Of a stretch of DNA of 64,000 nucleotides, positions 1 through 64,000 are shown piece by piece. The notes beneath the pieces are model-generated. The model worked only from the letters and a program-made list of their open reading frames with translations, was not told where the DNA came from and made no database searches. Every line of letters begins with the position of its first letter. The first letter of the stretch is position 1. The translations under genes and the position numbers were made by a program. Origin of the DNA: a virus; the IMG/VR virus record IMGVR_UViG_3300025132_000021, positions 64,001-128,000 of that record; one strand, given 5' to 3'.

Positions 1-5
1 GGCCG

Positions 6-689
6 TTGCCAGATGGAGAACCCTCTTATGATTATCAAGGTGCTTTAGATTATCTTACCGCAGATTCCGTCAATAAGTTTTGGAACGGTTATGAAAAAGA
101 CCAAGGTTCCGCAGGTTCATCAGCCTATACTCGTGAACATGGTTTGAATTATGCTTTGAATGCTTTAGCAGCCATGGTTCCAGACGGAGAAAACAATGAA
201 GATTCGGCTTTTGAAGTAATGATTCGTAATTGTAAGAAACATGATATTCCCGGAATGATTACTGTATTTATTACTGATGGTCATAACTTAGCAGGTCCAG
301 TTAAAAATGGAGAACGCTCAGACGATGCAGACGGAATGACTTTTGACCAGTGGATGCGTCAATTTGGTCATGTGTTTTATATTGTTCTTCAAAGTCAATC
401 GGACGAAAGTGAAATCAGAAGATACAGAAACATGACTATTGAGGCGTTAATGAAAACTTATGGTTGGTCTCGTGAGTTGGCCTCAAAGTTTGTTTGGGGA
501 TTCCCCGATAGTAAAATGATTGACCCAGAAACCGAAGAAAGAATTACTGAAGTTCAAGACCAAATGGGTTGGTTGTTTGCAGAAATTGGCAGAATCTTTG
601 CTGGCACATCAGACGAGTTTGAAGACCTTGCTGAAGAACTTGGCGAAATTGGTCCAGATGGGGATTACAAGAATCCATTAGATGATTAG
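6..689 (+). CDS. C-terminal part of a putative vWA-domain protein (probably 5'-truncated by the window edge)
   Basis: ITVFITDG resembles the vWA MIDAS T/D strand; followed by YIVL beta strand; no start context visible. Confidence 0.45.
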   Translation: MPDGEPSYDYQGALDYLTADSVNKFWNGYEKDQGSAGSSAYTREHGLNYALNALAAMVPDGENNEDSAFEVMIRNCKKHDIPGMITVFITDGHNLAGPVKNGERSDDADGMTFDQWMRQFGHVFYIVLQSQSDESEIRRYRNMTIEALMKTYGWSRELASKFVWGFPDSKMIDPETEERITEVQDQMGWLFAEIGRIFAGTSDEFEDLAEELGEIGPDGDYKNPLDD

Positions 690-700
690 AACCAAAACAA

Positions 701-713
701 TTAAGTAGTCGTG
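701..713 (+). promoter_or_regulatory. Class I TATA-type promoter TTAAGTAGTCGTG
   Basis: Recurrent motif; ATG at 730 is 29 nt downstream. Confidence 0.8.
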
Positions 714-729
714 CCTATAATGACTTATT

Positions 730-1914
730 ATGGAGTCAGGTTCACCAATTACCAAAGCAGACCATGTTTGCCTCGGTCAGAAACTAACTTTTCCAGCGTA
801 TGGAGAAGATTCTTTAATTTCTAATGTCCTGTTTATCACAGGCAAGCGAGGTTCAGGTAAATCTTGGACAGCAGGTGTAATGATGGAAGAGTTTCATAGA
901 CTTGGATTACAATTTGTTTGTTTTGATGCTTTGAATGCTCACGGTGGCATTGATAGTCTGCCCAGAGTGGAATCATTGAAACCAGAAATCGGACAGTCTA
1001 TTGATATGAAATCTTTAGTAGACCGTTTGAAGACTACGGATAAAAGTTTAGTAATTGCTTTAGGAGGTTTGCCTCTGGTTAAGCAACAAGAACTTATCGG
1101 AGATTATTGCGAAGCCTTGATTGAGGCACGACTTGGTAAAGGCATACACACAGTTATTGAAGAATGTCAAGACTTTGTTCCTCAAATGGGCAGACCTATT
1201 TCTTTTGACCCAATCGTAAGACTCTGCAAACTTGGTCGTGCTTTAGGATATGGTGCGTCTTTGGTTTCCCAACGACCCGCAGGTGTGAACAAAGAAGCCC
1301 TTTCGCAAGCATCGGTATATTTAGTTCACAATGTCATTAACAACCGAGACTTGAAAACTTTGGACGAACAATTAAGTTTTGGAACAGACAAGCGATTGAT
1401 TAAGAAAATCTTGAATGGTATTGCTTCGGCTCGCAAAGGAGAGTGTGTTGCCTATGCCCCAGAGTTTTTCCGAGACCGAGGTTATCTGGTTATTGACAAA
1501 GTTCGTGGCGACCGTCAAGCCAAACACACAGGAAACAATGTAGATGTGCGAAGCACTTTGGGTGGAGTTAGCCATAGCGAAGATGAAGAAACAGAACCTT
1601 TTGAAGCCGTAACTTCAGCAGCAGAGTTAATGCCCTTTGCTCGTCAAAGTTCCTCAATAACACCTGCACCAACCCTCGCTAACGAAACATCGCCTTCGGC
1701 TCTCCCGCCGCTTTCCCAAGAGTTTAGAGGTATGGCTAAAGAATATGATGTTTGGGAGCCAAGTGTTGATGATTATGCAACCGAGTATGATACTGAACCA
1801 TTAGTAGAAAAGAAAGAATCTAAAAATACCAAGTGGATTCCTGTTGCTGCTGTGGGAGGAGTTAGCCTTACCGCAGGATTGTTAATGGTTGTTTTACAAG
1901 GTTTTAAGCGATAG
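730..1914 (+). CDS. HerA/FtsK-superfamily P-loop ATPase with C-terminal TM anchor; candidate genome-packaging ATPase
   Basis: Walker A GKRGSGKS, Walker B HTVIEECQ, KLGR arginine finger and SQRPA motif; hydrophobic C-tail ending GFKR. Confidence 0.75.
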   Translation: MESGSPITKADHVCLGQKLTFPAYGEDSLISNVLFITGKRGSGKSWTAGVMMEEFHRLGLQFVCFDALNAHGGIDSLPRVESLKPEIGQSIDMKSLVDRLKTTDKSLVIALGGLPLVKQQELIGDYCEALIEARLGKGIHTVIEECQDFVPQMGRPISFDPIVRLCKLGRALGYGASLVSQRPAGVNKEALSQASVYLVHNVINNRDLKTLDEQLSFGTDKRLIKKILNGIASARKGECVAYAPEFFRDRGYLVIDKVRGDRQAKHTGNNVDVRSTLGGVSHSEDEETEPFEAVTSAAELMPFARQSSSITPAPTLANETSPSALPPLSQEFRGMAKEYDVWEPSVDDYATEYDTEPLVEKKESKNTKWIPVAAVGGVSLTAGLLMVVLQGFKR

Positions 1915-1928
1915 TTTATATCGCTGAT
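1915..1928 (+). promoter_or_regulatory. Class II promoter-like motif TTTATATCGCTGAT
   Basis: Near-identical to TTTATATGGGTGAT at 54753-54766 and 54852-54865; GTG start about 30 nt downstream. Confidence 0.55.
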
Positions 1929-1945
1929 ACCGCTTACTTAAGAGC

Positions 1946-2785
1946 GTGACTATTTTTAATACACTTAGGGTTGGACAACCTCTTCTGTTGTGGGAGGATG
2001 TCAGAGATAAAGTCCCTTATGATGTAGAAATAGACGATTTTCATTCTTTGAATGCAGGTGATTTTGCTCGTCGTTATAGTCAAAGTAAAGTTGAACTGGT
2101 TGGAGATATGCGCTGTCCAGTGTGGTTTGCAGTTAGTCCCAAGACCAGAAAAAAGCAACATTATTGGAAAGTTGCTCAAGCCAATGGCGAAATCAAGTAT
2201 GTGCTACCCACCGATATTTTTAGCAGAGCCAAAGTTGCTCACCATAATAAAAACTTTGACCGTTGGGTTCATTTAGACTTGATTGTTCCTGATGGAGATA
2301 TAATGGATGTTGATAGACAACACTTACAGAAACATCCTTTTTCTTTTTTGTGTCCTATGACTGACCAATGGCTTCGTTATTCTACAATTCGTGGAAACTT
2401 TATTCTTCAAACTTTGCCTTACAAGTCTAATATCGGTGCAAGAGGGATTGTAGACCCAGATGATATGGAATTAGTAATGAACATGGGACATCTGAATCAA
2501 TGGAACTCAAAGTTTTACAAGTCTAAACATGGAATCGGCTATGTAGTTTCTCCAAAGTTCAAACCCGAATACTCTATTTCTAAAAAACTTAATGCAACTG
2601 CTTGGGAAAACTCTGGCGAAAAATGGCCTACTACTTTTGAGATGGATAATACAGATTATTACTATATCCCTTTATCATATTTTGAACCTTATGCCATTCC
2701 AGTATCCGACCTTGACCCTCTAACTACCCATGTTCTCAACTGGACAATCACTGGTTGCGACGATTTGATTAGAGCAAATCTTTAA
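1946..2785 (+). CDS. hypothetical protein
   Basis: 279-aa ORF; stop TAA lies inside the next TTAAGTA box (2782). Confidence 0.7.
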   Translation: MTIFNTLRVGQPLLLWEDVRDKVPYDVEIDDFHSLNAGDFARRYSQSKVELVGDMRCPVWFAVSPKTRKKQHYWKVAQANGEIKYVLPTDIFSRAKVAHHNKNFDRWVHLDLIVPDGDIMDVDRQHLQKHPFSFLCPMTDQWLRYSTIRGNFILQTLPYKSNIGARGIVDPDDMELVMNMGHLNQWNSKFYKSKHGIGYVVSPKFKPEYSISKKLNATAWENSGEKWPTTFEMDNTDYYYIPLSYFEPYAIPVSDLDPLTTHVLNWTITGCDDLIRANL

Positions 2786-2821
2786 GTATCAGGACTAACC
2801 AATTCTAATTAGGTTTTACCT

Positions 2822-3229
2822 ATGACAATGGATAATGGATTTAACGAACCCCTAATTGAAGACCCTAACTCTACGGTCGCAGACTATCCTTGGGATGGAG
2901 ACCACGGGGCAACTCGTTCATACCACACCAGTTCAATGGCTGTTATGACAAACCCAATGCCCTCTATGGTCGCACCAGCAAAGGACGCTGTTAGCGAAGA
3001 GTTTGAAGGATTAAAAGAAGAAGTTTCAGAGTCATCACCAGAAGGTGCTGACATGGGACAGACTGGCGACGCTGGTGGCGACGCAGACGGACAAAACTTT
3101 GGACAAGACCAAGGTTCACAAGATACAAAGGCTGCTGAAGGCATCAATGTGCCTATTGTTGGCTCTGTTTCTTTGATGACTATTGGTATTCTTGGCGTAG
3201 TTGGCTTCTTACTTTACAGGAGAAAGTAG
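2822..3229 (+). CDS. acidic disordered protein with C-terminal TM anchor (putative virion membrane protein)
   Basis: P-I at 2782 (40 nt); KAAE motif just before the TM; ends YRRK. Confidence 0.7.
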   Translation: MTMDNGFNEPLIEDPNSTVADYPWDGDHGATRSYHTSSMAVMTNPMPSMVAPAKDAVSEEFEGLKEEVSESSPEGADMGQTGDAGGDADGQNFGQDQGSQDTKAAEGINVPIVGSVSLMTIGILGVVGFLLYRRK

Positions 3230-3266
3230 GGCAATCTTTAAGTAGTAAAAGGAATAAGGTGATTAT

Positions 3267-4124
3267 ATGGCACGAGTAATTGGAAATGCAGTTCTACCAG
3301 ATTTGCCCTATTCCCCAAATCTAAACCCACTACCTTCAGTTAATATCACCCGTGATACACTGGCAGGATACAATGCAAAAATTGAAATGGGTCAAGGATT
3401 AAGTGCCAAGACCCCACGACCAGCACCCACACTAAGTAAAATGCCTGTAATCGGAGTTCCCGAATCAGCACCATTGTCAATGGAAGCACAGGCTATGGGT
3501 GCAGGATATGGACAAGGTATTGTTCCAATGACCCCTCGCCCAGCACCTACACAAATTAACATTCCTCGTGTAGATGTTCCTCTTGGTAGTATGGCTCAAG
3601 ATTACGCTTTGCAGAATTATGATTTGATGGGTCAAGGTATTACGCCTTCCGCACAATATCTACGCCCAACTCACACTATGGAAGTTTATGCACCAGCCGC
3701 AGCACCTAATGTTGCAGGTCTTGAGCGCATGAAGGCTGAAACCATGATGGGTCGTGTCAATGCACACCAACCAGCCATGAACTTCGGTGGAGACCCAAGA
3801 TTTGAAGCAGAGATGACTTCAATTCGTCCAACTAACCCTCGTCTACTTGCTCGTGCGCCAACAGTCAATGTTAAGCAATCCGAGCAAAGAATCCCAATTC
3901 GTGAGTTGCCTCTTGTGCCAGCCAGCACACAACCACGAGTTCCAAATGTCGGCAAACTTGTAGGCCCAGTTAAGGCTATCAAGATGGAAGCCGAGTATGT
4001 AGCCCCTCCTATCCGCAACTCTGACCTCGGTGGTATGTTAAACAGCACCAGTCGTGTTGGAGGATTTGGAAACAGTAGCGGTCGTAGTTTCGGTGCAGAA
4101 GCACCTTTGACAATGCGACTCTAA
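3267..4124 (+). CDS. Pro/Met-rich repeat protein with several Phi-x-A-E motifs
   Basis: P-I at 3238 (29 nt); GQG..TPRPAPT repeats; MEAQ, MKAE, FEAE, MEAE, FGAE. Confidence 0.75.
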   Translation: MARVIGNAVLPDLPYSPNLNPLPSVNITRDTLAGYNAKIEMGQGLSAKTPRPAPTLSKMPVIGVPESAPLSMEAQAMGAGYGQGIVPMTPRPAPTQINIPRVDVPLGSMAQDYALQNYDLMGQGITPSAQYLRPTHTMEVYAPAAAPNVAGLERMKAETMMGRVNAHQPAMNFGGDPRFEAEMTSIRPTNPRLLARAPTVNVKQSEQRIPIRELPLVPASTQPRVPNVGKLVGPVKAIKMEAEYVAPPIRNSDLGGMLNSTSRVGGFGNSSGRSFGAEAPLTMRL

Positions 4125-4154
4125 ACAAAATAAAAAAACGGAGATGAACAAAAA

Positions 4155-4373
4155 ATGGATACAAAAGTAATAATTGTAGGAACAAGTTTGTTGGTAGTCG
4201 GTGCTTTCGCAGCATTGGGTGGAACTTTAGAAGCGTTCACTGTGCCTCTCCCAATCGTCGGCATGAATGCCCTTCAAGTTGGAGGCGTTGTCGTTGCATT
4301 GGTAGGTGTAGGAACTCTTGTAGGTTTTGACCCACTTCGCTTGAAGCAAGCCGCAGCCTCAACAGCATTCTAA
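4155..4373 (+). CDS. small 2-TM membrane protein
   Basis: A-tract plus GGAGATGA SD; two hydrophobic helices. Confidence 0.75.
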   Translation: MDTKVIIVGTSLLVVGAFAALGGTLEAFTVPLPIVGMNALQVGGVVVALVGVGTLVGFDPLRLKQAAASTAF

Positions 4374-4404
4374 GTGCCGCCTACGCTTAGGCGGTGAGAT
4401 AGAA

Positions 4405-4755
4405 ATGGATTCCAAAACTTTAGCAGAAACACAACGCATTTGTGATGCAGGGCTTGGGGCATATTTGTCTCAAAAGCACTCAGACTTTAGGTTGAAAAAC
4501 TTTAGTCGTGGAATTGTTGCTGGTTCAGTTTTCTCTGTTATTACCTATGGACTTATGAGTTTTGTCTTTGATATGAAAACACAAGCCATGTCTTATGCTT
4601 TAATTCCATTTGGTGCAGGTCTTCTTGGTGGTTCTTACCGAGGATTGACTCAAGCCGAGTCTGAAGATACTTTACATACCACTGATTTTGATGAAGTTTG
4701 TGCCAGTTTAGAATCTGATGAAGATGAAGATGAAGCAGAAGAAGATTCTGAATGA
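4405..4755 (+). CDS. 2-TM membrane protein with acidic tail
   Basis: GGTGAG SD; two hydrophobic segments. Confidence 0.7.
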   Translation: MDSKTLAETQRICDAGLGAYLSQKHSDFRLKNFSRGIVAGSVFSVITYGLMSFVFDMKTQAMSYALIPFGAGLLGGSYRGLTQAESEDTLHTTDFDEVCASLESDEDEDEAEEDSE

Positions 4756-4794
4756 GCAGTAATCTTTAAGTAGTCGTTCCATTTCATTTTAATT

Positions 4795-5082
4795 ATGGCA
4801 ACAGATATGTTCTCCGTTATTGTCCCTATGGTCGTTGGTGTTGGTCTTACTGCGGTGGTTGTTAAACTACTAATGAAGAAAACCGAAAAGAAATCAGAAC
4901 AGCAATCTGCTTTGATTACATCACCTACTGAAAATGAGATGCTCATGCGTAGTTTGCTTATGCGACCTACCGTTAATGCAGAACTTAATGCTAAGTATGG
5001 CTCTGCACCAAGTCCAGTTTCAGTTAGCACCATGACTGACCTGATTGTGGGAACTCCTTTACCCAGAGCCATCTATTCTTGA
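4795..5082 (+). CDS. small protein with N-terminal TM
   Basis: P-I at 4766 (29 nt). Confidence 0.7.
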   Translation: MATDMFSVIVPMVVGVGLTAVVVKLLMKKTEKKSEQQSALITSPTENEMLMRSLLMRPTVNAELNAKYGSAPSPVSVSTMTDLIVGTPLPRAIYS

Positions 5083-5091
5083 GGTTTTATT

Positions 5092-5652
5092 ATGAGAACT
5101 ACCTACCTTAATAGTCAAAAATACGCCTTAATTGGCACACTTGCTGCTATTTGTGGTGGTGTTTTGATGGTAGATTATTTACAAAAACAAAAAGTTAATG
5201 AATCAGAAGATGAAAAAGATTCTGATTGTGGTTGCTCTCATAAGAAAAATGCAGAAGCCCGAATTACTCGTGGACAAGAGGTTTATCAGTCTGAAATGAA
5301 CCAAGATGTTTCTGGTTCTGCTGCTGATTTGAACAGACTTAATCCAGTAGAAGTTGGCGGTGCAGAAGATGTCTACGGTGCTGAAAGTTTTGACACACAA
5401 TATGTTAATATGAATCCAATGGATTATCAGACTCCAACGGCTTTTAGCAACTATTCAGGTTATGCTTCCCAACCTTTTTGGGACCAAGCCAATGATTACT
5501 TGCCAGAATATCGCTTTGCTATGCCATGGTCCAGCAGTTATCTACCAGTAGATGCTTACCGACCTCAAGATTACCAAGGCTACCCAGCAGGCCCACTTCC
5601 TTATGATATGAGAACTCGTAGTATGAATTATACTACTTATCAACGCTCTTGA
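5092..5652 (+). CDS. N-terminal TM protein with Y/P-rich tail and AE motifs
   Basis: TM aa 11-29; KNAE, GGAE, YGAE. Confidence 0.7.
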   Translation: MRTTYLNSQKYALIGTLAAICGGVLMVDYLQKQKVNESEDEKDSDCGCSHKKNAEARITRGQEVYQSEMNQDVSGSAADLNRLNPVEVGGAEDVYGAESFDTQYVNMNPMDYQTPTAFSNYSGYASQPFWDQANDYLPEYRFAMPWSSSYLPVDAYRPQDYQGYPAGPLPYDMRTRSMNYTTYQRS

Positions 5653-5686
5653 GAACTATTAAGTAGTATCTCTGACATTTAAGAGT

Positions 5687-6277
5687 ATGAAAACTCTTGA
5701 TGATGTGCAAGATGATAATTTTAATCCGAGGTATGCAGCCCCTAATTCTATGTTTGAATGGTTAAATGATAACTTACCTAATGGTTCTAAGATTTTAGAG
5801 TTCGGTTCAGGCACAGGAACAATTAAATTAACTAAAAGTTTTGAGGTCACTTCTATTGAAGATAATGAACAATGGTTGTATTTAGCCCCCGAAAGCACTT
5901 ACATTTATGCCCCATCAGTCAATGATTGGTATGATTGGCAAGCCTTAGAAATCTTACAAGATGAAACTTTTGAAGCAATTATTATTGACGGACCTGCTGG
6001 GATAAATAACCGAGTTCATTTGATAGATTGGATAAATGTTTATCCTAATGTTTTTAATCAAGCCAGATTTGTTGTCGTAGATGATGTCTTTTTACCAACT
6101 GGTGAAACGCCATTTGTTCAACTTTTCAAACAATTAGGGTGGGAATTACTACATCACAACCCAAGTGAGAAAGACGGTCATAATTGGAGTGTTTATGTTA
6201 AAATCCATGAATGTCCAGAATGCGGAGAAGAGTTTAATCGTTATAATGACATGATAGAATGTTGTGCTAATCTTTAA
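5687..6277 (+). CDS. class I SAM-dependent methyltransferase (probably glycan O-methyltransferase type)
   Basis: ILEFGSGTGT motif I, VTSIED, IIIDGP, VVVDD; P-I at 5659. Confidence 0.75.
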   Translation: MKTLDDVQDDNFNPRYAAPNSMFEWLNDNLPNGSKILEFGSGTGTIKLTKSFEVTSIEDNEQWLYLAPESTYIYAPSVNDWYDWQALEILQDETFEAIIIDGPAGINNRVHLIDWINVYPNVFNQARFVVVDDVFLPTGETPFVQLFKQLGWELLHHNPSEKDGHNWSVYVKIHECPECGEEFNRYNDMIECCANL

Positions 6278-6302
6278 GTAGTCGTAAGCCTCAACACATA
6301 CT

Positions 6303-6530
6303 ATGCGAAACTATCCAGCAGAGTTTTATGCGAAGGACAAAAAACCACTTCATCAAATTGGTTATAGTGTTTCTTTGGCTATGATGGCAGTAGGAGTTTT
6401 AGAAACTTTACATGGTGTCTATTATCAAGTGAAGCAAGGCGATGGAAACCTCATTCTTGGACCAGCCCTTTTTGTAGCAGGCGGTGGCACAGCCTACCTC
6501 TGGCTTAAAGAGGCTGGAGTTGTCTACTGA
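6303..6530 (+). CDS. small 2-TM membrane protein
   Basis: P-I at 6274 (29 nt); two hydrophobic helices. Confidence 0.7.
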   Translation: MRNYPAEFYAKDKKPLHQIGYSVSLAMMAVGVLETLHGVYYQVKQGDGNLILGPALFVAGGGTAYLWLKEAGVVY

Positions 6531-7069
6531 TGAGTGTTGAGTGTCCAATTTGTTTTCAAAAGTTTGACTCTTTCCGAGGGCTAAATGGACACATGAACCG
6601 CCATAGACCTAAACGCTTGCGTGCTGAATCATCTAATATGGATTGTCCTATTTGCGGTGAAACTTGTAGTCAAGTTTCCAATACTGATTATGAATGTTCC
6701 ACTTGTGAAACTTTGTGGACTAAAATGCAAGGCGATGGATTTACCTATTTAGAGGCCGAAGAAGAAGATATTCTCGTTCCTTTTTTTGAAGGACAAGTCA
6801 TTATGCTGGATTGTCCCTTATGTAGTTATAGAACACCTCTTATTCAAGTAGGCTCAGGATTTTGCGAGGATTGTGGAGAGATGGTAAGTGCTTTTGAATT
6901 AAAACATTATTGTTTAGAGAATCACCCAGAATCAGTGCGAGACATTATTGAAGATGACATAGATGCTTATAATGAAGCAGAGTTTTGGCTACTTGAGAGT
7001 CATGCAGATTTTTGCCCAGCCATTCAATCAGGAGCCTTCACAGTAGAGGACATAGAAGATAACCTTTAA
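6530..7069 (+). CDS. multi zinc-finger protein (C2H2 plus Zn ribbons) with domains separated by LRAE and LEAE
   Basis: CPIC-F-L-H-H C2H2; CPIC..CSTC; CPLC..CEDC. Confidence 0.75.
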   Translation: MSVECPICFQKFDSFRGLNGHMNRHRPKRLRAESSNMDCPICGETCSQVSNTDYECSTCETLWTKMQGDGFTYLEAEEEDILVPFFEGQVIMLDCPLCSYRTPLIQVGSGFCEDCGEMVSAFELKHYCLENHPESVRDIIEDDIDAYNEAEFWLLESHADFCPAIQSGAFTVEDIEDNL

Positions 7070-7094
7070 GTAGTCGTATCGTGAAGGGTTTTTT

Positions 7095-7538
7095 ATGGCA
7101 CTAATGACCAACGGTTATGTTCGTAAAGATTCTAATTCTAAAATGGGATTCTTACCACCAACTTCAACAGAGGCTTTAATGATGGGAGATGGTTCATTGA
7201 TGGATACTGCTGCTTTCCGTGATGGACACCCAACTACTAAATACACTCCTGCTGAACTCGGCATGGATGTTACGGCTTCACCTTTTTACGACCCTGAGAA
7301 AACTCAAGCAGCCAAAGCCGAGCCACAGCCGAGCGAAGGCGAGACAGTGGCACAGGATAGCCAAACGGCTGCCGACTCGGAGTTCGGTGCAGATACTCTT
7401 AATCCATTAGGAGTTTCTATGCCAGATGCACTCCAAAACTTTAATTCGTGGGCATCTCTAAATGTAGGCAAAATAATTCTGGGCGCAGGAGTTCTATATT
7501 TAGCCTATCGTTTGGGGGCTAACACTAATGCTTCGTGA
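7095..7538 (+). CDS. disordered protein with C-terminal TM
   Basis: P-I at 7066 (29 nt); FGAD motif before the anchor. Confidence 0.7.
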   Translation: MALMTNGYVRKDSNSKMGFLPPTSTEALMMGDGSLMDTAAFRDGHPTTKYTPAELGMDVTASPFYDPEKTQAAKAEPQPSEGETVAQDSQTAADSEFGADTLNPLGVSMPDALQNFNSWASLNVGKIILGAGVLYLAYRLGANTNAS

Positions 7539-8058
7539 GTGGCATCCCGGACAGCGTGTAACTTCAATTGCTGTTCAATCATTAGGAGTAGGAACAATTC
7601 TTGTTCCCTCAATTAGTCATGTAATCGTTGAGTGGGATGATGGTTCTTGGTCTAAAGAACGATACCAAGATATAATTTATGTTGGCGAGTCTAAACTTGA
7701 ACCCTTACCGATTCCCACCAAAGGTGGAAATCCGATACCCCGCCGAGGCTCTAATGATAGCACATTAGATGGTGCTAACAAACTTGACTTAGACCCACAA
7801 ATAGATTTTGATGATGACACTATTCCTAATCAGATGAATCCAGACAGACCCTCAAACCAAAATCCCTATTCTTCAGGTAGTCTGAATCCAGAGATATTTT
7901 CAGTTGAAAGTTTTGATGAGATTTCTTACGCACCCGACCGTGGACGATTTTCTAATCCAACCCTACTTAGACAACAAACTTTAGATTCGGCTTTAGAGCG
8001 TGCGATGACCAATTGGTTGCTACAAGGCGGAGGCGACCGAATGAGGAGGAAAATCTAA
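7528..8058 (+). CDS. hypothetical protein with N-terminal SH3/Tudor-like beta barrel
   Basis: WHPGQRV...GVGTI...VIVEWDDG pattern. Confidence 0.55.
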   Translation: MLREWHPGQRVTSIAVQSLGVGTILVPSISHVIVEWDDGSWSKERYQDIIYVGESKLEPLPIPTKGGNPIPRRGSNDSTLDGANKLDLDPQIDFDDDTIPNQMNPDRPSNQNPYSSGSLNPEIFSVESFDEISYAPDRGRFSNPTLLRQQTLDSALERAMTNWLLQGGGDRMRRKI

Positions 8059-9248
8059 TGATGCCTACTTATTATCAATCTTTTGATACAGGAGAAACTA
8101 AAACTCTTGATGCTTGGTCTCAAGGCTATGTGCTTTACACCCAAGCCGATGGCAGCATGGTAGGTTATACTAAGTTTTCAAATGGGATTCCACCTATTAC
8201 TTTGCGCCCTGTTGATTCACCTCCCGGTTCTGCTTCAGGACCCAACTTCCCTCCATTTGGGATTCAAACATCTGCTTTGTTTCATGCCGAGTCTACTCAA
8301 TTTGATTTACTACGCCGAGAACTTCGCTCACAAGGTTTAGACCTGCAAGCCAGCAAGCGTATTCCTGAAAACTGGGTAATCTTACTTGAAGAAAGTTTGC
8401 CTATGGGTTTTTCTATGCAAGCCTTAGTTGCCCCAGAATACTATTCGGGTTATGATGCTGACCCATTCCAACAAGTAGTAGGAGGACAAGGTGAAGCAGG
8501 AATTAACCAACAAGGAATCGGAGTTATTCTTCGTGGCAACGGACAAATGGCTAAAGATATTTGGTTAGAGGGTTCTTCTTTAGAACGCCAAACTGAAAAC
8601 TTTGACAAAGCCGTTAAAGTAGCCAGTCAATTTCTTAATCCAGTTGTTTCTCATCAAAACATTGGTGCGATTGAAGGTCGTAGTCCTTTCAACACAGATG
8701 GACGACCTTGGAAACCGGGCGACCTTGTGAATGTTTCCAGAGATTCATTAGATGGAGGCGGTTTAGCCACAGCCCATGTAGTCCGAGTTTATACTACTGA
8801 TGTTTTAGTTGTTTGGCCTAATGATGCTGACCACCCAAAGTCTGAATATCCACGAGGTTGGTTCACTCAAGAAGATAAAGAAGATTTAATTTTCATTAAA
8901 GAAGACCCAGCATGGTTGGTCGCATGGAAAAAACTTCCCTTGGATTTATCCTCTCGTTATGGTGCAGAAACTCGTTATGAAAATGAGTTAGGATACAATA
9001 TGGATGGACGCTGGTTCACCCCAAGTAATCCACTACCTTTGTATGGAGGCACGGCAGAACGCCAACAAGAAGCCATGATGATGGGTTCTCCTCCACCATG
9101 GGCTACTATGATAGATATGCCAATAGGCTTATCACTTCGCACTACACCTAAGCATTCTTCTTCAGATATTTACACCGAGATGGATGAAATCAGTCTTCAT
9201 CTTCGTCGTCAAGAGGCTCTTGCTGAACTCACAGGACTTCGCTTATAA
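8058..9248 (+). CDS. multi-module protein with FHAE and YGAE motifs and an internal SH3-like module
   Basis: GAGGAGG SD and TAATG overlap place the start at 8058; WKPGDLV..HVVRV..VLVVW module. Confidence 0.65.
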   Translation: MMPTYYQSFDTGETKTLDAWSQGYVLYTQADGSMVGYTKFSNGIPPITLRPVDSPPGSASGPNFPPFGIQTSALFHAESTQFDLLRRELRSQGLDLQASKRIPENWVILLEESLPMGFSMQALVAPEYYSGYDADPFQQVVGGQGEAGINQQGIGVILRGNGQMAKDIWLEGSSLERQTENFDKAVKVASQFLNPVVSHQNIGAIEGRSPFNTDGRPWKPGDLVNVSRDSLDGGGLATAHVVRVYTTDVLVVWPNDADHPKSEYPRGWFTQEDKEDLIFIKEDPAWLVAWKKLPLDLSSRYGAETRYENELGYNMDGRWFTPSNPLPLYGGTAERQQEAMMMGSPPPWATMIDMPIGLSLRTTPKHSSSDIYTEMDEISLHLRRQEALAELTGLRL

Positions 9249-9287
9249 TAGCAAATCTTTAAGTATCGGAATGGATACAGATTGAGT

Positions 9288-10160
9288 ATGCGTCTGACTC
9301 AAGTAGGATTAGGTGTCGCTCTACTGTCTGTTGTCGCTTACATTAGTAGCGATAAAGTAAAGGACATGGCTTCCAAAGTTTTTGGAGCCGATGCCATCAC
9401 ACCCGCCGAATTAGAAGAAATGCACATTGAATCAAGCGGAGTCACAGTAGACACCGTTCCTGTTTCCAATGTTCAAGCGTTCCTCGGTTGGGAACAATTG
9501 CACCTGCAACACACTACGGCTGTTGCTAATGACTCGCCATTTATGGATGGCGTAGTTGATGCTCAACCAGTTTATACCAATCCATTTGACATCGGATACA
9601 GTTTTGACCAAGAGTATTACGGTGCAGAAAGTTTTAACGCTGATGTTAATGGAGGATACTCTGGAAACTATGCAGGACAAGGTGCATCTTCTTTTGATGT
9701 AGCAAACCCACCTAATGAAGTTCCAACCGCAGGAACTCCATATCGTGTTCAAGCCCACACAGGTCAGGTTTATTCCACAGACCCCGCAACTGGTGTCAAT
9801 GGACAACCACTTCCCTATTCGGGTGCAACCCCTGTGGCACGGCTTCCACCCGAAGTCAATTCTGACTTCCCATACATGGTGAGTTTGGTTAATGCACCGT
9901 TTGTTACTGTTCCCACTTCTGAAACTGGTAGCAACCGTTTTGGTAGTTTGGCTCGCAACTCTGTTGATGATGCTATCAACGGTCGTTTTGGAGAAACAGC
10001 ATTGGCTCCTGAAGTTGATGCTTCTTACATGAGTCCAGATGGAACAACTATGCCTTTGAGTCAATGGCGTAGCAAATACACAGTCCTTCGTCATTCAGAC
10101 ACAATGGTTTCAGCCATTCCGTTTAGTGGTGGAGTAGAATTACAGTTAAGGAGAGTATAA
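9288..10160 (+). CDS. N-terminal TM protein with FGAD/YGAE/FNAD motifs
   Basis: P-I at 9259 puts the start at ATG 9288 (29 nt). Confidence 0.7.
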   Translation: MRLTQVGLGVALLSVVAYISSDKVKDMASKVFGADAITPAELEEMHIESSGVTVDTVPVSNVQAFLGWEQLHLQHTTAVANDSPFMDGVVDAQPVYTNPFDIGYSFDQEYYGAESFNADVNGGYSGNYAGQGASSFDVANPPNEVPTAGTPYRVQAHTGQVYSTDPATGVNGQPLPYSGATPVARLPPEVNSDFPYMVSLVNAPFVTVPTSETGSNRFGSLARNSVDDAINGRFGETALAPEVDASYMSPDGTTMPLSQWRSKYTVLRHSDTMVSAIPFSGGVELQLRRV

Positions 10161-10162
10161 GA

Positions 10163-11833
10163 ATGAGTAAGAAAATGTTATATGTCCGTTCTAAGGATTA
10201 TTGGGGCTATGATGCTTCAGATTTTGATGCAACTATGAACTTTTACAAATATACTTGGGTTGTTCCTGAAGCCATGTATAACGACATGGACGATAGCAAC
10301 AAATCCCGTTTGTATCCTTGTGCTTTGTTTTATGTTCAAGGAGTTACTGATAATCATAATTTCTTAACTATCAGTGTAAATGTTGATGGCTCAAATGCTA
10401 CTGTTAAGGGTATGCAAGGCACAAAGCGTAGAACTCGTAAGTTTGAAGTTGGCGTTCCTTTTGCTTATACTGTTGGTAGTTTAACTATGAAAGAAGCACC
10501 AGCAGGTGCAACTTCAGTAGACTTTATTCAAGAAGAAGTTAAAGAAGGGCGAGCCACTACTGAAGGAAGTTTCATTATTGATGGTTTCCTAACTGAAGCC
10601 ACAGATATTGCTGAAGTTGTGGGACTAAGTTCTACTGCTGAAGCCGAAACCGTAATGGAGCCTGCTGATATGGCTTCACCTATGGAAGATGAACCAACTC
10701 CAAGTGGTTATGAACCCACATCTTATGAAGCCGAAATTGATGATTCAGTCGCAGTTTCCGATTTCTACCCTCAAGAATCTGCTCAAACCCACGATGTTGC
10801 TTCTGGACATGGTGTTCCAGTGGCTTACGGTTCTGGGTCTTCCCAGAATCTTGAACCTCCAGTTGTTGTAGATGATGAATACATGGCGGCTGAAGATTTT
10901 GAAGCAGAAGTTTCAGATTTCTACCCACAATCCTCTGCTGAAGTTGGCGATACTCAATCAGGACATGGAGTTCCAGTTGCTTATGGCTCTGGCTCATCAC
11001 AATATGTAGAGCCACCAGTTATGGTAGACGAAGAAATGGCTGCTGAATATGACGATTCCGTAGAAGTTTCTGATTTCTACCCGCAGGAATCTGCCCAAAC
11101 TCACGATGTTGCCTCTGGTCATGGCGTGCCAGTTGCTTACGGCTCTGGTTCATCTCAAAACCTTGAACCACCAGTTGTAGTAGATGAAGAAATGGCTGCT
11201 GAATACCAAAAAGGTCGTCGTGGTGCTGGTGGAAGATTCCGAAGCAAGCGTGCTATTCGCAACGAAGTGTTCGGAGAAACAGTTGCTAATCAAATGGCAG
11301 GTTATTGGAGAACAGGTGTCGTTGGCACAAACCCAGTCGTAGGTTCAGATGTTGCTCGTAGTAATCCTGACAAGCGATACAATTATTTTACTCAACCAGC
11401 AGTTCGTAATGAAAACACAGGAATGTATAACAAAGGACCTAACTTCCGTCAAGCACACAAGATTGCTAAGGGAGTTGCATGGGACAGAGTAGAACGCCTT
11501 GGACTCGCTGCTGAAGCAGAAGTTCTTATGGCTGAATCCAAGTTTGAAACTTTGGCTTCTAAGATTGCCAAGCAATACGAGAAGAAAGGTATGGAACCGG
11601 GCAAGGCTATGGATATTGGCCGACGCACCGCTTACAAAGTTGGAGTTTCTAAGTATGGTAAATCAGGTATGACTCGCAAATCAATTGCAGGTCGCAAGGC
11701 TGCTGAATCTTACTCCGCAGACCGATTCGTAGATTCACTTAATGAAGCCGCCCCAGCACGCCTACCTATTAAGGGCATGGCTGCTGCTATTGTTGGCACA
11801 CTTCTTGGTGTCGGCTACGCTATGAAGAAGTGA
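10163..11833 (+). CDS. membrane-anchored polyprotein-like protein: globular N-domain, three acidic repeats, basic modules, C-terminal TM
   Basis: YEAE, MAAE x3, FEAE, KAAE and YSAD motifs separate the modules; ends TM-MKK. Confidence 0.75.
   Translation: MSKKMLYVRSKDYWGYDASDFDATMNFYKYTWVVPEAMYNDMDDSNKSRLYPCALFYVQGVTDNHNFLTISVNVDGSNATVKGMQGTKRRTRKFEVGVPFAYTVGSLTMKEAPAGATSVDFIQEEVKEGRATTEGSFIIDGFLTEATDIAEVVGLSSTAEAETVMEPADMASPMEDEPTPSGYEPTSYEAEIDDSVAVSDFYPQESAQTHDVASGHGVPVAYGSGSSQNLEPPVVVDDEYMAAEDFEAEVSDFYPQSSAEVGDTQSGHGVPVAYGSGSSQYVEPPVMVDEEMAAEYDDSVEVSDFYPQESAQTHDVASGHGVPVAYGSGSSQNLEPPVVVDEEMAAEYQKGRRGAGGRFRSKRAIRNEVFGETVANQMAGYWRTGVVGTNPVVGSDVARSNPDKRYNYFTQPAVRNENTGMYNKGPNFRQAHKIAKGVAWDRVERLGLAAEAEVLMAESKFETLASKIAKQYEKKGMEPGKAMDIGRRTAYKVGVSKYGKSGMTRKSIAGRKAAESYSADRFVDSLNEAAPARLPIKGMAAAIVGTLLGVGYAMKK
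10736..11203 (+). repeat. three tandem 46-53 aa repeats VSDFYPQ..SGHGVPVAYGSGSSQ..EPPV..MAAE
   Basis: Seen directly in the translation; copies differ mostly at synonymous sites. Confidence 0.9.
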
Positions 11834-11837
11834 TTTC

Positions 11838-12125
11838 ATGTATGGAGTTAATTCGTGGGATACCTACGGAACTCGTTTGGCCTTTAATGCTGATGAAGAA
11901 TCCGAAGATACTGAAGATTCTCAAGAAGATGTTGAAGAAACGACCCAATCTAAACCTTTGGCCGCCACTAAATCAAGTAATGTGTTAGGTTATGCAGTTC
12001 TGGGTGGAATTGGAGTCATGGCTTTTGGTTATCTTTACTTTATGATTAGTAATCCTCAAGCCTATGTTCAAGCCACGGCTATTCGCACAGGCGGAAACCT
12101 CTTGGGTCAAGCCTTAAGTTCATAA
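11838..12125 (+). CDS. small acidic TM protein
   Basis: FNAD motif; hydrophobic helix. Confidence 0.7.
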   Translation: MYGVNSWDTYGTRLAFNADEESEDTEDSQEDVEETTQSKPLAATKSSNVLGYAVLGGIGVMAFGYLYFMISNPQAYVQATAIRTGGNLLGQALSS

Positions 12126-12139
12126 GAGTAGTTTTACTT

Positions 12140-12502
12140 ATGAGTTCTATGGACGAGTTTAATTGGGGCATTTATGGTTATCCTGTTTCTGACGAAGATG
12201 AGTCAGAATCTTTAACTGAAATCACAGCCCTTGCTTGGACAGGAGATTATTCCAACTTAGATATTCAAGAATACCACTTTGTTGTAGGCCAACCCGACCC
12301 TCGTTGTAGCCAACATCAGGTCATGGCTATCCGCCGAGTTTCCTATCCTGATGCAGACCCAGAAATCCAAATACTTTTACAAGGCGAATGCACGGCTAAT
12401 TCATGGGAACAATTTAGAGTTTTAGCGTGGGAAACCTCTGCAATCGCAAAGGTGGCTTTTGAAAGCGAGATGTCTTGGGCAGGAACACCAAACTTTAAGT
12501 AG
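12140..12502 (+). CDS. hypothetical protein
   Basis: 120-aa ORF; TAG stop inside the next promoter. Confidence 0.65.
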   Translation: MSSMDEFNWGIYGYPVSDEDESESLTEITALAWTGDYSNLDIQEYHFVVGQPDPRCSQHQVMAIRRVSYPDADPEIQILLQGECTANSWEQFRVLAWETSAIAKVAFESEMSWAGTPNFK

Positions 12503-12523
12503 TCGTTCAACTCAACTCTGATT

Positions 12524-13456
12524 ATGTCAGACGAAGGTATCTCTCCATTTTTAGCAGAGATTGAATCCGAGATTACTACGGAAGCAGCAGGTAATCCAAA
12601 CAATGCTGTCGCTTTTGATATGGAATCTCAAAAAAACTCCGTAGTCGGTGCAGTAGAAATTACTGATAGCGATTACTCCAAATATCTTAGTTCATCTCAA
12701 CGCTCATCTTTGCCTAAGCATTTACAAGAAGGAATTATTCGTAAAAAGAAAACTGCTGAAGCCGAAGAAGAAGCGATGCCCAGTTTTGAATCTCTTCGTG
12801 ATGAAACCAATGCTTCAGTTCCAGAGGCTCCGCAAGACCCTGCCGAACCTGAACCAGATATTAGCCACATGGGGGAAACTCCTGAACCCGGTATGTTTGA
12901 GCCAGACCTCGGTATTACCGAAGAAGGTGGTCCTGAAGAACCTCCCGCCGCCCCTTTGCCTCGTCCAGAACCCGTAGAAGTAAGTTTTGTAGCAGAACGC
13001 CTTAATAATCAAGAACAAGAACTTAAGATTGCCAGCATGACTCAAAAGCAATATGAGGATTGGTTGTTCCCTGATAACAAAGAAGAATCAGATTGGGCAT
13101 CAGGACAAGTGGCTTTGGCTCGTATCATGGCGAATCTCAAAGCAGCAGGCTATGATTCTGTCAGCCTAAGTTTAGATGATGAGTTATTCCCTGCTTATGT
13201 CCAAGTTGCTTCGGCACTTTGGAGTCGTCAAAACTTTTCAACACCAGTTCGTGAAGATGTTATTACTCAAATAGAAAACGCACCTGCGGCTCAATTGGTT
13301 TCCACTTTAGAAGCCACAGCCAGTGCAGTTCCCACAGAATTAGCGGCAGAACTTTTCAGAGTTCCTGTTGAAGAATCTACTAACTACATTCCTTATGTGG
13401 GTGTAGGATTGGCAACATTGTTTGCATTTATGAGTCCATTCTTCTGGAAGAGATAG
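12524..13456 (+). CDS. acidic/Pro-rich protein with C-terminal TM
   Basis: P-I at 12495 (29 nt); KTAE, FVAE, LAAE; ends FWKR. Confidence 0.7.
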   Translation: MSDEGISPFLAEIESEITTEAAGNPNNAVAFDMESQKNSVVGAVEITDSDYSKYLSSSQRSSLPKHLQEGIIRKKKTAEAEEEAMPSFESLRDETNASVPEAPQDPAEPEPDISHMGETPEPGMFEPDLGITEEGGPEEPPAAPLPRPEPVEVSFVAERLNNQEQELKIASMTQKQYEDWLFPDNKEESDWASGQVALARIMANLKAAGYDSVSLSLDDELFPAYVQVASALWSRQNFSTPVREDVITQIENAPAAQLVSTLEATASAVPTELAAELFRVPVEESTNYIPYVGVGLATLFAFMSPFFWKR

Positions 13457-13493
13457 GCAAATCTTTAAGTATCAAGGACGGTGAGAATAATAC

Positions 13494-14297
13494 ATGAATC
13501 TTGACCTTGCTATTCAAAATGTTTTGAAGCGCAGTGAGATGGAGAACGCTATGCACGGCGTTATGTCCAACTTCGGCGGAACTTATCAACTTACTTCCTA
13601 CACCGAATCAGCCAAAGCAGCAGAAGATATTTTGGGAACTCCTGTGGCACACATGACTCCAAATGCTTTGAGCCGACCTACCTTGGTTCAACAGGCAGAA
13701 GTCTACGAAGCCAAGCCTCCTACTTCTAACATGAGTATGATGATTGATGGTTATGAAGTATCTTTTGACGCTCAAACTAAAAACTGGACTCTAAGCCAAG
13801 CAGGAAAGGCTGCTGGCTTCTGGGACAAACTTTTGGGTCGTGAGCCACAACCTACTATTATGGTTACTAAGTATGGAACTAATTCTACTAACCGATTCCT
13901 AAGTGCTGTGGAAAACTCTTCTATCAGCGCATCTACTAAAAATAAGATTGCAGGTTATGTTATGACCTCAATGCGTAGTGGTTCAGTTGAAACTTTTCAA
14001 CAAGGTTATTCAGTAGATACTAAACCTTCAGACGATGTGATTACTTCTTCATCATCTTCTCGCATTATGGAAGCCCCAACTCGTGAATATCATTCTCAAG
14101 AACTTAACCTTGCTTCCGAATATCAAGGAGTTGCCAAACAACGAAACAATACTTTCATGGGCGACACAGTTATTCCACAACCCTTGAGTTCTGCTCAAGT
14201 TGGTATGCTAAGAACACCACTCGGAGACCCAGTTGGACTTCATGTATCTCCGCCAACCCGCCACATGGGTAATGTAAAAACAAACCGAAGTCTTTAA
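13494..14297 (+). CDS. hypothetical protein with AE-type motifs
   Basis: P-I at 13465 (29 nt). Confidence 0.7.
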   Translation: MNLDLAIQNVLKRSEMENAMHGVMSNFGGTYQLTSYTESAKAAEDILGTPVAHMTPNALSRPTLVQQAEVYEAKPPTSNMSMMIDGYEVSFDAQTKNWTLSQAGKAAGFWDKLLGREPQPTIMVTKYGTNSTNRFLSAVENSSISASTKNKIAGYVMTSMRSGSVETFQQGYSVDTKPSDDVITSSSSSRIMEAPTREYHSQELNLASEYQGVAKQRNNTFMGDTVIPQPLSSAQVGMLRTPLGDPVGLHVSPPTRHMGNVKTNRSL

Positions 14298-14322
14298 GTA
14301 GTTGAACAGGAGAGTATGAAAT

Positions 14323-15345
14323 ATGAACGCAATAACGAATGTCGCTCAAGAATCCTATGATGGATTGATGGATTCAAGTTTCTATTCAGGTGTCGCTGGT
14401 ATTGCTGTCGGCGGTATCCTTGGTAGTGTTGTCACTCTACTTCCTTTTTACAAATTAGGAATGTTTGGTAATATCACTCGCACAGTAGCCACAATGGGTT
14501 CAGGTGCATACCTTGTTATGAAGTCTAACCAAGTAACTGGTGATATGCAATCTCTTTATCGTGGTGCAGGTGCAGTTCTCGGATTCATCGGCGCATCACA
14601 AGTTGTCGGTTATCTAACTGCAACCACAGGACTTTCCATCCCCGGATTCAACGGACTTGGTTCAGTTCTAACAGGAAGTTTTGCTTCTGAAGGAGAAGAA
14701 GTTATTGCCCAGCGTGGAGATGGCCGAGTTCTCGGACAAGAAACTGCTACTCAATCTTATTCTGACATTTACAATGCTGACACTTTTGAAGAAGGCACTG
14801 TTGAAATGCAAAACCGTGTTTCACCAGATGACCCAATCAACTCGGTTGTAGAAGAAGCCCCTCTCGGTCATGGAGTCACTCAATGGTTCGGTGCAGACGG
14901 TGTTTCCGCAACTGGCGGTGTTGCTCAAAGTTTTGGAGGAGTTGCTGAATCTTCTACTATGAATCATTCTCCTCAAACAAATGTTTCTCAATATGTTTCC
15001 TCTGTGGATTCATTGGGAACTCGTGCTATGAATCTTAACAAAGGTTCAGCACTTGTTCAGTCGGCTTATGGTAAGGGCTACGAACCTCCTGTCCACTACT
15101 CGGCTGAAGAACCAACAGTAAGTGTTGGACAACCAACTCCTACCCCAATGGCGGGTTCAATGCCTGACTTGTGGAGTGCTTACTCCAAGCCCGGAACTAC
15201 CGCCGAAGAAAGCATCATGGACACCGTTAGGATTATGGCTCCCGGTCAGCCTATTCAGTGGTATGGTGCAGAAACCAGTGCAACTGGTATGATTTCCAAC
15301 CATGTGTCTTCAGCAGAAGGCTTTGGCAGTGTGGTAGGACAATAA
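14323..15345 (+). CDS. membrane protein (N-terminal TMs) with a peptide-motif tail
   Basis: P-I at 14294 (29 nt); FASE, YNAD, WFGAD, YSAE, WYGAE. Confidence 0.7.
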   Translation: MNAITNVAQESYDGLMDSSFYSGVAGIAVGGILGSVVTLLPFYKLGMFGNITRTVATMGSGAYLVMKSNQVTGDMQSLYRGAGAVLGFIGASQVVGYLTATTGLSIPGFNGLGSVLTGSFASEGEEVIAQRGDGRVLGQETATQSYSDIYNADTFEEGTVEMQNRVSPDDPINSVVEEAPLGHGVTQWFGADGVSATGGVAQSFGGVAESSTMNHSPQTNVSQYVSSVDSLGTRAMNLNKGSALVQSAYGKGYEPPVHYSAEEPTVSVGQPTPTPMAGSMPDLWSAYSKPGTTAEESIMDTVRIMAPGQPIQWYGAETSATGMISNHVSSAEGFGSVVGQ

Positions 15346-15367
15346 ATAAAATGAATGGTGATTAAAA

Positions 15368-15625
15368 ATGATTGATAAATACTGTGAATGGACACAAGGA
15401 AAAAATGGAAAACTGATTTGTGCAACGCTTTCTACCGTTGGTGGATTGCATTTGCTAATGACCGCCCCACAACCTGTGCTTGGTTTCTTGCCAAGTTTCA
15501 GTTTCAATGTAATGGGTCGTGAAGTTGGCGCACAACAAATTGTTGGAATTGGACTATTAACTTGCGGAGTCTGCTGCTTAGTAGCCTGCCGTGGTAGCCC
15601 AGTTGCTAACATGATGGATATGTGA
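15368..15625 (+). CDS. small Cys-containing 2-TM membrane protein
   Basis: GGTGA SD; two hydrophobic helices. Confidence 0.7.
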   Translation: MIDKYCEWTQGKNGKLICATLSTVGGLHLLMTAPQPVLGFLPSFSFNVMGREVGAQQIVGIGLLTCGVCCLVACRGSPVANMMDM

Positions 15626-15637
15626 GTGTGATTAAAG

Positions 15638-16177
15638 ATGAACATTAAAGGAATGCTAATTAACAAATACACAGTCGGCGGTAGCCTTCTGTTAGTCGGT
15701 GCTGGATTCTTCAGCACTCGTTTTACTGACGCTCTATCTTACCAACTCTTTACCTTGCCATCGGGAATCCCAATGATTGGCGGTGCATCCGTCACTGTTG
15801 GCCGTGTCGCAGGTTTAGTCCCACTAAGTCTCGGAATCGCTTTCCTACTAAGTGAAGCACGACCTATCACCAGTCGTATTCCAGTAGTAGACCGTGTAGC
15901 CGCAATTGCAGACAACCTCGTTAGCGAGATTTCTGAACCAGTTTCCACTGAAGCCTCCACCATGGGCGCAGAAGAACTTGAAGCAGAAACCGTAGACCAC
16001 ATCAACCCTACTGAAGTTGCAGAAGACTCCGAAACAGAATCTTTTGAAGCAGAAGGTGGAAAGATGAAGTGGACTGATGCAGTTTCTAAGGCTCGCAAAG
16101 ACCTCGGAATTACTGGATTTACCCCTGTTAAGAAGGGAACTCCTCTTTACAACAAAGCCAAGTCATACACTGCTTGA
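15638..16177 (+). CDS. 2-TM protein with C-terminal DVNP-like basic module
   Basis: After FEAE comes KWTDAVSKARKDLGITGFTPVKKGTPLYNKAKSY. Confidence 0.7.
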   Translation: MNIKGMLINKYTVGGSLLLVGAGFFSTRFTDALSYQLFTLPSGIPMIGGASVTVGRVAGLVPLSLGIAFLLSEARPITSRIPVVDRVAAIADNLVSEISEPVSTEASTMGAEELEAETVDHINPTEVAEDSETESFEAEGGKMKWTDAVSKARKDLGITGFTPVKKGTPLYNKAKSYTA

Positions 16178-16215
16178 ACTTAAAAGTTTAATCATTGAAC
16201 CGTAGGTTGAATCTT

Positions 16216-16311
16216 ATGGTTCATAGACATTGGGACGATGAGCCTGAGCCAGAAATTACTTTAGGTCTATTACTGGTTATTATGATTTTCGTTTTGATTT
16301 CTTTTATCTAA
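16216..16311 (+). CDS. 31-aa single-TM microprotein (absent from the ORF track)
   Basis: MVHRHWDDEPEPEITLGLLLVIMIFVLISFI*; TTTAATCA box 29 nt upstream. Confidence 0.45.
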   Translation: MVHRHWDDEPEPEITLGLLLVIMIFVLISFI

Positions 16312-16385
16312 GGGGTCGTAGTTTAATTTGGAAGAACAACTCGTTTGCGACGAGTAGGCTGGGAGTTCAAATCTCCCCGACTCCA
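16312..16385 (+). tRNA. tRNA-Ala(UGC)
   Basis: Cloverleaf: acceptor GGGGTCG/CGACTCC with G3:U70, anticodon stem ACTCG/CGAGT with loop TT-TGC-GA, T arm GGGAG-TTCAAAT-CTCCC, discriminator A; CCA not encoded. Confidence 0.92.
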
Positions 16386-16404
16386 TACTTAGTTTTATGT
16401 AGGT

Positions 16405-16432
16405 TATACTATGTATGATATACTATGTATGA
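16405..16432. repeat. tandem 14-bp direct repeat TATACTATGTATGA x2
   Basis: Seen directly just downstream of the tRNA. Confidence 0.8.
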
Positions 16433-16501
16433 CCCAGAGAATGACCAGTTCGGAGAAATTGGTGCTTTGTTTTTACTCTTTCTTATTATGGTGACCTTAC
16501 T

Positions 16502-17392
16502 ATGAAATCAATTAGTTTGCATTGTTTTTTGGGTGAAAAACTCTACAAAGCAGAGGAAAAAGGCAACTTTGGTGATGAGATTTCCCCTATTATTGTGCAA
16601 AATCTTATAGGTTCTGACTATGATTTGAGATATAATGATGACAATTGTGATGAAAGATTGCTGGCAATAGGGTCATTATTGCATGATGCCCAACCAAATG
16701 ATTACATCTTTGGCACAGGTTTCGGTCTTGAAGATAACGATAAACTTTCAGAACTAAATGTTTGCGCTGTCCGAGGACCATTGTCTCGTGAAAAGTTATT
16801 AGAAATCGGTGTGGATTGTCCAGAAGTTTATGGAGATGCGGCTTTACTTTTACCTGATTATTATGAACCTAACTATCTTCCAAACTTAGAGGGAAAAATT
16901 GGTGTTGTCCCACATTGGACGACCTACCCACATTATGAGAAACTTTTAGCCAACTCTAAACAATTCTATTTTATCAACCCAACTAATTCATGGCAACAAG
17001 TTATTGATGAAATCTATTCTTGCGATAAAATCGTATCTCAAGCATTACATGGTTTGATTTGTGCTGACGCTTACCAAACTCCTAATGTTTGGTTAGAGGA
17101 AAATATCTGGGCTTGTGTTTGTGGCAAACTTAGTGTAGATTCAGTCCTTAATCCTATTGAACCTCAACCACCTTGCTCATGCGGGTGGAACTACCATTCC
17201 ATAGGTAAAAATCTACCATTCCATAATGGAAACTTTAAGTTTTTAGATTACTTAGCCAGTCAAAACCGAGAAGTATCTCCTATTTCCCACCTACGGGAAG
17301 CCATCGGTGCAGATTACTATGAAGATGGAAACCAAATAGACTTAGAATTATTAAGAAACTCCTTTCCATTTGGTCAAAATACAAACCTTTAA
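16502..17392 (+). CDS. polysaccharide pyruvyl transferase family protein (ExoV-like)
   Basis: GNFGD, AIGSLL, VRGPLSR, YGDAALL, VPHW, LHGLICADAY motifs. Confidence 0.85.
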   Translation: MKSISLHCFLGEKLYKAEEKGNFGDEISPIIVQNLIGSDYDLRYNDDNCDERLLAIGSLLHDAQPNDYIFGTGFGLEDNDKLSELNVCAVRGPLSREKLLEIGVDCPEVYGDAALLLPDYYEPNYLPNLEGKIGVVPHWTTYPHYEKLLANSKQFYFINPTNSWQQVIDEIYSCDKIVSQALHGLICADAYQTPNVWLEENIWACVCGKLSVDSVLNPIEPQPPCSCGWNYHSIGKNLPFHNGNFKFLDYLASQNREVSPISHLREAIGADYYEDGNQIDLELLRNSFPFGQNTNL

Positions 17393-17398
17393 GTAGTC
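17389..17398 (+). promoter_or_regulatory. Class I promoter of the putative major capsid operon
   Basis: TTAAGTAGTC; ATG of a 7-aa uORF exactly 29 nt downstream. Confidence 0.75.
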
Positions 17399-17468
17399 AA
17401 AAAGTCCAATTAGTATTATGAGCAACCATGTGTTGTTCTAAAACCAAAAAAAATGGAGAATGAAAAAT

Positions 17469-18161
17469 ATGAGTATGAGAAGCCAAGTATATGAATGGTC
17501 AAACCTCGCACCATCTGGACAAGAGTTCACTCTACGAAGAACAACTGCTGACTTGCCAAAGGCATTGACAGCAAATCGTGAGTATGACTTGTTTATTGGA
17601 GGCGTTGGATTGAACATTACCAAGCCAGCAGAAACGACCGCAACACAGTTTATTGTGATTGAAGATATTGCGTGCAGCCCAACCCTAAACGGTGCTGTCC
17701 AAATCCGAATCAACACAACTGACTACTTCCAGAACCCTGATGTTACCGATATGGTCGGTATCCCGGGACTGGCAAGCCCTTACCCTCGTGGCGCACCAGC
17801 AACAGTCAATTTGGCTGCTGCAACTGTCGGCGCAGGAATCGTAGATTCAGACAACATCCTAAAGTCTTTTGACCTTTACCCAGATGTTTATGTCCTACCG
17901 GGTCAGACTTTCCAGATTCTTTACACACCTCTTGAATCCAGTCTTGTTGGTGGCGCAGGTTCAACTGCGGTAGTCTCTGCATTCATCAAATACACACTAT
18001 ATGATGGACCAGACGCTCTTATTGCTAACAAACTTTTGGAACTTGGTGTCACCATCAACCCAAACAATGTTGATTGGTATAAGCGAAGTCTAATTGAACA
18101 ACAACAACGCTCTGCTGCTGCTTCTGCGGCTGCTATGGCTGCAACCAACGGAGGTGTCTGA
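17469..18161 (+). CDS. putative major capsid protein A (single jelly-roll-like)
   Basis: Alternating beta strands (YDLFIGG, FIVIEDI, VQIRIN, VYVLPGQTFQI, AFIKYTL); paralog of the next gene; start chosen by homology (MSMRSQ). Confidence 0.6.
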   Translation: MSMRSQVYEWSNLAPSGQEFTLRRTTADLPKALTANREYDLFIGGVGLNITKPAETTATQFIVIEDIACSPTLNGAVQIRINTTDYFQNPDVTDMVGIPGLASPYPRGAPATVNLAAATVGAGIVDSDNILKSFDLYPDVYVLPGQTFQILYTPLESSLVGGAGSTAVVSAFIKYTLYDGPDALIANKLLELGVTINPNNVDWYKRSLIEQQQRSAAASAAAMAATNGGV

Positions 18162-18162
18162 A

Positions 18163-18849
18163 ATGAGTATGCGAAGTCAAGTATATGAATGGGACGCTGG
18201 CCGTGGAACTAACCAAGTTCAAGCAGCCGAAGCAGGACAAAGAATCAGTATTTTTATCGGCGGATTCGGTAACAACATTACCAAGCCTGCTGAAACCACT
18301 GCAACCGAGTTCGTTGTTATTGAAGATATTGCTGTAACCCCTACACTATCTATTGGTGTAGATGCAACAGCAGGTGCGGCTGTCACAGGTCTTGCTGATG
18401 GTTCAGTTCGTGGTCTACTTTACAACAGCGTTCAGGGTGTCGCAGGTCCTCGTGCCTACACTCAAGTTCGTATCAACACCACTGATTACTTCTTGAACCC
18501 TGACAATGTGCCAAACGACGGTATTCCGGGAACTGCTTCCCCATACCCACGAAGTATCAACTTCCAGCCTTCGTTCAACCTATACCCTGATGTATATGTT
18601 CTACCGGGTCAAGTTTGGGATGTTATCGTAACCTTCTACAACGCACTTGGTCTTGGAGATGCTGCTACTGGCGCACCTCTGGCTGGCACAACCAATGTTG
18701 TCGCTACTAACCAATTGCAGTGTTTCGTGAAATACACTCTGTATGACGGACCTGATGCACTCATCGCTAACAAGTTGTTGGAGATGGGTATTTCCATCAA
18801 CCCCGGAAATGTAGACTGGTATAAGCGAAGCCTTCTTGCTTCACAGTAA
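18163..18849 (+). CDS. putative major capsid protein B (paralog of A)
   Basis: GGAGGTG SD; identical N-terminus MSMRSQVYEW and C-terminal KYTLYDGPDALIANKLLE..VDWYKRSL; TTC/AAC/ATC/TAC codon preference. Confidence 0.6.
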   Translation: MSMRSQVYEWDAGRGTNQVQAAEAGQRISIFIGGFGNNITKPAETTATEFVVIEDIAVTPTLSIGVDATAGAAVTGLADGSVRGLLYNSVQGVAGPRAYTQVRINTTDYFLNPDNVPNDGIPGTASPYPRSINFQPSFNLYPDVYVLPGQVWDVIVTFYNALGLGDAATGAPLAGTTNVVATNQLQCFVKYTLYDGPDALIANKLLEMGISINPGNVDWYKRSLLASQ

Positions 18850-18870
18850 GTGTAGGACGCTGAAACCAAC

Positions 18871-18939
18871 GAGCCGTTAGGCTTGTGGCCGAGGTATTGC
18901 CGAAAGGCTACCAATGAAGCCACAGCCTGATGTGCGCTC
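18871..18939 (+). ncRNA. long hairpin containing a kink-turn and a GAAA tetraloop
   Basis: AGGCT.GTGGC/GCCACAGCCT stem; GGC-CGA-GGTA paired with TACC-AAT-GA-AGCC; GCC-GAAA-GGC cap. Confidence 0.6.
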
Positions 18940-18955
18940 TAAGGGAGTAGATGTC

Positions 18956-19174
18956 ATGCGTAGGCTGTTAAAGGATGTTATCGTTGTCGGCACAGCACTT
19001 TTTGTGTTAGGCACATGGATGACTTCGCACCACAGTCATAAGGTAATAACACAGGAACACCCTGAACATAAAGTTCGGGACTTCTTGATTTACACTTGTG
19101 TCGGTATTGCGTTAATCACCGTGGGCAGCAACATGATGACTGATGGGTTCGTTAGCAGACTCCGAGGAGATTAG
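18956..19174 (+). CDS. small 2-TM membrane protein
   Basis: GGAG SD after the hairpin; paralog of the next gene. Confidence 0.65.
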   Translation: MRRLLKDVIVVGTALFVLGTWMTSHHSHKVITQEHPEHKVRDFLIYTCVGIALITVGSNMMTDGFVSRLRGD

Positions 19175-19175
19175 T

Positions 19176-19376
19176 ATGACCGTCAAGAATAGTTCACTAT
19201 TGATTGGCGGTGTTATGTTTCTCACAGGGTTTGTTTTAACAACTTATCATGTGTCGTATCTGATGGACCCTCAACGAAGTGCGCTAAAACACCTCGTCTG
19301 GGCGATAGTAGGCGTAGGTTTGTTCCAAATTGGTTCAAACTTAACTGCCAGTGGAATCCATGATAAGTTGTCTTAG
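19176..19376 (+). CDS. small 2-TM membrane protein
   Basis: GAGGAG SD; shares F..G...T..H and VG..L...GSN with the upstream gene. Confidence 0.65.
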   Translation: MTVKNSSLLIGGVMFLTGFVLTTYHVSYLMDPQRSALKHLVWAIVGVGLFQIGSNLTASGIHDKLS

Positions 19377-19387
19377 GTGTTGTTCAC

Positions 19388-19843
19388 ATGAGCATCTTTG
19401 ATGTAGATAAGTATTTTATTGTCAAAGATTGGGGCATTAACCCTTACGACCCAGATTCAACATGGGACGGATTGAAAAGCCTTCAGTTAAAAGAATTGAT
19501 GCGACTTGCTAAATCATTAACTGATGTTGATGGAGGCATGAAAAGCAACTACGAATCTTACAAAGAAAAGGATTCCTATGCGAAGCGAGACACACTCGTA
19601 GGTTGGATTATGGGTTTAATTTACTTTAATGATGTAAATTATTTCCACGACAAATTGAGTTCTCCGAAAGGATTTCTTGCACCCAGCCATCCTTTTGTAA
19701 TGTCTTTTGTTGAGTATTTTGTGCTGAACTATCAACGACCCACCCAGATTCTTAACTGTTCTGATGCCTTTTTAGTAAGTATGATGCGTCGTTATGGTGG
19801 AGGCAAATGGATTATTGCTCACAAGAAATATGGTGATGCTTAA
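19388..19843 (+). CDS. hypothetical protein
   Basis: 151-aa ORF translationally coupled to the next. Confidence 0.65.
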   Translation: MSIFDVDKYFIVKDWGINPYDPDSTWDGLKSLQLKELMRLAKSLTDVDGGMKSNYESYKEKDSYAKRDTLVGWIMGLIYFNDVNYFHDKLSSPKGFLAPSHPFVMSFVEYFVLNYQRPTQILNCSDAFLVSMMRRYGGGKWIIAHKKYGDA

Positions 19844-20463
19844 TGAATCCAGAGATATTTCAATCGCTACGACAGGCTCGTATTCTTAATTGGACTTATT
19901 TTGCTCACATAGAACAATTTATCCGTGCCAATCTTGAAGATTTTAAGAATCTTTACACTGATAGATACTGGCGTGCCAAAATGACAGACGAAGACCGCAA
20001 AATGGCGAGCCATCCAAATCGTGGATACAGATGGATACCTAATTATTTAGAGAAACAGCGTTCAGAATTACAAGAAAAACTTTTAGATTATGTAGTTGGA
20101 CCTGATAATTATGAAAGCGGTTTGTGGAGTAGTTCTAAGTTTTGTTATAGTTGTGGAGTTACACAAGAAGACCGCAACGATTTCTTAAGAGATATGAACG
20201 AATGCTTAAAAAGCAAATCTACGAAAACCCCTCCCGACGCATTTCTCACAGGCTTAGGTGTTTTAGAATATAAAAGGATAAGAAGTGCGTGTTTCCAAGA
20301 AACTTCTACTAAATATGACCCTAAAGTTTCTCTTAGTATGAGCGAAGAAAGGTGGGAAATGGGTTCAATTCCATTTGCGGCTACTATGAATTATGGTTTT
20401 TGTAGTGGTTGTTGGGACGATATTAAAAAACAGAGTCAAGAACTAATCCGAAGGTTTAAGTAG
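19843..20463 (+). CDS. hypothetical Zn-binding protein
   Basis: CYSC and CSGC pairs; GGTGA SD; TAG stop inside the next promoter. Confidence 0.65.
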   Translation: MNPEIFQSLRQARILNWTYFAHIEQFIRANLEDFKNLYTDRYWRAKMTDEDRKMASHPNRGYRWIPNYLEKQRSELQEKLLDYVVGPDNYESGLWSSSKFCYSCGVTQEDRNDFLRDMNECLKSKSTKTPPDAFLTGLGVLEYKRIRSACFQETSTKYDPKVSLSMSEERWEMGSIPFAATMNYGFCSGCWDDIKKQSQELIRRFK

Positions 20464-20485
20464 GTATCAACGCATAGTTAGCATA

Positions 20486-21373
20486 ATGTTTGATGTTATC
20501 GTCCCTACTTACAAAGTTTCTACCGAGTTCCTGAAACCTTGTTTAGACTCTATCTTGAATCAAAACTTTACAGATTGGCACTGTTGGATTGCAGATGGCA
20601 CACCCGAAGACGATGCTACTTACCAGCCCATGATGGACTTAATAGCAAACTATCCTGCGGATAGATTTACTTATCTGCGCCAATCGGGTCGTGGAGTTTC
20701 TCAAGCCCGAAACGAGGCTATTGCTCAAGGCACACAGCCCTTTATTGCTACTTTAGATGGTGATGATTTGTGGTATCCAGAACACTTAACTTGGATGGTA
20801 GAAGCGATTGAATCTACTACGGACGACCATGTTTTGTGGTGGGCAGGTGCAGATGCTCTCATAGAAATGATTTCAATGAAAACAGGAAACCATTATCAGA
20901 ACCGAGGCATTATTGGCTGGTTTGAAGATTACTCAAAGGTTCGTCCTGAAGATTTACATTTCTTTTTACGAGGCAACCCAGTTATTCCTTCCAACACAGT
21001 TTGTCGTCGTAATCGTTTTGAAACCGTTGGAGGCTACGATGAAGTCTTACAAATTGGAGAAGATACTGATTTATACACTCGTATGATTGCATGGGGTGAA
21101 CCCTACCGAGGCCATCAAATTGATGCTGTTTCAGGTTATCATGGTTGTGGACCACATCAAACTACTCAATTTGGTTCACAAAGTTCTGCGGCTCATGGTC
21201 GTAATGAAGACGAGTTAAAATCCGAGTTTATTAAACAGAAACTATACTGGTATGGCAAAAATAATGAAATGCCTGAATGTCCCGAAGGCGTAGACCCTGA
21301 TTATTGGTTCTGGTTAATAGATTCTGTGAACAACCGATTTAAGGATAACCTAATGTTTGAGATTCAGGGATAA
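20486..21373 (+). CDS. glycosyltransferase family 2
   Basis: VIVPTY, CLDSILNQ, GVSQARN, LDGDD, GGYDE..GEDTDL; P-I at 20456. Confidence 0.9.
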   Translation: MFDVIVPTYKVSTEFLKPCLDSILNQNFTDWHCWIADGTPEDDATYQPMMDLIANYPADRFTYLRQSGRGVSQARNEAIAQGTQPFIATLDGDDLWYPEHLTWMVEAIESTTDDHVLWWAGADALIEMISMKTGNHYQNRGIIGWFEDYSKVRPEDLHFFLRGNPVIPSNTVCRRNRFETVGGYDEVLQIGEDTDLYTRMIAWGEPYRGHQIDAVSGYHGCGPHQTTQFGSQSSAAHGRNEDELKSEFIKQKLYWYGKNNEMPECPEGVDPDYWFWLIDSVNNRFKDNLMFEIQG

Positions 21374-21409
21374 TGAACCTTAAGTAAGTCCTACAATCTA
21401 TGCTATGCT

Positions 21410-22771
21410 ATGAGCCGAATTGAAATAGAAACTCCTATCGGGCCAATTAGTGCCGATTTAGACAACCTAAGCGAAGATTTATCCTACCTACTAAGTAAGG
21501 TCAAGAAAACAGACAAAATTGATGAATCAACTTTGGCTTTCTTAGGTATTGCTCGTGATGATGATAGCGTGGCCGTAGAGTCTAAGAGAACCTACTATCA
21601 CGATAGGTCTTATGTGTTTTGGATGGATGCTATGCTCACAGTTTTAGAAAAAGATTACCGAATTGTTAAAACTGAAAATTACAATTACGGCAACAACAAA
21701 ACCGCACCTATTTGGTTTGATGAAAAAGTAGGAGATAAAACTATTAAAGTTCCACACAAATTAGTGATGTTTGTAGAGTCTAAAACCAATGATGAAAGAT
21801 TTGTTATTACTTTCTCACCATTTGACGAGTTTGAAATTGATATGTGTTTTCAATTCCGTAGTGATAATGATTTTAATTACACAACTTTCTGGGAATCAGT
21901 AGAAAGTTATTTCTATACAGAAGGCTTGCTCAAGAATGCTCACTTTTCAGCCGATTTCAAATTATTAGATACTGAAACTTTTACATGGAATCACATGGTT
22001 ATCAAAGATACTCACCGCCGTAGTCTGGAAAGAAACTTAGTAAGGTTTATTGATTCCGTAGAACTTTTCCAAAGCAAAGGACTTCGTGGTAGTCGTGGAG
22101 TTTTGCTTGCTGGACCACCCGGAACTGGTAAAACTTTGACTTGTAAGGTTTTAATGAGCGAAATTGATGCCACAGTGCTATATGTGGCTCGTGATGCTAT
22201 CCAAAATGTAGGACAAATCACAGAACTTTACAAAATGGCACGCCGTTTTGCACCTGCAATCGTTATCTTAGAAGATATTGACACGCTTGGAGGATTGGGT
22301 CGTGATGAAGGCGACCACCCGCTACTTGGAGAGTTCCTTAACTGTTTAGCAGGAGTAGAAGAAAACAATGGAGTAGTTACTTTGGCAACTACTAATCATC
22401 CTGAAAAACTTGATTGGGCATTGACAGACCGACCCGGTAGATTTGATGTTAGAATTACTTTTGATTATCCAGATTCAGACCATCGGTTAGCGATTCTGGA
22501 GAAGTATCTTGAACCATTTAACACCAAAAAACTCAACCTCAAGAAGATTATTAAGCGAACCGAAAAGTTTTCAGGTGCTTATCTACAAGAGTTGGTTCAA
22601 TCTGCCTTTATGTTAGCCCATGAAGAATGTGGTTATTGTTCTGAACCTCAAATTACTTTAACTCATTTGGAACAAGCCATGGAACTTTTAGAATCCCAAC
22701 GACGAAAAGTTAGCCGTGAAAAGAACCTAAGTTATGGTGATGAAGTTACTATTGAAGAACTGTATAACTAA
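21410..22771 (+). CDS. classic AAA+ ATPase (CDC48/PAN/FtsH clade)
   Basis: GVLLAGPPGTGKT, ILEDID, SRH TTNHPEKLDWALTDRPGRFD, FSGAYL; P-I at 21380. Confidence 0.9.
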   Translation: MSRIEIETPIGPISADLDNLSEDLSYLLSKVKKTDKIDESTLAFLGIARDDDSVAVESKRTYYHDRSYVFWMDAMLTVLEKDYRIVKTENYNYGNNKTAPIWFDEKVGDKTIKVPHKLVMFVESKTNDERFVITFSPFDEFEIDMCFQFRSDNDFNYTTFWESVESYFYTEGLLKNAHFSADFKLLDTETFTWNHMVIKDTHRRSLERNLVRFIDSVELFQSKGLRGSRGVLLAGPPGTGKTLTCKVLMSEIDATVLYVARDAIQNVGQITELYKMARRFAPAIVILEDIDTLGGLGRDEGDHPLLGEFLNCLAGVEENNGVVTLATTNHPEKLDWALTDRPGRFDVRITFDYPDSDHRLAILEKYLEPFNTKKLNLKKIIKRTEKFSGAYLQELVQSAFMLAHEECGYCSEPQITLTHLEQAMELLESQRRKVSREKNLSYGDEVTIEELYN

Positions 22772-22809
22772 GAGTAATCTTTAAGTATCAGGTGCGCCAA
22801 CCTTTTAGC

Positions 22810-24690
22810 ATGAGTGATTTCAATTATTACTATACATTTTATGACAAGTCCAGAGGCGACGAAGTTTTAACGGCCTTGCGTCAAAGTGGGGCAGAGACTA
22901 AATCTGAAGCCATTGATTTTTTGATAGACGGTGGTTATTTACATTCTGACGAAGTTTATGATTCTGCTGTTGCTAATGCTATGGGCGACTTTTTAGGCAT
23001 TTCCTCGTATAATCCTGATGAAGATGAAGAGTTTGAAGCCCCAGTTGGCACTAAGCATTCCGCACTTGATGAAGTCCACCAAAGACTTCGTGAATCAGGT
23101 AAGAAAAGACGACAGCAAGAGATTGCTAAGGCTCGCCGTATGAAACAAAGAAAGTTTGATGCAGAAGGCACTGTCCGAATGAAAATTGAATACGAGTGGT
23201 GGTGCGACTTTTATGATGATGAAGAGGGGAGACTATACAAAGATTACAAAGGTTATTCACAAGACGATAGAATGAAAATTGAAGACTTAGTTAAGAGAGA
23301 AATTGAGTTCCATCTTGCATCTGGTGATTCCTCTGGGTATTACCCTTATGGAATGGCTGAACTTGGCTGGTCAGATGATGAAGGTTCTTATGATATTGGA
23401 TACGAGTTTTATGTCATGGCTGACGCAGACGATGGAGTAGTTTTTGATGCTGACATGGAAATGACTCCAGATATTATGGATTATCCCGGTTTGCCAGTAG
23501 TTCCTGATTCTTACGGCACTAATTCTGCTTTAGATTCTGGTAATGGTGTTCCAGTTTGGTATGGTTCGGCTGAATCAAACAGAGCGCATGGGCAATTACG
23601 CTACGACGCACGCTTTGACAGAGACCAAACAGGAGAACAAGAATTATTGCAGAATTACTATGTAAAATATAGGGTTTATGATATTGAGAACGATAAAACC
23701 TATAATGACTTGCACCCAGCATTCAGATATGAGTTTAACAAAATGATTAAAGCAGACATTGAAAGTAATTTTGATACTTTATGGATGAACGATGAAGAAG
23801 ATTTGCGGAACTTCTATGGAGAGATTGAGTATGAGGGTCCAGAAGGAGAAAAAGTAGTAATTGACTACGAGGCAACTTTGAGTCCACCTCAAATCCTATC
23901 GGAAAAATTATATTCAGATAGGAGTAATTCATATTATGAGTTTGGTGTGAACTTCAAGGGTGAAACTTTTGAAGCCCCATTCGCTGGCGCAGGTTCATTG
24001 TTTAAGTTTGGAGGAAACGATTCAGCCCTTGGCGGTTTTACCGCCAAAGAATTGACCGAATCTTCGTCCATTCACGGCGATTTTGACCACGCTTCTTTGA
24101 ATTATTCTGGTAAGCAAAACATTGAAGCCCGTGCTGAAAGTGCTAATCCAACAGGCGGTGCTACTGGCGACCAAATTATCGCATGGGAACATAATGGACT
24201 TTCTTCTCCATCTGGACCTCCTTCTGATATTTTCTGGTCTGAAGGTTCATCTGATGGTATCCATATTGTAATTCCATCATCACAAGTAAAGGAATTAACT
24301 AATCACTTTGGTATTTCCAAAGAACAATTAGAAAAAATTATGAAACACGCCATTAAGGAAGAGTTAGAAACAACTCAACAAGGAAGTTATGCCAGTTTCC
24401 CGTATGGATACAATGATGATTTATCTAACATACAACTTGATGCTGAAGGCTATGGAGATGTTCAAAAGTATGTTTCTATTGATTTTAATTGGGATTATTC
24501 TGGAGAGCATGAAGATGCTGTTTCTGATGGTGATTACTACATCACCGACCAAATTAAAGATTTGGTAGAATCGGAGGTAGAAAGCGGTGAATACAGTGGT
24601 AGTGGTTGGTATTCTTACACAGTTGAAATTGAAGATGATAAAGGCGAAATTACCGAAGAAGATGTAGATATTGATTATTCATGGGGATGA
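22810..24690 (+). CDS. acidic polyprotein-like protein with many Phi-x-A-x motifs
   Basis: P-I at 22781 puts the start at ATG 22810; FEAP, FDAE, FDAD, GSAE, YDAR, LDAE. Confidence 0.75.
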   Translation: MSDFNYYYTFYDKSRGDEVLTALRQSGAETKSEAIDFLIDGGYLHSDEVYDSAVANAMGDFLGISSYNPDEDEEFEAPVGTKHSALDEVHQRLRESGKKRRQQEIAKARRMKQRKFDAEGTVRMKIEYEWWCDFYDDEEGRLYKDYKGYSQDDRMKIEDLVKREIEFHLASGDSSGYYPYGMAELGWSDDEGSYDIGYEFYVMADADDGVVFDADMEMTPDIMDYPGLPVVPDSYGTNSALDSGNGVPVWYGSAESNRAHGQLRYDARFDRDQTGEQELLQNYYVKYRVYDIENDKTYNDLHPAFRYEFNKMIKADIESNFDTLWMNDEEDLRNFYGEIEYEGPEGEKVVIDYEATLSPPQILSEKLYSDRSNSYYEFGVNFKGETFEAPFAGAGSLFKFGGNDSALGGFTAKELTESSSIHGDFDHASLNYSGKQNIEARAESANPTGGATGDQIIAWEHNGLSSPSGPPSDIFWSEGSSDGIHIVIPSSQVKELTNHFGISKEQLEKIMKHAIKEELETTQQGSYASFPYGYNDDLSNIQLDAEGYGDVQKYVSIDFNWDYSGEHEDAVSDGDYYITDQIKDLVESEVESGEYSGSGWYSYTVEIEDDKGEITEEDVDIDYSWG

Positions 24691-24694
24691 TTTA

Positions 24695-26698
24695 ATGAGT
24701 TTCAAACCTCCTCAATCTGCGATTAACAACGCCAAGCGTGGCTTAAAGTTGCGTCAAGAGTGGGGTCGTGGAGGCTTGTCGCCCGCAGAGGCTAAGGCTC
24801 AAGGTATTGATTCAGGAGTTACTCGTGCCAGAAAGATTTCATCAGGCACAGTTTCCGAACATGATGTTCGTAGAATGTCGGCTTTTAACCGACACCGTAA
24901 AAACTATCGCCCTGAAAAGAAAATGCCCGACGGAGGACCAACCGCAGGAACTATTGCATGGTTGCTTTGGGGTGGAACTTCTGGTGTGAATTGGGCTAAG
25001 AAAAAGTCTGCTGCTATGAATGCCGAAACTTTTAGTTCTGATGAGTTCACTGAAGAAGAAGAAACTTTAGAAGAACTCTACGAAGATTACTTAGAAGAAT
25101 TAGATACTTACGGACACGATGGTCCTATTATGTCTAAATCTGAATATGGTCGTTACCTTTCAGATATGGAAGATAAAACTTTTGAGGCTCCTAAGATTTG
25201 TTGGGAATGCAACAAAGAATGGGAATATAGTTCACGAGATAAAAGCCATTCCAACTTCTGTCACGATTGTTCTCCAAGACCAGAAACTTTTGATGCTGAA
25301 GAATACGCACCAGAGATGACTGATGAAGAAATGGAAGAGATTTTGCGACAGCGTGAAGCCTTTGAAGAGGAATTAGAACGCTTACAAAATGACCCAGATT
25401 TTACTACTCTTGAAGCCGAAGACCCTGATGACCCTGAATTATTAGGCTACATGGTTAATGTTCCTGTTTTACATTATTACACAGTTGGTCCAGTAGAAGC
25501 GTATAACCGAGAAGATGCTGAAGATGAAGTAGTAGACAACTGGCGTTATTGGCGAAGCACTATTGACAACAATGGCGATTGGGGAGGTCCTATTTGGCGT
25601 TATCGTGGTATTGACATCAGCGAACCAGAAGCCTATTTCCCCACAGAGTATCAAGCCGAATACAAAACCATGCGTAAAGATGAAATCGGTCAATTAGTCT
25701 CTGCTACCAAAGCCTGCTTAGATGCTTTGAATGATTGTTTAGAAGATGATGGGCGTTTCAACATGGACGAATATGATGCTCTTTGGGCTACACATCCTAT
25801 TCTGGCAGACTTACAATCCAAAAGATTTGAAGCGTCTGGTCTAACTATGCCCGCAGGTTTCCAAGAAACTGACGATTATTATTCCGACGACGGCGCACAC
25901 ATTATTACTGCTGAAATCCCATTTTTGGCTCCTAAAGGATACTATATTTCTGATATGGAGTTCCATGATGGACACATTGAAGTAATTTTTATCAGCGAAG
26001 ATGATAAAACTTTTGATGCAGATTGGCGAGAATTGCCTCGTGATTCCAAAGGTCGCTGGATGTCTAAAAAACAACCAAAAGTTTCAACTTATTCTCGTAG
26101 TCTAATTACTCTGCGTGACTTATCTGAACAACTTCAAGAAGGTTTAGGATTAGAAGATTTCAACTCCGCTTACTTTACGGTTCAACAAATGTTAGATGCT
26201 TTCCCCGGTGGAGATTCTGCCGAAGCCCGCCGAGCCTTAAGAGATACCATAGAAGACACGGCTCTTGTGCTACAATATAATGAAGAAATTGATTATCCTA
26301 CTCATATTCAAATCATGGCAGACATTTACCGAGAATCTGGTGATGTTCCTCCAGAACAATACGAAGATGCAGTATTCAATAGACTTGCTTTTGAAGATGA
26401 GTTCGCTGCTGAACGCCGAGTTAAACCAAATCTCCCAAGAACCAGTCCAGACTACACTTATTCTGAAACTTTTGGAAAGAACATTGTTTTGTTGGCAGAA
26501 GATGACGAAGACGAAGGACCTACCGTAGAAGATTTTTTCCGAGAGGCAGAAAAACTTTTCAACAAATATGGTGAGTTCAATTGGGATTCAGAACAGCACG
26601 ATGATGGTTTGCACATCAGTTGCTTTTTAGTTCCGTGGAATGGGGCATATAACTTTTTCCAATACGACGAAGATTTTTCCGAATATCGTGATGAATGA
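24695..26698 (+). CDS. polyprotein-like protein: basic N-terminal IAWLLWGG module followed by acidic modules
   Basis: MNAE, FEAP, FDAE, LEAE, YQAE, FEAS, FDAD, FAAE separate short modules. Confidence 0.75.
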   Translation: MSFKPPQSAINNAKRGLKLRQEWGRGGLSPAEAKAQGIDSGVTRARKISSGTVSEHDVRRMSAFNRHRKNYRPEKKMPDGGPTAGTIAWLLWGGTSGVNWAKKKSAAMNAETFSSDEFTEEEETLEELYEDYLEELDTYGHDGPIMSKSEYGRYLSDMEDKTFEAPKICWECNKEWEYSSRDKSHSNFCHDCSPRPETFDAEEYAPEMTDEEMEEILRQREAFEEELERLQNDPDFTTLEAEDPDDPELLGYMVNVPVLHYYTVGPVEAYNREDAEDEVVDNWRYWRSTIDNNGDWGGPIWRYRGIDISEPEAYFPTEYQAEYKTMRKDEIGQLVSATKACLDALNDCLEDDGRFNMDEYDALWATHPILADLQSKRFEASGLTMPAGFQETDDYYSDDGAHIITAEIPFLAPKGYYISDMEFHDGHIEVIFISEDDKTFDADWRELPRDSKGRWMSKKQPKVSTYSRSLITLRDLSEQLQEGLGLEDFNSAYFTVQQMLDAFPGGDSAEARRALRDTIEDTALVLQYNEEIDYPTHIQIMADIYRESGDVPPEQYEDAVFNRLAFEDEFAAERRVKPNLPRTSPDYTYSETFGKNIVLLAEDDEDEGPTVEDFFREAEKLFNKYGEFNWDSEQHDDGLHISCFLVPWNGAYNFFQYDEDFSEYRDE

Positions 26699-26733
26699 GA
26701 ATCTTTAAGTAGTCGTGATGATAAACAATTGTT

Positions 26734-28245
26734 ATGACTGACTTTGAGGCCATGTCCGTTTATGATGCGGGCGAAGACGACATTCTGAACACATTGAGTA
26801 AGTTCAGTAGAGATTATCCTTCCATGAATTACTCAAAAGGTAGTATGGAATACTTGACTTACACCAGTGGTGCATCCAACAAGTTCCACAATTTCTTCCT
26901 TGCTCAAGACGGTTCAGGAAACTATTTCGCTTTCAATGGCTATGCTCGTATTGGGTATGGTCCAACTATCCATCGTATTGCAGGACCTACTTCTGAAGAA
27001 ATGGCTCGTGGTGCTATGCGTAAAAAGATGCGTCAAAAGGAACGCAAGGGCTATGTGAACCGCACTCGTGATTTCAAAAGTTCTATGCGTGCTGAATATG
27101 TAGTCACTGAATCTGGACTTCCAGTTATTCCTGATTCCTATGGCACAAACTCCGCTTTGGACTCTGGACAAGGAGTTCCAGTTTGGTATGGCTCTGCTGA
27201 AGGTGATGACAAGGCTAATTCCGCCCGTAAGTTAGTTGAAATGCTCGGTAATGGAAAGATTGAAGTTAATTCAATTGATAATTTCGTCCAAAACTTTACT
27301 CGTGATACTGATTTCCATGAACTTAGTGAAGATGAATTAGATATTATTTTCCGTGATGGTTCAATGGCAACTATGATTGCTGATAAAACAGCAGATGGTT
27401 ATGAAATCAGCACAGTAGTTGTGGCTTATGACTCCGAACACCACAAGGGACAAGGATACAACGATGAGATGGACGAATCTCTCGGTATGAGACACCGAGG
27501 CTCACACAGCCAAAGTTTCAAAGACCGCCGAGATGAAGCCTCGGCTATGGATAAGCGACACTCCAAAATGGGTCGTAAATATGATGATGTGATGGCTATG
27601 GACAGTGAACACCACAAAGGACAAGGATATAATGATGAAATGGATGAATCTCTCGGAATGCGCCATCGTGGTTCGCACTCCCAAAGTTTCAAAGACCGAA
27701 GAGATGAAGCATCTGCTATGGATAAGAAATATGGCATGATGCGTAAGTATGACGATGTAGCCGCTATGGATGCTGAAGACTATGTAGTTCTTGAATCTGG
27801 ATTACCAGTTATTCCTGATTCTTACGGAACAAACTCTGCTCTTGACTCTGGACAAGGTGTGCCAGTTTGGTATGGTTCTGCTGAAGGAGATTATGATTAC
27901 CAAAGCACTATGGGCGACATTGACTCTGCACCATTTACAGAAGGCACAGTCAATCCAATTACTTTTACTCGTTTGGGTGCTTATGATGTCCCAGTGATTG
28001 ACAATTCTGAAGGCCAAGATTCCGCTATTGGAGGTCGTGGTGTCCCAGAATGGTATGGAAGTGCAGAAGGAGATTACGAAACTTTTATGGACGACTTTGA
28101 CCGCACTGAATACGAATACAAAGATGTTGAACTTGTTAAGCCTTTCAAGACTGGATTTATGGGTGCATTAGGAGTTATCATGGCTCCAGTAGCCGTAACT
28201 TTTGGTGCAGCACTTTTGGGAATGTTTTTGAACCGTGGTGAATAA
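26734..28245 (+). CDS. membrane-anchored polyprotein-like protein with WGR-like domain and peptide repeats
   Basis: P-I at 26705 (29 nt); SNKF..YARIG..KKMRQKERKGY; C-terminal TM. Confidence 0.75.
   Translation: MTDFEAMSVYDAGEDDILNTLSKFSRDYPSMNYSKGSMEYLTYTSGASNKFHNFFLAQDGSGNYFAFNGYARIGYGPTIHRIAGPTSEEMARGAMRKKMRQKERKGYVNRTRDFKSSMRAEYVVTESGLPVIPDSYGTNSALDSGQGVPVWYGSAEGDDKANSARKLVEMLGNGKIEVNSIDNFVQNFTRDTDFHELSEDELDIIFRDGSMATMIADKTADGYEISTVVVAYDSEHHKGQGYNDEMDESLGMRHRGSHSQSFKDRRDEASAMDKRHSKMGRKYDDVMAMDSEHHKGQGYNDEMDESLGMRHRGSHSQSFKDRRDEASAMDKKYGMMRKYDDVAAMDAEDYVVLESGLPVIPDSYGTNSALDSGQGVPVWYGSAEGDYDYQSTMGDIDSAPFTEGTVNPITFTRLGAYDVPVIDNSEGQDSAIGGRGVPEWYGSAEGDYETFMDDFDRTEYEYKDVELVKPFKTGFMGALGVIMAPVAVTFGAALLGMFLNRGE
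27430..27768 (+). repeat. tandem 57/56-aa repeat DSEHHKGQGYNDEMDESLGMRHRGSHSQSFKDRRDEASAMDK...
   Basis: Two near-identical protein copies with synonymous DNA divergence. Confidence 0.9.
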
Positions 28246-28247
28246 GT

Positions 28248-28601
28248 ATGAAAACAGGAAACTTTTTGGCTATTGGTCTGGCAATTGCTGGAGTCATAGT
28301 TGTTTTTCAAGGAATGAAAAATAAAGAAACCAAAGAGGCTCATGTTTCTCCATCTCAAGAACAATTCGTAGCACGCAACTGGGGAACAGTAGAGCGTGTT
28401 TCTACTGAACGCAACATTTTGGGAGGACAAGCCGTAGGACAAACTTTGAACTATAATGGCATGGGTATCACTCCTGCTGGGCTACAATCCTCAAATGGTA
28501 TTGGACAAGTTTTAGATTTGAATGTTTATGCAGCAACTATGCGTAGCACTGACCCTATCTGGGGACAGAACTACCCGGGTCGTGCTATTGGACAAGAGTA
28601 A
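28248..28601 (+). CDS. N-terminal TM protein
   Basis: GGTGA SD; hydrophobic N-terminus. Confidence 0.7.
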   Translation: MKTGNFLAIGLAIAGVIVVFQGMKNKETKEAHVSPSQEQFVARNWGTVERVSTERNILGGQAVGQTLNYNGMGITPAGLQSSNGIGQVLDLNVYAATMRSTDPIWGQNYPGRAIGQE

Positions 28602-28644
28602 TCTTTAAGTAGTTGGGCAACGCCATAATACTTGGAGATAGATT

Positions 28645-29178
28645 ATGCTGGATTTTGCAGAACTTCGCAACCGTATTCTTTTGGGAGAAGATGAAGTCTC
28701 CGAAGATGTTAAAGAATCTCCAATAACTCAAGAGTTTCTCCGCCCTGCTACTGGTTTTCCAATTTTGTTTGGTGGACTTTCAGTTGCCTTTGTTATTGCC
28801 GATAAACTCAAGTTAGAAATCTTAGCCGAAGATGGTGAATACAACTATCGTCCTTTGATTCTTTCTATCTTTGGATTATTCCCATTGGGCTTTGGTCTGG
28901 GAGAACTATTCCGTGGACTCTCGGCTCAAAAACAATTTGAACGCTATGAACGCTTAGTCGTGGCTGCTGAATCCGAAGTTGAACGCCTTACCGAAGAAGA
29001 GGAAGAACAAGCAGAACAAGACAATGCTAACGAAGGCAACACCTACGAAGCCGAAAGTTTCTTTAATTTAGACCCAATTGCAGGAGTAGAAGGCGTATTT
29101 TCAGGACCTTTAGTGGGTCAGACTTCTCCTACTATGGGGCGAAGACCTTCGTATGAAGCACAGACCTTTGGATGGTAA
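28645..29178 (+). CDS. 2-TM membrane protein with coiled coil
   Basis: P-I at 28605 (40 nt) plus GGAGA SD; YEAE, YEAQ. Confidence 0.7.
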   Translation: MLDFAELRNRILLGEDEVSEDVKESPITQEFLRPATGFPILFGGLSVAFVIADKLKLEILAEDGEYNYRPLILSIFGLFPLGFGLGELFRGLSAQKQFERYERLVVAAESEVERLTEEEEEQAEQDNANEGNTYEAESFFNLDPIAGVEGVFSGPLVGQTSPTMGRRPSYEAQTFGW

Positions 29179-29210
29179 GTATTAAGTAGTCGTAAGTAAT
29201 AGGTGATAAT

Positions 29211-30011
29211 ATGGAAAAGTTCTATTGTGTCGGTTGTAAAAATCACTACGAACTGGAGGTTGTAGAAGCCGTAGAGAAACCTTCAAAGGGAGGTAGCATT
29301 CGTTATTCTTTGGTTTCACGCTGTCCGAAAGGGCATAAAACTACTAAAATCTGCAAGCGAGAGGTTTATGATTCCTATTCTTCTATGGAGGCTGAAACTA
29401 TTGATACCACACCAGTTGAGGCTCCTGCCTCTGAACCTGAAGGTTCAGAACCAACCCCTGCGGGTCCTTCCGCCGTTCCTGCGGTTGATGACCCACGATT
29501 AGAAGTTCCCAAGGCTTTCTGTGCAGAACACAATGAAAGTTTTGAGGCTTGCGGTTGTTCCAGCAAAGATGCTGAAACCATTGTTGGCACAATGACTCCC
29601 GGTGTTAATCTTGAAGCCCTAACTCCTTTGGAGGGTGGCTTAGAAAACGGCGACGGAGAGCCATTAGTTCCTGCTGATGACTTCCTTCCAGAAGGCTCTG
29701 GTCGTGTGATTGGTTCACAATCTACCAGTCATAATTACACACCTATGCACGCTGAAGATGTAGGCGATGACGAAGATGTTTGCGACTCTTGTGGAATTGT
29801 TTGTGGATTAGATGAAATGGTTTATTTCGTAGATGAAGATGACGCTGTTCATCAGAGTGCTTGTTCTGCTTGCTTTGATTCTGAAGAAGTAGAAATGATT
29901 TATGTTGGTGAACCTCGTTCATGGGCAGACAGAAACCGTGCTAAACTTGCTACTGCGGCGGCTGCATTAGCACTTGGTATCCTTTATTTCAATTCCCAGA
30001 AAAAAGAGTAA
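29211..30011 (+). CDS. Zn-ribbon protein with acidic modules and C-terminal TM
   Basis: P-I at 29182 (29 nt); YCVGCK..CPKGH; MEAE, KDAE, MHAE. Confidence 0.7.
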   Translation: MEKFYCVGCKNHYELEVVEAVEKPSKGGSIRYSLVSRCPKGHKTTKICKREVYDSYSSMEAETIDTTPVEAPASEPEGSEPTPAGPSAVPAVDDPRLEVPKAFCAEHNESFEACGCSSKDAETIVGTMTPGVNLEALTPLEGGLENGDGEPLVPADDFLPEGSGRVIGSQSTSHNYTPMHAEDVGDDEDVCDSCGIVCGLDEMVYFVDEDDAVHQSACSACFDSEEVEMIYVGEPRSWADRNRAKLATAAAALALGILYFNSQKKE

Positions 30012-30043
30012 TCTTTAAGTATCAAGATGACTAAATCTTAGTC

Positions 30044-30613
30044 ATGGCAGGATACAATATCTCGTGCGACCCCGGTGATTTATACTCTCGTAAGTGTTAT
30101 GTCGTTACCTCATCAGGTGATAGACAAGAAATTATTGGCTATGACCAGCAAGGCAACCCTATTTCTAAAGCACCTACAACTGCGGCAGGAACAGCGTGGC
30201 AACCCAGCATCACAGTTTTAGATGATTCTGGAAATGCTTATCAACCTTATGGCAGCGCAGGACTACCATTTACTATGAGTGGAATCTCTGGTGTCGGAGG
30301 CATTATGCCCTCATCTGGTGCAGACCCACAAGATTGGAAGTATATTACTGAATCCGCACCCGGTTCACAAGCCCGAAAGATGTATCAAGAGCGCACCTGC
30401 AATCCGCTTTGGCCTACCTTTGGATGTAAAACTTCTAAGAATATCAATCCCACAGGCGTTACCACAGCCCCAACTGATGGCAACCCTCCTGCTGCTTCTG
30501 AAGCATGGTATAACAAGTATTTTGGTTGGTTTAATGCAGAAGAAGATAACTATGCAGACAAAACCACAGATTCTAAGATTTTGACATGGTGTAAAAGTTT
30601 ATTCGGTCAGTGA
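30044..30613 (+). CDS. hypothetical protein
   Basis: P-I at 30015 (29 nt); FNAE. Confidence 0.7.
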   Translation: MAGYNISCDPGDLYSRKCYVVTSSGDRQEIIGYDQQGNPISKAPTTAAGTAWQPSITVLDDSGNAYQPYGSAGLPFTMSGISGVGGIMPSSGADPQDWKYITESAPGSQARKMYQERTCNPLWPTFGCKTSKNINPTGVTTAPTDGNPPAASEAWYNKYFGWFNAEEDNYADKTTDSKILTWCKSLFGQ

Positions 30614-30617
30614 TATT

Positions 30618-30923
30618 ATGACAGACCACGAAAAGAGTCGTATTGAAGAAGAGTTTGCTTCTAAGCAAAAGGCTCAAGAAATTGCGGCTCGTCAAGCATG
30701 GCGAGGACTTTTAGTTCCTGCTGTCGGTTCAGCAGCGTTTTTTGCGTCAGCCGTTGTTGGTTTTATTCGCACCTATCGTAAATATGGATTTCCACACGAT
30801 GCTTTCAAACCATTTGATTATGCTCTAATGGGTATTCCGTTTGTGATTATCGGCATGGCATTCTTCTATCAGTCTGAAGAAGCCGAGTTGGAAAGCAACG
30901 GAGGCAGTTCAAGTGCCGTTTAA
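30618..30923 (+). CDS. small 2-TM membrane protein
   Basis: Two hydrophobic helices. Confidence 0.65.
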   Translation: MTDHEKSRIEEEFASKQKAQEIAARQAWRGLLVPAVGSAAFFASAVVGFIRTYRKYGFPHDAFKPFDYALMGIPFVIIGMAFFYQSEEAELESNGGSSSAV

Positions 30924-32364
30924 GTCCCGAAAACAGCAAGACTTCTTGCGAATCAATGAACCTGAAATCTATGATAGATGGATGCGTCTTTATGGACCTT
31001 ATGAAGCCGACTCTGAATCTTGGCAAGGCATTTCTTTAGCAGGTAAAGTAGATGAAATCTCTGAAATGTTAGGAACTCGTAAGAAAAAAGCCGAAGGTGA
31101 CCCAAGTTGGATGAAAAATCCTGAAGAGAAAAGAAAAGTTTTCTTAAAACTTCAGAAACAAGATGGAGTCCCTCGTATTTGTGAAGTCTGCGAAGATGCC
31201 TACACAGGTTTGTATTACTACACAGAAGATAACGAAACTTTTGTAGTTTGTCGCCCGTGTGTTCAACAAGGAGAACAAGATTGGTCAGAACTATTTGGTG
31301 TTAAACCAGATTGGACAGGTGAACGAGGAGGTCGCACTCGTAATTTAGTAATGCGTAGTGATTATGATTATGTGCCTAAAGCAGATTGTTCTAATTGTGG
31401 AAAACCTGCTGACTTTGCAGTTTATTCTTTGCCCGTTGGTAGCCGATATTTCTGTCAAGAACGCTGTTATTCTGATTATGTAGGATTGCCACCAGAGCCA
31501 GAAGGTTATTATGGCTACACAGCCGAAGATGAACCCGAATGGGTAGTATCTTCTGAAGATATTCAAATCGGAGATAAAGTTAGAAGTTATGATTTTTGTT
31601 TTGGAGGTAAAACTTTACAACTTGATTCTTATGTAGAAGGATATGTTTTACAAATTGCCCCTGTTGAATGGTGTTCACCAACTTGTAATCATTATCATAT
31701 TCGCACCACTGCTCGCCTAATGGGTGGAAAAGTGCAAGAAGATTACGAAGATTATTACTTTCCAGTAGCCGATGCGAACCAAACCGTAGTTAGGCGTTTG
31801 CGAAGTATGAATGCTGAAGATACTCCAAAGCGTATATTTAGCCTAAGTAATCTATGTTGCTCTCGCTGTGGTAGGTATAGTTTTTGTAAAGAAACTTTCA
31901 AATGCTTGCGAGAAGATTGTGACTATGAAGAAGAACCAAGAGAAAGAGTAAGTAATGTGATTACTCTCAAAGGTAAAGTAGTAGATAAAGGACATGGAAC
32001 TATCACAGGATTTGAAGAAAATGATTTATGGGATGTCCATGATTCTGAAAATTGGGGTGGAGACCCAGAAGGACAATTAGCGAAAGCATTGGCTAAGGCT
32101 CGTGAAGATTCTAAAAAGCCTCGTCGTCCATTAAAAATAACTAAACTTCCGCACCGAGACCAAAAAACTTTGAAAGATTTTGAAGCCGAGACTGAAAAAG
32201 AAGTGGCTTTTGAAATGACTCGTAAAGATATTGCTTTAGTAAGTTTTGGTGCTATTCTGGGTGTGATTTCAGGAGTTGTTGGAGAAGTTTTAGCAGAGTT
32301 TTGGTTAGACCGCTACCGCAGAGACCCAGAATTAGTAGTTAGTGAAGAAAAACAGAACGCTTAA
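30913..32364 (+). CDS. multi-module Zn-finger/SH3-like protein with C-terminal TM
   Basis: GTG start with GGAGG SD; CxxC pairs; YEAD, YTAE, MNAE, FEAE between modules. Confidence 0.7.
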   Translation: MPFKSRKQQDFLRINEPEIYDRWMRLYGPYEADSESWQGISLAGKVDEISEMLGTRKKKAEGDPSWMKNPEEKRKVFLKLQKQDGVPRICEVCEDAYTGLYYYTEDNETFVVCRPCVQQGEQDWSELFGVKPDWTGERGGRTRNLVMRSDYDYVPKADCSNCGKPADFAVYSLPVGSRYFCQERCYSDYVGLPPEPEGYYGYTAEDEPEWVVSSEDIQIGDKVRSYDFCFGGKTLQLDSYVEGYVLQIAPVEWCSPTCNHYHIRTTARLMGGKVQEDYEDYYFPVADANQTVVRRLRSMNAEDTPKRIFSLSNLCCSRCGRYSFCKETFKCLREDCDYEEEPRERVSNVITLKGKVVDKGHGTITGFEENDLWDVHDSENWGGDPEGQLAKALAKAREDSKKPRRPLKITKLPHRDQKTLKDFEAETEKEVAFEMTRKDIALVSFGAILGVISGVVGEVLAEFWLDRYRRDPELVVSEEKQNA

Positions 32365-32389
32365 GTAGGTGCGTGCTTTTATTCTGCTT

Positions 32390-32860
32390 ATGGATGCCGA
32401 TAGTTTCTGGAAGGGTTATTTGATGGCTCGTCGGGAAAGATTTGCACAAGAAAAGCGTGCTTTAATTGGTGGCGAATACAATTCTAATACCAAGTATTGG
32501 GATGGCATGATTGAACAAGAATGGCTTATTTTCAAAGATAGATTGTCTACGGGGTTTGATGTTTCCAAAGATGTTAAAGCCCAATTAGGATTAGATTTTT
32601 TCACTCTTGATGAAATCCACTCACCTGTCTCTGGAACTTACACTTTAGAATCAGGTGAAACTTTGCCGTTTTATGCTTATGAAGATTATGTGATGTTAAG
32701 TAATCAAGGTATTTTCCGAGAAGAAGATTTTATTTTAGACCGTGAACGCCGTTGGCAACCCAAAGTTGAAAAACTTTTAGCCAAGTCAGGTTATCAACGA
32801 GTAGATGTTATTTGGGACGGAGGTGTGTCGTATCTTAGATTCTGCAAAAGAACAGACTAA
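32390..32860 (+). CDS. hypothetical protein
   Basis: P-I at 32361 puts the start at ATG 32390. Confidence 0.65.
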   Translation: MDADSFWKGYLMARRERFAQEKRALIGGEYNSNTKYWDGMIEQEWLIFKDRLSTGFDVSKDVKAQLGLDFFTLDEIHSPVSGTYTLESGETLPFYAYEDYVMLSNQGIFREEDFILDRERRWQPKVEKLLAKSGYQRVDVIWDGGVSYLRFCKRTD

Positions 32861-33359
32861 ATGGGAAAAAGTTTCTGAACAAGAGTTCATCACTGTTCGG
32901 ATTATGATTAAGATTATTGTTTCTTTATCATTAGTGATTCAGATTCCATTTATTGCTATGGCCGAAATGTGGAATGTAGCACCCTTTAGTTTTGAATGGT
33001 GGATGATGCAATTTTTCGGATTTGTTATGGCAACCAACTTGGGTGCTGTGATTTTGGCTATGATTGCTCAAGATTCTGCTACTAAAATTGGGGCGATACA
33101 ATCTACTGCATTTACGGCTGAGTTTATGGAAGGTGTAGAAACTTTAACTAAAATAATGACTGTTTTTAATGAAACTGCGTCCGAAGAAAATGAATCTTTA
33201 GATGCTCAAATTGAAGAGTTTGCACCCGCATTCTACCGATTGGGACTACAATACTTGCGAACTCATGCCCTTCCTTCGGAAGAACCACCCACTCTTGATG
33301 AGTTGGGTATCGCCGCCGCCGATTTCCAGTGTGAAGATGAAGAACTCTTTGAAGCATAA
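32805..33359 (+). CDS. 2-TM membrane protein (start uncertain)
   Basis: Two hydrophobic helices, acidic tail. Confidence 0.6.
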   Translation: MLFGTEVCRILDSAKEQTKWEKVSEQEFITVRIMIKIIVSLSLVIQIPFIAMAEMWNVAPFSFEWWMMQFFGFVMATNLGAVILAMIAQDSATKIGAIQSTAFTAEFMEGVETLTKIMTVFNETASEENESLDAQIEEFAPAFYRLGLQYLRTHALPSEEPPTLDELGIAAADFQCEDEELFEA

Positions 33360-33402
33360 TGCCATAACACTTAAATAGTAAAAACCCACAAAAAGGAGTA
33401 AT

Positions 33403-33771
33403 ATGAACCGTCTTGTTAATTGGTATTTTTACATAGTCATCTTGTTATTATCTTCATGTGTCTATTACACTTATTTGGTAATGCAAGTAGGTTCTATGAA
33501 TCCCCAAGTAATACGAGCCGAAATACTTAAAGATAGCACTTCATTAGGCGCATGGGCATTTTTGTTAGATATTATCTTTTTGTTTTTGATTGGAGTATTC
33601 ATTAAAAAACGCATGGTAAAAAGAAAAGAAACTAAATGGATGTCGGCGTTTGACGGACAATCTCAACTTATTATGGACTTAGAACCACTTCCAGTCCCGC
33701 ATTTACCTCCACCACCTCCCACACCAGAACAAATGGAATTGTTAGGCATACTTAAAGATGAGAACCTTTAA
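33403..33771 (+). CDS. 2-TM membrane protein with Pro-rich tail
   Basis: TTAAATA box at 33371 and AGGAG SD. Confidence 0.65.
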   Translation: MNRLVNWYFYIVILLLSSCVYYTYLVMQVGSMNPQVIRAEILKDSTSLGAWAFLLDIIFLFLIGVFIKKRMVKRKETKWMSAFDGQSQLIMDLEPLPVPHLPPPPPTPEQMELLGILKDENL

Positions 33772-33796
33772 GTATCAGAACCAACCTATCTGAAGT

Positions 33797-34276
33797 ATGG
33801 CAAATCAAGACCCTCAACCAGAAGTCTACACAACCAGTCACCAATTCGCTGGTGCTGCTCTATCTGGAACTTCAAATGTAATCTCAATTTTTACCAACCA
33901 AGCAAACAACGAAGAAGTCCGTTTGTATGCTATTGGAATTGAAATGTTGGATGCTACCACTGGTTCGCCTTTAGCGGCAGACCTTGATTATTCCGTATCT
34001 ATTCAAGTAGGTCCAAACAATGTTCCTTCTAACGCTTTCAGCGCAGGATTTATCAACAGCAAGAACGACCGCACTTTGGCTTTTAGTAGCCCAATTCTTT
34101 GTTTGTTCCAGCAACCACTTCAAGTAACCGTTACTACCAACCAAGCCGTTGCAGCCAACGGAAGCATTATCAAAGTAACACTCATTGGAGAACTTGCTAT
34201 CCAAAAGATTGCAGTTCACGCTGGCAACTGGGAACATCAGATGAACTCTATGGGACCACAATCTCGCCAACGCTAA
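33797..34276 (+). CDS. putative minor capsid/penton protein (jelly-roll-like)
   Basis: P-I at 33768 (29 nt); all-beta pattern (VRLYAIGIE, YSVSIQVG, PLQVTVT, IKVTLIGE). Confidence 0.45.
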   Translation: MANQDPQPEVYTTSHQFAGAALSGTSNVISIFTNQANNEEVRLYAIGIEMLDATTGSPLAADLDYSVSIQVGPNNVPSNAFSAGFINSKNDRTLAFSSPILCLFQQPLQVTVTTNQAVAANGSIIKVTLIGELAIQKIAVHAGNWEHQMNSMGPQSRQR

Positions 34277-34319
34277 GTAGATGGAATGCTTTAAGTAGCA
34301 GACCCGTCATATTACGACT

Positions 34320-35027
34320 ATGAGCATTCGTCGTCAAGCCTATGAGTGGCGAAACATTGTTCAGGGTTCTACTGCTATTGTCAGTAATTCTGGACATCCT
34401 ATTTTGAATTACGCTGGTGATACCTCCGTAATAGGCAGAGCAATTGAGATTCCGCCATTCGTTCCTTATGATATTATGGTCGGAGGCATCGGAAACAACT
34501 TAGAAGAACCAGCCATGCTTAGAGCGCATCAATTGATTGTAATAGACCACATGGGTAGTTATCCTGCTTCAGCAGGTCTAAACATTCGTATTGGCACAAC
34601 TCGTTATTTTCAAAATCCAGACGGTATTCCTGATATTGGAATGCCCTCATCGGCTATGCCTTTTCAACCAATTACTATTTCGGTTGGTGAATCCAAGTTA
34701 GGATTTTTTGAAGAAATCACTCCTCCTGTCTATGTCTTACCCGGTCAAACATGGGGTATTGAGTTCACTTCTTTTGAAACTTTGAACTCTGGAAGTCCAG
34801 TTCCTACATCAGACACCCAAATTGCCAGAGCCTATGTGCGTTATTTACTGATTGATGGTCCTGACCAACTAATTGCTATGAAACTTTTACAACAAAACAT
34901 TCCTATCAGTCCAGAAAACATTCAGTGGTATAAGCAAAACTTAATTCGCAACCGACTTCGTGCTGATTTGGGAATGGAAGAAATGCTGGAAGAACGCCTC
35001 CGTGATAAAGAAAGGAGGTTGATTTGA
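34320..35027 (+). CDS. capsid protein paralog C
   Basis: P-I at 34291; QAYEW, VYVLPGQTW, YLLIDGPDQLIAMKLL, IQWYK shared with A/B. Confidence 0.6.
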   Translation: MSIRRQAYEWRNIVQGSTAIVSNSGHPILNYAGDTSVIGRAIEIPPFVPYDIMVGGIGNNLEEPAMLRAHQLIVIDHMGSYPASAGLNIRIGTTRYFQNPDGIPDIGMPSSAMPFQPITISVGESKLGFFEEITPPVYVLPGQTWGIEFTSFETLNSGSPVPTSDTQIARAYVRYLLIDGPDQLIAMKLLQQNIPISPENIQWYKQNLIRNRLRADLGMEEMLEERLRDKERRLI

Positions 35028-35794
35028 TGGCAATTACTTATCAAAACTATGAATGGACACTGGCAGGCCAAAGTTCTACGGGAGCAGCCAGACCCTCGGA
35101 TTTTCCACCTGCTGGTGTAGAAACTTCTATCTTTGTAGGTGGTTTTGGAAATAACATTGAGATTCCACCATTTGTCAATGAAGACCAATTTGTAGTAATT
35201 GAAAAGTTTGGTAGCACAGGAGGTGTATTAGCAAATATCCGAGTAACAGGAGATGGAACACATAGATTAACAAACTTTGTTCCCAATGGTTTCATTCAAA
35301 TTGTTATCAATTCAACTGGATATTATCAAGACCCACAAAACACATGGCAACATGGAATTAGTGGTGATGCAGCCCCTTATCCATTCGGAACTACTGATAT
35401 TCCACCCAGTTATGTGTTAGACCCTCCTGTTTATGTGCTTCCAGAGCAAACATGGGATATTCGCTACACCATGATGAATAATCTACCAGAGTTTATTCAA
35501 GCATACAATGTAACTAACACGCCAAATACTCTTAAGATTCCTCCAACCACTCAAATTGCCAAATGTCATGTGCAATATCATTTATTTGATGGACCAGATG
35601 CTTTAATTTGTCATCAACTTTTAGAATTGGGTATTCCTATCAATGTCGCTACGGTAGAGTGGTATCGTAGAATCTTGCTTAAAAGTCGTGGTTTGGACAC
35701 ATCTACATGGGAACATTACTTGGAAGTTTCTCAAGCCTTCCGAGACAAAGAAAAAAAGTATGAAGAACTCTATGGTCGCCAAAGAAAGGCATAA
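35027..35794 (+). CDS. capsid protein paralog D
   Basis: GGAGG SD, TGATG overlap; QNYEW, VYVLPEQTWDI, DGPDALICHQLLELG, VEWYRR. Confidence 0.6.
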   Translation: MAITYQNYEWTLAGQSSTGAARPSDFPPAGVETSIFVGGFGNNIEIPPFVNEDQFVVIEKFGSTGGVLANIRVTGDGTHRLTNFVPNGFIQIVINSTGYYQDPQNTWQHGISGDAAPYPFGTTDIPPSYVLDPPVYVLPEQTWDIRYTMMNNLPEFIQAYNVTNTPNTLKIPPTTQIAKCHVQYHLFDGPDALICHQLLELGIPINVATVEWYRRILLKSRGLDTSTWEHYLEVSQAFRDKEKKYEELYGRQRKA

Positions 35795-35826
35795 ACTTTA
35801 AGTAGTCGGAGGAGGTAAGGATAAGT

Positions 35827-36786
35827 ATGTCAGGCTCGTATGGAGAAGATATTAGGGATGTTAAGCGTCCTTATCGTAAGAAAGCCTTCCAAACAGGTTA
35901 TTCACAAAAAGGTTCTGCTGTTTCCAGCACACCGTTGCCACAGCACACCTATTCAACTACTACTACGCAACAAACTGAAGCCCAGAGACCGGGAGTAGAC
36001 CCTCACACCTTTCGTCGTGCCGTCAGGCCAACCCCTGAATCTTTGGACGGAGGCACAGCAATTGCTGGTGCGTTTTATCCGTGGCATACATCACCTAAGC
36101 CAGAATCGGCTAACTTGGTTCAAAGACAAAAAGTAGATTTGAATGCTACACCCCTTCCTCAAAACAATTATATTGATGCCGTAGTTATCAATGTATCAGA
36201 TGGTTCAATAGGAACTACCTCTTGGGTCGCTGGAGTGCCAACACCCACTCCATTTACAGGAGTAGCACCAGCACCACAAATCGCTCAAAATGCAGGTTTA
36301 ATTACGAATACGCCCGGTGCGCCCAGTTCAACTACACAGGCTAAAACTGTGTCTGCTTCTACTAATCCTAACTCTCCACAAGCCACAGGAGGAACAACAT
36401 TTGTTCCACAAGGAGTTCCCGCAGGACCAGCACCCCAAGTGAATGCTTTGATTACACCCGGTTCTAACCAAGAGATTTACCGAGTTTCTACATTTGGACA
36501 CTCCGAAACCGCAGCAGGAACAGCAGGAGTCACTTATCAAATCTGGGTAGATGGTTCATTGTTTATGGAATGGTCTGACTATCAATGGTCGCCTATTACT
36601 CCTCGTTCCTACCAATGGTTCTTTGATAATCCTATCGTAGTTCAACAACAAATTGTCTATCGTGTTATTAACGAAACTTCGGGTGCAATTAGCGCAGCAG
36701 GAGAAGTTGCTGAAGCCGCCTTTGCAGGTTGGACTGAACAACGCTTCGGATACAACGATGTTGGATACACACAACTTCAATCTTGA
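35827..36786 (+). CDS. putative structural protein with C-terminal beta-sandwich
   Basis: P-I at 35798; T/P-rich linker then YQIWVDG, NPIVVQQQIVYRVIN, AAFAGW. Confidence 0.5.
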   Translation: MSGSYGEDIRDVKRPYRKKAFQTGYSQKGSAVSSTPLPQHTYSTTTTQQTEAQRPGVDPHTFRRAVRPTPESLDGGTAIAGAFYPWHTSPKPESANLVQRQKVDLNATPLPQNNYIDAVVINVSDGSIGTTSWVAGVPTPTPFTGVAPAPQIAQNAGLITNTPGAPSSTTQAKTVSASTNPNSPQATGGTTFVPQGVPAGPAPQVNALITPGSNQEIYRVSTFGHSETAAGTAGVTYQIWVDGSLFMEWSDYQWSPITPRSYQWFFDNPIVVQQQIVYRVINETSGAISAAGEVAEAAFAGWTEQRFGYNDVGYTQLQS

Positions 36787-36821
36787 TAAACTTTAAGTAG
36801 TTGTGCAACTAATGAAGGAAC

Positions 36822-39800
36822 ATGGCATCCTCTACGCCTCCAGAATATACGGGTTCAGACCGTGGTAGTGGTTTGCTTACGGTTACTGATGGCACAATTA
36901 TTGGTAACAACATTAACGAAATCGTAGTCTCACCGGGAACTTTAGGAGTTACGGGACAAACAGCCACAATAGCCACAGGCGGAGGTGGCGGTGGTGGTTC
37001 TGGAACAGTCACTTCTGTTAGCACTACTTTATCTGGCATTACTGTCAATAATTCTACTACGGCGGCTCAAATTGTGGGAACTTTAGGAGTTGCTTCAGGA
37101 GGAACAGGTGCAACTACATTAACCGATGGCGGAATCCTGTTGGGTTCTGGAACAGGGGTTATCACGGCTACGGCACAACCCGCTAATGGACAGTTGCTTA
37201 TTGGTTCATCAGGTTCAGACCCCGTATTAGCAAACTTAACTGAAGGCACGAACATTACTATTCAAAATACTCCCGGTGGTATTGAAATTGGAACTACGGC
37301 TGCCGCTTACGGCAATTGGACTGTAAAAGCAGGAGCCTCAACAGGTTTAGTAGCCTCTGGAGATGAAGTAGATTTTGTAGGTGGAACAGGTATAGCCACA
37401 CCTACACTAACAGGTGCGAGTCCCAACTTTGATGTCAATATCGCTGTGGATAGCACAGTTCTGACTGTTTCTCCAGCACCGAGCGCAAATCAACTTCCTT
37501 ATTTTAGTGGTGTGGGTGCAGGTATCAGCGCAGTAGGACCCCTTGCGAATGGAGAATTGTTGATTGGTAGCGGAGGTAGCGCACCAGTTCCCGCCGTTTT
37601 AACCGAAGGTGCAAACATTACTATTGCCGAAGGACCGGGAACAATTACCATTGGAACAACAGGACTCGGAACTATGAGTCAATGGGATATAGCAGCAACG
37701 GCTGGTGCTACCCAATCAGTTCAGAACGGACAAGAAGTGGAGTTCTTAGGAGATACAGCCCTTTTACCTACTGTTGCAGCAGGAGGCATAGACTATACTT
37801 TAACTTACAGTATTATCCCAACAGGTGACATACAATCCAGTTCAAATGTTCAATTTAAGTTCACTCAAGCAACTGATTCCACAGATGGACCTGAACTTAG
37901 ACTTCGCAAAACCAGAGGCAACACGGGTGCGCCTTCAGCCATTTCAGACGGAGATACTCTCGGTCGCATTACTGCCTATCCTTACACAAGCACAGTTCCC
38001 ACTTATGAATTATCTGGTGGATTAGGCTGGACAGCCAACGGCAACGCAGGAGATTCTCGGTATAGTGTTGATACTCAAGTTTCAAATGTTACTGCCATGC
38101 GATTTGGAACGACTAATGCAGGAAACTTTTACGCAGGTAATCTTACCGCAGCCACAGGATATGCTTTCCCACTCGTAGATGGTTCTGCTAATCAAACTTT
38201 AGTTACTGATGGTGGAGGAAACTTAAGTTTCGCTACCACAGGTTCAATCAGTAGCGGAGTTGCCACTCAAGTAGCCTTTTATTCCGCCACTAATACTTTA
38301 ACAGGTTCAAGTAAGTTCACATGGGACGACACAGCAGCAGCAGAACACTTAGAGATTCAATCAAGCAATCCGTTGCCAATGATTATTGCTACCTCATCTT
38401 CAGGAATTAACGGAGCCAGAATGGATTTAACCAGCACAGCCACAGCATTGGACAATCGTTCCGTAGGAATTATTGACTTTGCAGGACAGGATTCCGCAGG
38501 TAATTCAGATTATTATGTTATTGTTTCGGGCAAGTCTAAACTTACAACAAGTGGTTCAGAGCAAGGTTTATTGAGTTTCCAAGTAGCAGGAACTTCTGAC
38601 ACGGTGCAAGGATTCCCAGAAGTTATGACTTTAGATAACACAGGGGTTATTGTCAATCCGGGAACTTTAACTGAAATGGATTTCACAGTTGCCACAGCCA
38701 ATTTTGATACTGCTTTCCAAATAGATGCTTCTTTAGACGATATTGTTACCGCAGTTCCTTTCCGTAATGAAATTGAAATCAAAAAGATTGATGCAGGAAT
38801 CAATGTAGGACCAGACTTAAAACTTTATAGAGATTCTGCTTCACCTGCTGCTTCCGATATTTTAGGACAAGTTTTGTTTTCGGGCAACGATGATACATCA
38901 CCTACTCCTGTGAAGATAAATTATGCTTCAATTACTGGATTTATTACAGATGCTACCGCAGGGGCGCATGATGGTTCAATTGTATTCAACTGTGTGCGAA
39001 ACGGCACAAGTGCGCCCTATATGAACATTGGTAAGTTATCTGCTGGTGGTGTGCGAAGTGTTACTATTAACGAAAATCAATTAGACAATGATTTTATCGT
39101 GGCGACCACTGGGCAAGCCGAAGCCCTCAAGATTGATGGTTCAACCGATACTCTCTCATTGGCTGTTCCTATTAACAGTTATCAGGGTTCAACCCCTGCT
39201 AATGGTGAATTACTGATTGGAAACGGCTCGCAATTCACTAAAAACACTTTAACACAAGGGACAGGAATCACCATTACCCCCGGTGCAGGTTCTATTGAAA
39301 TTGCCGCTACAACATTGGGAACGGTCACAGAAGTAGGCTTGGCAGCCCCCGCCGCTTTCACGGTAAGTGGTTCACCAGTCACAGGTTCAGGAACTTTAAC
39401 TTTCGCTGGTGCTGGAAACGCAACTCAAGTAGTTCTGGGAAATGGAAACTTAGGAACAAAGTTTGAACAATTTACGGTTTCAGGCAATACAGGAACTCCT
39501 CAAGATATTACCACAGGCAACACCCTCAAGATTGATGGAACAGCAGCATCAGGAATTACCACCGAGGCTATTGCTACCGACACCTTAAGAGTAAGTTTAA
39601 CTACCACAGGAGTTACTGCTGCAACTTATGGTTCGGAATCAGTTGTCCCAGTTATTACCGTAGATGCACAGGGGCGCATCACCAGCGTAGTTGATACTAC
39701 TATCGCAGGATTTACTCTAACGGCTGATTCTGGTAGCAACCAAACAGTATCTATTGGCGAGACCATGGATATTGCTGGAGGAACAGCGATTAGCACAGTA

Positions 39801-40949
39801 GTCGGTGCTACGGATACTGTCACTATTAACCTTGATGACATAGCAGGTGTAGAAGGTGTTTATACCAATGCCGACATTACTGTTGATGGTCAAGGTCGTG
39901 TCACAGCCGCCGCAAGCGGTAGTGGTGGAGGCGGAGTCATAGTTCAAGACGAAGGAACACCATTAGCCACTACTGCCACCACTCTTAACTTTGTAGGTTC
40001 TGGCGTAGTAGCATCGGGAACAGGGGCTACCAAAACTATTACCATCTCAGGTGGAAGTGGTTCAGGAACAGTCAATACAGCCAATCAATTTGAAGTTGCT
40101 TATTATGCCGCCGCAGGCACAGCAGTTAGTGGAAACACAGGTTTTACCTATAATGATACAGGAATCGCTGGCACAGCAGGATTATCTGTGGCCGAGGATA
40201 TTTTCGTAGGTAGCAAATTACAACACTTGGGAGATGCTGATACTTACCTTGAGTTCAGCGTAGATACTCTAAACGGCTTTACAGGTGGTAAAAACTGGCT
40301 TAATTCACAAGCCTCTCAAACCTCGGTTGGTTATGCTGATGATTTAACAGCCCCGACAACTGGTTTTGCAGCGAACTTTCAGGCTTCCAGATTCAGCATT
40401 GAGTCTTTTAGCGACCAAATTGGCCGTTTTAACAAGAACGGCACAGACAATCAAGTTACCCTAACTAAACTACACACAACGGCATTTGGACAATCTACTC
40501 GTGCGATTACGGGTTCTGGAACTACAACTGCGACTCCAGAAGGTTCTGGTGTTTATGCGGTTCAAACAACTGCCGCAGTAGTAGTTGATTTAACAGTGGG
40601 CATAATTGACTTAGGTGGTGGCAATCTGGGCGGTGTAGACAGCAGAACTGTGCCTGTTGGACAAGTCGCAGATACAGGATTTAATGGATATGGAACTTGG
40701 CAAGTCGGAGACCAAGTAACTATTATTGCTGATTGTGGAGGCACACCTAACATTACTATTGTTTCACAATACAATGAAACAGATGGTGCAGGAAATGTAA
40801 CCTCCGCAGCCGCAGGTCAAGTTAATATCAATCAAAGTGCTGCCCCAGTTACTATTACCACAGACTTTACAGCCAAAACTTTTGTTTTAGTTGAAGATAG
40901 TTCGGCAGGTGCAACCGCCCCTGATGTTCGTTGGGTCGCTATCGGGTGA
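36822..40949 (+). CDS. long fibre/spike (receptor-binding) protein
   Basis: P-I at 36793; G/T/S/A-rich beta repeats, NG[QE]LLIG..LT.G..ITI..G x3, ITVD.QGR.T fibre motifs. Confidence 0.75.
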   Translation: MASSTPPEYTGSDRGSGLLTVTDGTIIGNNINEIVVSPGTLGVTGQTATIATGGGGGGGSGTVTSVSTTLSGITVNNSTTAAQIVGTLGVASGGTGATTLTDGGILLGSGTGVITATAQPANGQLLIGSSGSDPVLANLTEGTNITIQNTPGGIEIGTTAAAYGNWTVKAGASTGLVASGDEVDFVGGTGIATPTLTGASPNFDVNIAVDSTVLTVSPAPSANQLPYFSGVGAGISAVGPLANGELLIGSGGSAPVPAVLTEGANITIAEGPGTITIGTTGLGTMSQWDIAATAGATQSVQNGQEVEFLGDTALLPTVAAGGIDYTLTYSIIPTGDIQSSSNVQFKFTQATDSTDGPELRLRKTRGNTGAPSAISDGDTLGRITAYPYTSTVPTYELSGGLGWTANGNAGDSRYSVDTQVSNVTAMRFGTTNAGNFYAGNLTAATGYAFPLVDGSANQTLVTDGGGNLSFATTGSISSGVATQVAFYSATNTLTGSSKFTWDDTAAAEHLEIQSSNPLPMIIATSSSGINGARMDLTSTATALDNRSVGIIDFAGQDSAGNSDYYVIVSGKSKLTTSGSEQGLLSFQVAGTSDTVQGFPEVMTLDNTGVIVNPGTLTEMDFTVATANFDTAFQIDASLDDIVTAVPFRNEIEIKKIDAGINVGPDLKLYRDSASPAASDILGQVLFSGNDDTSPTPVKINYASITGFITDATAGAHDGSIVFNCVRNGTSAPYMNIGKLSAGGVRSVTINENQLDNDFIVATTGQAEALKIDGSTDTLSLAVPINSYQGSTPANGELLIGNGSQFTKNTLTQGTGITITPGAGSIEIAATTLGTVTEVGLAAPAAFTVSGSPVTGSGTLTFAGAGNATQVVLGNGNLGTKFEQFTVSGNTGTPQDITTGNTLKIDGTAASGITTEAIATDTLRVSLTTTGVTAATYGSESVVPVITVDAQGRITSVVDTTIAGFTLTADSGSNQTVSIGETMDIAGGTAISTVVGATDTVTINLDDIAGVEGVYTNADITVDGQGRVTAAASGSGGGGVIVQDEGTPLATTATTLNFVGSGVVASGTGATKTITISGGSGSGTVNTANQFEVAYYAAAGTAVSGNTGFTYNDTGIAGTAGLSVAEDIFVGSKLQHLGDADTYLEFSVDTLNGFTGGKNWLNSQASQTSVGYADDLTAPTTGFAANFQASRFSIESFSDQIGRFNKNGTDNQVTLTKLHTTAFGQSTRAITGSGTTTATPEGSGVYAVQTTAAVVVDLTVGIIDLGGGNLGGVDSRTVPVGQVADTGFNGYGTWQVGDQVTIIADCGGTPNITIVSQYNETDGAGNVTSAAAGQVNINQSAAPVTITTDFTAKTFVLVEDSSAGATAPDVRWVAIG

Positions 40950-40954
40950 TTAAC

Positions 40955-41809
40955 ATGAGTCCACCAATTATTATCGGAGTTTGCGCTCAACAAAGTAGCG
41001 GAGGTGGAGGCGGAGGCATTACTTTTTCTATTAACTCCGTTGGTGGAAACAATCAGTCACCAGTTACTTCACCACCCGGTTCTTCTGCTTCATTTGCAGA
41101 TGTCGGAAACTCATTTACCTTTCCTTTGGCAGTAGACAATCCACCCAACTCCACAGGACTTGCCTCTACCCTTGTCGTAGGAGGCACACCCGGAGCAGGA
41201 AGGTATGATTGGGGCATCAGATATGATAGCACACCTTTTGATGGTTCTCAAAATCTTTTTAGTGCTGGTAAGGTCTTAGACGGTGCTTCTTCAGGACCCA
41301 ATGCAGGTAAGGCTATGAAAATCTCTTGGGAATATGATGTTTCAGTGCTTGGCGACCCCGGTTTAGTTGATGCTTTATACGAAACTTGGTGGGCTTTTGA
41401 TGAGGAGAATCAACTTTACCCACCACTTTCTGCTTCACCCGGTAAGATAGAAGTTAATATACTTGGTGGCACAGTTCCCGTTAATGCTGTTATGCCCGGT
41501 GGAGGCGGATTGGTGACTGTTAATTTGGGCGACCCTGCGAATCCATTTATTGAACCCGGTTCTATTATTAGAGTTACTTCTGATTCAGACCCCGACGGCA
41601 TCCCTGCCTCCCCAGAATTATTCAAATGGGGTTCTAATGGTGCATATTTTGACAGTGGTGAGTTGGGAACACCTACAATCCCTATGCTTCAAACCATTAC
41701 TTTTATCGCCCTTGATGGCACAGAAAGCACCGCCACTCAAAATCTGATTTGGACTTGTGGATTGAACCCATTTGACACACCAATTGCAGATGTCTTAACT
41801 TATCCATGA
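40955..41809 (+). CDS. fibre-associated structural protein
   Basis: GGGTGA SD before ATG 40955; poly-Gly hinge; beta-rich. Confidence 0.6.
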   Translation: MSPPIIIGVCAQQSSGGGGGGITFSINSVGGNNQSPVTSPPGSSASFADVGNSFTFPLAVDNPPNSTGLASTLVVGGTPGAGRYDWGIRYDSTPFDGSQNLFSAGKVLDGASSGPNAGKAMKISWEYDVSVLGDPGLVDALYETWWAFDEENQLYPPLSASPGKIEVNILGGTVPVNAVMPGGGGLVTVNLGDPANPFIEPGSIIRVTSDSDPDGIPASPELFKWGSNGAYFDSGELGTPTIPMLQTITFIALDGTESTATQNLIWTCGLNPFDTPIADVLTYP

Positions 41810-41847
41810 TGTAAAGGTTTAAGTAAGTCCTACACGATAGTCTTATT

Positions 41848-42015
41848 ATGCCTACCGTAGAGTTAAGCAACGAAGATATTACGCTTCTTTTAGAAGTATT
41901 GAACCAAACCACCATTCAAGGTCGTGAAGGTGCGATTCGCTTTTTGAAAGTATATCATGCACTGGAAAACGGTCTTGAAGAATCCGAAGGAGATGAAAAC
42001 CATGACGACAATTGA
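41848..42015 (+). CDS. 55-aa helical protein (absent from the ORF track), paralog of the next gene
   Basis: P-I at 41819 (29 nt); MPTVELSNEDITLLLEVLNQTTIQG... Confidence 0.75.
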   Translation: MPTVELSNEDITLLLEVLNQTTIQGREGAIRFLKVYHALENGLEESEGDENHDDN

Positions 42016-42157
42016 ATTAGAAAATAAAGAAATTGGAATCCTACTTCAAATCTTGAATACTACTCAAATACAAGGTGCAGAAAACATTAAAGTATTCATG
42101 GAAATCTGGGATAAACTGGTTTCAGTTTATGAACCCACTACTAACATTGAAGACTAA
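42002..42157 (+). CDS. 51-aa helical protein
   Basis: GGAGATGA SD; MTTIELENKEIGILLQILNTTQIQG aligns with the upstream paralog. Confidence 0.75.
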   Translation: MTTIELENKEIGILLQILNTTQIQGAENIKVFMEIWDKLVSVYEPTTNIED

Positions 42158-42189
42158 ACTTTAAGTAGTCGTGGGTAGTAATACTCACT

Positions 42190-42384
42190 ATGACTCCTGC
42201 TGACCGCACTTGGACATGGCTTTCTATGGGCTTTGCTGCTTTAGCCATGCTAACCAGTTTATTTGCTTTAGCCACCGACCCATCTTTTACCAAACAATCT
42301 GAAGTTGATTACTTAGATGAAAACCTTCCTGAAGAAGTCTTAGATGAGATGAGAGGCTTAGGAATGTCTACCTCGGACAACTAA
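42190..42384 (+). CDS. small N-terminal TM protein
   Basis: P-I at 42161 (29 nt). Confidence 0.7.
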   Translation: MTPADRTWTWLSMGFAALAMLTSLFALATDPSFTKQSEVDYLDENLPEEVLDEMRGLGMSTSDN

Positions 42385-42422
42385 TACAAAGCATTAAGTA
42401 TCAGCCACTATTATGAATAATC

Positions 42423-42629
42423 ATGTCGGAAGAGAGTCCAATCCCTAAACGCATGACTGTCAAGAAGTTGGGTCAAAAAGTGGATGAACTACAAGAAGTC
42501 GTAGATATTATCCATAGTGATATTGGAGAACTCAAAGAACTTTTGAAGACTATGATTGAACTTCAAATTGTTAAAACTCCAGAAATTGCTGATTCCAATG
42601 CGGCTTGGGTAGACCGTATGTATTCATAG
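42423..42629 (+). CDS. small coiled-coil protein
   Basis: P-I at 42394 (29 nt); heptad pattern. Confidence 0.65.
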   Translation: MSEESPIPKRMTVKKLGQKVDELQEVVDIIHSDIGELKELLKTMIELQIVKTPEIADSNAAWVDRMYS

Positions 42630-45600
42630 TTTCTCAAACAAAGTTTGTTGTTTGCCTAATTCTTTGCTTTCAAATGTTTCGGCTACCCATTTGCTCACTT
42701 GAGCATACAAGCCCGCAATATAATGATTACATCCATATTTGTCAATAAGGGTCTGCATCAGTCCATCATATTTACTAACACCACCTTCAGTCACAGTCAA
42801 AATCAAACGACCGGGACATAAAGTTTCTACTTCTTCGCCCGTGAATGGGTCAGTCTTGGTTTCCATAATAGTCCGACACTTACCACTCACAGGCACACGG
42901 CGATAACTTGCCCCACACTTAGGACATCTAACCTTTTGTTGCCCATAGGCTCTTAGATTACCTCGCATATCTCTGATAAGGTGTCTGTCTATCAATTTAC
43001 TGGCTTGTTCTTTATTGTCCACAGAAGCCAACATCTCACCTAATGCGAACTGTTCCATAGTTTTCCTTCGCATAGAATCTAAAGTATTGTAAGGATTGTT
43101 TCTTGGACCTGCTGCACAATCTTCAGTATCGTGCGTATAGCCGATTTTACCTACGGGCAATTCGCCAGCATCGGTTAAAGTTTCTACAATGGCTATGCCT
43201 TCAACTTTCAAAGCCGACTTCGGACTTGGTGGTTCATCTGCCTGAGTCAATTCATAAAACTCCACAGGATATTCCCAAACCACATCTACATTCAAGGCTT
43301 CTTTATCAATTTCAGTAGCCACAATTCTGGTTGTCAAAGTCAAAGGTGCGTCCATGCGTCCACCACGACTCTTAGGTAAAAACATACGGCTAAAGTTTAT
43401 TAGTCCTTCTGCCAAGAGCAAGATACAATCAATATCTCCATCACAATTTCGGCGTTTCGCTGCATGATAAAATGGATGTCCGTAATGACCTTTAACACCC
43501 GCTACACCAATGATACGAGCCAATACTGCCCCACTGGTATGCGGTGCAAGACCCATAATCAATTGTCCAATCAAACTTTCTTGAGGGTTATCTTCGTTGA
43601 TTTCATAAAAAGGTTCAAGTTCATACATGGTTTCTAACATATCATTAGTAAATCTCATAGCGGCGACCAAAGAGTTCACACAATTTTCAGCAACCACTAC
43701 ATCTTGAGGCATCAATTCAATAATCTGGTCATCTGCGACCACAGGTTTTCCTTGACAATCTACCACATAACCTAAATCTACTGCTTGTGCTGCCGTTAGT
43801 CCGATTTCATCGGGTCTAAAATGAGTCATGGTAATATCTACCATGTCAAAGCGAATAGTGCCATCACGGAAGGCACTCGTTCCATTTCGGTGTCTTAACA
43901 CTCCTTTGAGCATAGCCTCTGGAGTTTTCTCAGCACTTCGTAGACCTTTGCTACCTTTTACTTCAGGTTCAGTGGCTTGATGAGTAGTTTCTAAACAATC
44001 TTTCCAAATCTCCTCTGTCCCCAGATGTTGTTTAATGACTCCTACAAAGTTTGTTTCCGTTGCCTCGTGCGGTGCTGTCGCATCGCCCGAACAAACACCC
44101 CGCCAAGTCTGTGTATCACAAGTTGGACACACACGGACACCTACTGATACGCTTTCGTTCTTGCGAGCAGCATCACGAATACGGCGTTGAGAACCAGAGT
44201 TAAAACCCACAGGCCAAAGCCCATGCACAGGAGGATTCATCTCCCGATGTTTAGAACCTTCGGGCTTGCCCATTCTGGCTCCAATTCGCAAAGTTGTTCT
44301 GGGTCGGATTTCATAATCGGCCAAATCATTTAACCACTCTATTGCGGATTCATAAATACTTAAGTTTATTTTCAAAGATTTCTCAACTTTGGCTAATAAA
44401 TTAAGAACTAATAAACTTTCATCTCCAAACAGATTGCCCTCTGCGTCTATGTTAATCTGCGCTCGGTAGACCAATTCCCTAAACTTTTCAGGAACTTGAA
44501 TCTTTTCTCCACACAGGCTAATCGTGATATTACTCATCAACTCATAACCTTCTTCGGCTGTCAAATCTTGCCAGCCTGTGGCGACATATTGAGGTGCAAT
44601 TGGCACGCCATAAACTTTTGATTGTTCTACCGCTTCCAAGAAATTAGCAGGTGCGCTAATCATTTCTTTCTTTAACACAGCATTGTGCCATTCTGAAACA
44701 TAAGGACTCGGAGGAAGTGGATGGTTATTTTCTAAGAACTCACCTAATGGAACTAAGAGTTCACCCAAGTCCCAAACTTTACGAATCGGCCACTCTGGTT
44801 CAGTTGGCAGAACCGTCCAATCGTCCTCTGGTTCTAATCCTGCTAAAACTTTCAACTCTGCATCGGAATTAAACCTCTGTGCCGAACCATCATTAAGTTC
44901 TACATAAGGTCCGTCAATACTTGTGCAAGGAGTTGCCACAGTTGCTTTACCCGGTCTCTCATATTTCATTTGAGTTCCACAGATAACGAAACCTGCCATA
45001 GCCATCATAGTAACTGGGTGCATAGCAGTTGTCGCCAATCCTGCTAATCGGCTTCGCCCATAGCGCAATCTTAACCCGCCGCTTTGCATGGGCAATCCAA
45101 ACAAAGGTCGTCCTGCTAAGAAATCACTCATAAACTTATCACTTGGTTTAATTTCCGTAGACCCTGTTTTTGTTTGCACAAAACTTTTTAGCCAATCCCA
45201 GCCATCAAGTTCTAACGCTTCCACATATTTTAGAATCTTTGGTGCTTTCAGAACCAGACCTTCACACATAACCAACAGCATACCTTCACGAACTTTGTTA
45301 GTTGGCACTCTGGGTAAATCACGCTGTCCTGTGACTTCACCACCCACGCCTTCACCATCAACATAAACAGGACAATTTTGGGCAATTACTTCTAATTGAG
45401 GATTACTTGGTCTGTATTGTAGACCACGACTATATTTAGAAACTTCTTCCTTGTATCTTTCCACTTCTGCAAAAGTAACTTTCGGAGTTCCCAAACCAAA
45501 ATCACGGCGTAAGACATCTGCAATCAAAACACTAAGAGCCTGACCTGTTCCACCTGCTGAACGAATTGGTCCAGCATAGTTCACGGCTAAACATTCCGTA

Positions 45601-46190
45601 GCGTCATCATTAGATAGAATCCGACAGGATACTACACCTTCCAGTGGGGCTACAAGGATTCCTTCAGTTAGCACCGCCAATCCTGCACAGATACCATGAT
45701 ACAAACAAGCAGAGATTCTCAAATGTTCACCACGAGCCTTCTGCGCTTCAGTTTCATAAGTTTCTAAAGTTTCTTTCCAATTGGCTTTTCCAATGTCATT
45801 ATTGAATCCCATAACACTTCCAGTGCCTCCGCAATCATCACACGGAACTTTCCAAGTGGGTGTTTTAGCAATTTCACCAGAACCATTACAAGGTTTGCAC
45901 TTTTGTTTAACACCATACAATAAACTTTCAGCCGTTACAATACGAGCAATATCAATTGCTACCAATTCACGGTTTCCATCGTGAATCTCTGTTAATTCAC
46001 GGATTTGCTCTGCGGTGCGACGAAGATGTAAGAAATCCAGAAGTTTTTGAGTTCGGTCTGCCAAGTCGCTGGCTCTTGGGATTTCTACTGTTAAACGAGG
46101 GTCTAAACCTTTCGCACGAGCCTTATCTGCTAATTGATAAACAACATCACACTCTTCTTCTAATCTCTGAATGTATGCTTCATAATCCAT
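42624..46190 (-). CDS. polC: DNA polymerase D large subunit DP2
   Basis: ARAKGLDP..VEIP, LTEGILVAPLEG, YAGPIRSAGGT, RLRYGRSR, ERPGKA, GTIRFD, GLAPHTS, HAAKRRNCDGD, GGRMDAPL, C-terminal Zn site and PIP-like QQTLF. Confidence 0.97.
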   Translation of the reverse strand: MDYEAYIQRLEEECDVVYQLADKARAKGLDPRLTVEIPRASDLADRTQKLLDFLHLRRTAEQIRELTEIHDGNRELVAIDIARIVTAESLLYGVKQKCKPCNGSGEIAKTPTWKVPCDDCGGTGSVMGFNNDIGKANWKETLETYETEAQKARGEHLRISACLYHGICAGLAVLTEGILVAPLEGVVSCRILSNDDATECLAVNYAGPIRSAGGTGQALSVLIADVLRRDFGLGTPKVTFAEVERYKEEVSKYSRGLQYRPSNPQLEVIAQNCPVYVDGEGVGGEVTGQRDLPRVPTNKVREGMLLVMCEGLVLKAPKILKYVEALELDGWDWLKSFVQTKTGSTEIKPSDKFMSDFLAGRPLFGLPMQSGGLRLRYGRSRLAGLATTAMHPVTMMAMAGFVICGTQMKYERPGKATVATPCTSIDGPYVELNDGSAQRFNSDAELKVLAGLEPEDDWTVLPTEPEWPIRKVWDLGELLVPLGEFLENNHPLPPSPYVSEWHNAVLKKEMISAPANFLEAVEQSKVYGVPIAPQYVATGWQDLTAEEGYELMSNITISLCGEKIQVPEKFRELVYRAQINIDAEGNLFGDESLLVLNLLAKVEKSLKINLSIYESAIEWLNDLADYEIRPRTTLRIGARMGKPEGSKHREMNPPVHGLWPVGFNSGSQRRIRDAARKNESVSVGVRVCPTCDTQTWRGVCSGDATAPHEATETNFVGVIKQHLGTEEIWKDCLETTHQATEPEVKGSKGLRSAEKTPEAMLKGVLRHRNGTSAFRDGTIRFDMVDITMTHFRPDEIGLTAAQAVDLGYVVDCQGKPVVADDQIIELMPQDVVVAENCVNSLVAAMRFTNDMLETMYELEPFYEINEDNPQESLIGQLIMGLAPHTSGAVLARIIGVAGVKGHYGHPFYHAAKRRNCDGDIDCILLLAEGLINFSRMFLPKSRGGRMDAPLTLTTRIVATEIDKEALNVDVVWEYPVEFYELTQADEPPSPKSALKVEGIAIVETLTDAGELPVGKIGYTHDTEDCAAGPRNNPYNTLDSMRRKTMEQFALGEMLASVDNKEQASKLIDRHLIRDMRGNLRAYGQQKVRCPKCGASYRRVPVSGKCRTIMETKTDPFTGEEVETLCPGRLILTVTEGGVSKYDGLMQTLIDKYGCNHYIAGLYAQVSKWVAETFESKELGKQQTLFEKL

Positions 46191-46221
46191 GGCTACGCCT
46201 CTCTATGATAACATAGGGGCT

Positions 46222-46235
46222 ATCACTGGCTTAAA
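46222..46235 (-). promoter_or_regulatory. Class II-like promoter TTTAAGCCAGTGAT upstream of DP2
   Basis: 45 nt from the ATG, same spacing as the MCM motif; contains the upstream stop codon. Confidence 0.45.
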
Positions 46236-48939
46236 CTTGTCCGTCCATGAAAGAATATGGGCTACGGTCGTTAATAGAAACAACTTTTAGTTCACCATTC
46301 CAAACTAAAGTAGAACCATTTTCTAACTTGCGAGAAGGAATTGGTGCTAACGCCAAATCAGGGAAAGACCCTGAATCTTTAGGGAAACCTTTCTCTACAT
46401 TAAAACTTTCAATTTGCATCTCTGAACCATCTGGGAAAATCAGATAAATAAAATCTTCAGAATAAGTGTTGCCTAAATCTACGGCCACTACCATATCTTC
46501 GGATTTCCAATCCTCCATTCCTACATCATCAGCAGCCATTTCTATCCAGTTTAACAAATACTCGGCTAATTGAAAACTAATGTTTTCTAATCCATCGTTA
46601 TTCTTTTCTTCAAAAGAAAGAATTGGTTGTCTAAGCATAGTAATATCGCCATCATTATATCCTAAATAACTAAAACTAAATTGACGAGGTGAGCGAGCAT
46701 TAGCATCTCTAATAAAACCAAAGTTTTTACTACGATAGATACGGGCTAAGTTTCGGTGAAATACTAAGTTTTCATCTGACATCCAGAGCCAAAACAAATC
46801 AGCATCACTACTTACTGAACTTTCAGCCCCTTTTGCTAATGCCTTGTAGCAAGCACACTTTGGTTCAATTGCCGAGCAACTCATTGGCTCAGGTGCTTTC
46901 ATGCAAACACAAGGATTGGATTTAGTAGCACCACAGCAACACGAAGTTTTGCTAAGTTTTTCTTCAGCATCACGACGGCGTTTGAGCGACGGTGTTCCGT
47001 CCAGAGGAGTCCAGTTCACAGGTTCTCCAAACTCCATTGGTCTTTGAATAGGTGCAGAACCTTCTTCAGATGCAAAAGGATTTAATTTTTTAGCAGCAGT
47101 TTGAGCCTTATCTTTAATTTTTTGAGTTGCTGGCATCTGTTCTACGGTAGACCTTACTCCACCATATTTGCGGTTGCACCACTCTTCTTGTCTTTCTCTT
47201 TCCTCTACCAATGCCGACTCATCTTTAGTATTCGCAAAGACAGATGCTTTAATTGCATTCCCGAACTCTTGATAAAATGCTGCTTTTTCATTATGTGTCA
47301 GACCTGAGATTTCGGGGGCAACATCTTCTACCAACATATTAACAATCATTGAGCAATTTATGTTCTTTTGAGGAGTTGAATACAGGGTGTAGTTATCATC
47401 ACCAGCCCGACAATAAATACCCATAGCCCTCGCAATAGGCCATGCCAATCTTTTAATTGCGCCTGATGGAATCTCAAACCGTTGCTTAACATAATCTTTA
47501 CCTTCTTTCTTATCCACCATTGTTGCTTGTTTAGTAAAACTACTAACCATTTCTGCAACACCCATCACTGAAGGTTCACTTGTTGCACTGGCGGTTGGAA
47601 TCTTTGACATAGGTTCTCCACGAGCCAAGGCCGCTACCACATCTAATGGAGATTGCACCACACCAGTTCCACTGACAGTAGGACCAGTAGTGCCTGTTTC
47701 TAATTGGGCTAACTCTTCCATCATAATTGATGACAAATCTCTGTAAAACTTCTGACTTTTATTTCCATAAGGCGGTGCAGCCACGACATAACCATCTTTG
47801 GCTAATCTTTTTAATCCACCAATTAAAGCGGCTCGTAATGGTTCAGTTCTTGATTTTGCCCCATCAACTTCTCCCTTAACATAATCTGCTTGAAAACTTT
47901 GTTCAGCACGCATTTCTGGAGGCTTATAGGTGCGACCCAACAAATCATAGATTTCTTCTTCAGTTGCCCCGCCGAGATACTCGTTGGTATCACGGTCAAA
48001 CAATCCGTATTCATTAAGTTTCAAACCTTTGCGCTTGGCTGCCGAGCGCATACCAATGTTATATCCAGAAGGTCCTGTAAAATAAAGTAAGGCTGCGCCG
48101 ATACCAGTAGGTGTGCTAACTTTAATATCTACTTTAACACCATCAATAACTAATTGAGTTTTCTTTTCACCCAACCAATTATATTTCTCATAGTTTCCTT
48201 CTAAGTCGGCTACTATTTCTGGCAAAGTAATACCTTCTTTAAGAATAACTACTACATCAAGGTCGCCCGGGTCTTCCCGACCACGACGATAACTTCCACA
48301 AACTTCTACAAAGTCTGCATAAGGTTCTAACATATCTGAAACTTTATTGGCTAAGAGTTCTGCTTCTGCACGAGTCATACGCTCTGATTCATCTCGGTCT
48401 TCTGCCCCAAACTTTTCAACTAATTGTTTCATAATTTCTTCTTCACTAATCAATCCTAATCTAACCATAGATTCCAACTGCAACAAAGTTTCTTGCATCT
48501 GGGCTTCTTCAATCATCTTTTGATACATCACAGCACGCTCGGCGTAACCTTTTGGAACTTTACCTCTGACCACGGCATTAAAAGTTTCAATTTCGTCCAC
48601 ATCAACTTCTTCCATAACATACAAAATACGATAAGCAGGTTCGTCGTCTAAACTTTCTTCTTGGAGAATGTAGGAAACTTGGTCTTCCGCTTCGCCACGA
48701 ACACCAATGAAAACTTTGTAAGGTAAATCTGCTTTAGTAGACACGGCTTCTAAACTCACGAACTCATCAGCAGGCAAAAGTTCTTGAACACGATATTCCG
48801 CATCAAAGTCCATTAGATATTTAGAATTACGAAACATTTGTTGAGCAAATTGATAAGGCACTAAAACATACCTTTGATTATCTCTGGGGTCAGAAACAAT
48901 AGTTCCCATAGGAGATACAGAAACAAAATTAAGTTGCAT
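46231..48939 (-). CDS. polX: polyprotein-like protein containing a minimal family X DNA polymerase (aa ~181-346)
   Basis: CGSYRRG..GDLDVVV, KVDI, LLYFTG, GLKLNEYGL, EEEIYDLLG..PPEMR; bracketed by FGAE and MRAE; P-I at 48969. Confidence 0.85.
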   Translation of the reverse strand: MQLNFVSVSPMGTIVSDPRDNQRYVLVPYQFAQQMFRNSKYLMDFDAEYRVQELLPADEFVSLEAVSTKADLPYKVFIGVRGEAEDQVSYILQEESLDDEPAYRILYVMEEVDVDEIETFNAVVRGKVPKGYAERAVMYQKMIEEAQMQETLLQLESMVRLGLISEEEIMKQLVEKFGAEDRDESERMTRAEAELLANKVSDMLEPYADFVEVCGSYRRGREDPGDLDVVVILKEGITLPEIVADLEGNYEKYNWLGEKKTQLVIDGVKVDIKVSTPTGIGAALLYFTGPSGYNIGMRSAAKRKGLKLNEYGLFDRDTNEYLGGATEEEIYDLLGRTYKPPEMRAEQSFQADYVKGEVDGAKSRTEPLRAALIGGLKRLAKDGYVVAAPPYGNKSQKFYRDLSSIMMEELAQLETGTTGPTVSGTGVVQSPLDVVAALARGEPMSKIPTASATSEPSVMGVAEMVSSFTKQATMVDKKEGKDYVKQRFEIPSGAIKRLAWPIARAMGIYCRAGDDNYTLYSTPQKNINCSMIVNMLVEDVAPEISGLTHNEKAAFYQEFGNAIKASVFANTKDESALVEERERQEEWCNRKYGGVRSTVEQMPATQKIKDKAQTAAKKLNPFASEEGSAPIQRPMEFGEPVNWTPLDGTPSLKRRRDAEEKLSKTSCCCGATKSNPCVCMKAPEPMSCSAIEPKCACYKALAKGAESSVSSDADLFWLWMSDENLVFHRNLARIYRSKNFGFIRDANARSPRQFSFSYLGYNDGDITMLRQPILSFEEKNNDGLENISFQLAEYLLNWIEMAADDVGMEDWKSEDMVVAVDLGNTYSEDFIYLIFPDGSEMQIESFNVEKGFPKDSGSFPDLALAPIPSRKLENGSTLVWNGELKVVSINDRSPYSFMDGQV

Positions 48940-48965
48940 ATAACTAAGTTATACTCAACCGATAC

Positions 48966-50351
48966 TTAAAGATATGGATAAGGAGTAGCACTCCAAACCT
49001 CTATGGTTTCCGCACCATATTCTCCAGACATCAATTCATAACCAACAAACTTCCAGATTTCAGCCCATGAGCCTCCGCAGGAATTACACCTTACTTCTTG
49101 TAAGCCGTTTTCTAAAGAACCCTCGTAGCCAATATCGTCTGCACCACACCAAGGACAGTGCATCAATTCTGCCATTTCCATGAAAGTTTCAGCATTCATA
49201 GCCTTGTCTATCTCCCAATCTCCATCATTATTCTCTTCATCAAGATAATTACGGGATACTCCAAGTTCATACACAGGTTCTTTATCCATGACACAAAGTT
49301 CATTTTCTTGCCAGAAAAAACTGATGTTATAGGCAATTGTAGAAGCCCAATCTACGGCTTCCCACGGAATCCAAGCAGTTAATACGATACGGTCAAAATC
49401 TTTTCCTTCTTCGCCTTTCATGTGGTCTATACCCTCATGTCCGAACAATGCCCCTGCGTAAAACTTACTCTGCCACAACCAAGAAGTAATCTTATCTCCA
49501 TAAACTCCATATTGGTCTTGCTTTCTATTTTCCCAATTGCCTAATGAATCTACATTAACTGGTGTGCCTACGGGAACATAAAGAACTCTCCATGCTTGCA
49601 TCATTATTCCATGGTCGTCATCAGAATACATCCAAGTTCCCTTTTCAAATCTTTCAAGCCAAATATCAAACATCCTCTCAAAGTATTCATCTTTAGTGGT
49701 ATCTTCGCCAAGTTCCGAACCATCAGGCAAGTCAAACCCTTCCTCATAAGCCCCCAATCCTCCTCCAGCCATATTATGTTCTGCCCAATGTTTAATATCT
49801 TCTTGAGCAGGTGAATACCAAATCCGTTTTATTTCATTTATGATATAATCTGTGCAAGCAAAGTTTTCTTCACTTGATTCTGCATCCAATCTACGGGTCT
49901 CATTGTTTTTGGGAAATAAACTGCTGCCCCAAAACTTTTTGCCAGTGCGCTTGGCCTTACGAACTACCATTGGAGTTCCTGTGCTATCACGAGGCACACG
50001 GTTTAGATAACCAGACTTGACTAAGTTCTCTAACTCATAAACACGGTTTAACAAATTGCGTCGCCAGTTTTCTACTCGGTGAACTCTGGTCGTTCCAGCA
50101 ACTTTCACTCCATCTACCCAGTATTGCACTCGGATAGCATCACGACCTTTCGCCCGACTGGTCTGCCCAGTCACGCTGGAATAAACTCGGATTTCGCCCT
50201 CACCCAAAGGACGGGTGAACACTCTTTCTTTGACAACTCGGATTGCCCCACTGGGATATTTACTGGACCGTTCTTCTATGGAAAGTTCCCTAAAACTCAA
50301 GGCTTCCATAAAATCTTGCATTTGAGCCACGCTAATATCAACATAACTCAT
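48966..50351 (-). CDS. multi-domain protein: basic N-domain, degenerate topoisomerase Zn ribbon, ADP-ribosyltransferase-like domain, Zn ribbon
   Basis: P-I at 50380 (29 nt); LDAE, MNAE, YGAE boundaries; R..S..ExE arrangement. Confidence 0.6.
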   Translation of the reverse strand: MSYVDISVAQMQDFMEALSFRELSIEERSSKYPSGAIRVVKERVFTRPLGEGEIRVYSSVTGQTSRAKGRDAIRVQYWVDGVKVAGTTRVHRVENWRRNLLNRVYELENLVKSGYLNRVPRDSTGTPMVVRKAKRTGKKFWGSSLFPKNNETRRLDAESSEENFACTDYIINEIKRIWYSPAQEDIKHWAEHNMAGGGLGAYEEGFDLPDGSELGEDTTKDEYFERMFDIWLERFEKGTWMYSDDDHGIMMQAWRVLYVPVGTPVNVDSLGNWENRKQDQYGVYGDKITSWLWQSKFYAGALFGHEGIDHMKGEEGKDFDRIVLTAWIPWEAVDWASTIAYNISFFWQENELCVMDKEPVYELGVSRNYLDEENNDGDWEIDKAMNAETFMEMAELMHCPWCGADDIGYEGSLENGLQEVRCNSCGGSWAEIWKFVGYELMSGEYGAETIEVWSATPYPYL

Positions 50352-50373
50352 AGATTATCTCAAGTCGTGCGAC

Positions 50374-50390
50374 TACTTAAAGATTAAGTA
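50374..50390. promoter_or_regulatory. back-to-back class I boxes TACTTAA-AGA-TTAAGTA
   Basis: Perfect inverted repeat; the minus copy is 29 nt from ATG 50351, the plus copy has no ATG at 29 nt. Confidence 0.7.
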
Positions 50391-50394
50391 TCAA

Positions 50395-50521
50395 GGACTC
50401 GCAGCCCTCATCCCATCGGCTTCGCCTCAAGTGTCTACGACACAGGGGGCAACCTATCCCTCTGTTGCTACGCAACATTCACCCCATCCGGGGAGAGGAG
50501 ATTCCTCTTAGGGTATAGTCC
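50395..50521. other. GC-rich multi-hairpin non-coding element
   Basis: Six adjacent short inverted repeats enclosed by GGACT/AGTCC and CCCT/AGGG. Confidence 0.6.
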
Positions 50522-50523
50522 AC

Positions 50524-50682
50524 TTACTCGTTGAGGTCGGCCATGCGGTCGCTCAAAAGCAATAGTGCTGATGCCCAAAGTCCGACAAAGATACCAAGGT
50601 TCTCGTCGTGAGCAAAGTAAATAGCAATACTACCCAAGATTGATACAAGGCTTGCACCTAATCCCAACTTTTTCCAGTTCAT
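50524..50682 (-). CDS. 52-aa 2-TM membrane protein (absent from the ORF track)
   Basis: MNWKKLGLGASLVSILGSIAIYFAHDENLGIFVGLWASALLLLSDRMADLNE*; ATGA overlap and GGAGG SD. Confidence 0.8.
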   Translation of the reverse strand: MNWKKLGLGASLVSILGSIAIYFAHDENLGIFVGLWASALLLLSDRMADLNE

Positions 50683-51101
50683 GCCAATGCCTCCTGAAGT
50701 CGTGCCAACAAGTCTGCCTTCTTACCAGTGATAGGAAGGTTAAGTTCTTTGAGTCGGTCTTTAAGTTGAGCGACAGTCAGAGCCTTGAGTTCTTCAATTT
50801 CTTCAGTAGCCGACTCAACAGCAGAGTCCACCGCAGCATCTACTACATCTTCAATGCTTTCTCCTGCTTCCAATGCTTCTTCTACATCGTCTACCACATC
50901 TTCTGCAACATCTTCTGCGGCAGAAGCAATAGTTTCAACGACACTATCAAGTTCTACATCAATGCCTGTGGCATCTTCAATAGCGTCTTCAATTTTGTCA
51001 GCAATTTGTTCAATCGTCTTTCCTCGGTTTTTGAGCCACCAGCCAGCGACAGCCGCCGTAGCGATGCCCAGACCAGTTAGCAATACGGTGTTTGGTTCCA
51101 T
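50679..51101 (-). CDS. membrane-anchored SAP-domain DNA-binding protein
   Basis: N-terminal TM, acidic helical linker, LTVAQLKDRLKELNLPITGKKADLLARL SAP motif; P-I at 51130 (29 nt). Confidence 0.85.
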   Translation of the reverse strand: MEPNTVLLTGLGIATAAVAGWWLKNRGKTIEQIADKIEDAIEDATGIDVELDSVVETIASAAEDVAEDVVDDVEEALEAGESIEDVVDAAVDSAVESATEEIEELKALTVAQLKDRLKELNLPITGKKADLLARLQEALA

Positions 51102-51126
51102 GATTCTAATAAGTCGTATGACCTAC

Positions 51127-52077
51127 TTAAAGTTGTTCATCATTGAGATTGTGTTTAACCTCTATGACTTCTGGCTTAGTGGGATACTGCATGGCCGTAT
51201 CTTCATTAAGGAACATCACTTGAAATTGTCCCTTTGAGGTTTCTTCGGTTAATTCACTCTTGGATAAATAAATAGGTGGTCGGAACATTAAGTTATCATC
51301 AACACCTGTGGATACATCACTCATCATCTTGGCTTCGTATCTTTGCAGGATTTGTTCTAAGCGAGTTAAGTCCATATCTCCAGATGCCGAAATACGACCT
51401 GTGCTGGCAGCGTGAGCCGAAACTTTTGAATTGCCTAAGAACTTGTTGGCTAAATCAGCATCAGAAATAATTAAACTTTCCAACTTTTGTCTAAGTATTG
51501 TCATTACTTGCGGTTTCCAAAACTCTGCTACTTCAAAAGGACTCAAGGTGCTGTTCCAGTTTTCAAAGTCCACTTGCCACCAAATATCCATGTATTCAGC
51601 ATCGGCTTCAGCAGGTGTAGCCTTTGGTCCCATTTGTTCTCCACGACCAATAGTAGTTCCACCCAATCCCAGAATGCCTCCATAATATACTAATGAATAG
51701 TTTTCAGTTTTGACAAAGTTTGTTTGCCACTTACCACCAGTTCTGGAGATAACATATTCTTCAACTCCACTACCCGGAAAAGTTTCATAAGTTTGTCTGC
51801 TCATGGTTTTCACAGTGGTTTCTAATTCTTTTGCAGCCGCAGTTGCCGACTTTCCTTCATTCATTAGGTCAATCATTTCAAATCTTTTCTGTTCAGGTGT
51901 GCGAACAATTTCAAATCTGCGGTTCTTGATAATCCATTTAATTCCTTTGGCAGCCAAATAACCTTTCAAAGTTTTCGGAGTAGTGCGTGCCAGTTTAGTG
52001 GCTCTGGTCATACTAATGCCACGACTCAATAACAAATCCAGAGCAATTAAGGCTCTTTGTTGGGTCAATGGATTCAT
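51127..52077 (-). CDS. tandem HTH DNA-binding protein
   Basis: SMTRATKLARTTPKTL and SATAAAKELETTVKTM; P-I at 52106 puts the start at ATG 52077. Confidence 0.6.
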   Translation of the reverse strand: MNPLTQQRALIALDLLLSRGISMTRATKLARTTPKTLKGYLAAKGIKWIIKNRRFEIVRTPEQKRFEMIDLMNEGKSATAAAKELETTVKTMSRQTYETFPGSGVEEYVISRTGGKWQTNFVKTENYSLVYYGGILGLGGTTIGRGEQMGPKATPAEADAEYMDIWWQVDFENWNSTLSPFEVAEFWKPQVMTILRQKLESLIISDADLANKFLGNSKVSAHAASTGRISASGDMDLTRLEQILQRYEAKMMSDVSTGVDDNLMFRPPIYLSKSELTEETSKGQFQVMFLNEDTAMQYPTKPEVIEVKHNLNDEQL

Positions 52078-52102
52078 ATTATCACTATCTCCTATCAACT
52101 AC

Positions 52103-53827
52103 TTAACTGTTGTCATCGTCCCACATATCAGGTGGAAGCACTTGAATGAATGTGGCTTTCTGTATGTTTTTCTCTGTGCATTCCAACCAACCTTGGTTAA
52201 TCATGTATTCCCATTCTTTGTCGCTAAATGGAACTCTGTCCCGCATTTCTTTGACATCTGCAAACGCTCTTTCTAAAGTTTGTGCATAGTCATTTAAGCG
52301 TTGGTGAACTTCAGCAATTCTTTTAGATGCCCCTGACTTAATATACTTCCAATCTCCATCTTGAATCAATGTATTCAAAGATTCAGTAAAGATGCGCTCG
52401 GCTTTTTCAATACTCATGCGAGAAACTACTCTTTCACCATTTAGTCGGGCAAACCCTTTGCACAGGTTCACAAACTCTTGAAACTTTCGGAAATCACGAC
52501 TGGTTCTTTTGTCTAAGAAAGCAGCAGAGAACTCTGGCATCGCCTTAATACGATTCATGGCTTCACGAATGTCCATACGATGTGGAGTAATATCGGGTTC
52601 TTGTTCACTTACATACCTTAGATACTGACGGAAGAAACTTCTCCACATACTCAAGTTGTTGTTAAACTCTTTCTTGAGATACTTACCATTCATAGCATCA
52701 AGGATTTTATCTTCAATAGCATACTCGGTATCACCATCAGTCAAGGTCATACGAGCGAAAATCAATGTCAAACGACTAAGAATCTGTGGTGTGTATTCTC
52801 CAAAAGCACCTAACATACCCATTTTAGCAGGTCTACCATCTTTGGTTTCTGTTTTGGGGTCCCAATCACGAGGAGGATTACCTAAGAACATAAAATTAAC
52901 TTTACCTTCTCTTTTGGTGTCCACTTGTCCTTTTTGCATTGTGAAACTACCATTAGCCATCACATTCATTAGTTCACCGAATACCTCTTGATTCCATGTT
53001 TGAAACTCGGACACAGCGATGCGTTCATTATTCATCTTTGGTATCAATCCCAACTCAATTGAGTTGAGGTCTTCGCCACTCATGGCTCCGAATAACCCCG
53101 GAATTGTGCAAAGTTTTCCACTGGAGGCTACGCCACACGGCACTAAAGGTTCAATCATCTGTTCAATCAAATGGTCTTTACCCTCGCCCATACTGCTGAT
53201 AATACCCATGTGTAGCATATCAGTTTTCTTTTGAGGACTTAGGCAATACAACATAACTCCATATTTGATAGGAGGGTCTGCATAAAGTTTAGACCATAAA
53301 GTATCATCACGAACCATCAATTCTAATGGGCTGAAAGCAGGACCGTGTTCATCACACAAAGCCATAAACTCCGTGAACTGTTCATCAGTCATCTGGCTAC
53401 TTTGCATTTCAACATTCTTTTGAATGTCAGTGACTACAAAGACCTTATCACGACCCATCATTTGATAAGCACCGCTTACCATGAGTTGTGAACCATCACG
53501 AATACTTTCAGTTAGCATCATCATTGTTTGACGCAGCCGTTCTGAATCCATACCACCGGGTCTGGAATCTAAACTACCATTATGTGCCATGCACTCTACG
53601 GCGTAAGTTCCATCACTGATGAAGAAACGAATAGCCGACTGGTCAGGATTAGGACTTTTAGAATTAAGAGGAACTTCTTCCATCTTCAGACAAATGCCTG
53701 AACCTATTTCTAAATGCTTCTGTGAAATCTTAGCGGCATAGATGCGCTCAATGTTGGCATCGGTGCTATGATAGGTGGATGTTGCAGACTCTACGAACTC
53801 ATGTATTTCGCTCGGAATGTCTAACAT
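52103..53827 (-). CDS. mcm: divergent MCM-family replicative helicase
   Basis: LHMGIISSMGEGKD, TIPGLFGA, IELGLI, IAVSEF, MANGSFTMQKG, GNP, ILSRLTL arginine finger, FARL; N-terminal OB fold. Confidence 0.8.
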   Translation of the reverse strand: MLDIPSEIHEFVESATSTYHSTDANIERIYAAKISQKHLEIGSGICLKMEEVPLNSKSPNPDQSAIRFFISDGTYAVECMAHNGSLDSRPGGMDSERLRQTMMMLTESIRDGSQLMVSGAYQMMGRDKVFVVTDIQKNVEMQSSQMTDEQFTEFMALCDEHGPAFSPLELMVRDDTLWSKLYADPPIKYGVMLYCLSPQKKTDMLHMGIISSMGEGKDHLIEQMIEPLVPCGVASSGKLCTIPGLFGAMSGEDLNSIELGLIPKMNNERIAVSEFQTWNQEVFGELMNVMANGSFTMQKGQVDTKREGKVNFMFLGNPPRDWDPKTETKDGRPAKMGMLGAFGEYTPQILSRLTLIFARMTLTDGDTEYAIEDKILDAMNGKYLKKEFNNNLSMWRSFFRQYLRYVSEQEPDITPHRMDIREAMNRIKAMPEFSAAFLDKRTSRDFRKFQEFVNLCKGFARLNGERVVSRMSIEKAERIFTESLNTLIQDGDWKYIKSGASKRIAEVHQRLNDYAQTLERAFADVKEMRDRVPFSDKEWEYMINQGWLECTEKNIQKATFIQVLPPDMWDDDNS

Positions 53828-53858
53828 TTATCATCACCTTCACCTACCAATACTCGCT

Positions 53859-53872
53859 ATTACCCTATTAAG
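53859..53872 (-). promoter_or_regulatory. Class II promoter-like motif CTTAATAGGGTAAT upstream of MCM
   Basis: 45 nt before the ATG; followed by GGTGATGA SD. Confidence 0.5.
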
Positions 53873-54126
53873 GATGATGCAGTAGCCGCCGAACCCCTTT
53901 TTTGACGAAGGAGGGGGATTCATTATCACCAATTACGGTGTTTTGACCCAATCCATTCCTGACGCATTATTACTTTTCAATAACGCTAACGCCAATCATG
54001 TTAGTGGTGGCAACAACGGGGGTGTAAAGTCCGACGCAGCAAGGAGCCTTACAGGAAGGAGCCTATACGCTACGCCAGACCCTACATTACGAAGTCTGCA
54101 TCAACCCCAGACGGGGCTGGTTTGTC

Positions 54127-54675
54127 TCACTCTGATGGTGCAGGTGGGCTGTATGGTTCAGTAGTTTGCTGGTCAGCAGGGACTTCTGGTAGAGCCTCAC
54201 GGAGAGCGTCAGCGTCAGCGTTTCGGATAATTCCGTGGAAGGACTTGAAGGTTCTTCCTGCATTCTTCTGACTCTCGTTCATCTTACGAAGGAAGTCAAG
54301 TTGGACTGGCAAGTGATATTGGTTCTTACCATCTTCATTCATTTCAACAAGGTTGTTCTGCTTGATAAAGCGTTCAAAGTCTTGCTTTTCGTATCCATTC
54401 AAGTAAAACTTGACACGGCGGCCTGCATCTGCTTCACCATCATTACCCGGTGCGACACATCGTAGAACCATAGACTCACTACCCAGTGGGCTTGTGGTCT
54501 CGTTGTATGAAATTAGTGTGTATCCAGAATAGACTTTACCCATCTCTGGCTTAATAACCTCATATACGGTGCGAGGGCCACGAGTTGCGGCACGCTCGGC
54601 TCGGCGGTCGTTGTCAATTGTTTCAAGTTCCGAAAGGAACGCATCTACATCATTATTTACGGTTTCTTTGCTCAT
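54127..54675 (-). CDS. putative OB-fold ssDNA-binding protein
   Basis: Beta-rich core, disordered acidic tail, next to MCM; A-tract plus GGAGATGA SD favours the MSKET start. Confidence 0.45.
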   Translation of the reverse strand: MSKETVNNDVDAFLSELETIDNDRRAERAATRGPRTVYEVIKPEMGKVYSGYTLISYNETTSPLGSESMVLRCVAPGNDGEADAGRRVKFYLNGYEKQDFERFIKQNNLVEMNEDGKNQYHLPVQLDFLRKMNESQKNAGRTFKSFHGIIRNADADALREALPEVPADQQTTEPYSPPAPSE

Positions 54676-54752
54676 TTTGTTCATCTCCATTTTTGTTTTC
54701 AGTTTTTTTTTTAATGCGCCCAATTCAGTGGTGGGCAATCTTACTAAGTGGT

Positions 54753-54766
54753 ATCACCCATATAAA
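54753..54766 (-). promoter_or_regulatory. Class II promoter TTTATATGGGTGAT (copy 1)
   Basis: Exact 14-bp repeat of 54852-54865. Confidence 0.6.
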
Positions 54767-54851
54767 CATAAGCATCTACTCGCAGAAGCGAATAGAAACC
54801 ACATAGTTCTGATTGCTGACCTCCTTGTTGGACATAATACTACTATGGGTC

Positions 54852-54865
54852 ATCACCCATATAAA
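54852..54865 (-). promoter_or_regulatory. Class II promoter TTTATATGGGTGAT (copy 2)
   Basis: ATG at 54835 lies at leaderless spacing and opens a 19-aa ORF. Confidence 0.6.
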
Positions 54866-54873
54866 GTTGCAGA

Positions 54874-55320
54874 TTATTGGGTCTTAATCTTGGTTTCAAC
54901 CGCTTTCACATGAAACAGAAAGCAGTGTTTTTGGTGTGAAGCAGGAATACTATTGATTCTATCCAGACCTTCTTTGCCAGTGTAATACAATTCAAAACCT
55001 TCATCTTGAATCGCCGCCCAGAATAACCAGAAATCTACTGTGCCATCATTCATTTCTTGAGACTTACGGCATATTTTGTCAAACGCCGTGGCTTCATCAT
55101 CGTCTAAGTAATCCTCAAACTCCTGTTGATAAAATGAAGTCACTCGCATACTTTTTAACATTTCCAATAAGTTCTCGTAAATATCTTGGTCAGTCATGGG
55201 TAAATAACGAATACGGGTTTTAGTAATCGGCAGTTTGGCAGGATTACTTTTAGACACACGCATGAGTAACACCTTATTAGGTGGCGCACGAGTCCAGTTG
55301 ATAATATCTATTGGGTTCAT
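54874..55320 (-). CDS. hypothetical protein
   Basis: TGATG coupling and GGTGAG SD support the start at 55320. Confidence 0.65.
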   Translation of the reverse strand: MNPIDIINWTRAPPNKVLLMRVSKSNPAKLPITKTRIRYLPMTDQDIYENLLEMLKSMRVTSFYQQEFEDYLDDDEATAFDKICRKSQEMNDGTVDFWLFWAAIQDEGFELYYTGKEGLDRINSIPASHQKHCFLFHVKAVETKIKTQ

Positions 55321-56216
55321 CAATAACTCACCATTAGGGCATCTCCATCTACTTCTACATAGAAAATATCCCAACGGTCAATTGCTTTACCTAAACTTTT
55401 TGATTTGGCAGTTTCTACATGAACAGAAGTTGTATCTGAATAAGTAATAGTAATACCTGATTCTTTGAACCATTCTGTCAAAGCAGAAATTGTAGACATC
55501 ATACGGTCGCCCAAAAGTTTTACCTCTTCACAGACCATCCAACCCTTTGGAGGAGTTTCCATCATGGCTTCTTCACCAGTTTTGATATTGACGCAAAGTT
55601 TTTCACGACCTGTGAACATTCCGCCTCTAACTGTTTGTTTAGTTTTATCCGCCATAGCAGTATAACCACTATATTCTACTTCAGCGATTTCTCCAGAGAG
55701 CGAATTATCATTGATTGCTAAGTTTTGTTCCATAACTACATCAGGTGGTAAAAACATTTTGAGGTTTTCTTTTCTCATAAACAAACACCAATGTCCTTTC
55801 GCAGCGATTATCATTGGCGCAGCCATAGCCGCAGGAACAAGGTCTTTTGAAGAAATAATCACAAAGTTTTCAGGGTCAGGATTCTGCACCCAATCTACGA
55901 TATTAACTTCATAACCAATACCCAGATAAGGTGGTGCATAACCATTCATAATTTGTCCTAAAACATAATCCGTCATTTTTCCATTGTGTTCTGGATTTTC
56001 AAACAGAGTCATCTGTCCATTAAAATTGATAATCTCGGTAGCCTCTCCTAATTGACGCTCATATTCTTGTTCACTCATAGATTCAAGTTGGTCTTGTTTA
56101 TCCATTTGTTCGTCCCAACCCTTGTCGTAATCCTCTTTATCACTATCGGGTAGTCCTGATTCAGTAAATGCTTGTTCTTTTGCATCTTTGTAAGGTTTAA
56201 CCATTCCACGACTCAT
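55320..56216 (-). CDS. hypothetical protein
   Basis: TAATG coupling and GGAGG SD support the start at 56216. Confidence 0.7.
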   Translation of the reverse strand: MSRGMVKPYKDAKEQAFTESGLPDSDKEDYDKGWDEQMDKQDQLESMSEQEYERQLGEATEIINFNGQMTLFENPEHNGKMTDYVLGQIMNGYAPPYLGIGYEVNIVDWVQNPDPENFVIISSKDLVPAAMAAPMIIAAKGHWCLFMRKENLKMFLPPDVVMEQNLAINDNSLSGEIAEVEYSGYTAMADKTKQTVRGGMFTGREKLCVNIKTGEEAMMETPPKGWMVCEEVKLLGDRMMSTISALTEWFKESGITITYSDTTSVHVETAKSKSLGKAIDRWDIFYVEVDGDALMVSY

Positions 56217-58348
56217 TATACCATGCCTCCTCTGGCATTTAGCCAATCACGGGCTTCATCTTCTTCTTCAAAGATTATATCTTCTCCATAAGTAGTTGCT
56301 ACCCACGAGTTTGTATCCGTATTCCAAATGCCCCATTGATTTTCAGATTGTGTTTCTGCACGCTGTAATTGTTCTTGCATTTGAGTGTTTTCATCTAATG
56401 CTTTTTGCACATCAGGGTCAGAACCGTCCATTTCATTAAGTGCTTGTGCCGTATCTTCTAAGGCTTCTTTCATCGCCTCACGGTCTTCGGGATTATACGG
56501 ATTCATAGCATCCATCGCTTCTTTGGATTTATCATGCGCTTCTAACGCTTTTTCTTGAGCATTTTCTAATTCATCAGGACTACTGGCATCTTGCGAGTCG
56601 TTAATACTTTCTTTAGCCTTTTCTGATGCTTCTTTCGCTTTGTTTTGACATTCGGCTCTATCCTCTTGTCGGTCTTTAACTTCTTCGTGCGCTTCTTGTA
56701 GCATATCACGAAGTTTGTCTGCGGTTTCTTCATCTATTTCATCGGCTTGTTCAGCGTAATCAATTGCCCATTCTGCATCTTCAATGGCTTGCATAGCCGA
56801 ATCGTCTGCATCAGCCATGTTTTTCTGGTCTTGAGTATTACGCTCATCACCTTTTTCGTTAGCACGGTCGGCGGCTTCTTTAGAAGCCATAGCCTGTTCA
56901 ATAGCCTCCATCATAGCATCAGCACTATTGTCATCTCTTTTTTCGGCTTCATCTTTGGCTTCTGATGCGGCCTCTTGATGTGCCTTTGCTTCTTGAGCAG
57001 CCATACCCGATGGGCTGGTATCTTGCCCCGGTTTCATATCATCTACTGCATCTTTGAGAGCATCTGCCTTGGTTTTTTGAGCATCGGCTTGCTCTTGAGT
57101 CATATCACCTTGTTCTACGGCTTTATCTGCGGCTTCTTTGGCTGCGTCCAAAGCATCTTTAGCATCTTGCTTGGCTTGTTCGGCCATATCTACTTCATCA
57201 GGTTTATCAGGATTACAGTTTCCGCAACATTCTCTTGCCCCATCAACTGCTTCTTTAGCGGCTTGCGCTGCTTGTTCAAAGTCCGAAGGCATTTCTCCAC
57301 CGCCAGATGGGTCGCCATCTTCAGAGGGTTCTCCACCTTCTCCAGTTCCCGATGGTTCGCCTTCACCTTCTCCTGAACCTTCTCCTTCACCGCCTTCGCC
57401 TTCGCCTTCGCCGCCCTCTCCAGAACCTTCTCCCCCTTCGCCACCTTCACTTCCGCTTCCAGAACCTTCGCCACTACCTTCTCCGCCTTCTCCGCCTCCG
57501 CTTCCACTGCTTTCGCCTGAACCCGAACCGCTTCCTTCAGAACCATCACTTTCGCCGCCGCCTTTGCCTGCTGCTTTTTCTGCATCGGCTTTACCTTGCG
57601 CTGCTCTTTCTGCACCTTGTTGCATACCTTGTTGGCGTTGGGCTTCAGATTGAGCCTGTGATTTTTGAGCATCAGATTGACCTTTAGATTCTGCGGAACT
57701 TTCTCCACTTCCAGAGCCACTACCTTCTCCTCCACTCATACCATTGATTCCTTCTCCTTCGCCACCTTCTCCATCTAAAAATGGGTCTGGTCCGGGGAAT
57801 GGTGGTGGTTGTTCGGGAGATGGTCCCGGTGATGGTCCCGGTGATGGACCCGGTGCTGGCCCGGGTCTTGCTGGTCCTCTTTGTGGCCCGGGTGTCGGTG
57901 TTCCTCTTTGTCCTCCTCCTCCGCCCGGTGGTGCTTCATCATAAACGAAATCATCATCTGTGGCATCGGACATCCCGACCCATTGAGATTTTTCAGGCCA
58001 TGTGGTTCTCTCTACATAAGTAAATACTAAAGCATCTCCGAAACCAGACATTTCAATACACCAAAATTGAGTTAGTGCATCAGCGATTACATCTATGTCA
58101 GAGGGATTTACTACAAAACCTTCTACCCGATATACTGCATCATTGGCAGGATTGCGAATCAGTTTAACTTCTTCTAACGAAGTATTGGCACGCAACCATT
58201 CTGCGAAACTGACCAGTGTGCTACGAAAAATAGAACCTTTAACTATTACCCATTTTACAGGCAACCAACCCTCATTGGCTTGATAGAGGTTTTCATCACC
58301 TTCTATTATCTCACCAGAGCCTACATTAACCCATTGAACCGTTGCCAT
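56216..58348 (-). CDS. large low-complexity protein (PG-rich, GE/GS-rich, acidic helical)
   Basis: TTAAATA box at 58378; PGPS repeats, GEGEG tract, A/D/E/K helical region. Confidence 0.75.
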   Translation of the reverse strand: MATVQWVNVGSGEIIEGDENLYQANEGWLPVKWVIVKGSIFRSTLVSFAEWLRANTSLEEVKLIRNPANDAVYRVEGFVVNPSDIDVIADALTQFWCIEMSGFGDALVFTYVERTTWPEKSQWVGMSDATDDDFVYDEAPPGGGGGQRGTPTPGPQRGPARPGPAPGPSPGPSPGPSPEQPPPFPGPDPFLDGEGGEGEGINGMSGGEGSGSGSGESSAESKGQSDAQKSQAQSEAQRQQGMQQGAERAAQGKADAEKAAGKGGGESDGSEGSGSGSGESSGSGGGEGGEGSGEGSGSGSEGGEGGEGSGEGGEGEGEGGEGEGSGEGEGEPSGTGEGGEPSEDGDPSGGGEMPSDFEQAAQAAKEAVDGARECCGNCNPDKPDEVDMAEQAKQDAKDALDAAKEAADKAVEQGDMTQEQADAQKTKADALKDAVDDMKPGQDTSPSGMAAQEAKAHQEAASEAKDEAEKRDDNSADAMMEAIEQAMASKEAADRANEKGDERNTQDQKNMADADDSAMQAIEDAEWAIDYAEQADEIDEETADKLRDMLQEAHEEVKDRQEDRAECQNKAKEASEKAKESINDSQDASSPDELENAQEKALEAHDKSKEAMDAMNPYNPEDREAMKEALEDTAQALNEMDGSDPDVQKALDENTQMQEQLQRAETQSENQWGIWNTDTNSWVATTYGEDIIFEEEDEARDWLNARGGMV

Positions 58349-58371
58349 CACTATACCGTATGCGTAGCAAC

Positions 58372-58403
58372 TATTTAATGTTTGTTATGGTTAATCTTAA
58401 ATA
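58372..58403. promoter_or_regulatory. divergent TTAAATAGTTG promoter pair
   Basis: Class I variant on both strands, 30 and 28 nt from the respective ATGs. Confidence 0.65.
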
Positions 58404-58424
58404 GTTGAGTCCTAAACAATAAAC

Positions 58425-59180
58425 ATGGTTGCCAATGTTGCCATTCAAATCTCTGCGTGGTGGGGTGAGATTGATGATGACTCCACAGCCTTTACTTCAT
58501 TTTCTGGTCAAAGAATTATGTTGGCTCAAAACTTTGATATTAAGAAATTGATGACTATGACTAATCAACAAGCCTTAAAACATTTTGTAGTTAATGTAGA
58601 TATGAGAGGGCCTCAACAGATTTATGCTGATAAAGAGGGTTATGCAAAAGCCATAGACGGAGTTCGTAATAAACCCATCAAAAGTCTTAGTTATAGTCCC
58701 AGTTCAATCACTGATGGAAATAATGATTGGCTCTGGATTGATTTATACCCAGTAGAGTTCTTGGCTCACGAGGACACCGAATCAGAGTTTGCGATGTTTA
58801 ACGAATCACTTGGGGATGATGAGAGCCTAAATTACTTTAACTTTTGCTATAATCTAAAAGAATGGCTCACTGCATGGAATAGACAACTCCAGTTCACAGA
58901 GGGTTCAAAAAAAATAATCTCCAAACTATCAGCAGGCCGTATGCCTCTTTTTGAAAGTTTTAAGACAATACCTGATTATGTAGGACCTCCGGGAATAAAT
59001 GTAGATGAAACTTACACAAATCTCATAGATAATCCTGAATATCAAAGATTAAAAGATTTTGGCATTTATTTGATGTCTTCCGAAGCAGCCACAGATTTTA
59101 GAAGGCTTCTGGGTAATTTAACTAATTCTATTCTAAATTGGACACAAACTTCGGTTGATGACCTGCTAAACTTTAAGTAG
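58425..59180 (+). CDS. hypothetical protein
   Basis: 251-aa ORF; TAG stop inside the next promoter. Confidence 0.7.
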   Translation: MVANVAIQISAWWGEIDDDSTAFTSFSGQRIMLAQNFDIKKLMTMTNQQALKHFVVNVDMRGPQQIYADKEGYAKAIDGVRNKPIKSLSYSPSSITDGNNDWLWIDLYPVEFLAHEDTESEFAMFNESLGDDESLNYFNFCYNLKEWLTAWNRQLQFTEGSKKIISKLSAGRMPLFESFKTIPDYVGPPGINVDETYTNLIDNPEYQRLKDFGIYLMSSEAATDFRRLLGNLTNSILNWTQTSVDDLLNFK

Positions 59181-59201
59181 TCGTGCGACAGCATGGTAAC
59201 T

Positions 59202-59999
59202 ATGGAACCTTGGCGTAAGCACTTTGAAATGTTTTCAGCAGATGCTCTGGAGGACATGAAAACTTATTCTGACAATACTCACGAAGAAAGGGAATGGATG
59301 TGTTATGTCTACGAAAAGGATGGTCGTTATGAACTTGGCTCGCCGTCGCTTGGCACAGAATCTCGTATTGAGGTTAATCCAGTCGCTAAGGCAGCGCAAG
59401 ATGCTGGCAAAGGTTTGACTAATCGTATGTGGACTATCCACGGACACCCTCTAAAAGATGGTAAGATTTACACAGGTCGCCAATACTTTTCCTCTACGGA
59501 TATTATCAATGAGTTCCTAAAAACTCGTGATACCAACGAACCCGTAGTTCAATGGATTACTTATCCTCATCAACAATTAGATACTAATACTGGTAAGAAA
59601 GTTATTCACAACCGATGCCGAACTTTAGTGTTTCCATCTCGTGATGTAGTTATCAAGGCCATGCAAGTTAGCAATCCAGATGTAGATGTTATGGCAATTA
59701 CCAGAGAATCTGGACAAAACCGCAACGCTGCCGATGGTAGTTTAGTAAATGATTCAGGTATTGATTGGTTCGCTTTCCAAGAAGCACTGGGAGATATGGG
59801 CTACATGGGCATTATGGATTTAGAAGGACCAGCCGCAGGAGCCAAGCCTTTCCGTAGTGAATCTATGTTTGTGAAAAAGTTTGGAATGCTTTCTGTGATT
59901 GCACTCGGAATTGCAGGATTCGCATACTTGAGCAAAACTCAAGGATTTGGTGCAGAAGTTGAAGTCGTTGATGGCTTAGGCGAATGGCACGAAATCTGA
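59202..59999 (+). CDS. JAB/MPN-like Zn metalloprotease with C-terminal TM
   Basis: EREW..TIHGHP..FSSTD (E, HxH, SxxD); P-I at 59173 puts the start at ATG 59202. Confidence 0.65.
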   Translation: MEPWRKHFEMFSADALEDMKTYSDNTHEEREWMCYVYEKDGRYELGSPSLGTESRIEVNPVAKAAQDAGKGLTNRMWTIHGHPLKDGKIYTGRQYFSSTDIINEFLKTRDTNEPVVQWITYPHQQLDTNTGKKVIHNRCRTLVFPSRDVVIKAMQVSNPDVDVMAITRESGQNRNAADGSLVNDSGIDWFAFQEALGDMGYMGIMDLEGPAAGAKPFRSESMFVKKFGMLSVIALGIAGFAYLSKTQGFGAEVEVVDGLGEWHEI

Positions 60000-60008
60000 T
60001 GTGAGTTT

Positions 60009-61631
60009 ATGTTTGGTAAGATTGTGGGTGCAGGACAAGCAGGATTCGTTTTTGAGAATCCCAAAAATCCCGATAGTTATTACAAAATTGTGGCTTTACC
60101 AGAACAACCTTTAGAAAAAATGCCTTTGCGTTCCACGAAAGCCCGATTAGGTGCTATCAATCAAAATCAAGCAGAACTTTTCTTTAGACTCTACCAAGAA
60201 GACTTGGACATCCCACAACTTCCAAAAGTTTTTGCTTTCTACACTGGGACAGTAACGCCGAAACTGCGCCGAAACTTATTGAACGCTGCTTCTGAAGATG
60301 AGGAACTTGAAAGTTTAGTTCGTGGTCTCAAAACTAATCAAAAAATTGCTGTGTGGGAAATGGAACGCATACCTTGTTTGAGCGAAAATGATTTCTGCGA
60401 GCGTTATCCTACTCGTCAGCCTCATAATAATCCAGATTATCAAAACTTATTGGATACTATGTTAGACCTTGGTTTTGTAGTTCGTGATGTTGCCAATCCT
60501 GAAAACTTTGGTTATCGTGAAAATGGAACACAAGTTTTCTACGACCCTATTGTGGCTCCTTGGCCTGTGCAAGAGGTAACAAAAGTTTCAGACCCGAACC
60601 GTTATGCTCGTTTCGTAGCCAGTTTTGGTCCCGACCAGATTAGCACCACTCGTCGTGCGATTCAATCTGGAGATTATTTCGGTTGGTATCATAGTGGAGG
60701 AGTTATGGAGGCAGAAATGTCCCATGAACAGGATGCTGACATAGTTAATGAATACCGATATGCAACATTTATTCTAATTGCTCGCACGCCAAGTGGTAAT
60801 GATTACCAAGTTTCACCTTTAAGCGAACATAATTCGGCTTGGAGAACCGCTTTTGGCAAGAAACCACACGGCGTAGAAGAATTAGTTGAAGAAATTGCTT
60901 TCATATTTGATAATCTGGGGACAGCACCTAATCCCTATGCCATTGATATTTTCCTTTTAGTTCCTGATGGAAGGCTGAAGTTAGCAGGTGTAATCAAATA
61001 TGGTAAAGTAGAAGCCAGTTATCCTTACGAGAACCTTGCTAAACTTTTGAATCGTCGTCTGGACTTTGAGCGTTCTGCTGAAACTTTGCAGGACAACTAT
61101 TTCCCAGAAGGAACTATTTACAATCCTAATCAATCAGGAGCCATAAACTGGATTAAACCTGCACCTTATTTAGACATCTGGGCTTCTTTTTATGGTGATA
61201 TTGTAGAGTGGCTACAAGAAAATGTTTATGAAATGGATGATGATGGCGATTCAGCCATAGAAATGTGGGAACGATTCTCACCTGACTTAAAACCACTTAT
61301 GGAGTATGTTCAACAAAACGATTTAGACCCCGATGATATTTTACCAGAAATCATGGAGGAATCTCCATTGAACAGACCTTATTCAACAGTTTCTAAACCC
61401 CAACTAATCAAATCCAGAAATGCAGGATTTTTGAACTTCATGCGTAGAGCCACTTTATCCGTTCCATGTGCTGAATGTTATGGTAAAGGATACATCAATC
61501 GCACAGCAGGAGAATACGATGAACACGAGTGGACAGAAGAGTGCGAAACTTGTAATGAAGAAGGAGAAGTAGATATTGATAACACTGATAATCGCTATTA
61601 TAGACAGCATAAGGAGGACTACCCACTATGA
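60009..61631 (+). CDS. multi-domain protein: N-terminal protein-kinase-like domain, C-terminal DnaJ-type Zn finger
   Basis: GAGQAGFVF..YYKI, WEMERI, RDVANPENFG..FYDP; MEAE and RSAE boundaries; CAECYGKG..CETC. Confidence 0.65.
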   Translation: MFGKIVGAGQAGFVFENPKNPDSYYKIVALPEQPLEKMPLRSTKARLGAINQNQAELFFRLYQEDLDIPQLPKVFAFYTGTVTPKLRRNLLNAASEDEELESLVRGLKTNQKIAVWEMERIPCLSENDFCERYPTRQPHNNPDYQNLLDTMLDLGFVVRDVANPENFGYRENGTQVFYDPIVAPWPVQEVTKVSDPNRYARFVASFGPDQISTTRRAIQSGDYFGWYHSGGVMEAEMSHEQDADIVNEYRYATFILIARTPSGNDYQVSPLSEHNSAWRTAFGKKPHGVEELVEEIAFIFDNLGTAPNPYAIDIFLLVPDGRLKLAGVIKYGKVEASYPYENLAKLLNRRLDFERSAETLQDNYFPEGTIYNPNQSGAINWIKPAPYLDIWASFYGDIVEWLQENVYEMDDDGDSAIEMWERFSPDLKPLMEYVQQNDLDPDDILPEIMEESPLNRPYSTVSKPQLIKSRNAGFLNFMRRATLSVPCAECYGKGYINRTAGEYDEHEWTEECETCNEEGEVDIDNTDNRYYRQHKEDYPL

Positions 61632-62800
61632 AAACAATACCAAACTTTCCGTTTCCTGAACCCGACTTAGCACCCACTGGCAAAGCCCTTGATGTAGAGG
61701 CTCGTAAGCCTCGTCAAATGTTTAACCCTGCTAATGGTTCAGAATGGTGGTGTCTCAACAAATATGACGGTGTTCGTTCTTTATCAGGATATTGGGCTGT
61801 CAATGATTACTTAGCCCAGACCAGTCGCAAAGACAACATCCAAGATGGATATAACACTGAATACCCCCGTGAATGTCTACAAGAGGTTTATCGTTATCTT
61901 CGTGATGCAGGAGTCTGGAAACAAGTAGGCGAGGGCGTAGGGCCTGTTATTGATGGTGAGATGTATGATGACCGAGTAACTGCCGACCCTGACTATTTTG
62001 ATACCTTAAGTGGTATGGTTCGTAAATCTTCAGGAACATCACCGGGCTTTGAAGGTATTTACTATTTGATATTTGATTGCTATTGGCCTGATGACCCAGA
62101 CTTAGTATATCAAGACCGCATGACTCGTTTAATTGCTGATATGCAATATGCTTTGGGATTGTTAGAACCCACTTGGCCGAATCAAAGAAAAAATAAATTG
62201 CGTTTCTGTTCTATTCCCACTTCTGGTGAATCTTATTTTCTATACAATGACCCTGCACTTGCACCTGCATACAGCACCACTCCCGATACCTTAGACCTTA
62301 GCACTCCGTCAGAATCTTTTGTTCCCAAAGACCACGCCGCTATTAACATTTTGAATCCTGATTATTGGAAGATTTTAGGTATAGGAACTTCTTCTTATAC
62401 GGATACTGCCGAGTTATTGGTTTATTATTTAGAATCTGCTGAAAGTTTAGGTTTAGAAGGAATTATGGTTCGTAGTAATCACAGAGGATATATCGGTGGA
62501 CGAGCAGGAACAAATCTTTACAAGTTAAAATCTTTTGAAGATGACGAGTTTGAAATTATTGGCTACAATGGAGTAATGTCTGAAGCAGGAATACTTTTGA
62601 ATCGTCCAGTATGGAAATGTATTACTAAATCTGGAGAAGAGTTCTTAGCCAGCGCACCGGGAACTCATGCTTCACAAGAGCAACAATGGGAAGACCGAGA
62701 CAAGATTGTTGGCAAGATGCTGACTGTCAAATATCAAAACCTTTCGGCCAGAGGTGTCCCAAGATTCCCCAAAGGTGTAGCCATTCGTGATTACGAGTAA
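61628..62800 (+). CDS. lig: ATP-dependent DNA ligase (minimal viral type)
   Basis: KYDGVR (I), IDGEMY (III), LIFDC (IIIa), EGIMVR (IV), LYKLK (V), PRFP (VI). Confidence 0.92.
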   Translation: MKTIPNFPFPEPDLAPTGKALDVEARKPRQMFNPANGSEWWCLNKYDGVRSLSGYWAVNDYLAQTSRKDNIQDGYNTEYPRECLQEVYRYLRDAGVWKQVGEGVGPVIDGEMYDDRVTADPDYFDTLSGMVRKSSGTSPGFEGIYYLIFDCYWPDDPDLVYQDRMTRLIADMQYALGLLEPTWPNQRKNKLRFCSIPTSGESYFLYNDPALAPAYSTTPDTLDLSTPSESFVPKDHAAINILNPDYWKILGIGTSSYTDTAELLVYYLESAESLGLEGIMVRSNHRGYIGGRAGTNLYKLKSFEDDEFEIIGYNGVMSEAGILLNRPVWKCITKSGEEFLASAPGTHASQEQQWEDRDKIVGKMLTVKYQNLSARGVPRFPKGVAIRDYE

Positions 62801-62838
62801 AATCCCAATTGGATATTTGAAAATATCGGGGTTTTTTG
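62801..62838 (+). terminator. possible terminator between convergent genes
   Basis: GATATT-TGAA-AATATC hairpin followed by a T6 tract. Confidence 0.35.
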
Positions 62839-62864
62839 AGCCTTGTCAAAATTGAAACTTATGC

Positions 62865-63410
62865 TTATTCCGATTCCCAAGCCATCTTAATAGCATCAAA
62901 CACCGCATCCGAATCAGAGGCCATAATGTTTAACCAAATATAGTCCTCTGGAATCTGCGAAACTTCAGTTTCACTTGGGTCTCCTCGGTTATCCCAATGA
63001 ACTTCCCAATCTGGATAAGTTCTTTCCAAACGCTCACGCTGTAAATCTTCTTCAATATGAAGTCTCACGATTCGCCAGCCCTGTGCTGATAACTTTTCTG
63101 CTTCATTGATAAATCTCACATCATCTACAATTGCTACATCATATTTATCTGCTGCAAAATCTTCGTCAATGGTGCGATTCATATAATCAATCCAAACATC
63201 AGGTCGGATTTCTCGCATCTTCATTCCAATTTGCTGTAAAAGTTTTCTATCCTTTTCTACCATTCCAAAAAGATTACTACCAATTTCTTTAACTTTGGTT
63301 GCTAATGAATGACGCTCTACTCGGTAGTCCAGTGAAATTAACTCCTCTTGCATTTTGTTTGCTAATGTGGATTTACCACTTGCCATCTGCCCTGCAATCG
63401 CAATCTTCAT
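62865..63410 (-). CDS. deoxynucleoside monophosphate kinase-like P-loop kinase
   Basis: IAIAGQMASGKST, RKLLQQIG..MR, DDVRFINE, SET. Confidence 0.8.
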   Translation of the reverse strand: MKIAIAGQMASGKSTLANKMQEELISLDYRVERHSLATKVKEIGSNLFGMVEKDRKLLQQIGMKMREIRPDVWIDYMNRTIDEDFAADKYDVAIVDDVRFINEAEKLSAQGWRIVRLHIEEDLQRERLERTYPDWEVHWDNRGDPSETEVSQIPEDYIWLNIMASDSDAVFDAIKMAWESE

Positions 63411-63935
63411 TTACTCACCCCACATCTTAATTTCTGTATCGCCTTCATATCCACGCTTCATGTGAATTGCTGCCGCAGGGAATCCAAATGGGAATCCACA
63501 ACGACTGGCTCCAATAATGTGCATTGAGACAAAACCACCATAGTCTAAAACTTTGTTGATACGACGCAAACTTGAAACCACTTTTGCCAGAGGCACTAAG
63601 AAACAAACATTATCTGCAATTTTAAGTGAATGAGTCAAAAACTCTTCAAAGATACTATATGGCGGGTTGCTAATAATCCAATCTACTGAATCAGTGTAAG
63701 CGAAAAAGTCTCGCCCTTCGCTAATCTCGCACCAATCTTTTTCACAATCAGCAGGATAGTTATTGTAAAACACTCCTTCTCCCGAACAAGGGTCTAAAAC
63801 CTTTGCACCTTTAGGAATATCATAAAGAGCAATCATTTCTTTAGCAATCGGTTCTGGTGTCAAAATAACATCATTCGGCTTCAAGGCAGGATTGGTCTTG
63901 AAAGTTCCGCTTCCAAAAGATTCATGCACACTCAT
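63411..63935 (-). CDS. DNA N6-adenine methyltransferase-like protein
   Basis: LTPE, VLDPCSGEGVF motif I, DFF, ISNPPY motif IV. Confidence 0.8.
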   Translation of the reverse strand: MSVHESFGSGTFKTNPALKPNDVILTPEPIAKEMIALYDIPKGAKVLDPCSGEGVFYNNYPADCEKDWCEISEGRDFFAYTDSVDWIISNPPYSIFEEFLTHSLKIADNVCFLVPLAKVVSSLRRINKVLDYGGFVSMHIIGASRCGFPFGFPAAAIHMKRGYEGDTEIKMWGE

Positions 63936-64000
63936 TCTTTCACCTCATCAAGTTTATACGGCGGGTCGCAGAAAAAACATTCTCCTTTTTTTGTCAAACT

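Follow-up and report, generated by a model that had tools for sequence, protein, structure and literature searches.

The gene at positions 59202 to 59999 (plus strand) of the window, by which the whole 64,000-nucleotide stretch of viral DNA under analysis is meant, encodes a protein that represents a new, divergent and tail-anchored branch of the known JAB superfamily, and this branch is restricted to marine viruses of 120-175 kb with archaeal PolD, TBP and TFB. The gene product is predicted to be a tail-anchored, catalytically competent JAB/MPN+ (JAMM) zinc hydrolase, encoded by a conserved single-copy gene and clipping a substrate at the membrane, a reading towards which we lean modestly. 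The present evidence amounts to the solid annotation of a divergent enzyme and falls short of demonstrating a new mechanism. Across the three domains of life, ubiquitin-like signalling relies centrally on JAB/MPN enzymes, which are also emerging in phage-bacterium conflicts (Cap3 and the Bil systems). The viral branch amounts to about 330 sequence clusters outside every curated family, and is set apart by its virus group (PolD/TBP/TFB), its tail anchor and an invariant loop that doubles the spacing of the catalytic motif. Its substrate would reveal tampering with host ubiquitin-like proteins (Ubl), processing of the virus's own proteins, or use of the fold for a different chemistry, and any of these three outcomes would help explain the [FYW]-x-A-[ED] motif in late viral proteins.

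The features of the locus are given below; residues are numbered as in P0001, which is counted from position 59193, and numbers in the true protein are lower by three.

59172..59179, plus strand: TTTAAGTA promoter (TATA-like) box, exactly 30 nt 5′ of the ATG at 59202
59202..59999, plus strand: coding sequence of the tail-anchored JAB/MPN protein, 265 aa and a TGA stop; homologues begin at the same Met
59202..59837, plus strand: JAB/MPN catalytic domain, residues 4-215 of P0001, from the domain-only AlphaFold model, Foldseek and VIA-align
59292..59294, plus strand: codon of E34, putative general-base Glu of the JAMM motif, invariant in both family alignments
59439..59450, plus strand: H83-G-H85-P86 with two putative Zn-binding His, invariant, where a beta strand ends (modelled at 78-84)
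59451..59489, plus strand: family-specific loop LKDGKIYTGRQYF, by which the HxH-to-SxxD spacer is extended to 14 residues
59490..59501, plus strand: S100-S-T-D103, the SxxD element (Ser and putative Zn-binding Asp), S100 and D103 invariant, at the N-terminus of helix 101-114
59850..59861, plus strand: FRSE motif, residues 220-223, in a flexible linker before the membrane helix (pLDDT <50)
59880..59930, plus strand: C-terminal transmembrane helix serving as tail anchor, residues ~230-246 (AlphaFold helix 223-249)
59931..59996, plus strand: acidic 22-residue tail with FGAE (59946-59957) and a conserved aromatic C-terminus

The assignment to the JAB/MPN fold, as proposed in the earlier note, is carried by structure: two AlphaFold models, compared by two independent aligners, match almost only JAB/MPN structures. 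The earlier note had suggested structure prediction as a check on this fold, and the prediction indeed gave an MPN fold. The domain-only model is of high confidence (pLDDT 93.3, pTM 0.88; pLDDT 78 for the full-length model), and its best 50 Foldseek matches in the PDB are all MPN/JAB proteins, including BRCC36, CSN5, Rpn11, the Npl4 MPN domain, Cap3 and the Caldiarchaeum Rpn11 homologue, with probabilities of 0.9-1.0. VIA-align, run over 48,161 chains, placed Pyrococcus furiosus JAMM1 (PfJAMM1; Z 8.3, rmsd 3.4 Å, 122 of 129 residues aligned) and DSY2949 (Z 8.3) first, followed by Cap3 (Z 8.1), while RadC was found at Z 4.6-5.0; just 33 chains attained a Z of at least 5, nearly all of them MPN, and the full-length model gave a similar outcome. 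Structural neighbours outside the protein's own family in the ESM Atlas were DUF4329 (four of seven rows), Prok-JAB and Toxin-JAB1, and DUF4329 also accounted for 17 of the 30 named matches in a language-model feature search.

At the level of sequence, the closest named family is likewise DUF4329 (PF14220), which matched residues 28-136 with 16.8 bits (E 0.0068), below its gathering cut-off of 28.6 bits, and gave a weak match in 7 of 25 family members; a six-frame search of the virus genome with PF14220 found no match. Neither JAB PF01398 nor Prok-JAB PF14464 matched any of the 25 members even at E values up to 10. Alignment of the family profile by hhalign gave no signal against four archaeal Prok-JAB proteins from Methanosarcinales genomes (probability 0.5%) or against phage OP1 ORF24, an example of Tox-JAB-2. 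Searches of PDB sequences by phmmer and by hmmsearch with the family profile returned chance matches only, the protein falls in no PHROGs family, and tblastn against 50,697 phage records found no match.

All elements of the E..HGHP..SSTD signature described in the earlier note, namely E34, H83-G-H85-P and S100-S-T-D103, were found at their positions, and E34, H83, H85, S100 and D103 are invariant in alignments of 23 and 49 family members, with identities down to 31-37%. In the model, these residues occupy the beginning of a strand, the end of a strand and the N-terminal end of a helix, the same placement as in JAMM enzymes, in which the Ser of SxxD stabilises the intermediate of peptide hydrolysis. 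The middle position of HxH is occupied by G, in distant members by M, L or A, and never by S or T. Compared by eye with fetched archaeal Prok-JAB sequences, the surroundings of E34 (E-W-x4-Y-E-K-D-G) resemble their E-F-x4-E-A-K-D-G. The spacer was also rightly described as longer than usual: 14 residues separate H85 from S100, as in 141 of 143 homologues, whereas the archaeal comparators have seven (HSHP-x-SxxD), so that the spacing here departs from the canonical HxH-x7-SxxD. The loop responsible for this, LKDGKIYTGRQYF, varies hardly at all within the core family, and its R96 is invariant in every member. Because the spacer is doubled relative to the canonical one, the active-site geometry rests on the predicted model.

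Among characterised enzymes, PfJAMM1 (PDB 5ld9) shares the MPN fold at the alignment scores given above, and archaeal JAMM1/Prok-JAB proteins, of which Haloferax volcanii JAMM1 is another, carry E...HxHP...SxxD on the same secondary-structure elements as the viral protein, with local likeness around the Glu (E-aromatic-x4-x-x-K-D-G) and at SxxD-[LI]-x-x-F. The viral protein differs from these enzymes in its spacer of 14 rather than 7 residues, in the lack of HMM or hhalign similarity, in about 70 extra residues that make up a C-terminal subdomain (150-212), and in its C-terminal membrane anchor; no Ubl partner was found for it. Cap3 of type II CBASS (PDB 9ild), which clips a C-terminal tail conjugate, has the compact prokaryotic JAB fold in common with it, but the viral protein is membrane-anchored and shows neither CBASS context nor a PADLOC or sequence match. 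Eukaryotic MPN+ deubiquitinases (Rpn11, CSN5, BRCC36 and AMSH) likewise share fold and catalytic motif. They work in large complexes with an MPN- partner and bind Ubl through the inserts Ins-1 and Ins-2, whereas the insert of the viral protein lies inside the HxH-SxxD segment and the protein has no known partner.

The open reading frame extends from 59193 to 59999 on the plus strand, but translation truly begins with the ATG at 59202, in agreement with the earlier note: homologues begin at this Met, and the in-frame ATG at 59193 precedes the point at which transcription is expected to begin. The class I promoter of the earlier note also proved to be present, in the form of the TTTAAGTA box. 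For this box, 27 copies were counted in the window where 3.35 were expected, and none of 100 shuffles attained 27; the genome carries 64, 40 of these with an ATG at exactly +30. It is thus a real, recurrent promoter class, and one common to many motif-rich, membrane-anchored and structural-looking genes. Its distance of 30 nt from the ATG implies leaderless mRNAs, and for the JAB gene a transcript start at or near 59202. Conservation of the promoter at this gene was considered and rejected, since relatives have starts led by Shine-Dalgarno sequences (GGTGA, GGAGG).

The C-terminal transmembrane segment noticed earlier is a constant property of the family, with a hydrophobic segment within the last 80 residues in all 143 homologues, and inspection of the sequence found no N-terminal signal sequence. 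The three motifs reported to flank the domain fared unequally: FSAD (residues 14-17 of P0001), FRSE and FGAE (residues 252-255) are all present, but FSAD is not conserved, F14 alone being kept. In 99% of the 143 homologues an [AS][ED] pair stands within the 25 residues that precede the helix, and 88% have a [FYWLM]-x-[AS]-[ED] motif behind it. The tail behind the helix has a mean net charge of -1.8 in these homologues, although it is basic, not acidic, in distant members, and the three most distant ones (P0131, P0133 and P0144) keep the JAB site while the flanking motifs are absent.

From this architecture a working model can be drawn. As a tail-anchored protein, the JAB protein would be inserted post-translationally, and the virus has its own Get3/ArsA ATPase (Pfam 3.5e-61), which may be noted beside such an insertion. 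Tail-anchored insertion would leave the JAB domain on the cytoplasmic face of the membrane, and in a virion with an internal membrane this face would be directed to the capsid. There the domain may function as a Zn-dependent peptidase or isopeptidase, trimming a C-terminal tail or removing a conjugate from membrane-proximal proteins, the chemistry of the relatives that come closest among solved structures (archaeal JAMM1, Cap3 and Rpn11). Next to the metal site, the conserved additional loop probably confers a substrate specificity other than for Gly-Gly Ubl tails.

The virus genome is a linear dsDNA of 160,342 bp with ITRs and encodes TBP, TFB, PolD and Get3/ArsA; no relevant description of this virus group was found in the literature. 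A single-sequence search returned 324 clusters of the JAB family at 90% identity, all unannotated and mostly marine, and a search with the family profile over 5.8 billion proteins returned 327, with no added relatives; an exhaustive search of 50% representatives gave 49, all belonging to the protein's own family. The gene is single-copy in all five related PolD-encoding viral contigs examined (123-166 kb). It lies 13 kb from the PolD subunit gene DP2 here and 10-18 kb from it in all five PolD-bearing contigs, with the same position relative to DP2 in four relatives. It is flanked by an acidic 711-aa ORF and a DNA ligase gene, and it sits among replication and repair genes, not adjoining capsid-like genes, so that it is outside the morphogenetic module. 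A conserved operon partner was sought and rejected, as the upstream 251-aa ORF and the downstream ligase gene are missing beside the homologue in L001, and distant JAB loci have no other gene in common. Since the immediate neighbours are not conserved, they give no functional hint. The DP2 protein is 35-39% identical to cellular homologues (Methanosarcinales, Hadarchaeales), at which level an inference of the host from DP2 was rejected as uninformative.

Against the preferred reading of a membrane-bound zinc peptidase or isopeptidase, three other functions have to be weighed. First, the protein may be a hydrolase of the Tox-JAB-2/RadC type directed at a non-protein target (nucleic acid, or another amide or ester bond), that is, a membrane-tethered effector and not a peptidase. 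We regard this as unlikely. By HMM, predicted structure and language-model features alike, DUF4329, which is Tox-JAB-2, comes closest among the named families, and RadC is among the structural matches; BFVD matches include EsV-1-200, ASFV F317L, IIV-3 229L and several phage 'minor capsid' proteins. Tox-JAB domains have been reported from phages and from large DNA viruses of eukaryotes (Zhang et al., 2012; PMC3482391). The same authors described toxin JAB domains as lacking the Ubl-tail tunnel residues and proposed a nuclease activity for them (Zhang et al., 2012; PMC3482391), but the nuclease role of both Tox-JAB and RadC is itself a prediction. Moreover, true isopeptidases (PfJAMM1, Cap3 and Rpn11) outrank RadC among the solved matches, the Ser of SxxD to which peptide hydrolysis is tied in JAMM enzymes is invariant here, and a membrane tether is an odd place for a nuclease. 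The Tox-JAB-2 signature consists of E, H[ST]H, S and D (Zhang et al., 2012; PMC3482391), and the viral family has these elements in common except that HGH (or HMH, HLH, HAH) stands in place of H[ST]H. Nor is the architecture that of a toxin: Tox-JAB-2 forms the C-terminal toxin tip of RHS or other secreted proteins, whereas the viral protein is stand-alone with a C-terminal anchor and has no RHS region, secretion signal or adjacent immunity gene. In phage OP1 ORF24, a hydrophobic leader stands at the N-terminus, the spacer is short and AxxD takes the place of SxxD, all unlike the viral protein.

Second, the earlier note had considered a packaged de-SAMPylase or anti-defence enzyme. According to this proposal, a viral de-SAMPylase or deubiquitinase-like counter-defence enzyme removes host Ubl conjugates from proteins of the virus or the host at the membrane, acting while virions assemble or once it has been delivered with them, which we judge decidedly unlikely. 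The fold agrees with the proposal: among solved structures, the archaeal JAMM1 deubiquitinase homologue ranks first and Cap3 third. Many archaea carry SAMP/UbaA/JAMM, and TBP, TFB and PolD in the virus make an archaeal host with a SAMP system plausible, although DP2, just 35-39% identical to cellular homologues, does not point to a particular host. The remainder of the proposal found no such agreement. ThiS/MoaD/ubiquitin and ThiF are absent among the Pfam families listed for 164 ORFs of at least 90 aa (for one third of these ORFs, 25 of 27 families), no E2 partner was seen among the Pfam families listed for these ORFs, and no small ORF ending in Gly-Gly is convincing as a Ubl, which the host could supply. 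PADLOC, applied to 23 family members, matched neither Cap3 nor any other defence-system JAB protein. In addition, the doubled spacer and the conserved loop suggest a groove unlike that of Ubl-specific enzymes. The adjoining acidic 711-aa protein, whose C-terminus reads ...ARGGMV, was considered as a Ubl partner and rejected, since its homologue in a related virus ends otherwise.

Third, the JAB protein could be a morphogenetic processing protease that cuts [FYW]-x-A-[ED] in many late, membrane-anchored, modular viral proteins at the assembly membrane, and possibly its own linker (FRSE) as well. This was the principal suggestion of the earlier note, and while the JAB fold, the full JAMM site, the C-terminal anchor and the recurrent promoter on which the suggestion was built all stand, the processing or maturation role did not gain support, and we give it very little credence. 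In its favour, the motif is enriched genome-wide (79 observed against 43 expected, z 6.7) and in genes of the TTTAAGTA promoter class, to which the JAB gene belongs; motif-like residues border the membrane helix in most homologues (99% before and 88% after it); and the gene is kept in all five related viruses. The earlier note had held that another protease elsewhere would speak against this role, and none was found by Pfam (164 ORFs of at least 90 aa) or PHROGs (110 of them), but about three quarters of the ORFs are without annotation, so that an unrecognised protease could easily exist.

Cleavage at the motif is itself an assumption, and no tool result ties the JAB domain to it. With an aromatic residue fixed at -3, free variation at -2 and Ala at -1, the motif follows a pattern typical of serine proteases of the assemblin or signal-peptidase type, while the JAMM enzymes that have been characterised cleave after small tails of the Gly-Gly type, which lie in a narrow groove. 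Assemblin sites, with a hydrophobic -3 and Ala at -1, are indeed resembled by the genome-wide motif. The likeness of the JAB protein to capsid proteases of the HK97/assemblin S21-S78 or adenain type is one of proposed role only; its fold and catalytic type are unrelated to theirs, and its gene lies among replication and repair genes and not beside capsid-like genes. Self-processing, also put forward earlier, fits poorly, because the membrane helix separates the protein's own FGAE-type site from the catalytic domain and places the two on opposite sides, which argues against cleavage there. The distant members P0131, P0133 and P0144, moreover, have the catalytic site and lack the motifs, and in the short contigs of distant members the motif occurs 3 times against 2.8 expected and 4 times against 1.4, an underpowered comparison. 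The broadest version, in which the tail-anchored JAB protein is the morphogenetic endopeptidase of a new lineage of large archaeal viruses and cuts dozens of late, modular and membrane-anchored proteins at [FYW]-x-A-[ED] on the cytoplasmic, capsid-facing membrane surface, is highly improbable; if true, it would be the first JAMM-type virion maturation protease, with JAB specificity retargeted away from Gly-Gly tails through the conserved 14-residue loop in the catalytic motif.

The motif enrichment itself is real and is concentrated in the TTTAAGTA promoter class: [FYW]-x-A-[ED] occurs 40 times in TTTAAGTA-led genes against 14 expected and 39 times in other genes against 29, and the FGAE-type motif occurs 9 times in the genome against 1.7 expected.

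Within the 268-codon frame given by a table-11 ORF listing (59193–59999, + strand), the start codon of the JAB gene is the ATG at 59202, as an earlier note on this DNA had placed it, because every full-length homologue starts at the equivalent Met and a TATA-like TTTAAGTA box lies 30 nt upstream. That note's reading of an E..HGHP..SSTD motif, of a longer than usual HxH-to-SxxD spacer and of a C-terminal membrane helix was confirmed in every element. Residue numbers are counted here from 59193 and exceed those of the real protein by three.

59172–59179, + strand: TTTAAGTA box, exactly 30 nt upstream of ATG 59202
59202–59999, + strand: JAB gene, 265 aa
E34, within HEEREW: putative JAMM Glu
H83-G-H85-P: HxH element
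S100-S-T-D103: SxxD element

None of these five motif residues varies in two alignments, of 23 and 49 family members, that take in three relatives at only 31–37% identity. The spacer from H85 to S100 comprises 14 residues, identically in 141 of 143 full-length homologues, whereas archaeal Prok-JAB proteins (from Methanosarcinales genomes) have the classical seven-residue spacer, HSHPSSVVRPSQAD. The extra residues, LKDGKIYTGRQYF, hardly vary within the core family, and R96 is the same in every member. A hydrophobic helix near the C-terminus (about 230–246; 223–249 in the AlphaFold model) is followed by an acidic tail of 22 residues, and a helix of this kind lies within the last 80 residues of all 143 homologues, ahead of a tail of 12–40 residues; the sequence of the JAB protein has no N-terminal hydrophobic leader. 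Some homologues, among them P0122 (337 aa) and the product of G008:C1:23796-24584, carry an insertion of ~50–70 residues that follows residue 43, past the second beta strand, and is possibly an extra small domain.

The full-length AlphaFold model (25 sequences) has a pLDDT of 78, and a domain-only model of residues 4–215 (49 sequences) has a pLDDT of 93.3 and a pTM of 0.88. When the latter was compared with the PDB by Foldseek, all of the top 50 matches were MPN/JAB proteins, among them BRCC36, Npl4-MPN, CSN5, Rpn11, Cap3, a Caldiarchaeum Rpn11 homologue and eIF3, with probabilities mostly of 0.9–1.0 and E down to 1.8e-4; the full-length model behaved similarly. VIA-align, which is independent of Foldseek and was run against 48,161 chains, placed Pyrococcus furiosus JAMM1 at the top (Z 8.3, rmsd 3.4 Å, 122/129 residues), followed by DSY2949 (Z 8.3) and Cap3 (Z 8.1); only 33 chains, almost all MPN, reached a Z of at least 5, and the first unrelated folds appeared near Z 4. 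In the model, the Glu stands at the start of a strand, HxH ends the next core strand and SxxD lies at the N-terminus of the following helix, which is the JAMM arrangement. The models show an MPN fold with an intact, strongly conserved JAMM site, beside which lies a conserved extra loop; the protein has a single C-terminal membrane helix and is conserved throughout the lineage. By eye, EWMCYVYEKDG and SSTDIINEF of the JAB protein also resemble EFAGLLEAKDG and SQADLHMF of archaeal Prok-JAB.

DUF4329 was the sole Pfam match, and its score of 16.8 bits falls short of the 28.6-bit cut-off; it matched 7 of 25 members, weakly, and JAB and Prok-JAB matched none of the 25. The nearest ESM Atlas models outside the protein's own family were DUF4329 proteins, Prok-JAB and Toxin-JAB1, and DUF4329 accounted for 17 of 30 named matches in a language-model feature search. 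DUF4329 is the Pfam name of Tox-JAB-2, a polymorphic-toxin JAB clade whose signature reads E, H[ST]H, S, D. Zhang et al. (PMC3482391) also report this clade from Xanthomonas phages and from large DNA viruses of eukaryotes, and suggested that it is possibly a nuclease rather than a peptidase. In BFVD, phage MPN/JAB proteins were matched together with EsV-1-200, ASFV F317L and IIV-3 229L of large eukaryotic DNA viruses; the likeness to these three is weak (TM about 0.3, probability about 0.9) and fits the published Tox-JAB-2-like domains in such viruses. Aligned by hhalign, the family profile showed no similarity to four archaeal Prok-JAB proteins or to phage OP1 ORF24, which Zhang et al. give as a Tox-JAB-2 example, and no match came from sequence and profile searches of the PDB, from PHROGs, from PADLOC or from phage tblastn. 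Membership in DUF4329 was rejected: the score is below the cut-off, the JAB protein has HGH instead of H[ST]H, it lacks a toxin architecture, and it is anchored C-terminally, whereas OP1 ORF24 has its hydrophobic leader at the N-terminus and combines a short spacer with AxxD. At best, it is distantly related to the Tox-JAB-2 clade. Because of HGH, the missing toxin architecture and the C-terminal anchor, it is placed as a new divergent subfamily of the JAB/MPN+ superfamily, outside DUF4329. Viral JAB/MPN proteins are already well known, so that the kind of protein is not new; what is new is a tail-anchored subfamily with a doubled motif spacer, outside every curated model and restricted to a group of large marine viruses with PolD that seems to be undescribed, literature searches having turned up no account of it.

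The family falls into 324–327 clusters when grouped at 90% identity and has 49 representatives when grouped at 50%; none carries a Pfam label, and most members are from marine metagenomes, on contigs as long as 175 kb. The virus genome itself, an IMG/VR record whose bases 64001–128000 make up the window, is linear (160,342 bp) with inverted terminal repeats, 99 bp of them perfect. Among its 164 ORFs of at least 90 aa, Pfam recognised TBP and archaeal TFIIB/TFB, PolD DP1 and DP2, PCNA, RNR, primase, ligase, Get3/ArsA, an AAA ATPase, PP2C, repair enzymes including UvdE, and three C5 methylases; neither Pfam nor PHROGs recognised a capsid or portal family, and neither ThiS nor ThiF stood among the Pfam families listed. 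One of about 14 tail-anchored-looking ORFs is the following:

730–1914, + strand: FtsK/HerA-like P-loop ATPase with a C-terminal transmembrane helix

Its PHROGs label of 'terminase large subunit' was discarded, as it is a generic FtsK/HerA-type P-loop ATPase and the profile matches 14 of 14 control genomes. All four other large PolD-bearing contigs examined (166, 123 and 150 kb, and 136 kb in a 'Rickettsiales' MAG) have one JAB copy each, 10–18 kb from DP2, an arrangement also found in the window; the immediate neighbours are not conserved.

The TTTAAGTA box is a recurring signal rather than a chance match, because the window holds 27 copies against 3.35 expected (0 of 100 shuffles reached 27) and 40 of the 64 copies in the genome have an ATG at exactly +30. 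The distance to the ATG is fixed at 30 nt, sometimes 31, and examples in the window are these:

3237, 12494, 26704, 36792 and 59172: TTTAAGTA sites

An archaeal TATA box is centred ~26–27 nt before the transcription start; by this rule the predicted start of the JAB mRNA is the ATG itself, so that the mRNA would be leaderless, and the box defines a promoter class, likewise leaderless, with about 50 genes. Relatives have Shine-Dalgarno-led starts in its place.

The genes of this class are rich in the motif [FYW]-x-A-[ED], with 40 occurrences against 14 expected (about 2.9-fold) and 39 against 29 in the other genes. Genome-wide, the enrichment is genuine (79 against 43 expected, z 6.7; [FYW]-G-A-E, 9 against 1.7), and control motifs such as [FYW]-x-A-[KR] and [FYW]-x-G-[ED] show none. 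The motif is dense in 3267–32805 and in 46231–50351 (− strand) of the window. Two modular repeat proteins are also encoded in the window:

10163–11833, + strand: modular repeat protein, three ~55-aa units (SGHGVPVAYGSGSS...EPPVVVDEEMAAE) and a C-terminal membrane helix
14323–15345, + strand: modular repeat protein, GHGV.QWFGAD / QPIQWYGAE units repeated behind a membrane region at the N-terminus

In [FYW]-x-A-[ED], the aromatic residue is fixed at −3, any residue stands at −2 and Ala at −1, often with [ST]-F next, and the variable middle residue suggests a −3/−1 recognition pattern.

The earlier note regarded the JAB protein as the best candidate in the window for a viral processing enzyme, and cleavage at this motif would agree with the enrichment, with the TTTAAGTA promoter of the JAB gene and with the family itself, which keeps an [AS][ED] pair ahead of the helix in 99% and the full motif past it in 88%. 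Moreover, no protease family stood among those listed by Pfam for the 164 ORFs, and PHROGs added no protease in 110 ORFs; this absence of a rival weighs little because some three quarters of the genome lack annotation. These links are genuine, yet circumstantial. The motif is a putative cleavage site. Enzymes of the assemblin and signal-peptidase type recognise −3/−1 positions, whereas JAMM grooves take threaded Gly-Gly tails, and an aromatic at −3 with Ala at −1 is of the former pattern. In three distant family members the catalytic site persists, but the tails are short and basic and contain no motif. Since the protein lacks a signal peptide and its helix is C-terminal, the JAB domain should lie in the cytoplasm and the FGAE tail on the opposite side of the membrane, so that the self-processing proposed in the note is topologically awkward there. 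Altogether, a processing enzyme acting at [FYW]-x-A-[ED] seems improbable.

The JAB protein would be inserted as a tail-anchored protein, since the viral genes include Get3/ArsA and about 14 ORFs have such a layout, and insertion of this kind would leave the catalytic domain on the cytoplasmic face, which in a virus with an internal membrane would point to the capsid. By analogy with its closest solved relatives, the domain most likely hydrolyses a peptide or isopeptide bond of membrane-proximal proteins there; its substrate may be a viral protein, a Ubl conjugate of the host or a compound other than protein. As an annotation this is good, and the protein is worth experiments, though it does not yet amount to a surprising mechanism.

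Divergent from the JAB block lies another ORF:

56216–58351, − strand: extremely acidic low-complexity protein of 711 aa, with Gly/Ser/Glu and Pro-rich runs

It causes a strong local anomaly in AT- and GC-skew, and a related virus has a homologue that does not keep its C-terminal ...ARGGMV. Some contigs of these viruses appear to be mis-binned into cellular MAGs: L018 (PALK01000017.1, 136 kb), labelled 'Rickettsiales bacterium', carries DP2 at 58% identity and a JAB gene, and the JAB homologue P0114 is labelled 'Candidatus Thorarchaeota archaeon'.
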